From assembly GCA_030390025.1 (NCBI GenBank), contig CM059432.1, forward strand, positions 61,320,001 to 61,384,000: DNA of 64,000 nt, read 5' to 3'. The DNA comes from Squalus acanthias (lineage: Eukaryota). A program made the translations under genes and the position numbers. This document shows positions 1 to 64,000 of the stretch, piece after piece (the first letter of the stretch is position 1; each line of letters begins with the position of its first letter). The notes under the pieces are model-generated. The model had not been told where the DNA came from. It did not search any database and worked only from the letters and a program-made list of their open reading frames with translations.

Positions 1-1471
1 TCAGGCCTGTTTTTGAACCATCAGGGGTAAAATTTAATTTTCACAGGGACACAAGGAAAGGCAGTATTAAATCAACTGAACTTTGTACCTGCTGAGGACA
101 TTCACCACGTCATTCTATACTCCAGTGAGGTGTTCAGCAGGGAGATCAATTAGGTTACAATGGTACACGAGCTAGATATGCATGGAACTAAGGCAGGGTA
201 ACTGGGACTTCTTTATGTATTTACCATTATGTTGTCTGCCTTCAATCTCAACAGGCTGTTGCAGATGCACACTTTAAAGAGCACCAAAGCTTGCCAGATT
301 GCTTGAAGCCTTCATAGAATGGCATGAAGATGGGTGGCACTGGCCCAACTACAGAACTCCGATTGAGCAGGCGAGTAAATAATGATGGAGGAAGTTTTGT
401 GAGCTCCACATTTTCCCAGCTATCCAAATCAACGCAAAAGCTGCTAAGACAGTAAATATTTCCCAGTGCACTCCTCAGCATGCTCCATGCATATCCCTAG
501 AATTAGAAAGTGCACTTCTTGGCAGAACCTGAACCTGAAATTTCTTTGCACTTGGGAGGAAATAAGCTCATCTTTAGGATAACCCATCAGCAAACAAGCA
601 GTTGCTTCCAGCCTTTTTTGTTGAAAATTGAATATCAGGAAACAGTGTAAGCAGTTGCCATATGCACCAATCACATGGATCCATACTAATTTTAAAACTT
701 GCTGACCAAAGGCAAACTTAAGCGGGCTGATTCCAAGGTACAGAAAATGTCAGCAAAAAGAAGTGGTGTTTCCATAAATTAAAATTTTGAAAAAAGATTA
801 CAGAACATTCCTAGACTTTACTATAAAGCTATATTCATTTATGGGGGAAAATAAATGACAGTGAAGACTAACTCTGGTGGTCACAGACAGTCAATATTCC
901 TGTAAATGACAGGAGAAAAACAAACAAGGCTAGGACTTGGCATGAAGCCTTATCTGCAGCAAACCGGGAGAGATCACCAGACTGAGAAGGTAGTGCCATG
1001 GCAGAAATTTCTTAGAGATAATGTTACCAGGTAATTTGTTTTCTCCCTTGGGAATCCTACCAATATCCTATTTGTGTGTGAGGAAGTACGGTTTATTACC
1101 TTAAAAGGAAGTTATACACATCTAGTCCTTGCATGAGCAATATTGAAAGTACCTACTAAAGGTGAATGCGCCCACTCCCAGGTTATTAAAGCATTAAAGC
1201 AACACCGTGTGTATATGCAGATTAATGGGAAGACTAAACCCACCTTTGCAGATGTGATGGGGGCGGGGGGGGGGGGGGGAGAAGAAAAATTAAATCCTTA
1301 ATGTTGATGTTTGTAAAGAAAAGTAGCACCATGCTCATTTACTACAGACATAATAGGGTGTTTTTATGTTTTAATTATTCAGTTTGTATTTGATTTTTTT
1401 TTAAATCACTACTAACAAAGATTTTAAAAGAACATGAAGTTTCACTGGTACCGCTCAAGTGCTTTACTATT

Positions 1472-2235
1472 GGCCCAGAAATTCGTCCGAATACGGGAGA
1501 GTACGCACTGTGTACTCACCCATATTCGGTCCCGAAGTGCCGGTTTCCTGCATGCACTGCGCATGCGCGGGAAACCGGCACTTCCGGTATTGCGAAGGGG
1601 GCGGTTCCTAAGTGAACCGCGTGCGCACTACAGGCTGTGCGCACGCAGCACACTTAGTTTTTTTTTCAGGTTTGAACGCGAAGGTAAGTGTTGAAGATTT
1701 TACACATGAAAAAAGCAGGCGTAAGACACCTTTTAACAAGGTAAGTAGTTAATTAAGTATTATTTTAAAAAATTTTCAACAGGTTTATCTTTTTTAGAGA
1801 CTTTAAAGAAAGGTAAGTTTATTTTTATAACTTTTAAAAAGAATTTAAATTTTTTCAAAAATTTAAATTTTTGTTTAAAGTGGTTAATTTATTTAACTAT
1901 AGTTATTTTATTAATGCGATGGGTTTTTTTTAAATTTAATTGAGGTTTAGCTGTTCTTTTGGGGGCAATTTGTATTCATAGCTTTGACAGCTCTTCCTGT
2001 CAAAACTATGAATGAAAGATGGTGTGCTGCCATTGGCTCTAACTGGCTCACGTGATCCCAGAGGTCGCATCGAACTAACTGCGCCTCTGGGACACGCACA
2101 CACTGCGCGCCGGCACCAGGGAGAGGCCCAGGAACTGAAGTTTGTGTGGGCCAAAACCATAAAGGCAGGCGCGGAGTGCGATATCGCGGGGGATCCTTAC
2201 CCCCGCGGCAACCATCGAAGTCCAATTTCTGGGCC
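1472..2235 (+). mobile_element. MITE copy 1 (Harbinger-like non-autonomous DNA transposon)
   Basis: Perfect 12-bp TIR GGCCCAGAAATT/AATTTCTGGGCC; ATT on both flanks; homologous to 9933-10651 and 55248-55990. Confidence 0.85.
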
Positions 2236-2534
2236 ATTACTTTCTTTTTAACAATTTGTTACCTTTTAACTATTCTACTGGGTTTGTACTACTGTAAAAT
2301 GACTAGTTTTCAACATGAAGCACAGTCCATTTCTGAATTTTTGAAATAATTATCTACTTTTACCAAAAGCACAAAGCAACATCCAGACTAAGAAAATCTG
2401 ATTAGCAGAAATTAATGTGCTTTTCTGGATTAACCTGGACCCAAAGTGTTTCAATGAAGCTGTTTTTAAATTAAAAGTCATTCTTCCATTTTTAAGGTTA
2501 ATCCATTTTGAATCAAATACCAAAAAATTATTAC

Positions 2535-2646
2535 CTTTATGATCTGCACCATCTGGATTCAAATGCATTCTCTTCTGACATTCGGAGCAGCTCATTAGAA
2601 ATCTGGTCACCGCTTCTCGTGGTAAAAAGGCATAGGTCTCTGAAAT
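2535..2646 (-). CDS. NOL4: NOL4 coding exon 3 (112 bp); gene continues beyond the window start
   Basis: TTTAG acceptor; ISETYAFLPREAVTRFLMSCSECQKRMHLNPDGADHK; GTAATA donor (phase 1); in frame with exon 2. Confidence 0.93.
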
Positions 2647-3881
2647 CTAAAGTTAATCACAAAATGTAATAGAAAAATATGTTGGGAAGGCAGATTATCA
2701 TCCTCAATCATCCAAATGTAATTCAAAGTTTATATTCTAAAACAGGAGCTCACTAGAAATGAACTTCTGCTAAGCAGGTATGTTTCTACCATTACTTTAT
2801 TACATAAAAGGTAAAACAAAGCACATTTGTTAACAAAGGTATATAAAAATCTTCCTATCCATACAGACACTAGAATTCCTTCATAATCAGGGGAAAAAAT
2901 AATTTTGGGAAAGGTTCCATTTCCATCTTTACACAGGTCTGGTCGATGTCAAGAAGACACCCAAGTTCTTTTTAAAAGCTTACAAATAATGCAATATCAA
3001 TGGTAACTTGTGCTCCGTTACTATTTTTTACATCTAGACTTCAGTGCTTTCTGAATCGCTTCGATCTGTTGATCATTTGTAAAGTGAGTGAATAGAGGCT
3101 TTCCACTTAGAATTTTAAAATGTAGATATTACACCTTTAATATGAAGATCTAATTGAATGGATCAATAGAAACAATATGCAACAAAAACAAAAGTTAATA
3201 AGTGGGTGCTGAAAATGTAAGCAGAAAACCTTTGAAGAGCCTCAGAAGGTTCAACACATTACCAACCATTTCTAAGGGTGAATTGGCAGAGGACAAAGAG
3301 ATAGGTAAAAATGAAGGGAAAGAAAACAAGATGCAAACATGAGTCTGCAATTGGCAGAAAAACACCAGACCTCCTGTTTGATGGCTGCTGAAGTCAAGGT
3401 GTTGTTCTATGAGTTATGTGCAATTTCAAGGTACCATCCTCAGATCAGCATTGCACCATCCTGCAAGTTGATACAGCCTTGTTGCAGACCACAGCTGACC
3501 ATTACGGTCACTGCATGTGCCAGTCCTACGCTGCATGGTGGCTGCAGAAGGCTAGGACATAGCTCTGCAACTGCCCCTCTGACCCAGACACCAAGGCCAA
3601 GTAGGTGTGCCAGGGTCTGTAGAAGTGGCATCTTGGCAGGTGCAGACAATTAGGCAACGCTGGCTGTTGATCACACTGGCAAGCCTTCATTTATGCTGCG
3701 CCACTGAAACAATGACATATTCTCAAGGAAGCATCCAAAATGATGGTTAATCAGACATACATATCTTATTGATGCCATCAGTTCTCCTGTCCTCCCAACT
3801 TCCTCAGGGAAGAGTTTGCCAAAGTGAGACATTTTCACCTCTGTCTGCAGATGTGGGTGTGTAGCTATCAGCAGACACATG

Positions 3882-4812
3882 GGCCTTGATATTAAGCCCC
3901 CCCACGATGGGCGAGAGGTGGTCAAAAAAATTTAAATGGGGATTGCATTCTGAACCCGTATATGTGCCTGCCACCATTTTTAAGGCAACAGATTTAATAC
4001 GAGCATCCCGCTATCGAGAGGCAGATCACTTCAGAAATATATGCAAATCAGGTTCAATTGTGAGCCTGATTTAAATTCAACAGTTGCTGTGCTGGTTGCC
4101 AGGGCTTGGGAAACCCAGTATATAAGAGGGAGGCGGAACCTGCCAGCTCAAGAAGGGAAGTGCCTTTTTACAGCACTCCTTGTGCACCAGGAGGAGCAGG
4201 AGCACTCCCCCTGGCCCCTCAAGGAAGCCTTCGACCTCCCTGCTGCAGATAGCAACCTCTTTCTTCCCATCGACATCCCCCCCCCCCCCCCCCCCCCCGC
4301 AGTGCTGGACTTGTGTGTCTCCGGCCTTGTCGGGTTTTTCCCACGCTACCACACTCACTCGCACCCTTCCGTCAATATTGGGACCATGGTATCTCTAGTG
4401 CACCCTAACTGGCATGGCATCCCTCCATTGGTCATCCTCTTACAGACATATCATATAGTGTGATTTCCGTTGGTACAAGTACTGGGGGAAAAAGAAAATA
4501 AATAATTTACAATGCACTTACCTCTAAATTATTGTATCCTTTCCATGGCCTCCAGGATACTCACCATCACCTAGCAACCCTGGCTGGCAGAACGGAAAAT
4601 GTTGTGCGCCACCATGCCCTAAATGAATATTAAATGAGGTGCCTGCCTATTTGAGGCATGCATTTTCCCCATTGCTGGTCCCATTCATTGTAAAGTGTGC
4701 ATGGCACAAACCTGGCACATTTCTGGCAGGGTGGGCCTTTGATTGATTTTTCTCACTTGCCCGCCACAATACCCCCCAAAAATTGAGCGGGACAGGCAAG
4801 AAAAATCTAGGC
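3882..4812. mobile_element. Degenerate non-autonomous DNA transposon (Harbinger-like ends)
   Basis: Ends GGCCTTGATATT and AAAATCTAGGC form an imperfect inverted repeat; GC-rich interior. Confidence 0.4.
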
Positions 4813-5129
4813 TTTAGTATCTAGTTAAATATCTTCAGGGAATTTTTCCAAAGTGGTGTTTGGATACAATCCAGCTTACCTGGCCTGTGTCTGGTATGTC
4901 ATTTTCCAGGGTGCTCCCTCACAACGGTAGAACCTTACTGCTGGTTAGTGTGTGTTACGTTAATCAGAAATGAGGCAGCAGAAATTGCCCCATCCCTGAT
5001 TTTGAGATTGTAACGGGAAAAAAAAAGCTCCATCACTATATTAGATGGGGGCACAAAATAGCATACTACTATAATATTTAAAAGCCTGCAGCTGCAAGCA
5101 CCATCTCAATGTTTCTGGTCAAGAAAAGA

Positions 5130-5330
5130 AAATACAGACAACGAAGAATGTCTGGCAGTTCTGTAGGAGGTTCTCAGATGGTGCAGTAGAAGAGCTGTTC
5201 GAAGAAATAACACATAGGAAAGATGCCATCTTTAGCAGGAGTGATACCCTCTTTGGCAGAAAGTGATGTAGGCCTGGAGGAGAACTGCCTTGGGGCAATG
5301 GAAGGTGCAGGAAATTGTTTAATGATGTCA
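5130..5330 (+). pseudogene. Relic of a Harbinger Myb/SANT-like ORF
   Basis: Frame from 5168 reads RFSDGAVEELFEEITHRKDAIF, similar to RYNDASLEVLLQGVRARRDIL in the 30717 ORF. Confidence 0.5.
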
Positions 5331-5404
5331 AATCAGGCAAAGCAAGCCAGCCACACCTTTGAAGAATGTCTATCATTTCCAGTCTCCTCCCAATCACATT
5401 ATGT

Positions 5405-6841
5405 TAAAGTACTTTAGATTGGAGGATAGCAAATGTAACCCTGCTATTTAATAAAGGAGGGAGAGATAAAATGGGGAACTACAGACCTGTTAGCCTCACA
5501 TCAGTAGTTGGGAAAATGCTGGAATCTATTATAAATGATGCAATAACTGGGCACTTAGAAACTAATAGTAAGATTGGGCAGAGTCAACGTGGCTTTATGA
5601 AAGGGAAATCCTGTTTGACAAACCTATTGGAGTTCTTTGAGGATGTAATTAGTGGAGTAGACAAAGGGAAACCGGTAGATGTGGTGTATCTAGATTTTCA
5701 GAAGGCCTTCGATAAGGTTCCACACAAGAGGTTGGTGAACAAAATTAGGGCACATGGAATTGGGGGTAATATACTAGCATGGATTGAGAGTTGGTTAACA
5801 GACAGAAAACAAAGAGTAGGGATAAACGGGTCTTTTTCAGGATGGCAAGCTGTGACTAGTGGGGTCAAGGATCGGTGCTTGGGCCCCAGCTATTCACAAT
5901 CTATATCAATGATTTGGATGAGGGGACTAAATGTAACATTTCCAAATTTGCTGATGATACAAAGCTAGGTGGCAGTGTCAGTTGCGAAGAGGCTTCAAGG
6001 GGATCTCGACAGGCTCAGTGAGTGGGCAAGAACATGGCAGATGGATTATAATGTGGATAAATAAGAAGTTATCCACTTTGGTAGAAAAAACAGAAAGGCA
6101 GAGTATTTCCTAAATGGTGAAAGACCTGGGTGTCCTTGTACATGAGTCACTGAAAGTGAATGTGCAGGTGCAGCAAGCCATTAGGAAGGCAAATGGTATG
6201 CTGGCCTTTATTACAAGAGGATTTGAGTACAGGAGTAAAGAAGTCTTACTCCAATTATATAGGGCCGCCTTGGTGAGACCACACCTGGAGTACTGTGTAC
6301 AATTTTGGTCTCCTTCCCTAAGGAAGGATGTACTTGCCATCGAGGGAGTGCAGCGAAGGTTCACGAGATTGATTCCTGGGATGGCGGGACTGTCGTATGA
6401 GAAGAGATTGAGTAAACTAAGCCTGTATTCTCTTGAATTCAGAAGAATGAGGGGATCTCATTGAAGCATATAAAATTATTACAGGGCTTGATAGGGTGGA
6501 TGCTGGGAGAATGTTTCCCTTGGCTGGGGAGTCGAGAACCAGGGGCCACAGCCTCAGGATAAAGGGTAGGCCATTCAGGACTGAGATGAGAAGAAATTTC
6601 TTCACACAGAGGGTGGTGAATCTTTGGAATTCTCTACCCCAGTGGGCTGTGGAGGCTCAGTCACTGGGTATATTCAAAACAGAAGTCGATAGATTTCTGA
6701 CTAGTAAGGGCATCAACGGATATGGCTCTAGGGCCGGTGAATGGAGTTGAGGCAGAAGATCAGCCATGATCTTACTGAATGGCGGAGCAGGCTCGAAGGG
6801 CCGAATGGCCTACTCCTGCTCCTATTTCTTATGTTCTTATG
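5405..6841 (+). mobile_element. 5'-truncated CR1 (HER1-like) LINE, RT region and 3' tail
   Basis: [42 protein letters not shown], with frameshifts; tail ends in TTCTTATG repeats. Confidence 0.92.
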
Positions 6842-7079
6842 GCTTAGCATCAGTGTCTATGAAGCATCGTGGTGCCAGCAATACCCCAGACTTTCTGGAG
6901 AAATATTACTTATTTACATTTTACATGCATTCACCCCACAAAAAGCCACATGGAATGCACACTTTCTGCAAAGCATACACATACCTGGGTTTCACTGCAT
7001 GCAATAGTGGTTGCATTTGTTTGAAATACAAGACAGCCCACAATACCAGAGTGTTGCTAAAGATGGCATCGCCACCCTA

Positions 7080-7510
7080 CCTTCCCCACCACCCCCCCCA
7101 AATCTATATAGCACCTTATCAACTCCTTAGAATAACTCAAAGTGCTTTACAATCAAGAAATTTCTTTTGAAGTTCAGTCACCCACTGTTATGAATGCAAA
7201 TGTAGCAGTAAATTTGCACACGGCAAGGTCTTGCAAACAGAAATTGAATGAATGACCAGATAATCTGTTTTACTGATGTTGATTGAGGGAGACATGTTGA
7301 CCAACACAACTCCCTGCTCTTCTTCAAATAGTGCCATGGGATCTTTTGCATCTATCCAAGCAAACAGATGGGGCCTCAGTTTAATATCTTAACTCTGAAA
7401 ATCTAACATTCTCTTAGTGCTGCACCAAAGTGTCAATTTGTGCGCTCCAGTCCATATTGGGACTTGATCCCACAACTTTCTGCCTCAGGGCAGGGGTCCT
7501 ACCAAGCTAA
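7080..7510 (-). mobile_element. Old SINE, probably Deu-domain type with an L2-like tail
   Basis: AATAGTGCCATGGGATCTTT and GGGGCCTCAGTTTAA resemble the Deu core as I recall it; related fragment at 39855-40040. Confidence 0.5.
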
Positions 7511-8574
7511 ATCAGCCAAGCGAACAGGAGGAGTAGGAGGGCGTGTGCTAGCTGTGTGTTCTTTCCAAGAACATGGTCTACACACAACTTTAGTGTAACT
7601 AGAATTTTAATGAAAAATAGGAGCACATCTGCTCTGTACCTTATCAGGTTAGCAATTGACTATGAATGAGAAACTAAATGTTTTGTGTAGAATTTTCTGT
7701 GATGTTACAACAGTTAATCTATGGTTTCTCAGGAATTTTGCAGAAATTAGTATCCTTAATTGAGCTTCTGGATGCATCCTTGAGCAAATGCGTATTCGAA
7801 GAGATAGAATCTACTGAGGCATTTTACTCTTGGCATTTGCTTTCCATTTGGCTCTCTGCTGTTTCTGGTGTGCCCTGACAGCCATTAATACTCAGCAAGG
7901 TGGAAGAACAGTCTGCCTTGCAATTATTTTCAATAAAACTTTATGACTTCCTCCTTGAAACTGAAGTTTGTACAAGGCCTGCCAGTCATACATTCCTCTG
8001 GTGGCCCAGTATGAGCAAGAGGCTGGTCTGGACCTCCTCCCACCTGTTGCATGTACTCCTGTACAGTGGCACAGGTTAGGCACCCACCTCCCCCCACCCA
8101 AACACACAAATTAGTATCAAAAAAGATCCTAGGAAGTAAATCCATCTCGTGAATTGATACAATTACTACAAAGGCTGCGATGTGAATGACACTGGCAAGG
8201 CAGCACTTATGGTCCTGAATAGATTAAGAATGAACCAGTGTGGAACTGTAGAAAAATTGGGCTTTTGAGAACTTGAAACAGTACGCAAGGTGTGGTCTGA
8301 CTAACACACTAGTTTGAGCATGAATTCCTCGGACTTGTACGCTGCAATTTTGGTTATAAATTTCTGAATTTATTTGTCTTGTTGATTGCAGCTATTAAAT
8401 AGTTGGACACATTAACCATCAAAGTCAATCAAGACCCCTAAATCGCTCATAAATTCATCATAATTTATAGAGTACATACAGTGCCCATTTTCTCTTCCTA
8501 CATGCAGTACTGCCGATTTGTCACATTATTTGGAGAAAGCACTGAGGGAAGTAAGGGCACTCTGGGTGGGGGGC

Positions 8575-8762
8575 CAAAGTTCTAAGTTTGAGATTGTGCC
8601 CCCTTGTTCTGGATTCCCCCACCAAAGGAAAGTTTCTCTGCATCTATCCCTTCAAATCCAGTTATCATTTTAAACATCTTGATTAGATCACCCTCAACCT
8701 TGTATACTCAAGGGAATACAAGTCAAGTGCATAGTACCTGTCCTCATAATGTCACCCTTTAA
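8575..8762 (-). mobile_element. Old CR1 fragment
   Basis: Similar to the ORF2 C-terminal region of the other CR1 copies (TTGTTCTGGATTCCCCCACC, AGATCACCCTCAACC). Confidence 0.65.
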
Positions 8763-9009
8763 GTGACTTACTAAGTCTACTATTATTCACTCACCCTCAA
8801 ATCATCCCCCTGCTTTTTCCTGCCCTTGAATTCCTGGCCCCTTCTCTCTAAGGCTATAACTCTTTCCTTAATCTTTTTAATTAACAGACTAGTTTTGCAC
8901 CTCTTCCCACATCTACAACACTCACTTTTTCAAACAAAAACATTCCACAACAAGCACACCAGTCTCCATCCCAAGTATACTTCTCTCGAATGGCCTTTTT
9001 TGATTTAAT

Positions 9010-11575
9010 ATAGAAACATAGAAAAATAGGAGCAGGAGTAGGCTATTCGGCCCTTCAAGCCTGCTCCGCCATTCAATATCATGGCTGATCATCTATCTCA
9101 ATACCATATTCCCGCTCTCTCCCCATACCCTTGACGCCTTGTGTCTAGAAATCTATCTATCTCCTTCTTAAATATATTCAGTGACTTGGCCTCCACAGAC
9201 TTCTGTGGTAGAGAATTCCACAGGTTCACCACCCTCTGAGTGAAGAAATTTCTCATCTCAGTCCTAAATGTCCTACCCCGTATCCTGAGACTGTGACCCC
9301 TCGTTCTGGAGCCCCCAGCCAGGGGAAACATCCTCCCTGCATCCAGTCTGTCTAGCCCCGTCAGAATTTTATACATTTCAATGAGATCCCCTCTCATTCT
9401 TCTAAACTCTAGTGAATACAGGCCTAGTCGACCCAATCTCTCCTCATACGACAGTCCTGCCATCCCAGGAATCAGTCTGGCGAACCTTCGCTGCACTCCC
9501 TCTATGGCAAGTATATCCTTAGGTAAGGAGACCAAAACTGCACACAGTACTCCAGGTGTGGTCTCACCAAGGCCCTGTATAACTCTAGTAAGGCATCCTT
9601 GCTCCTGTACTCAAATCCTCTTGCAATGAAGGCCAACATACCATTTGCCTTCCTAACTGCACCTGCATGTTTGCTTTCAGTGACTGGTGTACAAGGACAC
9701 CCAGGTCCCTTTGTGCATCAACATTTCCCAATCTATCACCATTTAAATAATACTCTGCCTTTCTGTTTTTTCTACCGAAGTGGATAACTTCACATTTATC
9801 CACGTTATACTGCATCTGCCATGTATTTGCCCACTCACTCAACTTGTCTAAATCGCCTTGAAGCCTCTTTGCATCCTCCTCACAACTCACAATCCCACCT
9901 AGTTTCGTGTCATCAGCAAACTTGGAAATATTGGGGCAGAAATTCGGGTCTCCACAGGTGAGTACGCGCTGTGTACTCACCCATAGGGCCACCGGAAGTG
10001 CCGGTTTCATGCATGCACTGCGCATGCACGGGAAACCGGAACTTCCGGTCTCGTGAAAGAAGGGGTTCGAGGGTCAACCGCGTGCGCCGGAGAGGCAGCG
10101 CGCACGCAGCGAACTTCGGTTTTTTTTTCAGGTTTCTCCGTGAGGCTAAGTATGGAGAAGCTGCGCAGGAAAAAAGGAGGCGCAAGGCCTGCTTTTAACA
10201 AGGTAAGTGGTGAATTAAATACAATTTAAACATTTTTTCAACAGGTTTATCTTTTTTACATACTTTAAAGAAAGGTAAGTTTATTTTTAGCACCGTTAAA
10301 AAGTATAATTAATTTTTTCAAAAATTTAATTTTTGTTTAAAGTAGTTAATTTATGTAATTTATAGTTATTTTAAAAATTATGGTTTTTTAAAAATTTATT
10401 TGAAGTTTTAGTTAGGTTTTGGGGGGGTGATCTCTATTCATAGATTTGACAGGTCTCCATGGCCCACGTGATCCCAGGGGACGCTTCGAACTATCTGTGC
10501 CCCTGGGATACGCAAGCACTGTGTTCCGGCAGCTGCAGGAGGCCCAGGAGCCGAAGTCCACGCGGGCCTGAAGCACAACGGCAGGCGCGGTAGGTAAGTA
10601 CGCATGCGATCCTTGCACCCGCGGGAAGCCGGAGAGCCGAATTTCTGGCCCATTACATTTGGTTCCCTCATCCAAATCATTGATATATATGGTGAATAGC
10701 TGGGGCCCAAGCACTGATCCCTGTGGTATCCCACTAGTCACCGCCTGCCACGCCGAAAAAGACCCATTTATTCCTACTCTCTGTTTCCTGTCCGTTAACC
10801 AATTTTCAATCCATGCCAGTATATTACCCCCAATCCCATGTGCTTTAATTTTGCACACTAACCTCTTATGTGGGACTTTATCAAAGGCCTTCTGAAAATC
10901 CAAATACACCACATCCACTGGTTCTCCCTTATCTATTCTACCAGTTACATCCTCAAAAAGCTCCAGTAGGTTTGTCAACCACGATTTCCCTTTCATAAAT
11001 CCATGTTGACTTTGTCTAATCCCATTGATATTTTCTAAGTGTCCTGTTATCACATCCTTTATAATAGACTCTAGCATTTTCCCTACTACTGATGTTAGGC
11101 TAACCAGTCTGTATTTCCCGGTTTTCTCTCTCCCTCCTTGTTTAAATAGTGGGGTTACATATGCCACCCTCCAATCTGCAGGAACTGTTCCACAATCTAA
11201 GAATTTTGGAAGATGACAACCAATGCATCCACTATTTCCATGGCTACCTCTTTTAGTACTCTGGGATGCAGATTATCAGGCCCTGTGGATTTATCAGCTT
11301 TCAGTCCCATTCACTTCTCCAGCACTATTTTTTTACTAATATTAATTTCCTTTAATTCCTCCTTCTCACTAGACCCTTGGTTCCCTAGCATTTCTGTGAA
11401 GTTATTGGTGTCCTCTACCGTGAAGACAAAACCAAAGTATTTGTTTAATTGCCCTGCCAGTTCCTTGTTCCCCATTATAAAATTCTCCCGTTTCTGACTG
11501 TAAGGGACCTACATTTGTCTTCACTAATCTTTTTCTTTTTACATACTTGTAGAAGCTTTTACAGTCCGCTTTTAT
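9010..11575 (-). mobile_element. 5'-truncated CR1 LINE interrupted by a MITE
   Basis: RT ORF pieces 10412-11167, 9585-10025 and 9098-9535; CR1 tail near 9010-9100. Confidence 0.92.
9933..10651 (+). mobile_element. MITE copy 2, inserted in the CR1 RT domain
   Basis: TIR GGGGCAGAAATTCGG/CCGAATTTCTGGCCC (14 of 15 match); ATT duplicated at 9930-9932 and 10652-10654; removing it restores ...[13 protein letters not shown]. Confidence 0.9.
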
Positions 11576-11862
11576 CTCTTGGCTGCTCCCTTTATAGTTT
11601 TACTTTGAGTCTTTTCTGTCAGTTACCTTGGGTTTACTGGATAAGAGCAGATTTTATCCCTGCCCACCCAGCGAGAACAGGGCAGACGGATGGTTTAAGT
11701 GGTGGTCGGGCGCTTCTTGCTCTGTTCATGCCAGCCGCCATTTTAACTGCTGGGTTTTCAGCAGATAGACAGGGGCCTAATCAACATTTAGAAGTTGGAA
11801 ATAACAACAGAAAACGCTGGAAAAATTCAGCAGGCCAGGCAGCATCCGTGGAGAGAGAAACA

Positions 11863-11902
11863 GAGTTAACCTTTCAGGTCGAAGACCTTTCGTCAGAACT
11901 GG
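11863..11902 (-). ncRNA. Minimal hammerhead ribozyme motif at the Penelope 3' end
   Basis: Minus strand AGTT-CTGACGA-A-AGGTC-TTC-GACCT-GAAA-GGTTAACT: CUGANGA and GAAA core boxes around a 5-bp stem II. Confidence 0.65.
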
Positions 11903-12494
11903 AAAAAAGCAGGAAATGAAATAGATTTTAAAGCAAGTTTAGGGCTGGGAAAAGGGGGAGGGGATGAAAGAACAAAAGGGAAGGTCAGTGATAGGATAGA
12001 AAGCAGGAGGGATTAAGAGACATTAAGAGATATTCAAGGCAAGAGGAGGTGGAAATGGGACAGGTTGAGGAACAAAGGATGGCTCTAGATGAAGTGTGAA
12101 CTGAGCAGGCAGAATGAAGGACAGCTGACATGTGGGAGGTGAAGAAAAAAAGGGCCAAACAAAAGTGTGGATAAAAATATATATACACATGTGATGGGGG
12201 CCAGGGTTATGATCTGAAATTGTTGAACTCTATGTTGAGTCCAAATGGCTGTAGAGTGCCTAATCGAAAGATGAGGTGCTGTTCCTCGAGCTTACGCTGA
12301 GCTTCCATGGAACAATGCAAGAGGCCGAGGACGGTGAGGTCTGAGGGGGAATGGAGCGGAGAATTAAAGTGACAGGCCACCGGGAGCTCGGGGTCCCCCT
12401 TACGGACTGAACGGAGGTGTTCCGCAAAGCGGTCACCCAATCTGCGTTTGGTCTCCCCATTGTAGAGGAGACCACATCGTGAGCAGCGAATACA

Positions 12495-12912
12495 TAGAAA
12501 CATAGAATCTAGGAGCAGGAGTAGGCCATTCGGCCCGTCGAGCCTGCTTCGCCATTCAATACGATCATGGCTGATCATCCAAATCCAGTACCCTGTCCCT
12601 GCTTTAATCCCCACAGTACACATATCCCACCCTACCCCCGTAACCCCACGTATTTAATTCCCCCTAACATATCCCATCCTATCCCCATAACCCCACATAT
12701 TTAATCCCCCCTAACACTAAGGGTCAATTTATCATAGCCAAATCAACCTAACCCACACATTTTTGGACTGTGGGAGGAAACCGGAGCACCCGGGAGGAAA
12801 CCCACGCAGACACGGGGAGAATGTGCAAACTCCACACAGACAGTCACCTGAGGTCAGATTCGAACCCGGGTCTCTGGCGCTGTGAGGCACCAGTGCTAAC
12901 CACTATGCCACC
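12495..12912 (-). mobile_element. tRNA-derived SINE (HE1/V-SINE-like) with CR1 3' tail
   Basis: A box TGGCATAGTGG, B box GGTTCGAATC, core GTGGAGTTTGCACATTCTCCCCGTGTCTGCGTGGGTTTCC; tail matches local CR1 3' ends; inserted in the Penelope GIY-YIG domain. Confidence 0.88.
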
Positions 12913-15856
12913 GTATACTAAATTGCAGGAAGTACAAGTAAATCGCTGTTTCACCTGGAAGGGGTGTTTGGGGCCCTGGACAGTGGAAAGGGGGGAGGTA
13001 TAAGGGCATGTGTTACATCTCCTGCGCTTGCACGGGAAGGTGCCGGGCAAAGGGGAAGGGGTGCTAGGGATGGTAGAGGAGTGGACTAGGGTGTCGTGGA
13101 GGGAGCGGTCCCTGCGGAATGCTGAAAGGGGAGGTGAGGGGAAGATGCGTTTGGTGGTGGGATCACGCTGGAGGTGGCGGAAATGGTGGAGGATGATCCG
13201 CTGAATGTGGAGGCTGGTGGGGTGAAAGGTGAGGACAAGGGGAACTCTATCGTGGTTCCGGGAGGGAGGGGCAGGGGTGAGGGCGGAAGTGCGGGAGATA
13301 GAATGGACACGGTCGCGGGCCGTGTCAACCACAGTAGAGGGGAATCCTCGGTTGAGGAAAAAGGAAGACATGTCGGAAGCACTGGTATGGAAGGTGGCAT
13401 CGTCAGAGCAGATGCGGCGGAGACGGAGAAACTGGGAGAATGGAATAGAGTCCTTACAGGAGGCGGGGTGGGAGGAAGTGTAGTCCAGGTAGCTGTGGGA
13501 GTCAGTGGGCTTGTAGTGAATATTTGTCAATAACCTATCCCCAGAGATGGAGACGGAGAAGTCGAGGAAAGGAAGGGAAGAGTCGGAGATGGACCATGTG
13601 AAGGTGAGGGAAGGGTGGAAATTGGAAGCATAGTGAATGAAATTTTCTAGTTCAGGGCGAGAGCAGGAGACAGCACCGATACAGTTATCAATGTACCGGA
13701 AAAAGAGGTGAGGGAGGGGACCAGAGTAGGACTGGAACAAAGAGTGTTCCACATATCCCACGAAAAGGCAGGCATAGCTAGGACCCATGCGGGTACCCAT
13801 AGCAACACCTTTGATTTGGAGGAAATGAGTGGAGTCAAAGGAGAAGTTGTTCAATGTGAGAACAAGTTCAGCCAGGCGGAGGAGGGTGGTGGTGGATGGG
13901 GACTGGTTGGGCCTCTGTTCAAGGAAGAAGCGGAGCGCCCTCAGGCCATCCTGGTGGGGGATGGAGGTGTAGAGGGATTGTACGTCCAGTGAAAAGGAGG
14001 CGGTTGGGGCCAGGAAACTGTTAAAGTGGCGGAGGGCGTCGGAAGAGTCGCGGATGTAGGTGGAAAGAGACTGGACAAGGGGAGAAAAAATAGAGTTGAG
14101 ATAGGAAGAGATAAGTTCAGTGGGGCAAGAACAGGCTGAAACGATGGGTCTACCAGGGCAGTCCTGTTTGTGGATCTTGGGAAGGAGGTAGAAACGGGCT
14201 GTGCGGGGTTGAGGAACTATGAGGTTGGCGGCCGTGGGGGGGGAAGATCTCCAGAGGAGATGAGGTCAGTGACAGTCTTGGATACGGTGGCTTGATGTTC
14301 GGTAGTGGGGTCATGGTCCAGGTGGAGGTAGGAGGAGGTGTCGGAGAGTTGGCGTTCAGTTTCCGCTAGGTACCTTTTTAGAAGTTGGAGCCTGATTACA
14401 TCATTTGGATCCCAATGCGATTTTTACCCCAGGTCGCACAAGTCATGCACAGTGCTGGACCCCCCAGTAAAACCTGACAGCAGGCAGGATCGGGGCCAGA
14501 AGAGGTCCAGTTGAGTTACAATATTTCCGTTAATGTGGGTCCCGGGGGGGCAGCGGGTGAGGTGGGTGAAGAACAGAAGTCCTCCTCCAAGCTCCACAAG
14601 AAAACCATGGGCCTCTGGACCCCCCTTCACCACCTACCTTATGCCAGTGACCGTTCACCTGGGTTCCCGGCAGCGGCCTCTTGCCCGCTTCTGCCCTCCA
14701 AGCACCTCATCATTTCCACCTAGCGCGGGCGGGTGTGCTTCCTCCTACATGGTAATGAAGCCCGGTAGTTACAATTGTCCGAGCCACATGCTGGCGCCAT
14801 CATGGGTACTTCCTGCCTGCCCTAGCCTCCACATGCATGGAGATAAAAATCGGTGCTTTAGAAACTAAGTAGTATTGTCCCACTTTTAAAAAACAATCCA
14901 ATAGTTATTTTATAATTGGATATGAAAAGGTAGGTCAAAAGAGAAAAATTGGTTAACATCAACCACAATCAAGAAGTTAGAAGAGGTCCAATTTGAAGAC
15001 ATTGAGGACGGATCAGATGAATATGGTTTAGTACATGGAACAAATAACCAGACATCTCTGTACAGGGACAATGGTAAAAATGAAATGCAGCTGGTTGGAG
15101 ATTTCTTTGATTAATGCCATTTTGCGCATTAGACTAATTTGCCTATAATAAATATTTCAATAAAAGTACAAGGGAAAATAAGCACTCCAATATCTCTAAC
15201 ATCTAGGCATTAACTAGTCTACAATCTACAAGAAGTATAATTTAAAATCTAACACTTGGAATGAGTTAGGCAAGATAAAAAGTCTCTCAATTTTAACAGT
15301 ATTGCAAAGTAGAACTTGCTGAAATTAAAGATAGAATGATTTTTGACAACAATCTTATAGGACTCAGTTCCATTTCCATACCCAAGATGGTGGCAGATTT
15401 TCATTGTCATGCTCTTCATGATTTTGTAGTAGCGACCTCATGTATTTTCTAATCACCAGTTCACTGTTGCACAATAGCCCGAGCTAAATCTCACCTGTTT
15501 CTTCACTACAGCTTCTGCCCTTTTACGAACTCAACTTCACAGATAATAATAGAGCTAGGTTTGTGGATGGATGGACAACTAAAAGGTTTGACCCCCATCT
15601 CCTTCCTGGCAGAATTTTTGTGCAGTGTATACTTTGAAACAACTTTGCATTTCAGATTAACACCTTAGCTTTTATTAAACAAACTGGCTAACAAAGACAG
15701 GGCATATTCTGCATGGCAAGTAAAGCTGAGACTGCGGTATGATATTATTCACATCAGTTTACAAAAGAACTTCAAGTTTTATATTTTTTATACACTGTGG
15801 TTTTCTTTATTAAAACTGTGATCCATTAAGTTGACCAAGGACATAGTTAAAAAAAA

Positions 15857-16055
15857 ATAGAATCATAGAAACTTACAGCACAGAAGGAGGCCATTTGGCC
15901 GGTCATGCCTGTGCTGGCTCTTTGAAAGAGTAGTCATGCTTAGTCCCACACCCCCACTTTTTTTCCATAATCCTGCAAGTTCCTCATCCTCAAGTACCTG
16001 TCCAACTCCCTTTTAAAATTATTTATGGAATCAGCTTCCACCACTTTTTCAGGTA
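15857..16055 (-). mobile_element. CR1 3'-end fragment
   Basis: ATAGAATCATAGAAAC...GGAGGCCATTTGGCC tail, similar to 19822-20250. Confidence 0.65.
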
Positions 16056-16855
16056 GAGAGTCATACTTCTGCCCAGTTAACCATCCTGTCTATGTTATCC
16101 TGAAGTCTACAACTCTCATCACTATCTACTACGTTGCCAAGTTTCGTATCATCTACAAACTTTATAATGCTGCTCCCTACACCCAAGTCTATGTAAGATG
16201 GCCACTATATTAAACTAACATGTAAAATGGCCACTATATTAAATTGGGAAACTGTTGCTAGATTAAACTGATCAAGTGGGTCTCCGGTCTTAAGGTCCAC
16301 TGACTAAACTGATCAAGTGAGATTAGCACACAATTGACCATCTGATTGCAGCCACGATAATTCAGAACATAAATATGAGGGTAGTGAGAGATCTCAGCAC
16401 TGTAGTCAAGAACGAATCCTTGGTTTGGTCACCAAGTTGAGGCATCTAGGGCAAGGTAACCTGACCAGCACTTGAGTCTTGGTAGCATAAACCGGAACCC
16501 TCAAGGTATTTACTCTGTGTATGTTGTGCTATAATTGTATTTATCTAACTTGAGTTAGACGAATAAAAAAGTGTCAATGGTTAATCAGACATTGTGTGTA
16601 TGTGTCTGTAATTCCTGGAGTCACGAACATTGTAACGTAGGGTAAAGGCACGCTCCTTTTTGCCTACACTAGGTCGTTTATAAAAATTGAAAAGAGTAAT
16701 GGGTCAAAAACTGACACTTGGGGAACACCACTGCAAACCACTTCCCAGACTCAAAAACATCCATCCACCACCACCCTATGTTTCCGGTCACGGAGCCAAT
16801 TCCGTATCCATACCGCCACATTCCCCTGGACTCCATGGGCACCACACTTCATGAA
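16056..16855 (-). mobile_element. Old CR1 RT fragment split by an LTR-like insert
   Basis: Minus strand carries SGVPQVSVF and KFVDDTKL remnants on either side of 16192-16668. Confidence 0.6.
16192..16668 (+). mobile_element. Probable solo LTR (477 bp)
   Basis: TGTA...TACA termini; CTA on both flanks; AATAAA at 16562; interrupts CR1 RT sequence cleanly. Confidence 0.6.
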
Positions 16856-17408
16856 AAGTAGAATGTATTTAAACAGTTGTCTGCATTTCTGGATAGCTCT
16901 GAACAATCAGGTTCTAAAAATTAATATTGTTATAATTATTGCTCAAAGAAAATTGCACTTGCTCTAAATCAATGTGGATCTATTATGAAAATTATACACA
17001 GTAAAAGTGGTACCTTGTGGAGGACTCAATATAACAGGTGACTGCAACAGTGTTTCAAACCCCACTTTCAATTTCCCACACTGCAGCCTCTCAATGGGAG
17101 TAAATAAGATATATTTTCTGAAGCAGCTTAATTTCAAAATCCAAATGTCATTCCAATGATATGTACACACAATATACGGAGTGATCTAACTGTCCATATA
17201 ATGGATATCCAGGGTTGCTAGAGACTGGGATGTTTATTAAAAGAGCCCAGTAAGATTCTTTAGACCATTCCCGTCCCATTTTCTTTTTTTCTGCGGTGAC
17301 TTACCTGTTCAGAAACCTTTGTGGCAAACATTGTGGTACAGCTGCAATATTGCTACATTGAGCTTTCCCAGGAGAATAGCCCTTTATATCTACTATCAAG
17401 AGAAAGAA

Positions 17409-19615
17409 GGACCAACAGTAGCATAGTGGTTATGTTATTGGACTAATAATCCAGAAGCCTAGACTAATGATCTGGAGATGTGAGTTCAAATCCCACCACA
17501 GCAACTGGGGAATTTAAATTCAGTTAATTAAATAAATCAGGAATAAAAAACTTGTATCAGTAATGGCAACCATAAATCGATCGGATTGTCGTAAAAACCC
17601 CATCTGGTTCACTAATGCCCTTTAGGGAAGGAAATCTGCCGTCCTTACCTGGTCTGGTCTATATGTGACTCCAAACCCACAGTAAAGTGGTTGACTCTTA
17701 ACTGCCCTCTGAAATGGCCTAGCAAACCACTAGCAGTTGTAAAAAAACGCTATGAAAAACAATAAGAATGAAACGGGACCGACCACCGGCACCGACTACG
17801 GACCCGGCACACCCAGCCCAGTCGCCCACTCCTCACTAACACCTCACTTGTGCCCATGAAGTCTCATGGGCAAGGAAACCTCCTGCTGATTACCATCCCT
17901 CTGCTGATGAATCAGTACTTAGAAGGAGATCTACCATCCTTACCTGGTCTGATCTATATTAACTCCAGACACTCACCAATCTACCTGTCGCAGATGCATC
18001 TGTCCATGACAGCACTGGTAGTAGTGACCACCGCACAGTCACTGCGGAGACGAAGACCCGTCTTCTCACTGAGGACACTCTCCATCGTGTTGTGTGGCAC
18101 TACCACCGTGATATCAAGAAACGGCTGAGCGTACTGGATACAGCAAAGGCTGTGGGCCCCGACAACATCCCAGCTGTTGTGCTGAAGACTTGTGCTCCAG
18201 AAACAGCTATAACACTGGCATCTATCCAACAATATAGAAAACTGCCCAGGTATGTCTGTCCACAAAAAGCAGGACAAATCCAATCCAGCCAATTACCACC
18301 CCATCTGTCTAATCTCAATCATCAGCAAAGTGATGGAAGGTGTTGTCGACAGTGCTATCAAGCAGCACTTACTCACCAATAACCTACTCACTGATGCCCA
18401 GTTTGGGTTCCGCTGAGACCACTCAGCTCCAGGCCTCTTTACAGCTTTGGTCCAAAAGAGGTGAGGGGAGTGACTGCCCTTGACATCAAGGCAGCATTTG
18501 ACCGAGCGTGGCATCGAGGAACCCTAGTAAAACTGAAGTCAATGAGAATCAGGCGGAAAACTCTCCACTGGCTGGAGTCATACCTAGCACAAAGGAAGAT
18601 GGTTGTGCTCGTTGGAGGTCAATCACCACAGCCCCAGGAGTTCCTCAGGGCAGTGTCCTAGGCCCAACCATCTTCAGCTGCTTCATCAATGACCTTCCCT
18701 CCATCATAAGGTCAGAAGTGGAGATGTTCGCTGATGACTGCACAGTGTTCAGTGCCATTCGCAACTTTTCAGAAAATGAAGCAGTCCATGCCCACATGCA
18801 GCAAGACCTGGATGACATTCAGGCTTGGGCTGATAAGTGGCAGGTAACATTCGCACCACACAAGTGCCAGGCAATGACTATCTCCAACAAGCTAACCACC
18901 GCCCCTTGACATTCAACGGCATTACCATCGCCGAATCCCCCACCATCAATATCATGGGGGTCACCATTGACCAGAAACTGAACTGGACCAGCCACATAAA
19001 TACTGTGGCAACTAGAGCAGGTCAGAGGCTGGGTATTCTGCAGCAAGTGTCTCACCTCCTGACTCCCCAAAGCCTTTCCACCATCCACAAGTCAGGAGTG
19101 TGATGGGATACTCTCTACTTGCCTGGATGAGTGCAGCTCCAACAACACTCAAGAAGCTCGACACCATCCAAGACAAAGCAGCCCGCTTGATTGGCACCCC
19201 CTCCACCAGCTTAAACATTCACGCCATCCACCACCGGCGTACCATGGCTGCAGTGTGTACCGTCTACAAGATGCACTGCAGCAACTCGCCAAGGCTTCTT
19301 CGGCAGCACCTCCCAAACCCGCGACCTCTACCACCTAGAAGGACAAGGGCAACAGGCGCATGGGACCACCACCACCTCCAAATTCCCCTCCAAGTCACAC
19401 ACCATCCTGACTTGGAAGTATATCGCTGTTCTTTCATCATAGCTGGGTCAAAATCCTGGAACTCCCTCCCTAACAGCACTGTGGGAGTACCTTCACCACA
19501 AGGACTGCAGCGGTTCAAGAGGCCAGCTCACCACCACCTTCTCAAGGGCAACTAGGGATGGGCAATAAATGCTGGCCTTGCCAGCAACACCCACATCCCA
19601 TGAACAAATTTTTAA
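17409..19615 (+). mobile_element. tRNA-headed CR1-group LINE, internally deleted copy
   Basis: A box TAGCATAGTGG 17419-17429, B box GAGTTCAAATCC 17482-17493, then endonuclease and RT remnants ([15 protein letters not shown]); homologous to 50478-53741. Confidence 0.88.
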
Positions 19616-19821
19616 AAAGGGATGTCCGACACCTCAGGCTGCAGCAGAGACACACTCCAATCACCTGCAAGAGGCGCATATACCTCCATTTGTCAGAGGA
19701 GTGTGAACATACAAACTTGACAGGCAGCAAAAGACCAGCTGGTCCATCAAGCCTGTCCCACTAGTGTAAAGTAGTGCCTGTAGAGGCTGCGATGACACAA
19801 TTGAATTACGGCCTGAGCAAA

Positions 19822-20250
19822 TCATAGAATGGTTACAGCACAAAAGGAGGCCATTCGGCCCATCAAGCCCGTGCTGGCTGTCTGCAAGAGCACTTCAGTT
19901 AGTCCCACTCCCACATCCTTTCTTCATAGCCCTGCAAATTTTTCCCCTTCAGGTACTTATCCAATTCCCTTTTGAAGCCACGACTGAATCTACCTCCAAC
20001 ACCCTCTTGAGAAGTGCATTCCAAATCCTAACCACTCGCTGCGTAAAAAGTTTTTCCTCATGTCGCCATTGGTTCTTTTGCCAATCACCTTAAATCTGTG
20101 TCCTCTGGTTCTTGACCCTTCTGCCAATGGGAACAGTTTCTCTATCTACCCTGTCTAGAGTTCTCATGATTTTGAACACCACTATCAAATCTCCTCTCAA
20201 CTTTCTCTGCACTAAAGGAGAACAACCCCAGCTTCTCTAATCTATCCACA
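19822..20250 (-). mobile_element. CR1 3'-end fragment
   Basis: ATCATAGAATGGTTACAGCAC...GGCCATTCGGCC tail plus ORF2 C-terminal sequence. Confidence 0.75.
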
Positions 20251-23200
20251 TTGCAAATCTGCAGTCAAACTCCACAACACGCATCAAGGTCATAAATGCC
20301 CTTAATTTTTATGCATAAGGATCATTTTGGGATGTCACAGGGAACATCAGCTATATAAGCCAATCACTTATCCATAGATAGGTGAGGCAACTAAATGATG
20401 GCATGTTTGCTTGGGCATGCTGCAGAATATGCCCTGCAAAGAGGCATCAACATGGGGGTCCCAAAGCATGAGCTTGAAAAAGCTGCACAACCGAGCCAGA
20501 TGCCAGCTGCAACAGCCATGCAGCAAGTTCTCATACAAGTCACGTCTTACAATCAAATATCGCAGCTTCATTGACAGTTATGTATACATGTTCCCACACC
20601 CTCTGCAAATATGCCTTTACCTATAGTATATAAAAGCTCACAAATATCACATTCATGCCATCTGATATGAAACATACTCACCAGCTTTTGCAACAACACT
20701 ATCTGCACACAGCTTCAGTACAATATTTTTTTTTAATGTCAAGCCATGTTGTGTGTCTGGTGCCTCGTGTTTGCTTCCAAATTTCTTCCTACTTGTGACA
20801 AGTACGTTAGAAATATGTTCTTAATCTTAGCCTTGTGCTTCTATTTGGTGCTATCACAGTGGCAGGAGTATGCGAAGTCAGTGGCTGCAGTATCTGTATA
20901 AAAGCTTCTTGAGATTAAGGCGGCCCTCATCACCCATGTCTTGGGATGGACCTGCTCCAAGCTGTACCACTTCCACTACTGCATGGGCAGCTTGGGCCCA
21001 TTTGGTTTCTGCCACATGTGCATGGGGGTCCAGAGAGACAGCAGTCATCAGTGCACATTCCAGCAATACCCCTGCTGTTGGCTTGCCTCACCATGACTGC
21101 TAAACTGCATGACAGTGCAAGATCAATGAAGCCCTGCCTGGTTACTATCACTAAATGATTCCAAAACCTGTAGAAACCAGAGATAGCACGTTCCACTTTG
21201 GAACTACGGCAGCAGTTCCAGCATCCAAGGGGAAACAAAATCAACTACCCTTGGTCCCTTTGGTGTTGGGGGAAGTGGAGCACACTCAGTTGCAGATATC
21301 CCTGGAGTTGTCAAACATTCCAGTGTTGCAAAACAGTCATGCAACGCTGCACACATAGAGCTAAGGACTCCTCCAGCTGCAGCAAACTGGTTGGCACAGC
21401 CCCAATGAGTGCACCAAGCTTAAAGCTCAGAAAGTATCCTTCTTTTAATAACAACAGGTCCCACGAGGTCCAGGCTCAGCAGCCAAGGTGGGACACAAGC
21501 TGACCCTCCGGACAGCAAGTTCTTCCTCCAGCTCTACCACCACCAGCTGCTTCTGCTCTCTTGTGCTGTATGCATCAACAGTGCACTCCCCTTTAGCTAA
21601 ATATCCAATTCCCTAAGGGCAGATATAACGGAGCTGATACCTGGGATGGATAGTGAGTGATGTTGTGTACTGTGAAGTGCTGGCATGCCTAGATCTACTA
21701 AAGCCTAGCTCTATTTCCTGTGGCATAATTACCAAAAAAAGGAAGACAGGTTACAATGGTGTCTTTTTGAGCAGCTTTCACATATAGCTTTCAATAGAAA
21801 GAGTGACATGGTAAAAGGCTTTAATATGCATTTATTATACATAAGGGAATTAGAGAAAAGGATGAAAAGGAAGAACAGGAGAAAGTAGTCACAAACCCTG
21901 AGCTGGCACTCCTACTTCCCCAGCTCTAGCACTCGCTCTGCCTTGCTTTCTCAGGATGTCCAGAACTTCCTCCTCCTATGGGGTTAGAGGTCAAATGTCA
22001 GGGGTCTGCCTCTTCTGCACATTCTCTCTCATTAAGAGCTATCAAAGTAGAAGGAAGGAGTGCCATTTCTCAAGATGGCATGCACTGATTCCTATGGCCT
22101 TCATGCTGACCCAAGAGTGAGTGTGATGGTATGTAGCAGAAACATTTAATATCAGATTAGATGGCAAGATATATGCAAGGCCATGAATAAAGAACAGTTG
22201 CAGGTGAAGGCTGGGCCTTTGTGGTAAAATTTGAAAGAAGTTGAAGTGTAAGGGGGAGATAATTGTAAGTGCCATACATGCTTACTACACTGTACTAATG
22301 GAAGATCAAGGTGCATTCTCCTACCTTGGTTAACCGGGTAGGGTCTTCTTTCAGCAGTGTTTTCAGTTGCACAGTGTGGTGGAAGTGACATCCACACCTG
22401 CTCTGCTCTTCTTGGTAGCAAGCAATTTCTTGACAAATAACAGGTGAACTCCCAATCACATATTTTCTACACCAGGAGCGTGACCGCAGTATTACAGAGG
22501 AGGCTGATGCTGGAAATACACATGCAGGTCAGCGCATTACTGGCTAAATTCAGCAATCCCCTGAACCCACTGCAAAAGGGATCACGAGAGAGAGGTAGGG
22601 CCATATATGGGCACGGAATAACCACATTTATGCACATGTATCAAGCAGGTGAATCATAGAAAATGCAGTCGTGCAAAAATGGGGTAGGAACCTGCTCTTT
22701 TCTGCGCCCATCAAAAATGACGACCGTAATGGGGGCAGGCGCACAATATGCAAACTCATTTGTGGGCAGACATGTTATTGCAACGTGCAAATGGGGTCAA
22801 TACTTCATAAATTGTATTTTCTATTTCTTGCATCTTAGCAATCATTGTATTAGAGAAAGTCATTTTTCAAAACCAAATACTTTATTTTATTTTTTTTAGA
22901 AACTCTCAAGCCTGGACCGCAGGCTCAATTACACAGTGAATTTCATCAGCCCAACCGAGGATGACACCACATCAGCACTGTAAAAGGGCGCCGGTACCTG
23001 CCCAAAGTATTTAAAAGCCATGACCCCCAAGAAATGGGCCAGGGAAGGGCTGAAGCATGGCAACACACTAGAACCGCTCCAGTGACTCCTGAGCAATATT
23101 CAGCCGGAGTAAGTTTATCTTTCTTCCAACAAAATTCTGGTGTTCAAGTGCTGTCGCCAGTTTCTATGACACGGAGGGGTACGAAAAGTACCACCTAATA

Positions 23201-23534
23201 TGGTCCGACAACAGAAAGGGCTGTCTGATTAATGGTTATTAAAAAAAGCCTATATAATGATGCCCAATAATTGAGATGCACCTTGAATAAGAGCACAATG
23301 TTTCCATAAGCTAAAAAAAAAAATTAGCCCCTCTTATAAGTCGGGAAAGAGATTGCCACAACGCAACATCCCACAAGAAATCACACAAATTTCTACTTGT
23401 AGTGCAGGTACTGTCCTTTCCAGCCAGTTGGGTGGTGAGCTGATGGAAAATTCAGGCAGTGAGGCCTACCAACAGTTCCACCATGATCCCATTCCATTTC
23501 GGGCAGGGGCATGGAGAATTCCCACATCAGTAAA

Positions 23535-23870
23535 AACCAACAACCACTTGCATTTATATAGCACCATTAACATAGTAAAACGGCCCAAAGCACTTCACAG
23601 GAGCACGTTCAGACAAAATTTGACACAGAGCCACATAAGGAGATATTAGGACAGGTGTCCAAAAGCTTGGTTTTAAGGAGCATCTTAAAAGGAAGAGAGA
23701 GAGGTAGAGAGAAGGAGAGGCTTCGGGAGGGAATTTCAGAGCTTAGGGCCTAGGCAGCTGAAGACAAGGTCGTCAATGGTGGAACGCTGAAAATCGGGGA
23801 TGCGCAAGAGGCAAGTGGAGGAGCACAGAGATCTCTGTGCGTTGTAGAGCTGGAGGAGGTTAGAGATAGG
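23535..23870 (-). mobile_element. L2 LINE 3' fragment
   Basis: Homologous to 47400-47750 (+) and 61485-62190 (-); CAAC...TTGCATTTATATAGCACC tail. Confidence 0.8.
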
Positions 23871-24249
23871 GGTGTGTAATGTTTTTGTTGCAAGTCAGGA
23901 ACGTGATAGATCACTTCAGTAATTTAACTCTATTACAGAAATGTCTAAACTGCCCTTTTGTTCAGGCTGCAGCAGTGACCATTACAAACCAGATTCAGTC
24001 TCAGTGAGCAATGCAATGGGAGATTTACTAGTCTACTTTAAATACATTTAAAGAACAGCAAGAAAACTGCAGATTACAGAAATAAAGTCTATCATTGCAA
24101 AATTGAAAACAATTTTCAGAAAACAGAAGAAATCAGTGATCCTTCGTCCAATTGTAAAATTAAAAAGAAGAGGGAATGGAAGCTCAAACAAGTAAAATAA
24201 TCACTTATGTGAATGAAGACCACTTGGTTAATAGTTCATTTTCTTACAG

Positions 24250-24460
24250 TAGGGTGCCATGGTTTTGCATATAGTCCTTTCACCTCTGGGACCAGCAACC
24301 AAATCCTCCTCTGTCTGTTAGCTATACTGCCCTTGTGTGAAATCAGTACTGTCAGTTTCAACCAAGTTCCTAATGGGCACAACCTATAAACTAAATCTCA
24401 CGCAGGTCAGGAGTTTGGCTGATATGAGAATTGGAAACATTTATTCTGGTGGAGTAGTTG
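24250..24460 (+). mobile_element. Ancient SINE relic resembling LF-SINE
   Basis: CCTTTCACCTCTGGGAC and GTGTGAAATCAGT...AGTTCCTAATGGGCA resemble my recollection of the LF-SINE consensus. Confidence 0.4.
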
Positions 24461-25950
24461 TTGATTTTGGGAGGTTGCAAGTAAGGCACACGATTGACGC
24501 TATGCAGGTGCCCAATGGGAGACACATTGCAAATAAATCAAAATTTGCACTGCTTCCAAGATAAAATTTGGTCCTATTCTTCTACCAAGCTCAATTTTAT
24601 TCTTCATATATTTGAGCAGATTCTATCAAAAAGCCTGTGAGTATAAGCAAAATGCTCTGCAGATTACAGTTGCCCTCTCCAGCATAGCTTGTCTTGCTTC
24701 TCCTCAAAACGTTGCCTGTTCATAGTTTTCAGCATCATTGTGATAAGCAAGGATTCATCCAGTTTCAAATCATAATTCTATAAATTTTATTTTTATATAA
24801 AATTTTAGCTTGACGAAAATTGGCAAAACTGAATTGGTTTGTCTAAACTTCCAACTGAAAAAAGTTTGCTATCTCCCTCTCTGTATACGAGAGTTTACAT
24901 CACTCCATCTTAAAACATTACGCTGTTAAATCCCCCCATAGCCCTTTGAACCATAACTAAATCAAATCAGTAGGCTCAGCTACTCCCAATGCATTGCGTG
25001 CATCTGCACCACACTGAACCGATCACACAATGAGGTCAGCTAATTTAAATATCTAAGTGCCATTCTGCGCATGGCGCACTGCAAACATCACAAGAGTTGG
25101 AGGCAAGAATGCCAAGCACCAGCAATTATTGAAAATATGCTACCCATTAGCAAGAGTGCTACCATTTTTAAAATAATATGATGTATATATAAATAAATGG
25201 TTTGACACAAACCAGCCACCTTCAATCGGAAAGATTGATCAAGGAAGGGTGGCTGCATTAAGAGAGGACAACCCAGGAACTAAAGTACAATTTTCCCCCC
25301 CCCACAAGCATATGCTCAAGCGCCAGTCACAAATGGATGCTGAGCAACTGGCATTTCGGCCATATTATAGGACTTCGGCCGAATATGAATGAAAATTGGG
25401 AGCTTAATGAGCCTTGCTCACAGTGAGTACACAGGCTCTTAACACTCAAAGTGTTTGCAACCAGCACAATGGGATATTATGCTCATCGGAGCTGAATAGG
25501 CCTCAGATCTTAATGCTAGATAGTACTACAGCCAGAAGCTGCAAGGATCTGGGATAAATATGACAAGCTTTCCCTAGTTCAGTTCATGCAGGTCCATTAC
25601 ATGCACAGATCACTTTAATGAGCTAGGAACTAATAAACACAACATTGTGTGCTTAGATAAAAATTACTTTAAAAGAACTTGGTTATTTTGGTTTGCGCAC
25701 ATCGGTAAAAGGTTAAATAATGGATAGTCATCTAATCTACTGATTGGCTTTTGCTTCTAGATAATTTTACTTCTTAATAAATAATATTTAACATTTAGCC
25801 TGAGCTTTGTGGTCTGGCAGCATGGTTTGAAGAGATCTGGAGCACATAAGCATGTTATTTCCAGTGCAAACCCAGCGTAAAATTGCTTCTTTAGATTGGT
25901 GTTAATTTTTGTCTGATTATGCTTCTGTGAAGTGCCTTGGGATTTATTTT

Positions 25951-26261
25951 CACAGAATCCCCACAGTGCAGATAGAGGCCATTTCGGCCCATCGAGCCTG
26001 CACCGACACATATCCCACCCTATCCCCGTAACCCCACGTATTTAATCCCCGTAACACTAAGGGTCAATTTATCATAGCCAAATCAACCTAACCTGCACAT
26101 CTTTGGACTGTGGGAGGAAACCAGAGCACCCGGAGGAAACCCACGCAGACACGGGGAGAATGTGCAAACTCCACACAGACAGTCACCCGAGGCCAGATTT
26201 GAACCCGGGTCCCTGGCGCTGTGAGGCAACAGTGCTAACCACTATGCCACCGTGTTGCCAC
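25951..26261 (-). mobile_element. tRNA-derived SINE (HE1/V-SINE-like)
   Basis: Same head and core as 12495-12912; TSD TTATTTT at 25944-25950 and 26262-26268; sits in an L2-type tail remnant. Confidence 0.9.
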
Positions 26262-26510
26262 TTATTTTGCTTAAGTTAAAGGCGCTACATAAATGCAAGT
26301 TGTTATTTTATAGTTACCCGGCAGCAAATCTACCCGATATTTCACACACAGGGAGGCAGGCTCACTTATGGAAGCTGACTTTTGCACAAAGTATTGGGAA
26401 GTAGCCCAATTTGCTATTCATCCATTACTTTTCATCACAAATCAGCCCCTCAAAATAAATTACTGTTGAATTGTGACTTTCTAGTTACACCACAGATGGT
26501 ACGAGTATAT

Positions 26511-29500
26511 GGGGGAGTGGAATTTTTCGGTGGGTCAGCAGGTGCCTTTGGTGGCAGGTTGGGTGGGAAAAAAATGTTTTTGACAGCGGGTCAGGAACCC
26601 GCTGCCATGCGGTTCTCTCAGATGTCGCGTCTGTCAACGCTGAACAGACCCGACACGCAGCGGCGGGGGATGCAATTTAGGTCATTATGACCTTGTTAAG
26701 AGCCACTTAAAAAGCATTTTGAGCTCACGTTTAAATTTTACAAGGTCGCCCACAGGGCCATGCTGCTCGGGGATCACGTCAGGTAAGGAGGTCGGGAGTT
26801 GTGTTAGCATGAAATGATCTCTTTACTTGACAGCTGCAAATGTGCTATAAAAGCTCCCATCTCACAGCTGTTCACTTTCCAAGCTCAGAAGCTGTTGGCT
26901 ACTGCATTTGGAAGACAGATTGAGCTTTATGCAGGTTGCAGTGTTTGGAGTAAACTCTCTATCCAGTGTCACCTCATTGGAATGACACAAGACATACGAG
27001 CAGGAGTAGGTCATTTGGCCCCTCGAGCCTGCTCCGCCATTCAATAGGATCATGGCTGATCTGATCTTGGCCTCAACTCCACTTCCCTGCCCGCTCCCCA
27101 TAACTCGTGACTCCCTTACCATTCAAAAATCTGTCTATCTCCACCTTAAATATATTCAATGACTCAGCCTCCACAGTTCTCTGGGGAAGAGAATTCCAAA
27201 GATTCACGACCCTCAGAGAAGAAATTCCTCCTCATTTCCGATTTAAAAGGGTACCCCCTTATTCTGAAATTATGCCCCCTAGTTCTAGATTCCCCCACGA
27301 GGGGAAACATCCTCTCTGTGTCTACCCTGTCAAGCCCCTTCAGAGTCTTATATGTTTCAATAAGATCCCCTCTCATTTTTCTAAATTCCAATGAGTGTTG
27401 GCCCAACCTGCTCAACCTTTCTTCAGAAGACAACCCCTTCATCTCCGGAATCAACCTCGTGAACCTTCTCTGAACTGCCTCCAATGCAAGTATATCCTTC
27501 CTTAAATAAGGAGACCAAAACTGTACGCAGTACTCCAGGTGCGGTCTCACCAATGCCCTGTACAGTTGCAACAGGACTTCCCTACTTTTATACTCCATTC
27601 CCTTTGCAATAAAGGCCAGCATTCCATTTGCCTTCCTAATTACTTGCTGTACCTGCATGCTAACTTTTTGTAATTCATGTACGAGGACCCCCAGATCCCT
27701 CTGTACCTCAGCATTTTGTAATCTCTCCCCATTTAAATAATAATTTGCTTTTTTATTTTTCCTACTAAAGTGGATAACCTCGCATTTTCCCACATTATAC
27801 TCCAACTGCCAGATTTTTGCCCACTCACTTAGCCCATCTATATCCTTTTGGAGATTCTTTGCGTCCTTCACACAATTTGCTTTCCCACCTATCTTTGTAT
27901 CATCAGCAAATTTGGCTACATTACACTCGGTCCCTTCATCCAAGTCATTAATATAAATTGTAAATAGTTGAGGCCCCAGCACTGATCCCTGCGGCACCCC
28001 ACTCGTTACAGTTTGCTAACCTGAAAATGACCCATTTATCCTGACTCTCTGATTTCTGTTAGTTAGCCAATTCTCTATCCATGCTAATATATTACCCCCA
28101 ACCCTGTGAGCTCTTATCTTGTGCAGTAACCTTTTATGTGGCATCTTATCAAATGCCTTCTGGAAATCCAAATACACGACATCTACTGGTTCCCCTTTAT
28201 CCACCCTGCTCAGTACCTGCTCAAAGAACTCCAGCAAATTTGTCAAACATGATTTCCCTTTCATAAAACCATGCAGACTCTGCTTGACTATATTATGATT
28301 TTCTAAATGTCCTGCTATCACTTCCTTAATGATGGACGCCAGCATTTTCCCAATGACAGATGTTAGGCTAACTGGTCTATTGTTGCCTGCTTTCTGTCTA
28401 CCTCCTTTCTTAAACATTTGCGGTTTTCCAGTCTGCTGGGACCTCTCCAGAATCCAGGGAATTTTGGTAGATTACAACCTCTCACCATTGACAGATCGCT
28501 TCGGTCATCTCAAGGTCACCAGCCATTTATTACATCAGCATCGGTGCCCTTGAAACTATCTCACCTTGGTCCTCAGAATCCCACCATGATCAGCCCCACC
28601 ACCAGCAGCACCAGGCACACCAGCAGCACCAACAAACCAACCTTCTCCGCAATTAACTCATGCTGCACAGGACACAGGGCATCAGCACCCAACCACATTG
28701 CTGCCCGGGAGGCCAGGGATGGCCTCACCATGGCCATTTACTTCACTTGACGCTGTACACCCTGGCTGCCACATGATGTGCCAGGTTGGCACCACCCCAC
28801 ACCAATACCATAAAGCATCCCTACAATGCCCAAGCCATTCCTTTCACACTCATCACCATTGCGGAGGATACTGTTATGTCTCACCATTCACTGCAACTCA
28901 CTAAGCCACTTCCAAAGGTGTACACAAATCTGTCCAAGAACGCAAAATGTTGAATATAAAGATTTCAATGTTTGACAGCACATTAACAGAAACTTCACAT
29001 GAACATTGGCTAAAGCACCCAAGTGCCTACCCTTGTTTGTCGTTAGTTGGTATGATTGGACTAAGATGAGGGGGGAGTGTAAGGGAATGGCTAGTGAAAT
29101 GGGGAAGTGATAATGTAGATAGAGAGGGATGGGTGGAGGTGCAAGGTAAGTTGGTGCGAGTAAGGATGTGCAGGAGTAGGGTAGGGAAGGCAGCGTGATG
29201 GGGATGTGATGAGTGGCACAGCAGGATGAGGTTGAGTATGGCTTTGCAGTAACGTTTCGTGATCTACGGAGTTCATTTAAAGGCTTGCATCACTACAGCC
29301 TGGTCCTCCTGACAACATCCCTGCTTGTGTCCTCCTGTGCAATGTGCAACCGGGCTGCATTGATCTCCTGGGGAGTCTCTTCCACCCAGTGGAAAGGAAG
29401 AGAACCTCCCTGCGTGCGGTGACTCCCTCCATAAGCATATGGAGGGAGTCATGGGAGAGCTTGGGTGCAGTCCTGCACCTCTGTGCAGTGCTCGTCAGTG

Positions 29501-29772
29501 TTTGCAGCACCTCAATGCAGTAGAACACTGACAGCAAAACTGTCAAAATCAATTTGCGCACGGTCCCTTTAAGGAAACCGGCTGATGACGAGACATCAAG
29601 TGACGTCATCAGACCTGCTTCCTTCAATTGGCTGGCAAACGCGCTGGGTGGGCTTAACAAGCCCAATCACGGTAAAATCATTCTACAGAGCGGGCTGGAG
29701 CCAGCAGCGAGGCTGGGACCCGCTACCGACCCCGGCCGCACTGGACCCGCCGAGGTAGGGAAATAGCAGCCT
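26511..29772 (-). mobile_element. Decayed Harbinger transposon (Myb/SANT remnant on minus strand), interrupted by CR1
   Basis: AQRCRTAPKLSHDSLHMLMEGVTARREVLF near 29400-29490 is homologous to the 30717 ORF; left end resembles the reverse complement of 34100-34216. Boundaries approximate. Confidence 0.65.
26984..28470 (-). mobile_element. 5'-truncated CR1 LINE
   Basis: RT ORFs 28016-28417 and 27164-27997 ([13 protein letters not shown]); CR1 tail. Confidence 0.92.
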
Positions 29773-30716
29773 ATGTATCTTTGCAGTATCCACTACAGTT
29801 TAATAAAATTTGCATTATATCATAACTACATTTGATTATGATTGATTCAGTTTCCTCCTCAAATCAAAGAATTGCTTTAATGGGCCTCATTTGGTCAAAT
29901 TAGCCCACCCCCCCAGAACTGAATACTGTAACATTGTATATCTAGTTGCATGTTTTGCACGAAGACAATCTGAAATGGAAAGAAGAGGTTTATAGCTTAT
30001 TCCACACCTGAATGATGGCATAATTGTTGCGGATGTTTAAATTATGAATTTTTTCCGCACAAGCAAAATAAAGTGTATATCCCACTGTTCCATCATAGGT
30101 TTTCTATTTTTACCTTGGGTTTTAATATCTTCAAAATGTATGGATTGATATAACCAGATACACTCGAGTACTTTTATAAATGGATAAGCATCTATGGGTA
30201 GAACTTTGGTAAACTTGGCTGAATTCTCCTCCCTTTGGAGAGTTAGCAGCAGAGCAAGACTGATGTCCACCTATGTGACTCAGCTACTGACCGCAATTTC
30301 CTCTCGGGAGCCCTCATTATGTATGTGGGGCAGGTTTGGACTGGTAATTTTGCTCCTCGTAGGTTTACCGCCGCTGGGAGGGAGAGAGGTAAATTCGAAC
30401 CACAGCATTCAAAATGTCGCAGCCATTGAAGAAGGCATCGGTGTTGCTGCAGAGTTGGGGCGGGGGGGGCAAACCATCCTCACGCAAAAGGTAAAAATTG
30501 CTTTTTAACGAAGCCACTGCAATTGAATCACACTTCCGGGTTTCCCAACCAATTAACTGGAGCGGGTCCAATGACGTTGCAGATGACTCGACTTCAGCGG
30601 AGCTGTTTAAAGGAGCAATGGACCAAGGTCACTTAAAGGCTGGTGGAGGTGGAAGCCAGGTTGTGAGAGGTGAATTGGTTGCGCTATAACACTTTGATAA
30701 TACTCAATCCTTAATT

Positions 30717-32528
30717 ATGCAGGGTCAAAGGCAGAAAGCAGCCCCCAGATATAATGATGCCTCCTTGGAGGTATTACTCCAAGGAGTCAGGGCCCGCAGG
30801 GACATCCTCTGCCCAGCTGATGGGAGGAAGAGGCCAGCTGCTCGGACGAATAATGCATGGCTGGAGATTGCAGAAGAAGTGAGCAGCAGGAGTGTTGTTG
30901 ATAGGACATGGATGCAGTGTTGGAAATGCTTTAACGTCCTCATGAGGTCCGGAAAGGGTAGTACAATGCCACATTGCCCTACGTCCTGATGTGCGGGTCA
31001 CCCCAACCCCCTCACTCTGCTTTCCCGAGCCTACTCCTGCATATCACTCCTCACACCAACCTACCTTGCAGGTGCACCCATCCCTCACTGACTTACTCAC
31101 ATCCCCATCTAACCATCCACCACTGACACTCACCATCATCTTAATGAAATGTTACGCCTCTCCCTCAGTCACTCAACAGATGTTGCCCATCCATCCCTTC
31201 CACTCATTCCATGACACTCACTCAAAGGTCTCTTGTTTCCCTCCTTGGAGAAGAGAGCGCAGAACACCCGGCAGAGACAGCGAACCGGTGGTGGCCCTCC
31301 AATGACAACACCCTGCCTTCAGCAGAGGCGGCGGCCCTGGAGCTGAGCCATGTTTGCTGAGCTGGTGATGGAGAGAGGGGGACTTCCCAGCTACCTGGTG
31401 ACAAAATTAAATACCATACAGCCACATGGCACACAACAGTCACTTTTGTTGACTTGATGTCAACAGCCAGTGAAATATGATCATGTGCATAATGGTAACT
31501 GAAAACTATCGTAACAATTCTAATTCATGTCTTTACTCTCCCACAGGCCCATCAAGTATCCCCCCCCCCCCCACACTGTCCAGCCAGAGGAGGAAGACAA
31601 CGACGACTCAGAGGAGGTCGTAGACTCTGAGGGTGCACTGTCACACAACCCATGCACACCAAGCACCAGCGCAGATACACATACATCAGTGGGTCCAGTA
31701 AGAAAGAAAGTAGTGTTGTCACCTGGTGTCTCAGATCACATGTGAGCAAGAGCAGATGGTGCAGACAGGGATAGCAGTGGAGAGTCCTCATTGGAGGGTG
31801 CAGGATGCGCCAAGCAGTGCTCAGCTGGACAAAGACGCTGAACCTCGGGGCCGTCGAAAAAGCAGATGATTCAGGAGGAGCAAAAATGAGAGGCTCTGGT
31901 AATATGTCCAGCTGCGATGTGCTCGATTGTAGGGAGAATGGAGGAGTCCATCTCCAGCATGACCAGCATGATGTCGCAGGCCATGGCAATGATGTGTTCA
32001 TCCATGGAAAGGGTGGCCACCTGCATGGAGCATCAAATGCACCAGTCGAATGAGTGCATGCTTGCTGTGAACAACCGCTTGCAGACTCTGATTGCAGCCA
32101 AATCAAGGATGGATAGAAACCTAGACTTGCCCGTTCATCGCCCCACTAATGTACAACAAAGTTCTCTCCAGCTGCTTGCAGGGAAGTGCGGGTGGGCCAT
32201 GAGAGGGATGATGGCGAGAGGGAACATGGAAGTGGGACTCTGCTCAAAGTGCTCCCACTTCTCCCCTGTTGGCTGGCCCCCCCACCCCACGCCTCAGTCA
32301 GAGCCCCATATGCTGCCTCGGATTCCGATGACCGAGTCTGCCCCTGCACAGGTGCAGGAGGAGTTGTCTTTAGCGAGGCCCTCACAGGCTCCAAAACCCA
32401 GAGGACATCCGCCAATCATGTCTAAACAGTCAGAGCAGGGAAGTGAGCAGCCTGCCTCTACTTCTGCTGAAGCCACAGGGGTTGCACGGCATACCAGTTA
32501 TAGAAAGGGAAAGATTACACAATTGTAG
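30717..32528 (+). pseudogene. Harbinger Myb/SANT-like DNA-binding gene (about 3 exons)
   Basis: Exon ~30717-30956 with AWLEIAEEV...RTWMQCWKCFN; exon from ~31248 with KRAQNTRQRQRTGGGP; acidic and coiled-coil-like C-terminal part to the stop at 32528; disrupted. Confidence 0.78.
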
Positions 32529-32589
32529 ATGTACAAGGTATGCACATGGGTGTTATAAAATGTTAGATGGTTAAGTTTCTGTTGTATTG

Positions 32590-32966
32590 CCTGGAATTTA
32601 GAAGGTTAAGGGATGATTTGATCGAAGTTTTCAAGATATTAAGGGGAACAGATAGGGTAGATACAGAGAAACTATTCCCGCTAGGGGGCATAGTCTAAAA
32701 ATTAAAGACAGACCTTTCAGGAGTGAAATTAGGAAACACTTCTGCAGACAAAGGGTGGTAGAAGTTTGGAACTCTCTTCCGCAAACGGCAATTGATGCTA
32801 GATCAATTGTTAATTTTAAATCAGAGACTGATAGCTTTTTGTTAACCAATGGTATTAAGGGATATGGGGCAAAGGTGGGTATATGGAGTTCGGTCGCAGA
32901 TCAGCCATGATCTCATTGAATGGTGGAACAGGCTCGAGGGACTAAATGGCCTACTTCTGTTCCTAC
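32590..32966 (+). mobile_element. CR1 3' fragment inside the Harbinger element
   Basis: LEFRRLRDDLIE-type sequence and CR1 tail GATCAGCCATGATCTCATTGAATGG. Confidence 0.85.
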
Positions 32967-33695
32967 GTCTCTAAGCAGCCAGCCGGTAAGTCTGGTCAGA
33001 GGTGCGAAGAGCTGAGGGAGGGTGGACTGGCGCAGGATGAATGAATCATGACAGCTCCCTGGGAATCTGGCACACACATGCACGATGATCTTTTTGTGGT
33101 TGCAGACAAGGTGCACATTGATGGAGTGGAAGCCCTTACCGTTCATGAACACTCCTGGGTGATCAGGGGATGCCTTGATGGTCATGTGTGCAGTCAATGA
33201 TGCCCTGCACCTGTGGGAAGCCAGCCAGAGCCGCAAAGCCGAGCGCCCACTCAGTCTGACTGGCTTCATCAGTGGAAAAAGTGTACACAAGTGCCTGACT
33301 TGTCAAACATGGCATTGATCACCTGGGTGATGCATCTGTGGGCGGCCGACTGAGAGATCTTGCAAATGTCTCCTGCAAATCCCTGGAAGGAGCCTGTGGC
33401 AAAGAAGTTGAGGGCAGTGGTGATTTTGACAGCCACTGGTAACACGTGTCCACCAGGTCTTCTTCCAGCAGGCTACAAATGTCTGCCACGACCTGACGCG
33501 GTACTCTGAGCCTCCTGTCCAGGAAGCTGATCCTCTGCCTATATATCCTGTGTTGGGGGTATCGCCTCCTGTGAGGTACACCCAGTGCTCATCCCCTCTC
33601 TCCTGTGGAGTAGCAGGTCAGTGAGAAGGCTGTTGCTGCAGCTCATCTTGGTCCGAATCAAAGGTCCAAGTTGAAACAGCATAAGCGGCACCCAT
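32967..33695 (-). pseudogene. Harbinger (HARBI1-family) DDE transposase, frameshifted and lacking its C-terminus
   Basis: Across frames: [63 protein letters not shown]. Confidence 0.85.
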
Positions 33696-36600
33696 GCTGA
33701 TCTGATATAGGTCAGGTAAAGTGAAGATCAGAGGCACAATCCTCCAATGTAGTGAGAGTGACTTCCGAAGTTGTAGAAATCACCTGCAAACCCCTGAGAG
33801 CAAACTCTCAGCACAAATGGTGTCAGCAAGAGCCTTTCCCTTAGGCAAGGAAGCAGGTGAGTTGAGTATGTGATTTTTTTTAAACTGTCAATCGTTCAAC
33901 TCCCACAATGGCCGCTTTGCTTTCGCCTTGCGTTCACTGGCGAGGTTCAGCAAGCCAGAGAATCCTGTGGACAGCCAGTAAATACTGCAACATCAGGTAA
34001 ATAAGGCCATTAATAGCCTCTCAACGAGCACTAAACTGCTGTAATTAGGTTTTCCGCTTCTCCCGAGGGGGGTCTCTGGGGCGCTGACTAACGCGCCCAA
34101 GTTAAAGGCGGAAGCTGGCGGTTTGAAGCCGGCATCCCGACGCGGTCAATTTCAGCACTTTTAACTGCCCACCAGCTCGCTGACCCGCACACTCTTCATT
34201 AGTAAAAATTCAGCCCTTTGTGAGGGTATGGGGAGAAAAGGCAGGTGTTAAATTACTATTTGGTGATCAAAGCACTGGGCTAGCAGTTAGGTCTTTTCTC
34301 TGGCTGCTAGCTGTCGTGTTTCACATTCTCTCCTTCCAACATACCTTCCTCATGTTTGGAGGGAGGTCCTTCCAACTCCTTTTCATCATCACCTTCAGCT
34401 TTCGGAAGCAGCAAGCCTTTCTTCATCACGATGTTATGTAGTAGGCAGCAAGCTACAATGATTCTGGAGATTCTCACTCGGCTATATTGCAGGCTCTGCC
34501 AGATTTATCCAGGCATCTAAAATTAGGCTGGAGAATGCCTATTGTCTGCTCTATCACATTTCTTGTACTGGCATAGGTCTCATTATATGTTATTCCCCTG
34601 TTTGTAGAAACCTTATTGGTGTTATCAGCTATGACTGCAAGGGATAGTCCTGATCACCAATCAACCATTCTGATACATTGCCTTGAGTTATGAGAGCTGG
34701 TATGATGGATTGGCATGGCAGCTTCCTGAATATCTAGCATTTACTTACAAGATAAACTGATTAGCATTGCACACTAACTGGTCATTAATGGAAATGAAAA
34801 CCTGTTCATGAAATTGAGGCAGATATCATATTGGGTTCCACGTGCCACATGCATGCCATCAATTGCTCCTTGCACCAGTCTATAGAATTGAATAGCTCTC
34901 TTAATTTTTCTGGATATAAATTGTGCAGCCCTGCTGATTAGAGCATCAGTGCCCTGCTTGATTCAAGCAACTGCCTGACTAATGCAGTAAAGGATCCAGT
35001 TGCAAAGCAGTTCAAGACAGTGGTGACCTTGATTGGTGTAGAAAGTGCTGTTCTCCTAGTGGAAGTGAGTTGCAGGCCTTCAGCCAGCAGCTGGCCAATC
35101 CCCCTAATCACCACCAGGGGAGAAGCGCAGCCTTCTGAGGGAGTGGCACGCAGAGAAGTCTAAGGCAGACCTTATTGGGTTGTAAACCCTGTTGAATGGG
35201 CATGTACATGTTGGTGCCAAATGGCTGACAAGCAGCCTCACTGCAAGTGCCTCCGATCTATCATCCTTTTTCTCTCTCTCCTCCTCTAAAGAACAAAAGG
35301 AATAGAGGGATTCCCATTGGGAAATCCATGTCCGCTGTCCAATAATATACATTTTACAGAGCTGACTAAAACTAGCAGAAAAGTCCTAATAGATCCTCCG
35401 AAGTACAAAACAGTTTGATATGTAGGCAAAGTAACAGCAACCTTCAGTTGCAGGAAACAAAATGGCCATTTCTAAACAATATCCACCTTAGAGATCCTTA
35501 ACTAGTGCTCCTACTGCCAATTGTATGGTGGCTGTTTAAATTAAGGGCGCGTTTGGGGCAGATGTTGTGGAAATGGGTCAGTGGGGTTAGCCCCACCCAT
35601 TTGACCCCATTTAAAATGTGGCAGTACGGACTCCCAGTGGGCCTAAATGGGGATTGGTAATTGTTTTGGCAGGAAAATTCTGATTTAATGTTAGATCAGC
35701 AATTTTGAGCCCACAGGTACTTCTGCCATATTTTATTCCATTTATAGCCACAAAATGGGCATTAAATTCAGAGGAAAATCCAGCCCGCAGAGCTCCTCTG
35801 GAGATTACCCATTAACTGGAATGTTTGAATACTGCTTGGGTTGGGGCGAGCAAAGAAATAGAAGTGAGGTATAAGCAGATTGTGCCACAAAACTAATTTA
35901 TATCTATATTTTATCAAGAAATGATGGGAAAAGACTTGTTTCCAAATTCTTCTCTCTTCTCCACCTCCATAATTCACTTGCAGCATTCTGACCTGTACAT
36001 GAGTATAGCATGATGACTGCTGTAATGTAAAAACTGTTTTTAAAAACTCTCTTATTGAGCTACATTACCCATCAATAAAGTAGTAATACTAAGTTGCTTT
36101 CAAGAATGTGAACAGCTCATTTCCCATGCCTAATAGAATACAATTTAGTTACAATACACAGGAAGCAAGATCATGATGTTAAACCTTGTCCATGCTAACC
36201 AAATGATTTTGTGGGCGAAGGGAAAGGGAATATTGGGACTTTGGAACTTCAATCCAATAAACCAGAAGATCTTAAGCATTTAAATTGGCAGGTAAACAGT
36301 TACAGATATTTAATTTACAGTATGTTATAGCAGTGATAAAAGCAATTTTTCTAATACACTGCTATTTTCTGCATAGAACAATCACACAATCTTATTAGGA
36401 ATATACCAGTTGATCTCTCCTGGTGTTGCTCATGGACAAAAAGAAATCATCACTCTTCCCATAGCTTTTCTCTCCACTTCTTTCGAACTCTTGATTCTCT
36501 GTGTATGTGCGCATGCATCTTCCATTCACTCTTCATATGAGTCACTTTTTCTTGTGGTAGTGTTGATATTTTGGTGTCTTAATTTTTTCCTCACCATCAC

Positions 36601-39371
36601 TCCACAAGTCTTTCCTTGCCTCCGTCTACCCTCTCCTGTAGCGTTTCCAATATCTCTATATGAATCTCATTTGTTTCTTTACTGAAGTACTCAATTTCTA
36701 TTTGCACATCTTTCTTAAAATAGCATGATAGCATCCAACAGAATTTAGGGGATAGAGTGAAGGGGGAAGAGAAAAAAACCACATCAGGATTCAGGGAAGC
36801 GAGATGGAATTTTGTTAAACATGTGTTGGAGGCCTGTACAAGCATTATAAATGGAGGGCAGGCCACACTCCTAGAAAGTGCAGATTACCACTGCAACTTC
36901 AGCAGAAGTTTGTTAGAACAGCTGCAAACTGTGCTGGGTCCTGACCTCATGGGAGCTTCCGCACAGTCTTGTAAGGTGGCAGAACCTCCGTCCATCCCTT
37001 TCCAGGGCACGGCTGGGTCGAGATTGGAGGCCAGTACAGTACGTTGAATGAGGAGAGACATACCAACCTCCTGAAGGTGGAAGTGAGCCCTACAGGGGTG
37101 GGAGGTGGTTGGTCCAGGCTGAGCTCACGGTGCCTAAAGATTGAAGAGGTCATTTTTTTTTCCTTTACAGAACTGCTGCTCTCTAACAAAGACGACTTCT
37201 TGGGGCAGGTGGGTGCCTCAGACGAGTCCCTAGTGGTGCAAGCATCAATTGCCTTCCTTCAAATTAGATGCCCTCCCCTGACTTCACATATTCCGGCACA
37301 GTCAGTGCTGGAGGACATCAGTGGATGGCCTGTGGAAATTTGGGGTCTGTATTTTTAAAACTTTATATTAGGTTGGAGGTCAGCTAGGCCTCTCAAAAAT
37401 AAACTAAGGGTTATGACGTGTTCCTTTATCTAGTGAAATAAATGTTGAAATTTTTTTGATGGTTATTTTCAACAAATGTGAAACTTGCGCTAATCAGCAC
37501 ACTTGCACACTACAGACATGTCAGACACTTTCCTTCTGCTTACCGACACATTTCAGATGCTCAGACAGACAAGATATATTCCTTACTCCACAACAGTTAA
37601 ATACGGTGTTAGGTATTGTAGTGCTACAAAATACTTTATTATTCAAGGTTACCTATCTTCAGGTCAAATGCCACTATCAACTTTGTTATTCTTTCACAAT
37701 CATGCTGTCTATCTCAGTTGCATTCAGCACAACATGGGATAATGACATGACGACAAATGAAGGTGTCACATTTTGGGATATTTTGACCATTTTGCCACCG
37801 AACAAAATGGGTGGGGAAGTTACGTGTAAGGATTGTGTTTTAAAGCAAGGTATATTCTTACAAGTTTTTTTTTTTGAGTACCAAGATGAAAGGTAATTAA
37901 AATGCTAATGAGAAAAGCTTTGATGTTGTTTCCGAAAATGTTATGAAAAGTGATTTGTTAGCCTGTCTTGGCAATTGATATACACCTCACACCCACCTGT
38001 ATTGTGAGGTCCCTAGTCCCAGACATTCAACAGGGGTTATCTGCAATGGGCCCTCCTTTTGGGTTGTGAACATGAAGATAAAAAGACCGAGATGCAGTCA
38101 GTCAGTCAGGTTTTTTTTTATAAACAGAAAGCTGCAAGAGCAAGCTTTCACTAGGCTCAGAAGAAGAACGCAGGAGGATAGTTAAGAGTTACTTTGTTTA
38201 AGTTGAGCAAGATGACCCACTGCTGGCAAAAGTGTAGTATGTTCATTATTTGTGCATTATTATGCAAAGATAACTTCTACTGATCGGACTGACTTAATTC
38301 AATCATAACTGTTAACCAGTTGGGCATTCATACACATTCTGTGAAATACAGTAGCTGAATGATTCATATCTGGCCTCATCTTACCAAGTACTTTCCTGGT
38401 TTGCCTTGGAAAAGATTGGAAAGATTTGTGCGAAAGACATGAACATCTGGTTCAGATCACAAGGAAATACTCATCATTACATCTCTGGGGTACACTATCA
38501 TGCAAGTAGATACTGGGCAGTGTGAATCTACTTCAGCATACAAGGGCATGAGATCCTCTTACAGGAACGAGTGATGCTACTGAACCAGAGAAAGTATCTA
38601 TAGCAGATTCAAATTTGTAATAGAGGGCAAGACTCACTCCATTTTCTCCTCCTTTCCTGGTCTCCCAAGGACATGTAGCAACTGTGACCAAGAGGCCAGT
38701 CACCAGAAAGCAGCAACACAGGAATATAAAGCTCCAAGGAATGAAATGAAAAGCTGAATTAAAAAATATATGAAACTCTTAATTTATAAAATGTGTCATA
38801 TTGCAACTCTTTCCCCAACTCAATGCAAAACTAGTGGTGGAAACATATTCAAACTTATGCTGTGAACAGAACATTGCTCATGACATATATTACTTTGGAG
38901 ATTTATGAATCTAAATGAAGCCTGCTGATGCAGAGAGGCACTTCACAATTTTCATTTGGTTACCGAGACATTTGTACAAGCAGCACTCTTGAATTATGCC
39001 CAGGACTTGCTACCACTGCATTGTAATAACAATCTAGTGTCTGGATCCTCTTGCATAATTTTTTTAATTAAGTTTTAACACATCATTTTACCTGGAGCTG
39101 AGCTTGCACCAGTTGACTGCCTTACCTAATACAGAAGTAACTATTTTTTAAAGTGCAAAAGAGTAACAATTCAAGAACTGTATGGTCATCAATGAATTTT
39201 AAAAGCACTTAAGGTTGCCATTTGTAGTTTATTATAATATTTCACAGGTATAATATTCAGGATGGCCTGTTGGAAATGCCCTGACAACCAAAATACAGTT
39301 GTATAGTTTAGCAGCTTAGACATTACACTATACAACTACAAATATTAACAGATTGAAGATCAATCACTTAC

Positions 39372-39521
39372 TGCCTTGTAGGTTCTTTTCTGACCAGCGT
39401 GTTTTCGGGATTTTTCTCCATTTACTCCTATTTCAACGTGCATGGAGTAAATAATATCAAAAAAATCTTCAACCACTGCAACCCGCTTTAAAGACTGCTT
39501 CTCTGTAGTACTGACTCCATC
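39372..39521 (-). CDS. NOL4: NOL4 coding exon 2 (150 bp)
   Basis: CAG acceptor; DGVSTTEKQSLKRVAVVEDFFDIIYSMHVEIGVNGEKSRKHAGQKRTYKA; GTAAGT donor; in frame with exon 1. Confidence 0.93.
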
Positions 39522-41959
39522 CTGTGAACCCACGAAAGAAGTCTTGTTCAAGATATTTATACTGCGTGAACAAATAAGAGACTACACAGCAAAAGGGATA
39601 GTCAAGTAAAATGAGAGTTATCGAACCATTTTAACTAAAATGTTAACATCCAACAGAAGTCTGTTGTCAACAACTTAAGTAAAAACAATAATGTAAAATT
39701 TCATTGGAATTAATTTTAAATAACTTTTTCCTTTAACAGAACTTAATATCTCAATACATAGAACATTTAAAACTGGCATACTCTGTCCAAGAACAGAACT
39801 TTGTCGAGAGAGAATTCCAATTATAACCTGACTGGCTATTCCAACTGATGTAACAGTGGAGAGTTCCCCCAGTGTCCTGACCAAAATTCTTACCCTAACA
39901 AATCCCACTAAAAATAACAGATCAGCTGGTCGTTCATCTCAGGTGTTGTTTGTGGGGCCTTGCTGCAAACTGGCTGCTGTTTACAGTGATTATATTCCAA
40001 AAATAATTCATTGCTGTGAAAAAATGAGGTTCGATAAAGTTGCATAAATGCAAGTTCTTTCTATACATCGATCTTTGGCTCTTCCTATTCAAACATTAAA
40101 AGCAACCTGTTCACTAAGGCTTGCCTTCCTTTCTAATGTGTGATAGCATGATTATTTTGCAACATTTCTGCCGTAGAGACAGTGTGCACTCAGACTCTCA
40201 CACTACCACCAAGCTTTGTATTGAAAGTAACGGCATGGACGGGTTCTAATGCATCAATTACACATCCCTTTACTTATCCCCTATAAAATCATATGGTCTC
40301 CTGCTATACGGCCTTATATGTCCATCCAGAAAGAGGTCATTAGTTTTGAAGGTATATGCCAAATTTGGAGCGTAGAAAGGGCAGTGATTAAGCTACTATA
40401 ATAATTCAGTACAGTACATTCAAACCCAACCCACTAGCAGGACAATCCAACAGGTTCTGTGCCAACAAATGTGAAAGATTTCAAATAATCTGAACTTGAT
40501 TTGTGTCTTGAAATGCACACAACCTGATCAAATACAGACTGGTATAGACAGGAATCTGTCAGCACAAACTGAAAGATACGTACTTGTAGTCGGGGTGCAA
40601 TTAAGCCACACTGAGGGAGGCCCGTACGAGAGAACAGGCTAGCATATGACAAGGATGAACAGAAGCTAGTTCAGGACATTTTTTCTAGTTGTGTGAGAGA
40701 GTCAGAACTGTTGTAATAGTAACCTCAACCTTATTAATAACGTGAAAATACAATAGGAGCTGGTACGTTGACTTAGCGTGGACGAGTACTGAAGACCGTC
40801 TCCCCTATGACTATCAACGAAATTGAACAGTGAACCTTGACATGACCGACCTGCACAGCTGAACAATCTTATTCAGTATCGAGCTGGTACAATACATATG
40901 TCGTCTGGGTTGGCACAGTTTGGATGTCCTCCGAGTTTCGGGCTGGTGATTTTTCAGTATCAGGTAAGCACGAAATTATTATAGTCTAAACAAAAATTAA
41001 GACGTTGTACTGCCCTTTTTTTTCAAAGACTTGGCGAGACGTGTTGTCTTCCATGGACGAAGTATATCACAACGTCCAACTGCCGTTTATGAAATGCAAC
41101 ATTGTTTAATCCCGTCACTGTCTGTCAAAGGAGGCATAACCATCCAAAACTGAAGTGGGACTGAAGAAATTCAAAGCATGTGGATAGATATCTCAACTCA
41201 AGCCTGCTCATCATAATATGCATTTTAAATTTGGTACCAACAGGGATTAGTTTAGTAGATGTATTGAGGGCCCTCATTTCACTGGGTACTCAACCATCTG
41301 ATGTCAGAAGGTATACTCCAGGTACCGTCTCTTTAAGTCGTGGTGATGCAATAGTAGATAGGATTTACCAAACAGATCCTCAACGTCAAGAAAGGAAAAT
41401 CAATAGTGTAATTAGTCAGATTTATTTATTTGGAACATGATTTTTCTCTCCCTTCCCCACCCCATGCTGGAAAAGCGACAATGAATGAAACACCCATCAG
41501 GGAACAAATTAGAAGGAGTGCATGTTATTATCCCCGAGGGCTCAAAATCTTGGTCATGAAAAACAGATGGGAATGTAAGCTCGTTAACCTCGTACAATTC
41601 ACACCTGTGGCAATTAGCACTGTATCTGGAAAATATTGAATTTTATTTTTCTGTCACACCAACTTAAAATGGTTCTAATGGCATCACCAGCGATGTATTT
41701 CAACATAAAATTGCAACAAATCTACACGATTTCAGTTTCATAAGAAATTTTATGGCAATAAGTGGCCTGCTGGCAATCGCTGTAGCCAGCTTGCCCGCAC
41801 AGCAATTACACACACTGTGCAATTCAGTTTCAACGCCGCATTAACAACCAAATCATCTTTCTAAGTTGCTGGTGGGGGTCTCGGTATATATAGCCAATCG
41901 TTTCAATCTTGCAATCCGTCTAAAGAGGTGCCTAACTGCTTCAGATTCACTGTAAAATG

Positions 41960-42490
41960 ATCAGTTTCAGGAGCTGTTCTCGGCCGGTGGCAGGGAGAGA
42001 ACCACTAGCAGGAACTGAAGCAGAAGATAAATAATTTTAGCTCGAGCAAGTCTCAGAAGGAGCATCCTGCTCCCTCCCAGCCCCCCGGTTTTTTTTAAAA
42101 CCTGGTGAACTTTTTGGCCTAGCAGCTGCTGCCTTGTGCTGCCAAAGCGACTCCCATTGTCCATCGGGGAACTAACAGGTTGATTATGCGGCGTAGGTCG
42201 GCGCGCAGACAGGTAGTAACCGTCTCCATGGGAACATGCGAGCAGCGCGAGGTGAGCAGAGCCTGGATTCGTGCACACGCGCCCACTTCCCGGCCCGGGG
42301 ATTGTAGTCAGGTTGCGCGCGCTGGCGCGCTCGGTCAGCTCGGGCTCGCGCTCAGGCGGGACCCACAGCCTTTCGCAGCACAGATGCATTACGCCAGATT
42401 GTCGACACCCGACCGGCCAGGCAACACCACCAGCTCTCGGGAGGGAGGGGAGGGGCGAGATGGCACGCCATTCCGGGCCTCGTCATCGAA
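41960..42490. promoter_or_regulatory. Intronic CpG island with promoter motifs
   Basis: CpG-rich; RFX X-box-like GTCTCCATGGGAAC at 42222-42235; ZNF143/SBS-like GACTACAATCCCC on the minus strand at 42297-42309. Confidence 0.55.
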
Positions 42491-44630
42491 TTTTAAACCT
42501 TAAAATATACAGCAGGAGAGCCACATGACTTAACGTTAGCGTTTAGTTTTTTTTTCCTCCCACATTTAAAATTACAAATTATACAGATATTGACTACAAA
42601 ACAAACATAAGAGTCTACGACTAGAGTAACTTGCTAATAAAATAAATATTCCAGAAGATAAGGTTGGTGACAGGCCTACTAGATAGCAATATGGTCGCCA
42701 GTAACACACTGTATGCACACACAGTAAAATTGATAACTGGGCTGCCTGGCATTTTTTTTTAAAGCTACCCTCTGACTTTATTAATCATGTATAACAAAAC
42801 ACAAAATTAGTGTAGGATACACTAGTTCTACGCGGAGTTCTCAGAGTTTACGTCCATTCTTCCAACCAGAGTTGAATATCTTTGTGACTTGCCAGTTTTA
42901 AGGAAAAATATATATACTTATTTAGAATATTCTTCAACTGAGACATTTTCGCTTTTTACTGATAACGTGTCAATCAAGTGCAGAAACTCCCTTTTCGCCA
43001 ACAGTGTATATGTATTTTTATGCCAAAGCGAATGCTAGGCATCTTTATTTACATTTACTTGTCAAAAATCTCCACCTTTAAAACGTAGTGCCTATAGCAA
43101 GGACATCTTCGTTGCTGCTAAAAATTACCTTCAGCATTTAATATGTTTGAGTAGGCATCAGCTCCCACCCATGCTGTTATTCTGAACAATATTAAAAAGT
43201 CTTGTATTTACTTGATGTACATGAGAAACAGGACCTATAATCAGTTAAAACAGACAGGTAGGTGGTCAATCGTTGTCAGATTTCTGTCAGCATTCATCGG
43301 CTGCTGGTACCTTCGTCCCATCGTGATGAAAGAAATGCCAGGTCGCGAGGTTCTGTTGCCTGGTGACAAAAGTGCATATCCCAGACCACAGGAGGATATG
43401 AATGCAGAAATATCGATAAATTCTAATCTAACTCTCCATGATGCTGTTCATTGAGCAGTAAAATATCGAAATGCACTGTCGATGTAGGCTCTGGAACCCA
43501 CGAGATTGCCTGTACTTTTAATGGGAATGAATACAGTTTGCTTTCTGTGGAATGTATAAAATGGATACTGAACGGTGCAAAGAGACCTCCCATTTTATTT
43601 GCAATTGCCTGTCCTGTTGATGGCACTTGTAATTCAGTCTCTTAGGCAATCGGGTACTGTAGTTAATTAGCCCGATAACAGACGATGTTGCTCCAGCTCC
43701 CATGTCTTTTAAAAGATAGTAATCATGATGCCTAATTATCAGACAGCAACGACGGATTTACTGGCAAGAGCGGATCTCTTGGGCAGACAGGAAAGAACTG
43801 TGCAAAAAAAGTCCCCAAAGCCCCCAACATAATCCAGGTTGTCAGAAACGTTAAGGAAAACAGAGCCCCATCATACGCGTCCTCGTTGTAATCACTCCCT
43901 TTCCATTTCACCGGGATAATCGCGTGGGTGGGTGAGGGGATTTGGATTGTTAACAAAAATGTTTCTGAACAACAGCTATCACCATTACTCGTCTGATGCT
44001 ATCGCAATCTGTGAACCTGCAAGTGCTGCTTAAAATAAGTGTTTAACCAAAGCCATTTAAACAGAAAATTACTTATAAAAGGAAAACTACTGAACTATTT
44101 TTAATTGCAATGCCTTCATCGCATTACTCGATTTTATTAACAAGAACAGAATACCAGATGTATACGAGAAAACAGGTCTGTTAAGAAAATAACTGGAAAA
44201 ACTGAGACGGAGGAGGAGGGGGGTAAATACACACCCACCAGCGCTGCATTTGGCTTCCTACCAAAAATTCTGTCCCGACACTATGTAATGATATCCGGGA
44301 TGCATCAAGCACTCTCACCTCAAATTATGCTTTAAAATTCGACACTGAGAATTAATGGTACTTTTTAAAAAATATTTCTTCTCAAGGTAAGTGTTCGAGC
44401 TGTAAACTAAACAAGCAATTAACCCCAAACGTCATTTTCCCTGTAATTAAATAAAGAGATCATTATAAGCTGAGTGTACAGCCTGGACGTGCCAGCCTAG
44501 GCAACATGACCGCCTGATGCACGATACTAAAGACCCCATCATCAGGCAGCCAACTGTGGCACCCCTTTTTTTCTTTACGTACAGACTTGGAAACAAATAA
44601 ACATCAACTTTAATACAAGTGAGCACTAAC

Positions 44631-44912
44631 CGTCGTTTTAACTGGTACGTAAAGGACCAGTTTACCACCTCCAGCCTTCAGCTCCTCCGACGATCCCAGC
44701 TGGAACCCTTTCGATTTCACCCAGAATTTAAATTTGGCGTTATCGGCAGAGCTAGGTTCTACTCCGCTCAGGAATTGGACGATGCGATCGTATTTCTTAC
44801 GGGTAACCGTCTTGGTTTTGCCAGAGTCTCCGTAGGTCTTCAGACACCACTCCTGAAACTGACGGAACAGGTCCCGGTCGCTGCTGTCCCGTGCGGCCGC
44901 TTTGTTCTCCAT
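44631..44912 (-). CDS. NOL4: Nucleolar protein 4, coding exon 1 (94 codons)
   Basis: Translates MENKAAARDSSDRDLFRQFQEWCLKTYGDSGKTKTVTRKKYDRIVQFLSGVEPSSADNAKFKFWVKSKGFQLG...LYVPVKTT, matching the vertebrate NOL4 N-terminus as I recall it; followed by a GTTAGT donor (phase 0). The paralog NOL4L is less likely. Confidence 0.93.
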
Positions 44913-45089
44913 AATAGCCCAGGAGCCTGGGACTCGAGTGTGCTCAATGTGTGGACTTTACACCTGAATAGCCCAATGGAGCAACAATACACCGAAAAGG
45001 GTGTTAACCGAAAATTCCCAATAGCGATGCTAATATATTAAATCCGTCTTTATATTTTTAAATAATATTTAAAATAAACGATATAAAAG

Positions 45090-45500
45090 ACCGAGCAATG
45101 CACATAGACAAACTGTCCGTTTGTAAAGGGGGCAATGCGGCCGGAGCCCGCTCTGGTAGCAGTTTTTTTTCGGTTCTTGCCCCGTTGGTACCGTTACCAG
45201 CACTGCCGCCCTTGCCCGATTCGGTGCCGCCCGCGGGACTGTGCTCCTGTCTCACGCCGTGCAGAGTGGAGGCGAGCGGATCACGCGCCGCGCTCTCTCG
45301 GCCCCCCGAGCTGCCAGACCGAGCGCGAGCGCCGGGTTTCCCTGCTCCACCAGCTCTTCCCTTTTTGTTTCGAGCCACGCTATTGGACAGCGGAACAAAA
45401 GTTTCTCTGGCGACGGCCAATCAATGATGTCACGTACAGCTGTCCCATTTAGGAATACAGTGCAACACGCATGCCTTCTGCACTGTGATAGCAGCGCACA
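45090..45500 (-). promoter_or_regulatory. CpG island, probable NOL4 promoter and 5' UTR
   Basis: CpG-dense non-repetitive sequence directly upstream of the ATG; GGCCAATC (CCAAT box) and TGATGTCA (CRE-like) near 45415-45432. Confidence 0.7.
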
Positions 45501-46789
45501 TTCAACAGCTGATACAGGTGAATCCAAAAATACATTTTACATTTTCAAAAGAAACAAGGTCTTTGTCTGGTTAGTGCGCGAAAGGAAACAAGCGAATCAA
45601 TCAAAATTACGGTTTATATCCCGTTAAAACAATTATATAATTATGTCTGATATAAGACATAAGTGAGATATGTCAGGTACTCCATATTAAGTAAGCAAAA
45701 CATCTGTAAGAATACTGCAAACATACATGTTTTGGTCTTGAAATATTAGATATCTAAACATATTTATTATCTTATCTGTTAATCTCAAGTTTTAGACTTA
45801 TTAGTGAAACATAGTCACGACTGACACTCTAATTGCTTTATCTATACATTTTTTTTAAATGGCTTGATGATATTCCTTTCCTATATGGCTTCAGAACCCT
45901 CAGTTGCTAGGCACAAAAGATAAATAGGTTTCTGCCCCCTTTTCATTGCCCATGGATTTCCTTGTGATTCCCTGGTGGCAAATGCTTGCACCTGGAGCAG
46001 GCACAAGATTGGGGCAGTTATGGCAATGGGAGGACCCTGATAGGGCCTTCCACCTTGCTTTCCTCCAGGTACAGTAGGCTGGACCCGGCTTTGAGGAGTG
46101 CCTGAAGAAGTTGTTGGTAGATTTTGTGCCTGCTTCCACACCCCGCCCCCACCCCCGCCACCCCCACCCTCAGATTGAAGGATCTGAGAGAGGTAGGTAA
46201 CAAGTCCAGGGAGTCTTCAAAATTAAGGTTAAACCCTTTTTTTTTTAGCTCCCCAATGGATCTTTGGAGCTGGAGGTCTGACTTCTGTTTTTGGGCAACA
46301 ACCAATAGGCCCCACAGCCAGAGCCTATAACCGTTGGTTTCTCAGGCTTGGAGTAGCAACTGGATTGCCATTCTGGATTTTGGCACAGATCTCTGCCAAA
46401 AGGTAGGCCTGCGCCTGGTAAATGTCTTGGCAATGTAAATGCCCTGAACCTGGAAATCCAGGCCATGTCAGGTAGAGCGTACTTTGGGTGCACACTAAAT
46501 TGACATGCACCCTGGCAAAAGCGGGGAGGAAAATTACGGTGAATGTATACAGCATACATTTTGCCCTTAATACTTTAATGATATGTGAGAATAGGAAAGT
46601 TATTTTAATGGGAGACTTCAATCAACCATATATAAATTTCAAAAAAGCAAGTTGTCTAGAATCAGAGATGGTAGATGTAGTACGTGACCACTTCTTAACC
46701 TTATCAAGGAAGCCATAGCAGGCAATGCTCATCTTAATCTTATTTAAAATGATGTTTAATTTGGAAAAGTGCAGTGTTATGTATGTAAA

Positions 46790-47751
46790 CACAGTGTCAG
46801 TTTCCACATGTACACTGACGACACCCAGCTCTACCTCACCACCATTTCTCTCGACCCCTCCACTGTCTCTAAATTATCAGAATGCTTGACCGACATCCAG
46901 TACTGAATGAGCAGAAATTTCCTCCAACTAAATATTGGGAAGATCAAAGCCGTTGTCTTTAGTCCTCGCCACAAACTCCGTTCCCTAGCTACTGACTCCA
47001 TCCTTCTCCCGAGCATCTGTCTGAGGCTGAACCAGACATATTTGACCCTGAAATGAGCTGCCGACCACATATCCGTGCCATAACTAAGACCGCCTATTTC
47101 CACAGGTGTAACAGCGCCTGTCTCCGCCCCTGCCTCAGCTCATCTGCTGCTGAAACCCTCATCCATGCCTTTGTTACCTCTAGACTTGACAATTCCAATG
47201 CACTCCTGTCTGGCCTCCCACGTTCTACCCGACATAAACTTGAGGTCATCCAAAACTTGGTTGCTCATGTCCTAACTTGCACCAAGTCCCGTTCACCCAT
47301 CACCCCTGTGCTCGCTAACCTACATTGGTTCCTGGTTAAGAAACACCTCGATTTTAAAATTCTCATCCTTGTTTTCAAATCCCTCCATGGCCTCACCCCT
47401 CCCTATCTCTGTAATCTTCTCCAGCCCCACAACCCCCCGAGATGTCTGCGCTCCTCTAATTCTGGCCTCTTGAGCATCCCTGATTTTAATCACTCAACCT
47501 CACTCACGGTGGCCATGCCTTCAGCTGCCTAGGCCCGAAGCTCTGGAATTCCCTCCCTAAACCTCTCTTTTCTCCTTTAAGGCGCTTCTTAAAACCTACC
47601 TTTTTGACCAAGCTTTTGGTCATCTGCCGTAATTTCTCCTTATGTGGCTTGGTGTCAAATTTTGTTTTATAACACTCCTGTGAAGCACCTTGGGATGTTT
47701 TACTATGTTAAAGGCGCTATGTAAATACAAGTTACTGTTGTCGTTGTTGTT
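46790..47751 (+). mobile_element. L2 LINE 3' portion
   Basis: FHMYTDDTQLYL, AETLIHAFVTSRLD, SPITPVLANLHW; tail AAGGCGCTATGTAAATACAAG(TTG)n. Confidence 0.88.
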
Positions 47752-48079
47752 GGGCAGGGCAAATGCTCAACATACATATAACCTTCAGGGAAAAGCATTA
47801 AAGGTGCAGAAAGAAAGAGATCAGGGCATTCTAGTGCATACATCTCTAAAGGTACATGAGCAATACCGTGAAGGGATAGCTAGAGCAAATAGGGTGTTGG
47901 GGTGTATTCATAGGACAGTTGATTATAAGACGAAGCATACTATTTTGTCCTTGTACAAGACCTTAGTCAGGCCACACTTGGAATAATGTGTTCAGTTTTG
48001 GTCTCCTCACATGGTGGGTGATAGTCAGGCTTTGGAAAGGGGGCAGAGGAGGGCTACTAGATTAATTCTCAGTATAAAG

Positions 48080-49909
48080 TATGTAAAAAGGAAGAGAGTA
48101 GCAAAAGTAAACGTTGGTCCCTTAGAGGCTGAGAGAGGAGAAATTATTATGGGGACTAAGAAAATGGCTGAAACGTTAAACAAATATTTTGTATCTGTCT
48201 TCACAGTAGAAGACACAAAAAGCATACCAAAAATGGTAGGGAACCAAGGGTCTAATGAGGGTGAGGAACTTAACGTAATTAATATAAGTAGAGAAAAAGT
48301 ACGAGAGAAACTAATGGGACGAAAAGCCGACAAATCCCCTGGACCTGACGGCCTACATCCTAGGGTTCTAAAAGACGTGGCTGAAGAGATAGTGGATGCA
48401 TTGGTTTTGATCTTACAAAATTCCTTAGATTCTAGAATGGTCCCAGTAGATTGGAAGCTCGCAAATGTAACACCACTATTCAAGAAAAGAGAGAGAGAAA
48501 AAACAGGGAACTACAGGCCAGTTAGCCTGACATCAGTCGTCAGGAAAATGCTGGAATCCATTATTAAGGAAGTGGTATCAGGGCACTTAGAAAATCATAA
48601 CATGATTAGGGAGAGTCAGCATGGTTTTATGAAAGGGAACACGTGTTTGACAAATTTATTAGAGTTTTTTGAGGATGTAACTAGCAGGGTAGATAAAGGA
48701 GAACCAGTGGATGTAGTATATTTGGATTTCCAAAAGGCATTCGATAAGGTGCCACATAAAAGGTTATTACACAAGATTAGGGCTCACGGGGTTGGGGGTA
48801 ATATAGTAGCATGGATAGAGGATTGGTTAACAGACAGAAAACAGAGAATAGGGATAAACGGATCTTTTTCAGTTTGGGAGGCTGTAACTAGTGGGGTGCC
48901 GCAAGGATCAGTGTTGGGGCCTCAGTTATTTACAATCTATATTAATGACCTAGATGAAGGGACCGAGTGTAATGTATCCAAGTTTGCTGATGATACAAAG
49001 CTAGGTGGGACAGTAAGCTGTGAGGAGAACACAAAGAGTCTGTAAAGGGATATAGATAGACTAAGTGAGTGGGCAGTAAGGTGGCAGATGGAGTATAATA
49101 TAGGGAAATGTGAGGTTATTCACTTTGGTAGGAAGAATAGAAAAACAGAATATTTTTTAAATGTTGAGAAACTTTCAAATGTTGGTGTTCAGAGAGATTT
49201 GGGTGTCCTTGTGCAAGAAACACAGAAAGCTAGCATGCAGGTACAGCAAGCAATAAGGAAGGCAAATGGCATGTTGGCCTTTATTGTAAGGGGGTTGGAG
49301 TATAAGAGTAAGGAAGTCTTGCTACAATTGTACAGGGCCTTGGTGAGACCACACCTGTTGTACTGTGCACAATTTTGGTGTCCTTATCTAAGGAAGGATA
49401 TACTTGCCTTGGAGGCGGTGCAACGAAGATTCACTAGATTGATTCCTGGGATGAGAAGGCTGTCCTATGATGAGCGATTGTGTAGAATGGGCCTATACTC
49501 TCTGGAGTCTAGAAGAATAAGAGGTGATCTCATTGAAACATACAAGATTCTGAAGGGGATTGACAGGGTAGATGCTGAGAGGTTGTTTCCCCTGGCTGGA
49601 GTGTCTAGAACTGGGGGGCATAGTCTCAGGATAAGGGGTAGGCCATTTAAGACTGCGATGAGGAGGAATTTCTTCACTCAGAGAGTTGTGAATCTTTGGA
49701 ATTCTCTGCCCCAGAGGGCTGTGAATGCTGAGTCTTTGAGTATATTCAAGGCTGAGATAGATAGATTTTTGGACTCTAGGGGAATCAAGGGATATGGAGA
49801 TCGGGTGGGAAAGTGGAGTTGAGGTCGATGATCAGCCATGATCTTATTGAATGGCGGAGCAGGCTCGAGGGGCCGTATAGCCTACTCCTGCTCTTATTTC
49901 TTATGTTCT
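48080..49909 (+). mobile_element. 5'-truncated CR1 LINE, RT nearly intact
   Basis: ORFs 48011-49045 and 49088-49822 are in the same frame, split by one stop; TSD TATAAAG at 48073-48079 and 49910-49916. Confidence 0.93.
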
Positions 49910-50477
49910 TATAAAGCATCTTGGTTATCAAAATAGGCTAAAAGAGTTGAGACTCTACATATAGAGAAGCATAGACTTGGGGTGAACTGATTGAGGTTTG
50001 TAAGATAATGCAGGGAATAGATTGTGTTCCAGTTGACAGTTTGCTCCAATTAAATAGGTTAGGGAGGACCAGGGGTCACAATTGTAAGTTGTATAAGGCC
50101 AGATCTAGGTTAGATGTCAGGAGGTAGTTCTTTTCCCAGAGAATAGTGAACCTCCAGAATAGGCTGCTGTCTTGTGCAGTGGATGGCGATTTGCTGAATT
50201 ACTTCAAGCGAGAGCTGGACCTGTTTCTGGCTGGGGCGGACATCACCTCTTACAAAACGTAGGTAGTTCACGCAATTCAGGGCCAGAGTGATCTCCTGGA
50301 TTAGTTTCGATAGCCTAGATGGGTCGGAGAGGAATTTCCCAGATTTTTTTCCCCCAAATTGACCAGGGTTTTTACCTGGTTTTTCTCCTTTCCCAGGAGA
50401 TCACATGGTTTTCAGTGGGTGGAGAGTGTATATATTGTGATACACATGGTATCACAATTGTGTGGGAAAGGCTGGAT

Positions 50478-53400
50478 TTTGTTTTATTCATTCATGGGAT
50501 GTGGGCGACGCTGGCAAGGCCAGCATTTATTGCCCATTCCTAGTTGCCCTTGAGAAAGTGGTGGTGAACCACCTTCTTGAACTGCTGCAGTCCGTGTGGT
50601 GAAGGCACTCCCACAGTGCTGTTAGGTAGGGAGTTCCAGGATTTTGACCCGGCGACAATGAAGGAACGACCATATACTTTCAAGTCAGGATGGTGTGTGA
50701 CTTGGAGGAGAACTTGGAGGTGGTGGTGTTCCCATGCGCCTGCTGCCCTTGTCCTTCTAGGTAATAGAGATCGCGGGTTTGGGAGGAGCTGTCCGAGAAG
50801 CCTTGGCGAGTTGCTGCAGTGTATTTTGTAGATGGTACACACTGCAGCCACGGTACACCGGTGGTGGAGGGAGTGAATGTTTATGGTGGTGGATGGGGTG
50901 CCAATCAAGCGGGTTGCTTTGTCTTGGATGGTGTCGAGCTTCTTGAGTGTTGTTGGAGCTGCACTCATCCAGGCAAGTGGAGAGTATTCCATCACACTCC
51001 TGACTTGTGCCTTGTAGATGGTGGAAAGGCTTTGGGGAGTCAGGAGGTGAGACACTCGCCGCAGAATACCCAGCCTCTCCTTTATGTGGCTGGCCCAGTT
51101 AGGTTTCTGGTCAATGGTGACCCCCAGGATATTGATGGTGGGGGATTCGGCGATGGTAATACCATTGAATGTCAAGGGGCGGTGGTTAGGCGCTCGCTTG
51201 TTGGAGATAGTCATTGCCTGGTACTTGTGTGGCGCGAATGTTACCTGCCACTTATCAGCCCAAACCTGAATGTCGTCCAGGTCTTGCTGCATGCGGGTAT
51301 GGACTGCTTTATTATCTGAGGAGTTGCGAATGGCAATGAACTCTGTGCAGTCATCAGTGAACATCCCCACTTCTGACCTTATGATGGAGGGAAGGTCATT
51401 GATGAAGCAGCTGAAGATGGTTGGGCCTAGGACATTACCCTGAGGAACTCCTGCAGCGATGTCCTGGGGCTGTGATGACTGACCTCCAACCAGCACAACC
51501 TTTGTGCCAGGTATGACTCCAGCCAGTGGAGAGTTTTCCCCCTGATTCCCATTGACTTCCGTTTTACTGGGGCTCCTTGATGCCACACTTGGTCAAATGC
51601 TGCCTTGATGTCAAGGGCAGTCACTCTCACCTCACCTCTGGAATTCAGCTCTTTTGTCCATATTTGGACCAAGGCTGTAATGAGGTCTGGAGCCGAGTGG
51701 TCCTGGCGGAACCCAAACTGGGCATCAGTGAGCAGGTTATTGGTGAGTAAGTGCTGCTTGAGAGCACTGTCAACGACACCTTCCATCACTTTGCTGGTGA
51801 TTGAGAGTAGACTGATGGGGCGGTAATTGGCCGGATTGGAATTGTCCTGCTTTTTGTGGACAGGACATACCCGGGCAGTTTTCCACATTATCGGATAGAT
51901 GCCAGTGTTATAGCTGTACTGGAACAGCTTGGCTAGTGGCGCGGCTAGTTCTGGAGCACATATCTTCAGTACGACAGCCGGGATGTTTTCGGGGGCCACA
52001 GCCTTTGCTGTATCCAGTGTGCTCCGCTATTTCTTGATATCATGTAGAGTGAATCGAATTGGCCGAAGACTGGCTTCTGTGGTGGTGGGGACCTCAGGAA
52101 GAGGCCGATATGGATCATCCACTCGGCACTTCTGGCTGAAGATGGTTGCAAACGTGTCAGCTTTGTCTTTTACACTCACGTGCTGGATCCACCATCATTG
52201 AGGATGGGGATATTCATGGAGCCTCCTCCTCCCGTTAGTTGCTTAATGGTCCACCACCATTCATGACTGGATGTGGCAGGACTGCAGAGCTTTGATCTGA
52301 TCCGTTGATTGTGGGATCACTTAGCTCTGTCTATAGCATGCTGCTTCCGCTTTTTAGCATGCATGTAGTCCTGTGTTGCAGGTTCCCCAGGTTCTCACCG
52401 CATTTTTAGGTACGTCTGGTGCTGCTACTGGCATGCTCTTCTACACCCCTTATTGAAACAGGGTTGGTCCCCTGGCTTGATGGTAATGGTAGAGTGAAGG
52501 ATATACTCAACCATGAGGTTACAGATTGTGGTGGAATACAATTTTGCTGCTGCTGATGGCCCACAGTGCCTCATGGATGCCCAGTTTTGAGCTCCTACAT
52601 CTGTTCTGAATCTATCCCATTTGGCATGGTGGTAGTGCCACACAGCACGATGGAGGGTGTCCTCAGTGTGAAGATGGGACTTCGTCTCCACAATGACTGT
52701 GTGGTGGTCACTGCTACCAATGCCATCATGGACAGATGCATCTGTGAGAGGTAGAGGTCAAGTAGGTTTTTCCCTCGTGTTGGTTCTCTCACCACCTGTC
52801 GCAGGCCCAGACTGGCAGCTATGTCCTTCAGGACTTGGCTAGCTCGGTCAGTAGTGGTGCTACCAAGCCACTCTTGGTGATGGACATTGAAGTCCCCCAC
52901 CCAGAGTACATTCTGTGCCCTTGCTACTCTCAGTGCTTCTTCCAAGTGGTGTTCAACATGGAGGAATACTGATTCATCAGCTGAGGAAGGGTGGTAGGTG
53001 GTAATCAGCAGGAGGTTTCCTTGCCCATGCTTGACCTGAAGCCATGAGACTTCATGGGGTCCGGAATCAATGTTGAGGACTCCCAGGGCCACTCCTTCCC
53101 AACTGTATACCACTGTGCCACCACCCCTGGTGGGCCTGTCCTGCCGGTGGGACAGTACATACCATGGGATGGTGATGGAGGAGTCTGGGACATTGATTCT
53201 GTGAGTATAATTATGTCAGGCTGTTGCTTGACTGGTCTGTGGGACAGCGCTCCCAATTTTGGTACAAGTCCCCAGATGTTGGTGAGGAGGACTTTGCAGG
53301 GTCGACTGGTCTGGGTGTGCCGTTGTCATGTCTGTAGCCGGTGCCGAGGTCGATGCCAGGTGGTCCATCCAGTTTTATTCTTATTATTGTTATTGTTTTT

Positions 53401-53741
53401 CGTAGCGGTTTTTTACAACTGAGTGGCTTGCTAGGCCATTTCAGAGGGCAGTTAAGAGTCAACCACAATGCTGTGGGTCTGGAGTCACATATGGGCCAGA
53501 CCAGGTAAGGATGGCAGATTTCCTTTCCTAAAGGACATTAGTGAACCAGATGGGTTTTTACGACAATCCGATAGTTTCATGGTCACCATTACTGATACTA
53601 GCTTTTTATTCCAGATTCATTTAATTAACTGAATTTAAATTCCCCAGGTACCGTGGTGGGATTTGAACTCACATCTCCGGATCATTAGACCAGGCTTCTG
53701 GATTATTAGTCTAATAACATAACCACTATGCAACCGTTCCC
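50478..53741 (-). mobile_element. Full-length tRNA-headed LINE: one APE-endonuclease + RT ORF, no ORF1
   Basis: A box 53723-53733, B box 53659-53670; VLLTNIWGL...PDIIILTES, VGDFNVHH, NYRPISLLS, LDIKAAFD, GVPQG, MFTDD, stop at 50540; TSD GGAT at 50474-50477 and 53742-53745; several frameshifts. Confidence 0.9.
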
Positions 53742-53889
53742 GGATGAACCAGAGGGTCTTTACCTGGCCGTCATTGTTCGTATATTCTGGTATTTGTAAA
53801 TGACCCAGAAAATGTACAGGAAATAGAAGTCTTAGCCTCCTTGGGGGACAGCAACCACAGAATGATAACGTTTAACAGGGGTTAGGAGG

Positions 53890-54770
53890 TGAGCCATTTT
53901 CCTTGCCATTTGAGCCAAACCTGGTCCAGTTAAGCTTCTGGTAATGGTGAACCTCAAGATGTTGATGGTGCGGGACACAGAGATGATGGTGCCGTTGAAA
54001 GTTGGGGGAGATGGTTGGGCTTTTTTGCCAGGAACTTACGCGGCAAGAACATTAGCTGCCATCTGCCGGCCAAACCTGGATGTTATTCAACATCCTGGAT
54101 ATGAATGGAGCTGAATCATCAGTGAACAGCTCCAATCTTGACCTTGTGACAACGGAAAGTTCATTGATAAAGCAGCTAAAGATGGTTGGGCCTTGTATGC
54201 TTTCCTGAGGAACCCCTTCAGCAATATCTTGGGGTTGTAATGATTGGGCTCTGATAACCACAACCATTGTTTTATTTGTTCTTGGGCAATGCTTGCAAAT
54301 CAGCATTTATAATGAATCATGTGGCATGGGACTATATTCACCTGTAGGCCAGGCCAGTTAGGGTGATAGGTTCCCTTCCCTGAAGGTCATTAGTGAACCA
54401 GTTGGGCTTTTATGAGAATCCAGCAGCATTCATGGTCATTTATTTGGTGCCAGTTCACAAATTGAATTCAATTTCACAACTTGCCATTGTGGGAGTTGAT
54501 CTTGCATCTGGATTATTAGCCTAGTACCATAAACCACGACACTACCATATCCCTGTCATCTTCCTGTGTGTCAGGTATGAGTCCAGCCACTGGAGGGTTT
54601 TCCATCTGAAGCCTATTGACAGTTTTGCTAGGGCTCCTTGGTGTCATAATTGATCAAATGCTGGCTTGACATCAAGGGCTACTGCCCTCATCTCTCTGGC
54701 ATTCATCTCTTGCATTCATGTCTGGATTAAGGTTGTAATGAGGTCTGGAGCCAAGTGGTACTGGCACTGT
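53890..54770 (-). mobile_element. Older fragment of the same LINE family containing a SINE with the related tRNA head (~54300-54553)
   Basis: GVPQESIQGPTIFSCFIN remnant; the insert shares ATTAGTGAACCAG and CTGGATTATTAG with the LINE head. Confidence 0.7.
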
Positions 54771-54798
54771 AAGGTAACATTGATATGATGGCACTTAC

Positions 54799-55032
54799 CT
54801 TAGCAACCTTTCAGAGACCTGTGAATTTCTTGCACACCTGTTCGCACAATCTGTGGACAGGTAAAATAGTATTGGCCCTTTCTGCTAATTCTATTCATAC
54901 CACTGTCGCATTGCCTTTCAAAGCTTGAAGCTCCTCATCACTAAAAAGAACTACCTTTCTGGCCAGCACCTACTGAAATAGCATCTCCAGAGCTATATTA
55001 TGCCATTCTGTTTTTGGCCTTGCTGCAGCCAT
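54799..55032 (-). pseudogene. Harbinger Myb/SANT-like exon 1 relic
   Basis: MAAARPKTEWHNIALEMLFQ*VLARKVVLF...*IELAERAN...RLCEQVCKKFTGL*KVAK then a GTAAGT donor; three in-frame stops. Confidence 0.65.
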
Positions 55033-55247
55033 TTCCCCGGCTCAGTAGCAGTACAGCTTTAAGGTGACCAGCAGCCCATTCATTGCTACTGGTGCATGAT
55101 AACCAGCCCGTGACCCCCCACACACTCCCAGAATGTCATGATGCATCACTGAGAAAATATGCAAACCATCTGACTTTACATTACCATACAGGGTGCATAC
55201 CACATTCAAAGAGCAGTGGTCCTGCTGACACATCATCAGGCCACAAT

Positions 55248-55990
55248 GGGCCAAAAATTCATCCCGCGACGCGAGAGTACGCACTGCGTACTCTCGCGTA
55301 TTCTCTCTCCAATTGCCGGTTTTCTGCATGCCCTGCGCATGCGCTGAAAACCGGCACTTGGTCTTTTGAAAAGGGGGCGGTTCCTCGGTGCATCGCGTGC
55401 GCGCTACAGGCTGCGCGCACGCTGTGCACTTCATGCTTTGGACGCGCAGGTAAGTACGGAAGATTTTAGAAATGGAAAAAGGAGGAGTAAGACCCACTTT
55501 TAACAAGGTAAGTAGTGAATTAAGTATTTTTTTGAATTTTTTTTAACAGGTATATCTTTTTTAGAGACTTTAAAGACAGGTAAGTTTATTTTTATAACTT
55601 TTTAAAAGATTTTAAATTTTTTCAAAAATTTAATTTTTTATTTAAAATGGTTAATTTATTTAACTATACTTATTTTATTAATGTGATGGTTTTTTTTTTA
55701 ATTTAATTGAGGTCTAGCTGTTATTTTGGGGGGGTGTAACATTCATAGATTTCACAGCACCTATGTGAAACTTATGAATGGAAGATGGTGTGCTGCCATT
55801 GGCTCTAACTGAGTCACGTGATCCCACAGCTCGCACAAATTCACTACGCCGGTGGGATACGCAAGCACTGCCCAGCTGATGTCTGGAACATCAAGTTCGT
55901 GCAAGCTGGATCTGAAAAAGCACAAGCGGAGTGAGAGATCGCGGGGAAGCCTTACCCCCGCGGGAACAGAGCGAGATCAATTTCTGGGCC
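55248..55990 (+). mobile_element. MITE copy 3
   Basis: TIR GGGCCAAAAATT/AATTTCTGGGCC; flanks AAT and ATT; colinear with copy 1. Confidence 0.85.
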
Positions 55991-57130
55991 ATTATCAGCC
56001 CCTGTGTTATCCCAGTTATCTTTTGCTACTACAGGAAAATACATGTAGCATGATTGGTAGCTGCAAAGAAGACCAGTATACCTGAACCTGTTCTCTGAAT
56101 CAGAGTAAGTTCTACATGCGTATGACGGAAAAGAAGCCTTGTTGGTGCCCAATTTTCTTTCTTTATTCCTCTTCTCCAGTCGGTTATGACTCATGCTGGA
56201 GTACAGTTCCATGGACACCAACCATCCTCAGGTACTTTGCCGAATTAGCTATTCTTCATCTATAAACTTGAATAATGAAGCCTTGATTTTCTGTGGTAGC
56301 ACAACCACCGTGTGGTGGGGCAGCGCATTGCTGACTCCACCATAGTTTCTGGGATCAGCTTAATTGGAATAATCAGTGCAAGCTCCAGGCATTGGAAATG
56401 CCTCTCAATGGGTGTTTATTTGTTTTGGGAACAGAGTGTTAAGCTGTGAGTTTGGTGAGTGAGGGAGTGAATCTTAAAGGTTAATCACTTTTTTTTAATA
56501 TAAAATCTAGTCTTGTGTGCTTGCAATTAGCATTTAACTTACATTTAAATTTACTGTTTCAAGTTTTAAGTTTCTTCCAGGCTTGGGCAGGGCTAAGCAA
56601 GCTCTGTGCTGGAGAGCAGGTGAGAGTAATTAATTAATTAACTGGTCTAATCTGGTTCTGTAACTGCCAGAGAGCTCACTTATTTAAATCTCAGCCGTAT
56701 AAATAATGGAGGCTAGAGTGCAGTTTGTCACGGAGTGCAGCTCGGAACAGAGTGTTAAGCTGCGAGTTTGGTGAGTGAAGGAGTTCGGGGAGGGAGGTGT
56801 TCCTTTCTTTTTTCTATCTTTGTCAGCTTCCAGGAGAGCAGGAGCTAAAAAGCTGCACAAGAGGGGACAGAGAACCAGCGGGAGTTCGACTCTGTGACAC
56901 CCCCCAACCGCATCTGGAGAAAAATAAAAAGTGACATCACAGGGAAAAGGGTAAGTGATTGGTTGGTGAGTATTTTGCTCACTTCCCTTATCTTTTAAAG
57001 CCCAGGAAATTTATTAGTAATTGTAAGGTTTCATTAGTACTAGTTTACTTGCAGTAATAAATCTTATTAGGTGGATTAGGGTTTGTTAATTATTAATTAA
57101 TAAAAATAAATTAATTAAGACTCCATAAAG

Positions 57131-58081
57131 ATGGCAGGGCAGGTGATGTGTTGTGACTGCAGTATGTGGGAGCTCCTGGATGCCAGTGTGATCCAGGACG
57201 AACACGTCTGCGGTAAGTGTCTGTGGCTTGAGGAGCTTCGGATCAGAGTTGATGAGCTGGAGGCCGAGCTGCAGACTCTGCGATGCATCAGGGAGGGGGA
57301 AAGTTACCTGGACACTTTATTCCAGGAGGCAGTCACACCCCTTAGGATAGGGTCTTCTGATTTGGTCAGTGGTCAGGGACACGAGGATGTGACTGCGAGT
57401 GAGGCAGGTATGGGGACCCAGGAGGTGAAGGAGCCTCAGCCTTTGCAATTGTCGAACAGGGTTGAGGTTCTTGCAGCCTGTATGGATGAAAGCGGTGGCT
57501 GCAGGGTGGATGAGCAAACTGACCATGGCACCGAGGTACAGGAAGCCATTCAAGCAGGGGGAGTTAATAGGAATGTAGTGGTAATTGGGGACAGCACAGT
57601 CAGGGGGATAGATACAGTTCTCTGCGGCCAAGAACGAGAGTCCAGAGGGCTGTGTTGCCTGCCTGGCGCCAGGTTTCAGGACATCTGCTCTGGGCTGGAG
57701 AGAAACTTGCAATGGGAGGGGGAGGTGCCAGTGGTCGTGGTCCACGTAGGTACCAACGACATAGGTAGAACTAGGAAAGAGGTTCTGCTGAGACAGTATG
57801 AGCACCTAGGGGCTAAATTAAGAAGCAGAACGTCAAGCGTAATAATGTCTGCATTATTACCTGAGCCACGAGCAAATTGGCATAGGGTAAATAAAATTAG
57901 AGAGATGAATGCGTGGCTCAAAGACTGGTGTGGGAGAAATGGGTTTCAGTTCCTGGGGCACTGGCACCAGTACTGGGGAAAGTGGGATCTGTATCGTTGG
58001 GACGGTCTTCACCTGAACCGTGCTGGGACCAGTGTTCTGGCAAGTCATATAACTAGGGCGGTAGAGAGGGCTTTAAACTAA
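57131..58081 (+). CDS. CR1 ORF1p: zinc finger, coiled coil and SGNH esterase (316 aa, open)
   Basis: CCDC...CGKC, LEELRIRVDELEAEL, VIGDS, HVGTND, DGLHLN motifs. Confidence 0.88.
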   Translation: MAGQVMCCDCSMWELLDASVIQDEHVCGKCLWLEELRIRVDELEAELQTLRCIREGESYLDTLFQEAVTPLRIGSSDLVSGQGHEDVTASEAGMGTQEVKEPQPLQLSNRVEVLAACMDESGGCRVDEQTDHGTEVQEAIQAGGVNRNVVVIGDSTVRGIDTVLCGQERESRGLCCLPGARFQDICSGLERNLQWEGEVPVVVVHVGTNDIGRTRKEVLLRQYEHLGAKLRSRTSSVIMSALLPEPRANWHRVNKIREMNAWLKDWCGRNGFQFLGHWHQYWGKWDLYRWDGLHLNRAGTSVLASHITRAVERALN

Positions 58082-58092
58082 ATATTGGGGGC

Positions 58093-61064
58093 ATGGGATC
58101 AAATTTGGGAAGATGTGGTAATTCAAAGATTAGAGACAAGGCAATAGAGAAAGGTATTAATATGGGAAATGATAAACAGACCATGACAGGAAGGGATAGA
58201 GAGTACAAATCTAAGAGTAAATCAATAGATAAGGCTAGAGGTTACAAAAATAATAAAAGGACAAAACTAAAGGTTCTGAATCTGAATGCACGTTGCATTC
58301 GAAACAAAATAGATGAACTGATAGCACAAATAGAAATAAATAAATATGGTCTGATAGCCATTACAGAGACATAGCTGCAGGATGACAAAGATTGGGACCT
58401 GAATATTGAAGGGTACATGACATTTAGGAAGGACAGGAAGGTGGGAAAAGGTGGAGGGGTGGCTCTGTTAATTAATGATGGTATTAGCACAATAGAGAGG
58501 GATGACCTAAGTTCAGGAAACCAGGATGTAGAAGCGGTTTGGGTAGAGATGAGAAATAATAAAGGTAAGAAGTCACTTGTGGGAGTGGTGTACAGGCCCC
58601 CTAACAGTAACCACATGGTAGGATGGAGTATAAAGGAAGAAATAATGGGAGCTTGTCAGAAGGGTACGGCAATAATCATGGGGGATTTTAATCTGCATAT
58701 AGACTGGAAAAATCAGATGGGCAAAGGTAGCCTAGATGAAGAGTTCATGGAATGTTTTCGGGATAGTTTCTTACAACAGCACATTCTGGAGCCAACCAGT
58801 GAGCAGGCTATACTAGACCTGGTATTGTGCAACGAGATAGGATTAATTAATGACCTCATAGTGAAGGCGCCCCTAGGTAGCAGCGATCATAATATGATTG
58901 AATTTTACATTCAGTTTGAGGGAGAGAAGAGTGGGTCCAAGACTAGTATTTTAAACTTAAATAAGGGCAATTATGAGGGCATGAAAGCAGAGCTAGCTAA
59001 AGTGAACTGGCAAATTAGGTTAAGGGATAGGTCAATAGAGTTGCAGTGGCAGACATTTAAAAGGATATTTCAAAATACACAGAATATATACATTCCAACA
59101 AGAAAGAAAAATTCCAAGGGGAGGACCCACCATCTGTGGTTAACTAAAAAAGTTAAAGATAGTATTAAACTTAAAGAAAAAGCATATAATTGCGCAAAGA
59201 TGGGTGGCAGGTCAGAAGATTGGACAGAATATAAAAAACAGCAAAGAATGACTAAAAGATTAATGAGGAGAGAAAAATTAGAGTACGAGAGAAAGCTAGC
59301 TAGAAATATAAAATCAGATAGTAAGAGTTTCTATTGATATTTAAAAAAGAAAAGAGTTAACAAAGTGAGCGTTAGTCCTATAAAAAGTGAGTCTGGGGAA
59401 TTAATAATGGAAAATAAGGAGATGGCAGTTGAATTGAACAGGTATTTTGCATCGGTCTTCACTATAGAGGATACAAGTAACATCCCAGAAATAGCTGTAA
59501 ATCAGGAAATGGAAGGGAGGGAGGAACTCAAGAAAATTATAATCACCAGGGAAGTGGTACTGAGCAAATTGTTGGAGCTGCGGGCTGACAAGTCCCCGGG
59601 TCCTGATGGACTTCATCCTAGGGTCTTAAAAGAAGTGTCCAGTGAGATAGTTGATGCATTGGTTTTAATTTTCCAAAATTCCCTAGATTCGGGGAAGGTT
59701 CCATTAGATTGGAAAATAGCGAATATAACTCCTTTATTCAAAAAGGGAGGGAGACAGAAAGCAGGAAACTACAGGCCAGTTAGCTTAACGTCTGTCATAG
59801 GGAAGATGTTGAAAGCTATTATTAAAGACGTTATAGCAGGGCATTTAGAAAAGTTCAAAGTAATCAGGCAGAGTCAACATGGTTTTGTGCAAGGGAAATC
59901 ATGTTTAACCAATTTATTGGAGTTCCTTGAGGAAGTAACATGTGCTGTGTATAAAGGTGAACTGGTGGGTGTACTGTACTTAGATTTCCAGAAGGCATTT
60001 GATAAGGTGCCACATCAAAGGTTATTGCGGAAAATAAAAGCTCATGGTGTAGGGGGTAACATATTGGCATGGATAGAAGATTGGCTAGCTAACAGGAAAC
60101 AGAGAGTAGGCATAAATGGGTCATTTTCTGATTGGCAAGATGTAACGAGTGGTGTGTCACAGGGATCAGTGCTGGGGCCTCAACTTTTTACAATTTATAT
60201 AAATGACTTGGATGAAGGGTCCGAAGGTATGGTTGCTAAATTTGCTGTTGACACAAAGATAGGTAGGAAAGTAAATTGTGAAGAGGACATAAGGAGGCTA
60301 CAAAGGGATATAGATAGGTTAAGTGAGTGGGCAAAGATCTGGCAGATGGAGTATAACGTGGGAAAATGTGAAATTGTCCATTTTGGCAGGAAGAATAAGA
60401 AAGAAGCATATTATCTAAATGGTGAGAGATTGCAGAGCTCTGAGATGCAGAGGGATCTGGGTGTCCTAGTGCATGAATCACAAAAGGTTACTATGCAGGT
60501 ACAGCAAGTAATTAGGAAAGCTAATAGAATGTTATCATTTATTGCGAGGGGAATTGAATACCTAAAAGTAGGGAGGTTATGCTTCAGTTGTACAGGGCAT
60601 TGGTGAGACCACATCTGGAGTACTGTGTACAGTATTGGTCTCCTTATTTAAGGAAGGATGTAAATGCGTTGGAGGCAGTTCAGAGAAGGTTTACTAGACT
60701 AATACCTGGAATGGGCGGGTTGTCTTATGAGGAAAGGTTGGACAGGCTAGGCTTGTATCCGCTGCAGTTTAGAAGAATAAGAGGATACTTGATTGAAACA
60801 TATAAGATCCTGAGGGGTCTGGACAGGGTGGATGTGGAGGGGACGTTTCCTCCTGTGGGAGAATCTAGAACTAGGGGTCACTGTTTAAAAATAAGGGGAC
60901 GCCCATTTAAGACAGAGATGAGGAGAAATATTTTCTCACAGAGGGTCATGAGTCTTTGGAACTCTCTTCCTCAGAGGACGGTGGAAGCAGAGTCTTTGAA
61001 TATTTTTAAGGCAGAGGTAGATAGATTCTTGGTAAGCAAGGGGGTGAAAAGTTATTGGGGGTAG
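58093..61064 (+). pseudogene. CR1 ORF2 (APE endonuclease + reverse transcriptase), disrupted
   Basis: AITET, VYRPP, GDFN, SDH; RT motif FADD is changed to FAVD; two stops and one frameshift. Confidence 0.9.
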
Positions 61065-61484
61065 GTGGGAATGTGGAGTAATCAGATCAGCCATGATCTT
61101 ATTGAATGGCAGAGCAGGCTCGAAGGGCCGAGTGGCCTACTCCTGCTCCTACTTCGTATGTTCGTATGTATGTTCATATGTAAAATAGCACATAGGTATA
61201 GGTTTGAAAGACTTCCGGCAGATCAAAGAGCCACAACAGAAAACATAGTTTTGGATGCAGCAAAAAAAAAACTGATTCGAAAAATGTCAGAGAGGAGTGC
61301 TGATAAGTCGAGACCCTCACCTTTGTGGATACAAGTGAAAAAAGTGTGGCTTCAGGAGACCAAATATAAAAAGGAGGCCCTCTTTGCAACTGACAAAAGG
61401 AGGGCCCCAAGGAGAGCTACAGCATAGAAGTGGAAGGAGATAGCCTGGGCAGTCAATGACATGTCTTCCATTCAGCACATGACT

Positions 61485-62190
61485 ACAACAACAACAACTT
61501 ACATTTTTATATAGCGTCTTTAACGTAGTAAAATGTCCCAAGGTGCTTCACAGGAGCGTTATCAAACAAAATTTGACTCAACCACCGGGAGATATTAGGA
61601 CAAGTGACAAAAAGCTTGGCCAAAGAGGTAGGTTTTAAGGAGTGTGTTAAAGAAGGAGAGAGAAGTAAAGAGGCAGAGAGGCTTAGGGAGGGAATTCCAG
61701 AGCAAAGGGCCCAGGCAGCTGAAGGCACAGCTGCCAATGGTGGAGTGATTAAAAGCGAAGATGCGCAAGAGGCCAGAATTGGAGGACTACAGGGATCTCG
61801 GTGGGTTGTTGGGCTGGAGGAGGTTACAGAAATAGGGAAGGGCGAGGCCATGGAGCGATTTGAAAAACAAGGATGAGAATTTTAAAATTGAGGCGTTGCT
61901 GGACCGGGAGCCAATATAGGTCAGCGAGCACAGGGGTGAGGGGTGAATGGGATTGGTGCAAGTTAGTATACGAGTTTTGGATGAGTTCAAATTTATAGAG
62001 GGTGGAAGATGGGAGGACAGCGAGGAGAGCATTGGAATAGTCAATTCTAGAGGTAACAAAGGCATGGATGAGGGTTTCAACAGCAGATGAGCTGAGCTGA
62101 GGCAGGGGCGGAGATGGTCGATGTTACGGAAGTGGAAGTAGGCGGTCTAGGTAATGGAGTATATATTAGGTCATAAGCGCACCTCAGGGT
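61485..62190 (-). mobile_element. L2 LINE 3' fragment
   Basis: (CAA)n tail at 61485; homologous to 47050-47750. Confidence 0.85.
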
Positions 62191-62687
62191 CAAATAAGAT
62201 GTCAAGCATAGAAAGTTTAATTGCCTTACCAGGCAGTCAGCAACCAGACACACATTGACCTTGATTTTAACCCCCCACCCCCTGACAGACAGGAAAGAGT
62301 CGGCCAAGGTGGTTAAAAACCTAAAATTCAAAATCCCGCCTCCAACCCGCTGTGTTCCAGGCCACCATAATGTTAGCGGTGACGATTCAGGCCCTGGATG
62401 AGGCTCCTGCTAAAAGCAGGCAGCAGCCTACTTAAGATGCAAAACTTCTGATCCGATGCCATCCTTGGCACCACAACGTAATATTAATGTCAAGGCAGAC
62501 AGATTCCCGCACTGTCTATTGCTGCCTGGCTGCAGAAACATGGCGGGAGAAGCCAACTGGCCAGAAGAGGGCAAGATAAGTTTTTAAAACTTCTTTCTCT
62601 TTGAACTCCTTGTGAGTCATGAGGAGCAGGATTGTTCCCCCCCCCCCCCCCCAATCCCCGCAAAGAGTCCTTGGACCTCTCCAGGTC

Positions 62688-62792
62688 TGGCCTCTCCACG
62701 ATCTTCAAGGAATCCCTAGCCCTAGCTTCCTCTGATCTTCAGGGAATCCCCAGCCCTGGCCTTCCCCCGATCTTCAGGGAATCCCCTGCACC
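62688..62792. repeat. Three imperfect ~33-bp tandem units
   Basis: GATCTTCA(A/G)GGAATCCC recurs near 62700, 62734 and 62769. Confidence 0.65.
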
Positions 62793-62795
62793 AGG

Positions 62796-63775
62796 CTCAA
62801 TTAAATTGGCTGAAGACTGGTATCTGTGAAGGTGGGGACCTCAGGAGGAAGCCGAGAAGGATCATCTACTCGGTACTTCTGGCTGAAGATAGTTGCAAAC
62901 GTTTCAGCCTTGTCTTTTGCATTCACGTGCTGGGCTTCGCCATCATTGAGGATGGGGATATTCATGGCGCCTCCTCCTCCTGTTTGTTGCTTAATTGTCC
63001 ACCACCATTCATGACTGGATATGGCAGGACTGCAGAGCTTTCACCTGATCTGTTGGTTGTGGGATTGCTTAGCTATGTCTATAGTATGCTGCTTCCACTG
63101 TTTAGCATGCATGTGGTCATTCCTACCAATACTGTCATAGGCAGGTGCATCTGCGACAGCTAGATTGATGAGGATGAGGTCAAGTAGGTTATTCCCTCAT
63201 GTTGGCTCTCTCACCTCAAGCCCAGTCTCGTAGCTATGTCTTTTAGGATTCGACCAGCTCGGTCAGTAGTGGTACTATCAAGTCACTTTTGGTGATGGAC
63301 ATTGAAGTCCCCCACCTCGAGCATATTCTGTGCCCTGGCTACCCTCAGTGCTTCCCCCAAGTGGTGCTCAACATGGAGAAGTACTGATTTATCAGCTGAG
63401 GAGGGCAGTAGGCGGTATGTTTGGCCTGAAGCCATGAGACTTCATAGGGTCTGGAGTCAATGTTGAAGACTCCCAGGGCCACTCCCAGCCGACTATATAC
63501 CACTGTGCCCCACCTTTGGTGAGTATGTCCTGCCGGTGGGATGGGAAATATCTTGGGATGGTGACGGAGGAGTCTGGGATGTTGGCTAATAGGTATGATT
63601 CTGTATGACTATATGTCAGGCTGTTGTCTGACTAGTCAGTAGGACAGCTCTCCCAACTTTGGCACTAGTCCCCAGATGTTAGTGAGGAGGACTTTGTAGG
63701 ATCAATTGGGCTGGGTCTGCCTTCATTGTTACCGATACCTAGGTCGCAGCAGAGTGGTCCGTACAGATTTATTCT
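62796..63775 (-). mobile_element. Endonuclease-region fragment of the tRNA-headed LINE family
   Basis: Colinear with 52055-53380, with an internal deletion. Confidence 0.85.
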
Positions 63776-64000
63776 AAAGTAGGCTCCTGCCTCAGGTGGG
63801 GAGAAAGAAATTGCTGTGGCTTCCTGTTGCAGCGTAGCATGGCCAGTGACAAATTTTTTAAACTTTAATTTTTGAAATTGATGTTCTGACTAGGGTAATG
63901 GATCACTCTGCAATCGAGTCAAAGATACCCTTTAATTTTTAAACCACCTGTGCCCTGGGGTACTCTGGTGCAAATGATGAAAAATGTATCATATGATGTC

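Follow-up and report, generated by a model that had tools for sequence, protein, structure and literature searches.

The 64,000-nucleotide stretch of DNA analyzed here (the window) is rich in CR1, L2, and Penelope-type repeats, families that suggest a cartilaginous-fish-type genome. On its minus strand, running from 53741 to 50478, lies a decayed LINE copy of a ~3.3-kb family, with a tRNA-derived head, a non-coding leader, a frame for an endonuclease and a reverse transcriptase (RT), and an A-rich tail. Its features and those around it are as follows.

53742..53745, plus strand: GGAT duplication, right; the host CR1 tail resumes here
53655..53741, minus strand: tRNA-derived head with a long variable-arm insert (Rfam tRNA alignment; same start in other copies, the family 5′ end being 53741)
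53723..53733, minus strand: A box (type 2 Pol III promoter), here differing from the family form at one letter (sequence; column conservation)
53659..53669, minus strand: B box (sequence; core unvaried in 29/29 rows spanning it)
53413..53654, minus strand: non-coding leader, ending at the last in-frame stop (53415-53413); also present in short SINE-type derivatives
53401..53403, minus strand: ACG, putative near-cognate start
50540..53412, minus strand: endonuclease and RT frame, which is interrupted here but spans 973 codons at the family level
52595..53295, minus strand: AP-type endonuclease region (Pfam PF14529/PF03372; catalytic motifs conserved in 91-100% of rows)
51100..52026, minus strand: RT region, approximate ends (Pfam PF00078)
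50526..50531, minus strand: AATAAA polyadenylation signal (sequence; intact in 44/47 family tails)
50478..50539, minus strand: 3′ UTR and A-rich tail, with a variable T-run site (one T here)
50474..50477, plus strand: GGAT duplication, left; host CR1 tail upstream
17409..19615, plus strand: second family copy, internally deleted, which retains the head, the leader, and the RT and ends in T5-A5

As proposed in a first-pass annotation of this DNA, the element starts with SINE-like A and B boxes (TTGCATAGTGG at 53733-53723 and AGTTCAAATCC at 53669-53659, respectively). The head is tRNA-like and carries both boxes, as in tRNA-derived SINE2 elements, but its score with the tRNA model is below the Rfam gathering score of 29: 53734-53655 gave a weak match (15.1 bits, E 3.8), in which the variable arm is enlarged by an insert of 22 nt, and the less decayed copy L038 gave 23.7 bits (E 0.015). 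ARAGORN found no tRNA gene in the 64-kb window. Pfam models for the endonuclease (PF14529, E 5e-10) and the RT (PF00078, E 2e-17 and 2e-12) matched the studied copy in the expected order. The leader had been given as ~430 nt, which is the distance to the first endonuclease motif, but the open frame starts ~330 nt in. Similarly, the single reading frame of ~2.8 kb holds for the family, but in the copy under study it is split into stop-free pieces of 106, 206, 110, 199, and 350 aa.

Insertion into the tail of a CR1 element

GGAT is present on both sides of the whole unit, as annotated, but a 4-nt duplication is weak and lies at the level of chance in the family. Target duplications measure 0 to 4 nt in 26 head-to-tail copies, no longer than in chance pairings, and ~6% of random flank pairings give a duplication of at least 4 nt; the 26-copy count leaves out the window's own GGAT, where the A-run is broken. 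The other claim made about this site, that removal of the unit restores the host CR1 tail, was borne out by 11 other copies of that tail, which show both sides contiguous. All 11 are readable at the insertion point; ~8 clearly run on into what lies beyond the element in the window, and the remaining ones do so with small deletions or changes. Because most other copies of the CR1 tail continue with the far-side sequence, we conclude that the element inserted as one piece.

Inheritance of head, leader, and frame as one unit

We searched the 3.7-Gb genome with a query composed of the head, the leader, and the start of the endonuclease. It returned 12,293 candidates, and the best 40, which were scored, were all contiguous across the three parts. 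Twenty copies were fetched whole: 11 are continuous over 3.2-3.3 kb, three have later insertions, three are internally deleted, and three are cut at the 3′ side. Such a query favors headed copies, and we therefore made two unbiased selections, one with the head alone and the other with the endonuclease protein alone. The head selected 29 loci of 40 among the matches listed, the window copy itself being excluded; 20 of them extend into coding sequence, eight consist of head, leader, and tail with differing breakpoints, and one stops. With the endonuclease, 40 copies of 150 among the matches listed were taken, 20 for top rank and 20 for long open frames or low rank. Twenty-one of these begin no more than 52 nt from the 5′ end, 12 of them no more than 3 nt from it, and the other 19 are 5′ truncated, with ends scattered from positions 111 to 561. 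All-against-all comparison of the upstream flanks of these 40 copies revealed no alternative common 5′ sequence at the junction. There is no ORF1, as only ~330 nt with stops in all frames precedes the endonuclease-RT frame. A different 5′ UTR or an ORF1 in full-length copies, which the annotation had named as the finding that would speak against a hybrid family, was thus looked for and not found.

In 28 copies that have both the head and the RT, head variants co-segregate with variants in the RT half (Mantel rho 0.53, P 0.0002; 3 head sites, 35 RT sites), at a distance of 1.8 to 3.2 kb. The same holds for head plus leader versus the ORF (rho 0.45, P 0.0002; 8 head-and-leader sites). The contiguous copies and the head-RT linkage uphold the proposal of a heritable head-and-ORF unit. 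The family displays the hallmarks of LINEs, i.e., no LTRs, an A-rich 3′ end, and a 5′-truncation ladder, and it encodes an AP endonuclease followed by a non-LTR RT in one frame, as in APE-type LINEs. SINEs are short and non-coding, and with 3.3 kb and 973 codons the family is neither; only its head-leader-tail derivatives are.

The copy at 17409-19615 had been cited as having the same head-leader-ORF junction. It does share the head, the leader (reference 8-396), and the start of the frame, but the junction is not intact: most of the endonuclease has been lost in several deletions, and a piece of the leader is repeated. Many copies (this one and among L132-L160) carry multiple internal deletions of varied size, by eye more than their age alone would explain, which could reflect RT template jumping. 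Another decayed family copy, 5′ truncated and internally deleted (reference 361-1685), is found in the window at 62804-63775 (minus strand). The sequence common to the upstream regions of the truncated copies L201 and L207 was considered as another 5′ UTR and rejected, since by eye it is an inverted piece of the element itself. These inverted 3′ pieces are located just upstream of the truncated copies (L201:600-1070 and L207:600-980) and point to inversion or head-to-head insertion.

Coding capacity and selection in headed copies

Taking the commonest codon per column, with 17 and then 45 copies, yielded one open frame from column 330 to 3248, of 973 codons; the other two frames of the majority sequence have 52 and 58 stops. 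A disrupted family ORF, which had been put forward as the mark of a long non-autonomous element, was therefore not found. The 17 copies differ from the column majority by 2.4-5.7%. The search for copies with an intact ORF, also suggested at the outset, gave none among the 60 loci read, a sample of the family; the longest stop-free frames are 154 to 510 aa.

The proposed dN/dS analysis revealed purifying selection on the variants shared by head-bearing copies. Among the 28 copies with both parts, variants present in at least four copies have a dN/dS of 0.20 versus 0.82 for private ones (P 4e-8), the former comprising 37 synonymous, 25 non-synonymous, and 0 stop changes and the latter 284, 779, and 52, respectively. 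Private non-CpG changes are neutral, with a synonymous share of 0.24 equal to the site share, whereas that of the shared changes is 0.53, with no stops. The contrast persists when transitions and transversions are taken apart (P 0.009 and 0.019). The sole long shared deletion in these copies is 12 nt and in frame. Deletions near columns 1001-1006, present in five to six copies, count against our best explanation. Because the shared variants show purifying selection and the head is linked to the RT, the head-bearing sources made a working protein. Several source elements, each of them headed, diversified while keeping it.

We consider it very likely that the element is a real, heritable, once-autonomous SINE-headed LINE. 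One could propose instead a long non-autonomous chimera of a SINE head and a LINE body, with an open frame that is merely inherited and with a master lacking the head as the source of its amplification in trans. All the copies seen are broken, template switching is known to add SINE heads to LINE derivatives (parts of PMC5786205), and a rare master could be missed when only the best 40-150 candidates are scored per search. However, such a chimera is largely refuted by the purifying selection on variants common to head-bearing copies and by the linkage between head and RT. No other 5′ end occurs in the 40 endonuclease-selected copies, and the same order of head, leader, and endonuclease is found in an older layer, ~70% alike (see below), which makes this explanation very improbable. 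An event restricted to the window locus, the chance insertion of a SINE beside a 5′-truncated LINE, would fit a 4-nt duplication that alone is no better than chance, but it is refuted by the findings that the CR1 tail is split cleanly around the entire head-and-ORF unit and that the same junction occurs at dozens of independent loci.

Leader and start codon

The first in-frame AUG of the frame is codon 286, past the endonuclease, and the leader contains six or more AUGs. ACG is the commonest codon 4 in only 19 rows, with ACA in 9 and ATG in 6. Frame keeping from the ACG (29/39) is no better than in the non-coding leader. Folding of the leader is unremarkable (z 0.22), and by eye the leader does not resemble the printed Deu, Meta, and UCON3 domains.

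T-runs, 3′ end, and the polymerase

In vertebrates, runs of at least four T terminate transcription by Pol III. No TTTT on the sense strand is common to the family, 12 of the 17 copies having none and the other five having one. When the frame was resampled synonymously by third-position frequencies, 3.45 TTTT were expected and 0 observed (P 0.016), and 18.0 runs of TTT or longer were expected against 5 observed, with 0/1000 resamplings as low. Runs of A4, C4, and G4 were as expected under this null, and only sense-strand T-runs were depleted. A mononucleotide shuffle gave P 0.019 for TTTT and <0.001 for runs of TTT or longer. With the family's own codon usage (1.83 TTTT expected, P 0.12) or dinucleotides (P 0.11-0.42) as the null, which absorb part of the T-run effect tested, the absence of TTTT is non-significant, and a general low-T/low-TT composition could explain it. 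TCTTT, TATTT, and TGTTT are absent. None of five other LINE or Penelope frames in the window (CR1/L2/Penelope) is depleted in T-runs, and among 17 metagenome relatives, some of which include non-coding frames >150 codons, a single one shows a deficit of TTT, and a deficit of TTTT is seen in none. The Phe content is 18/973 in the family versus 24-34 in nine relatives. Two conventional elements of the window deserve mention: a near-complete two-ORF CR1 (57119-61170, plus strand), which would make a suitable conventional control and whose ORF1 we take to be GDSL-esterase-like by its motif, and a presumably Penelope-like element (12207-14265, minus strand) with an RT, a GIY-YIG-like end, and a 473-aa open frame.

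Directly before the A-tail is a T-run of 1-10; 22/44 tails have one T and 12/44 have four or more. Terminators of T+ SINEs are described as T≥4 or TCT≥3 that shorten in daughter copies and lengthen with age (parts of PMC11240701). The family's order of AATAAA, T-run, and A-tail matches the T+ SINE layout, but a full terminator of T≥4 is present in only those 12 tails.

Judging from these sequence features, Pol III transcription of the family RNA is the best-supported mechanism, and we regard it as probable. Alternatively, Pol II might have transcribed the headed autonomous LINE, either starting at a cryptic promoter inside it or as host read-through cut at the tRNA-like fold in an RNase P-like manner; such cutting would parallel the HDV-like ribozymes of R2, RTE, and Ingi, and the low number of T-runs would be a compositional trait. 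LINEs are held to be Pol II transcribed, with 5′ self-cleavage in six clades (parts of PMC5786205). An AATAAA with an A-tail fits Pol II too, the stricter nulls remove the TTTT signal, and most tails are without a full terminator. The promoter of non-LTR elements is called “pol II (or pol III)” in a passing remark of one review. Other features argue against Pol II: T-runs alone are depleted, on the sense strand alone, unlike in neighboring elements and relatives; the B-box core is invariant; the T-run is placed exactly before the A-tail; and a capped mRNA would be poorly served by an ORF that lacks an AUG and follows at least six AUGs in the leader. A Pol II transcript is, in our view, somewhat unlikely.

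SINE derivatives and an older layer

Short derivatives made of head, leader, and tail exist and act as the SINE of the headed LINE. In the older layer, ~70% alike, many SINE-type copies of this composition share a common breakpoint, and two copies, L212 and L214, have head, leader, and endonuclease. The search for older full-length headed copies gave only these two, both of which end in the endonuclease and are too decayed for a replicate of the T-run analysis. Since the head-leader-endonuclease order is present in the older layer, it predates the main burst. Adjoining the main element in the window is an older SINE-type copy, ~70% alike (54270-54560, minus strand), located inside an equally old decayed copy of the LINE lineage (~53920-54770). 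Contigs of four other organisms, which speak to presence only, contain the whole element, with all 30 bins covered, and the short form; joints that skip ~2.9 kb are seen in them.

Relatives of the encoded protein

The nearest proteins are unnamed endonuclease-RTs of ~934 aa from environmental assemblies (P0001-P0007), with 42-44% identity over the C-terminal 350 aa. The RT placement suggested by the annotation was obtained in part: in a quick tree of 87 RT rows, without labelled clade references and with no L2 RT, the family is a single group (100) nested within a larger one that also holds P0001-P0009 (SH-aLRT 96), apart from the window's classic CR1 (HER1-type). From motifs, we take the family to be CR1-group-like. 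The nearest solved structures to its RT are those of L1 and R2 only, and the ESM Atlas returned generic RT clusters only.

The upstream DNA of the close metagenome relative L090 has an in-frame ATG, no A or B boxes, and TTTT runs; this one locus suggests that head capture is derived. ARAGORN found no tRNA gene in 47 metagenome loci, and a scan of 46 metagenome relatives for the A/B-box pattern gave one match, in the distant relative L126. There, the A/B-box-like pair (L126:1089-1156) lies ~1.5 kb upstream of the RT and may be due to chance. Two other distant metagenome relatives share a conserved 5′ UTR motif of ~60 nt (L055:480-560 and L114:540-620), possibly a structured RNA or a promoter element.

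Discussion

The locus is best described as a decayed member of a single-ORF LINE family that was once autonomous and has a fixed tRNA-derived 5′ head, whose 3.3-kb RNA was, as its sequence leads us to favor, made by Pol III. Several known systems resemble it in part. T+ SINEs (B2, Dip, Ves, Can, EreA_0TD) likewise have a tRNA head with A and B boxes, an AATAAA, a variable T-run, and an A-tail, often with a shortened terminator. In contrast with the family, which is 3.3 kb long and encodes its own endonuclease-RT, they are <600 bp, non-coding, moved by L1, and reported from placentals alone (PMC11240701). In the Bov-B/Bov-A/Bov-tA system and in RTE- and Vingi-derived SINEs, internal deletion of the partner LINE likewise leaves a SINE composed of the two ends, 5′ and 3′, of that LINE; however, the LINE is headless, and the SINE gains its tRNA head only once the deletion has occurred (parts of PMC5786205), whereas here the coding LINE carries the head. 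In the same parts of that work, SINEs are stated to be unable to encode protein, and the listed sources are only RTE, Ingi, Vingi, and R2.

The absence of ORF1 is already known in LINEs: Ingi, Vingi, and ORF1-less CR1/L2/Crack elements have, like the family, one endonuclease-RT ORF in ~3.3 kb (parts of PMC3894237 and PMC4120745). In the canonical two-ORF CR1/L2 LINE, on the other hand, ORF1 lies upstream of ORF2. The pairs SacSINE1 (Deu)/L2-2_CM, CmiSINE (CORE), and HE1 (V)/HER1 of cartilaginous fishes are also tRNA-headed with a CR1-group LINE tail, but these SINEs share only the tail with the partner LINE (parts of PMC5499810 and PMC3747384). Identity of the head with SacSINE1/Deu was rejected by eye, as the body of the element has no Deu domain when set against the supplement 1 alignment of PMC7245038. 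The nearest proteins, P0001-P0007, have a close relative with readable upstream DNA, L090, which differs from the family by its ATG start and lack of boxes. We found no description of a coding LINE with a fixed tRNA head in the openly accessible papers searched.

For the more complete proposal of an autonomous “coding SINE,” we put the chances at about even. Its 3.3-kb coding RNA would be made by Pol III, would acquire its poly(A) tail in the manner of T+ SINEs, and would need neither a cap nor an AUG for translation; the element would have persisted in cartilaginous-fish-type genomes through two age layers or more and would have shed SINEs by internal deletion. TFIIIC and Pol III would start at the first G, and Pol III would read through 3.3 kb because T-runs were purged, stopping at the terminal T-run. 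The RNA would be polyadenylated via AATAAA, as are mammalian T+ SINEs. Translation of the uncapped RNA might begin at a non-AUG start, for which the ACG at codon 4 is the leading candidate, or ribosomes might re-initiate once they have passed short upstream frames. The protein would then copy the RNA by target-primed reverse transcription, which is established LINE biology, with no or very short target duplications and many 5′-truncated or internally deleted copies as the outcome. As an internal deletion keeps the promoter and the tail, each such deletion would be a ready-made SINE. As for its origin, template switching may have joined a head from a SINE or a tRNA to an AUG-started single-ORF LINE like the invertebrate-type relatives.

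In the usual classification, LINEs are coding and transcribed by Pol II, and SINEs are non-coding and transcribed by Pol III; this family combines the promoter and 3′ end of a SINE with a LINE enzyme under selection. Even with a Pol II transcript, the headed-LINE architecture is one that we did not find in the literature searched. The family also offers a one-step route to the birth of a SINE, in which a headed LINE loses its central part, and it traces one SINE body to its source, something that is usually obscure. To our knowledge, Pol III is not expected to make protein-coding messages. If this RNA was a Pol III product, it would represent a naturally occurring mRNA of that polymerase, encoding a protein of ~970 residues, and whether, and how, long uncapped Pol III transcripts are translated would become testable.

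Follow-up and report, generated by a model that had tools for sequence, protein, structure and literature searches.

A tRNA-headed LINE lineage of Squalus acanthias avoids TT on its coding strand and may be transcribed by RNA polymerase III

Introduction

Could RNA polymerase III (Pol III) transcribe a protein-coding retroposon from a tRNA-like head? The question is raised by a LINE found in a 64,000-nt stretch of the Squalus acanthias genome (the window), whose preliminary description had proposed that the lack of runs of four or more T (T4) on its sense strand reflects selection for Pol III read-through. By definition, SINEs belong to Pol III and do not code for protein, and LINEs belong to Pol II and do (PMC5786205, PMC4494074), and the available text of PMC5786205 states that SINEs are unable to encode protein and treats LINEs as Pol II-transcribed. 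If the proposal were true, a Pol III-driven coding element would break the SINE/LINE division, and a natural long Pol III message would be translated without a cap or an AUG. No description of a tRNA-headed coding LINE was found in a literature search that stopped short of Repbase, Dfam and subscription papers.

Results

Anatomy of the headed LINE

The features of the element and of its relatives in the window are collected in Table 1. In the full-length copy the endonuclease (APE) starts at about 53292 and the catalytic motif of the reverse transcriptase (RT) lies at about 51361; this copy is disrupted by indels near 53389, 53193, 52753, 52184, 51500 and 51080, and by stops. A search of the 3.7-Gb genome gave 39,015 candidate places, 40 of which were scored, and a majority consensus of 30 copies (family A) was built. 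This consensus is 3.3 kb long, has a T content of 19.6%, and consists of the head, a leader of ~240 nt with the TAA at position 333, a 973-codon ORF and a tail of 60 nt that includes a short A-run; no ORF1 was present in it. The copies of family A are dispersed and 5′-truncated and have a common 3′ end, and no obvious target-site duplications were seen by eye in 11 full-length copies.

Table 1. Positions in the window of the headed LINE copies and their parts
Feature	Position	Strand	Remark
Full-length decayed family A copy	50477..53741	-	93.3% identity to family consensus; sense-strand T4 = 0
tRNA-like head	53654..53741	-	read from sequence; A box, B box and CCA
Head A box	53733-53723	-	sequence
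Head anticodon-like arm, doubled	53714-53697 and 53693-53676	-	sequence
Head B box	53670-53660	-	sequence
Head CCA	53656-53654	-	sequence
Conserved leader body, closing with in-frame TAA (53415-53413)	53413..53653	-	common to family B and SINE derivatives; distinct from the Deu domain
17-codon upstream ORF, both families	53485..53538	-	weak lead, post hoc
N-terminal arm, A-rich then Arg-rich, in the endonuclease frame, without ATG	53293..53412	-	ACG candidate at codon 4
Single ORF (family: 973 codons)	50540..53412	-	Pfam PF14529, PF03372, PF00078
3′ tail: AATAAA (50531-50526) and short A-run	50477..50539	-	common to SINE derivatives
Second family A copy, headed, internal deletion, one private T4 at 18766	17414..19612	+	
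Fragment of same lineage, 5′ ORF part, sense T4 = 0	62796..63775	-	
RT fragment of older headed family B, sense T4 = 0	53921..54765	-	split by B-type SINE (~54270-54553)

When the head was scored as a tRNA in Rfam, using a younger copy, it reached 19 bits (E=0.23), under the cut-off of 29, and ARAGORN at default settings found no tRNA in the window. With relaxed ARAGORN the anticodon is read differently in families A and B. In both families the head has a poorly paired acceptor stem together with intact A and B boxes. Part of a young copy is present in the assembled contigs of 23 of the 24 runs listed, which come from 8 studies and 9 coded organisms. Leader and endonuclease are found together on one listed contig in two of the four runs examined (X10, 411-880; X5, 473-744), and SINE-type joints occur in the contigs of three of the four.

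Two rearrangements were seen along the way. In the second copy a piece of the leader has been duplicated into the place where the endonuclease region is deleted (window 17925-17975, +), probably by a template switch. In two other loci (L281 and L282; G000:C53 and G000:C3445) headed family A copies pass, beyond the RT and with the frame kept, into an endonuclease segment of CR1; the junction, which lies amid simple repeats, is identical in both, so that they are probably one duplicated event.

An older family carries the same architecture

The decayed piece at 53921-54765 has diagnostic changes in common with other old copies. The queries L087 and L189 returned mostly young copies, and searches with its own head and with a motif led to the older family (family B). 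A query with the SINE inserted in this piece gave 10 loci, and in two of these a single-arm tRNA head continues into the ORF. The motif, from the N terminus of the ORF, matched 24 places, versus none for the reversed control; 19 of these loci were analysed, three of the rest being already in the sample and two omitted. The resulting family B consensus, which has a depth of 3-21 copies per position, about 75 nt uncovered near the 3′ end and eroded CpG sites, is 87.6% identical to family A, with the same leader, the same ORF and a single-arm head; its T content is 20.0%, with T4=0 and five T3. Outside CpG, the differences between A and B comprise 165 synonymous and 126 nonsynonymous changes. These comparisons give good support to a headed autonomous LINE lineage that spans at least two generations. 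The B-type SINE (single-arm head, leader, short tail) sits in the RT region of the old family B LINE, at window 54270-54553 (-).

Head, leader, ORF and tail form one inherited unit

Among the best 29 other matches to the head, 26 continue into the ORF, two skip to the tail (the SINE form) and one ends early; these matches were chosen by likeness to the head of the 50477..53741 copy and give no LINE:SINE ratio. The alignment runs from head to tail in one piece in 11 of 18 extended loci, and of 52 alignments with their start in the leader, 32 have it at consensus positions 4-6 (a head-selected sample). The 5′ ends fall on the first base of the tRNA part, the A and B boxes are conserved across both families, and 34 of the tallied copies that cover the head have an identical B-box word. 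Every headed copy has the same junction of the head with the rest of the element, and this junction is in frame-register in families A and B alike.

Variants in the head are linked to variants in the ORF up to 3 kb away (P<0.05 in 35 of 64 site pairs), the best linkage (P=0.0008) extending across 2 kb. Against 1965 possible synonymous and 5997 possible nonsynonymous changes, the shared variants, found in 12% or more of the copies, comprise 50 synonymous and 32 nonsynonymous ones (ratio about 0.21), versus 505 and 1685 among singletons (ratio about 1.09). This linkage, together with the contrast between shared and singleton variants, indicates that the source elements were both coding and headed. 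As judged from the copies compared, we have shown that the element inserts and evolves as a single unit made of head, leader, ORF and tail, and that purifying selection maintained the ORF in master copies that had the head attached.

The head, body and tail of the SINEs all match the LINE minus its middle, and the SINE-to-tail junctions vary between and within families A and B. This pattern fits SINEs that arise repeatedly through internal deletion of the LINE, a direction that we infer. It would offer a direct route to SINEs, in which head, body and tail come from a single parent by deletion. If, moreover, the leader drives cap-independent translation of the LINE, the SINE body would be a ribosome-recruiting element that has been kept. 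This would provide a testable explanation for the conservation of SINE bodies, and the function of the conserved body would become open to a test with a simple leader-reporter.

T-runs are scarce on the coding strand

We then recounted the T-runs on which the preliminary description was based. Over 50490-53741, as described, the sense (minus) strand carries no run of four or more T and the antisense strand carries 20 (roughly 20 had been given), and the 62796-63775 fragment is likewise free of sense T4. The plus-strand copy, there placed at 17409, does contain exactly one sense T4, at 18766; its attribution to post-insertion decay holds, TTTT being found at this site in none of the 132 other copies that cover it. 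Neighbouring CR1 sense strands are indeed rich in such runs, with 13, 8, 3, 5 and 12 in the five stretches counted. The contrast of 0 versus 20 between strands partly reflects an A>T skew of the sense strand. One of the CR1 elements of the window (57119-61170, +) is near-complete and young, has a GDSL-esterase ORF1, has other copies 95-96% identical to it, and served as a control.

As its first refuting condition the preliminary description had named a T4 depletion that is not significant after correction for composition; when codons or dinucleotides were preserved, the depletion was indeed not significant (P 0.1-0.4). With zero T4 observed in family A, 3.9 were expected from mononucleotide shuffles (P=0.022), 1.4 from dinucleotide shuffles (P=0.20) and 1.9 from synonymous-codon shuffles (P=0.11). 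CpG-stratified codon shuffles gave expectations of 1.1 (A, P=0.28) and 0.8 (B, P=0.41), with none observed in either family, and in a simulation the preservation of T4=0 across the 357 A-B differences had P=0.24 or 0.38. Since strict nulls absorb the very effects that selection against T-runs would make, and since codon usage cannot fix TT across a codon boundary, TT at codon junctions was tested. In the CpG-stratified test, junction TT was observed 9 times versus 17.9 expected in family A (P=0.001) and 7 times versus 16.8 in family B (P=0.001), and T3 5 times versus 9.3 (A) and 4 times versus 8.2 (B) (P=0.02), A and B, at 87.6% identity, not being independent tests. No depletion of TA, AA or A4 was found in the CpG-controlled test of A and B. 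An unstratified junction test (9 versus 25) was inflated by CpG loss, and the stratified test was used instead. Zero T4 by itself is therefore a weak signal, and the avoidance of TT at codon junctions is the stronger one. As a separate observation, CpG at codon junctions is strongly depleted in the ORFs of families A and B (28 versus 82 in A), far more so than in the Tx1-type ORF (155 versus 166).

The same test was applied to other LINEs. The host CR1 ORF2 consensus (30 copies) has 49 junction TT versus 51.5 expected and 13 T4, and one host Tx1-type ORF (T=20.8%, 3.9 kb) has 51 versus 43.3 and nine T4. From related metagenome loci 80 were taken, of which three had no usable ORF and 77 were scored; their headless status was judged by the B-box pattern (2 of 77 match), relaxed ARAGORN, BLAST and, for 11 of them, Rfam. 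In these relatives, which are distant (23-42% identity), mostly richer in T and in many cases 5′-incomplete, the nearest homologues (45-50%) being absent from the DNA comparison, 1214 T4 were observed versus 1158 expected, and the junction-TT ratio had a median of 1.01 and a minimum of 0.77. The comparison with relatives that lack the head, also proposed in advance, sets the headed LINE apart from these distant ones, with a ratio of 0.6 or less in 0 of the 77. A Poisson fit of the T4 rate on T content in the relatives predicts 6.8 T4 for family A (P0=0.001), an extrapolated value, T being <24.5% in only six relatives; two short low-T relatives (1.1 and 1.2 kb) also have T4=0. The closest relative with DNA (L091) carries in its 5′ UTR (320-480) two similar repeats of ~55 nt, has no tRNA head, and gave no Rfam match for these repeats at E<=0.05.

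Taken over these comparisons, TT and T3 were shown to be avoided on the coding strand as read from the two consensuses, in which T4 is absent. Of the earlier idea of selection against T-runs, the avoidance itself stands, being real and absent from host CR1, host Tx1 and the 77 distant relatives; the bare T4 count, on which it had been built, does not carry it. The avoidance also exceeds the strict need of Pol III, which calls for the avoidance of T4 only, a host Deu-type SINE having several T3. Pol III transcripts of a B2 construct are terminated at TTTT in about 65% of cases and at TTT in few (PMC8466645).

Several other traces of Pol III termination were sought. Like tRNA-derived SINEs, the element has no internal Pol III terminator, T4 being zero in consensuses A and B. 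No subfamily variant creates a T4, the commonest new T4 site occurring in 5 of 117 copies; this tally is of low power and was not counted as evidence. The low Phe content (1.93%; minimum of 120 homologues, 2.1%) was rejected as a sign of T avoidance, lying only ~1.3 residual SD below the GC-linked trend. A copied terminator at the 3′ end was rejected too: T4 or longer precedes the A-run in 28 of 133 tails, and the background is equal. The T-run before the A tail that marks T+ SINEs was found in 19 of 77 tails versus 55 of 189 in a matched background (P=0.55). Next to A5+ runs in loci of the same genome, a T-run followed by an A-run was seen 127 times versus 20 in reverse order, of 3359; this excess is a genome-wide decay pattern of A tails.

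The reading frame opens without an AUG

The first in-frame ATG is found at codon 287 in family A and at codon 232 in family B, beyond the endonuclease, and the reading frame opens directly past the leader TAA in both. Within the first 38 codons an Arg-rich pattern is kept through synonymous swaps, with CGG replaced by AGG or AGA at four Arg codons and further swaps at Lys, Pro and His, and in 28 of 44 copies the net indel length in the N-terminal arm is divisible by three. The Arg pattern kept by synonymous swaps and the lack of an in-frame ATG before the endonuclease make it probable that the arm is translated and that initiation uses a non-AUG codon, one of the first few. A candidate start is the ACG at codon 4, present in 34 of 49 copies in a tally of codons 3-4, the remainder having mostly its CpG-decay product. 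In the 17-codon uORF, six of the eight changes between A and B are synonymous (a post hoc count by hand); as the uORF is common to both leaders, reinitiation is possible. No IRES or ribozyme match was obtained for the leader in Rfam, folding of the two leader sequences (A and B) gave differing structures with no reliable compensatory pairs, and, by a rough hand estimate, the A-box region pairs with the start of the ORF no more than chance would allow. In the available text of PMC3894237, IGR-IRES-like, non-AUG initiation in non-LTR elements is raised merely as a possibility.

Relation to known retroposons

ZfL2-2 and RTE are single-ORF APE-RT LINEs without ORF1. The headed LINE resembles such elements, as described in the available part of PMC3894237, in its one APE+RT ORF, conserved 3′ tail, frequent 5′ truncation and tail-sharing SINEs, and differs from them in its A/B-box 5′ end, the lack of an in-frame AUG before the endonuclease and the TT avoidance of its sense strand. 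As in other APE-type LINEs, APE and RT lie in one ORF under purifying selection. In a tree of 38 RT proteins it forms a lone branch among marine relatives, one cluster of which includes sponge proteins, outside the host CR1 branch (100/99), and it is unlike CR1 in having no ORF1, whereas the host CR1 has a GDSL ORF1. A scan found no relatives in viral contigs.

With tRNA-derived SINEs (SINE2) the element shares a tRNA head with A/B boxes, a body, a LINE-type tail and the lack of internal T4; however, it is 3.3 kb long and protein-coding under purifying selection, not short and non-coding. SINEs that join a tRNA head to a LINE tail, among them bipartite-LINE SINEs such as Bov-tA and WALLSI2, and SINE bodies derived from the 5′ ends of RTE and Vingi, are described in the available text of PMC5786205; in contrast to such SINEs, those of the headed LINE could be made by one deletion, with no need to fuse a head. 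SacSINE1 and the Deu-SINEs with an L2-2_CM-type tail (PMC5499810, in the part available) are, like the headed LINE, tRNA-headed retroposons of cartilaginous fishes. The label SacSINE1/Deu was nevertheless rejected for the headed LINE: the SacSINE1 head, published in the supplement of PMC5786205, matches another SINE of the genome, which gave no alignment with the family A leader and is alike to family B only over ~22 nt around the B box. Head, body and tail all differ, and the headed LINE is a separate element. An elephant-shark pair, SINEX-1_CM and CR1-2_CM, is tabulated in PMC3747384.

R2 is translated as an uncapped or non-AUG message. R2 and the dicistrovirus IGR IRES (available part of PMC3894237) provide a functional analogy, protein being made from an uncapped or non-AUG message, but the headed LINE has an APE instead of a restriction-like endonuclease, dispersed insertion and no Rfam IRES or ribozyme match.

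Discussion

The features described above give good support to a real tRNA-headed autonomous LINE lineage, apparently AUG-less and with a specific avoidance of TT, and they make its transcription by Pol III likely. We consider it rather probable that this is a Pol III-transcribed, autonomous single-ORF LINE with a tRNA-derived type 2 internal promoter. In such an element TFIIIC would bind the A and B boxes of the head, and Pol III would start at the first G of the head and read the entire 3.3 kb; oligo-T terminators and their one-step precursors would be selected against, which would allow read-through. Translation of the uncapped RNA would begin at a non-AUG codon that lies a few codons past the leader TAA, and the conserved leader might aid translation, either by direct ribosome recruitment or by reinitiation after the 17-codon uORF. 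The endonuclease-RT would then copy its own RNA from the 3′ tail by target-primed reverse transcription, a step of established LINE biology. The fuller version, a long-lived, self-sufficient coding "SINE-LINE" lineage with an uncapped 3.3-kb Pol III RNA, leader-driven, cap-independent non-AUG translation and SINEs made repeatedly by a single internal deletion, is put forward more tentatively, as a possibility that the sequences would accommodate.

A different reading, which we regard as unlikely, is that the 5′ end of a SINE was captured as the 5′ UTR of a capped Pol II LINE RNA. The A/B boxes would then serve to insulate or to open chromatin, or Pol III would make short RNAs only, and the T-poverty would come from the avoidance of U-rich decay, cleavage or immune-sensing motifs, or from a lineage base bias. 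That T4=0 falls within the codon- and dinucleotide-preserving expectation, that the depletion is TT-wide with no sharp threshold at T4, and that characterised LINEs are all described as Pol II-type in the available text of PMC5786205 would suit such an origin; yet host CR1 and Tx1, in the same cell, have no TT avoidance, the 5′ ends fall on the first base of the tRNA with boxes conserved across two families, an AATAAA inside the first 140 nt of both families is awkward for a Pol II RNA, and a capped RNA would face several upstream ATGs and no in-frame start. The interpretation given in the preliminary description is supported in part: the head is inherited with the ORF and the avoidance persists in the headed family B, but TT avoidance has other possible causes.

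It is considerably less probable that the element has no promoter of its own and is co-transcribed from host Pol II units, the head being an RNase P-type processing signal that sets the 5′ end. Ribozymes at the 5′ end occur in LINEs (available text of PMC5786205). An uncapped processed RNA would also suit the precise 5′ ends and the AUG-less ORF, and self-cleaving ribozymes set the 5′ end in R2 and some RTE elements. Processing, however, leaves the TT avoidance unexplained, and the badly paired acceptor stem of the head, with its intact A/B boxes, is the opposite of what RNase P needs. The last alternative, that headed long copies are recurrent chimeras made by RT template switches onto an abundant SINE while the master LINE has an ordinary 5′ end, could appeal to the SINEs with the same head and to local rearrangements such as that at 17925-17975, but it is largely refuted, and very improbable, given a junction that is the same wherever a head is present and keeps frame-register in both families, head variants that follow ORF subfamilies, SINE junctions that differ between and within families, and the old motif-picked copies, of which 7 of 19 extend into the tRNA part, with no alternative 5′ region common to the 10 short ones that were compared.

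Other elements were encountered during the analysis. At window 12847-14265 (-) there is an open frame of 473 codons with a weak RT match (E=0.0003), which is distinct from the CR1s and from the headed LINE and has a partial repeat at 26006-26253. Elsewhere in the genome a GC-rich LINE (L283, G000:C379:50800-55300, and several PF00078 matches) has intact ORFs of 1306 codons; we take it to be Tx1-type from the look of its protein. Its copies occur in pairs about 7.2 kb apart on C4 and C11, a spacing that suggests tandem or target-specific arrays.
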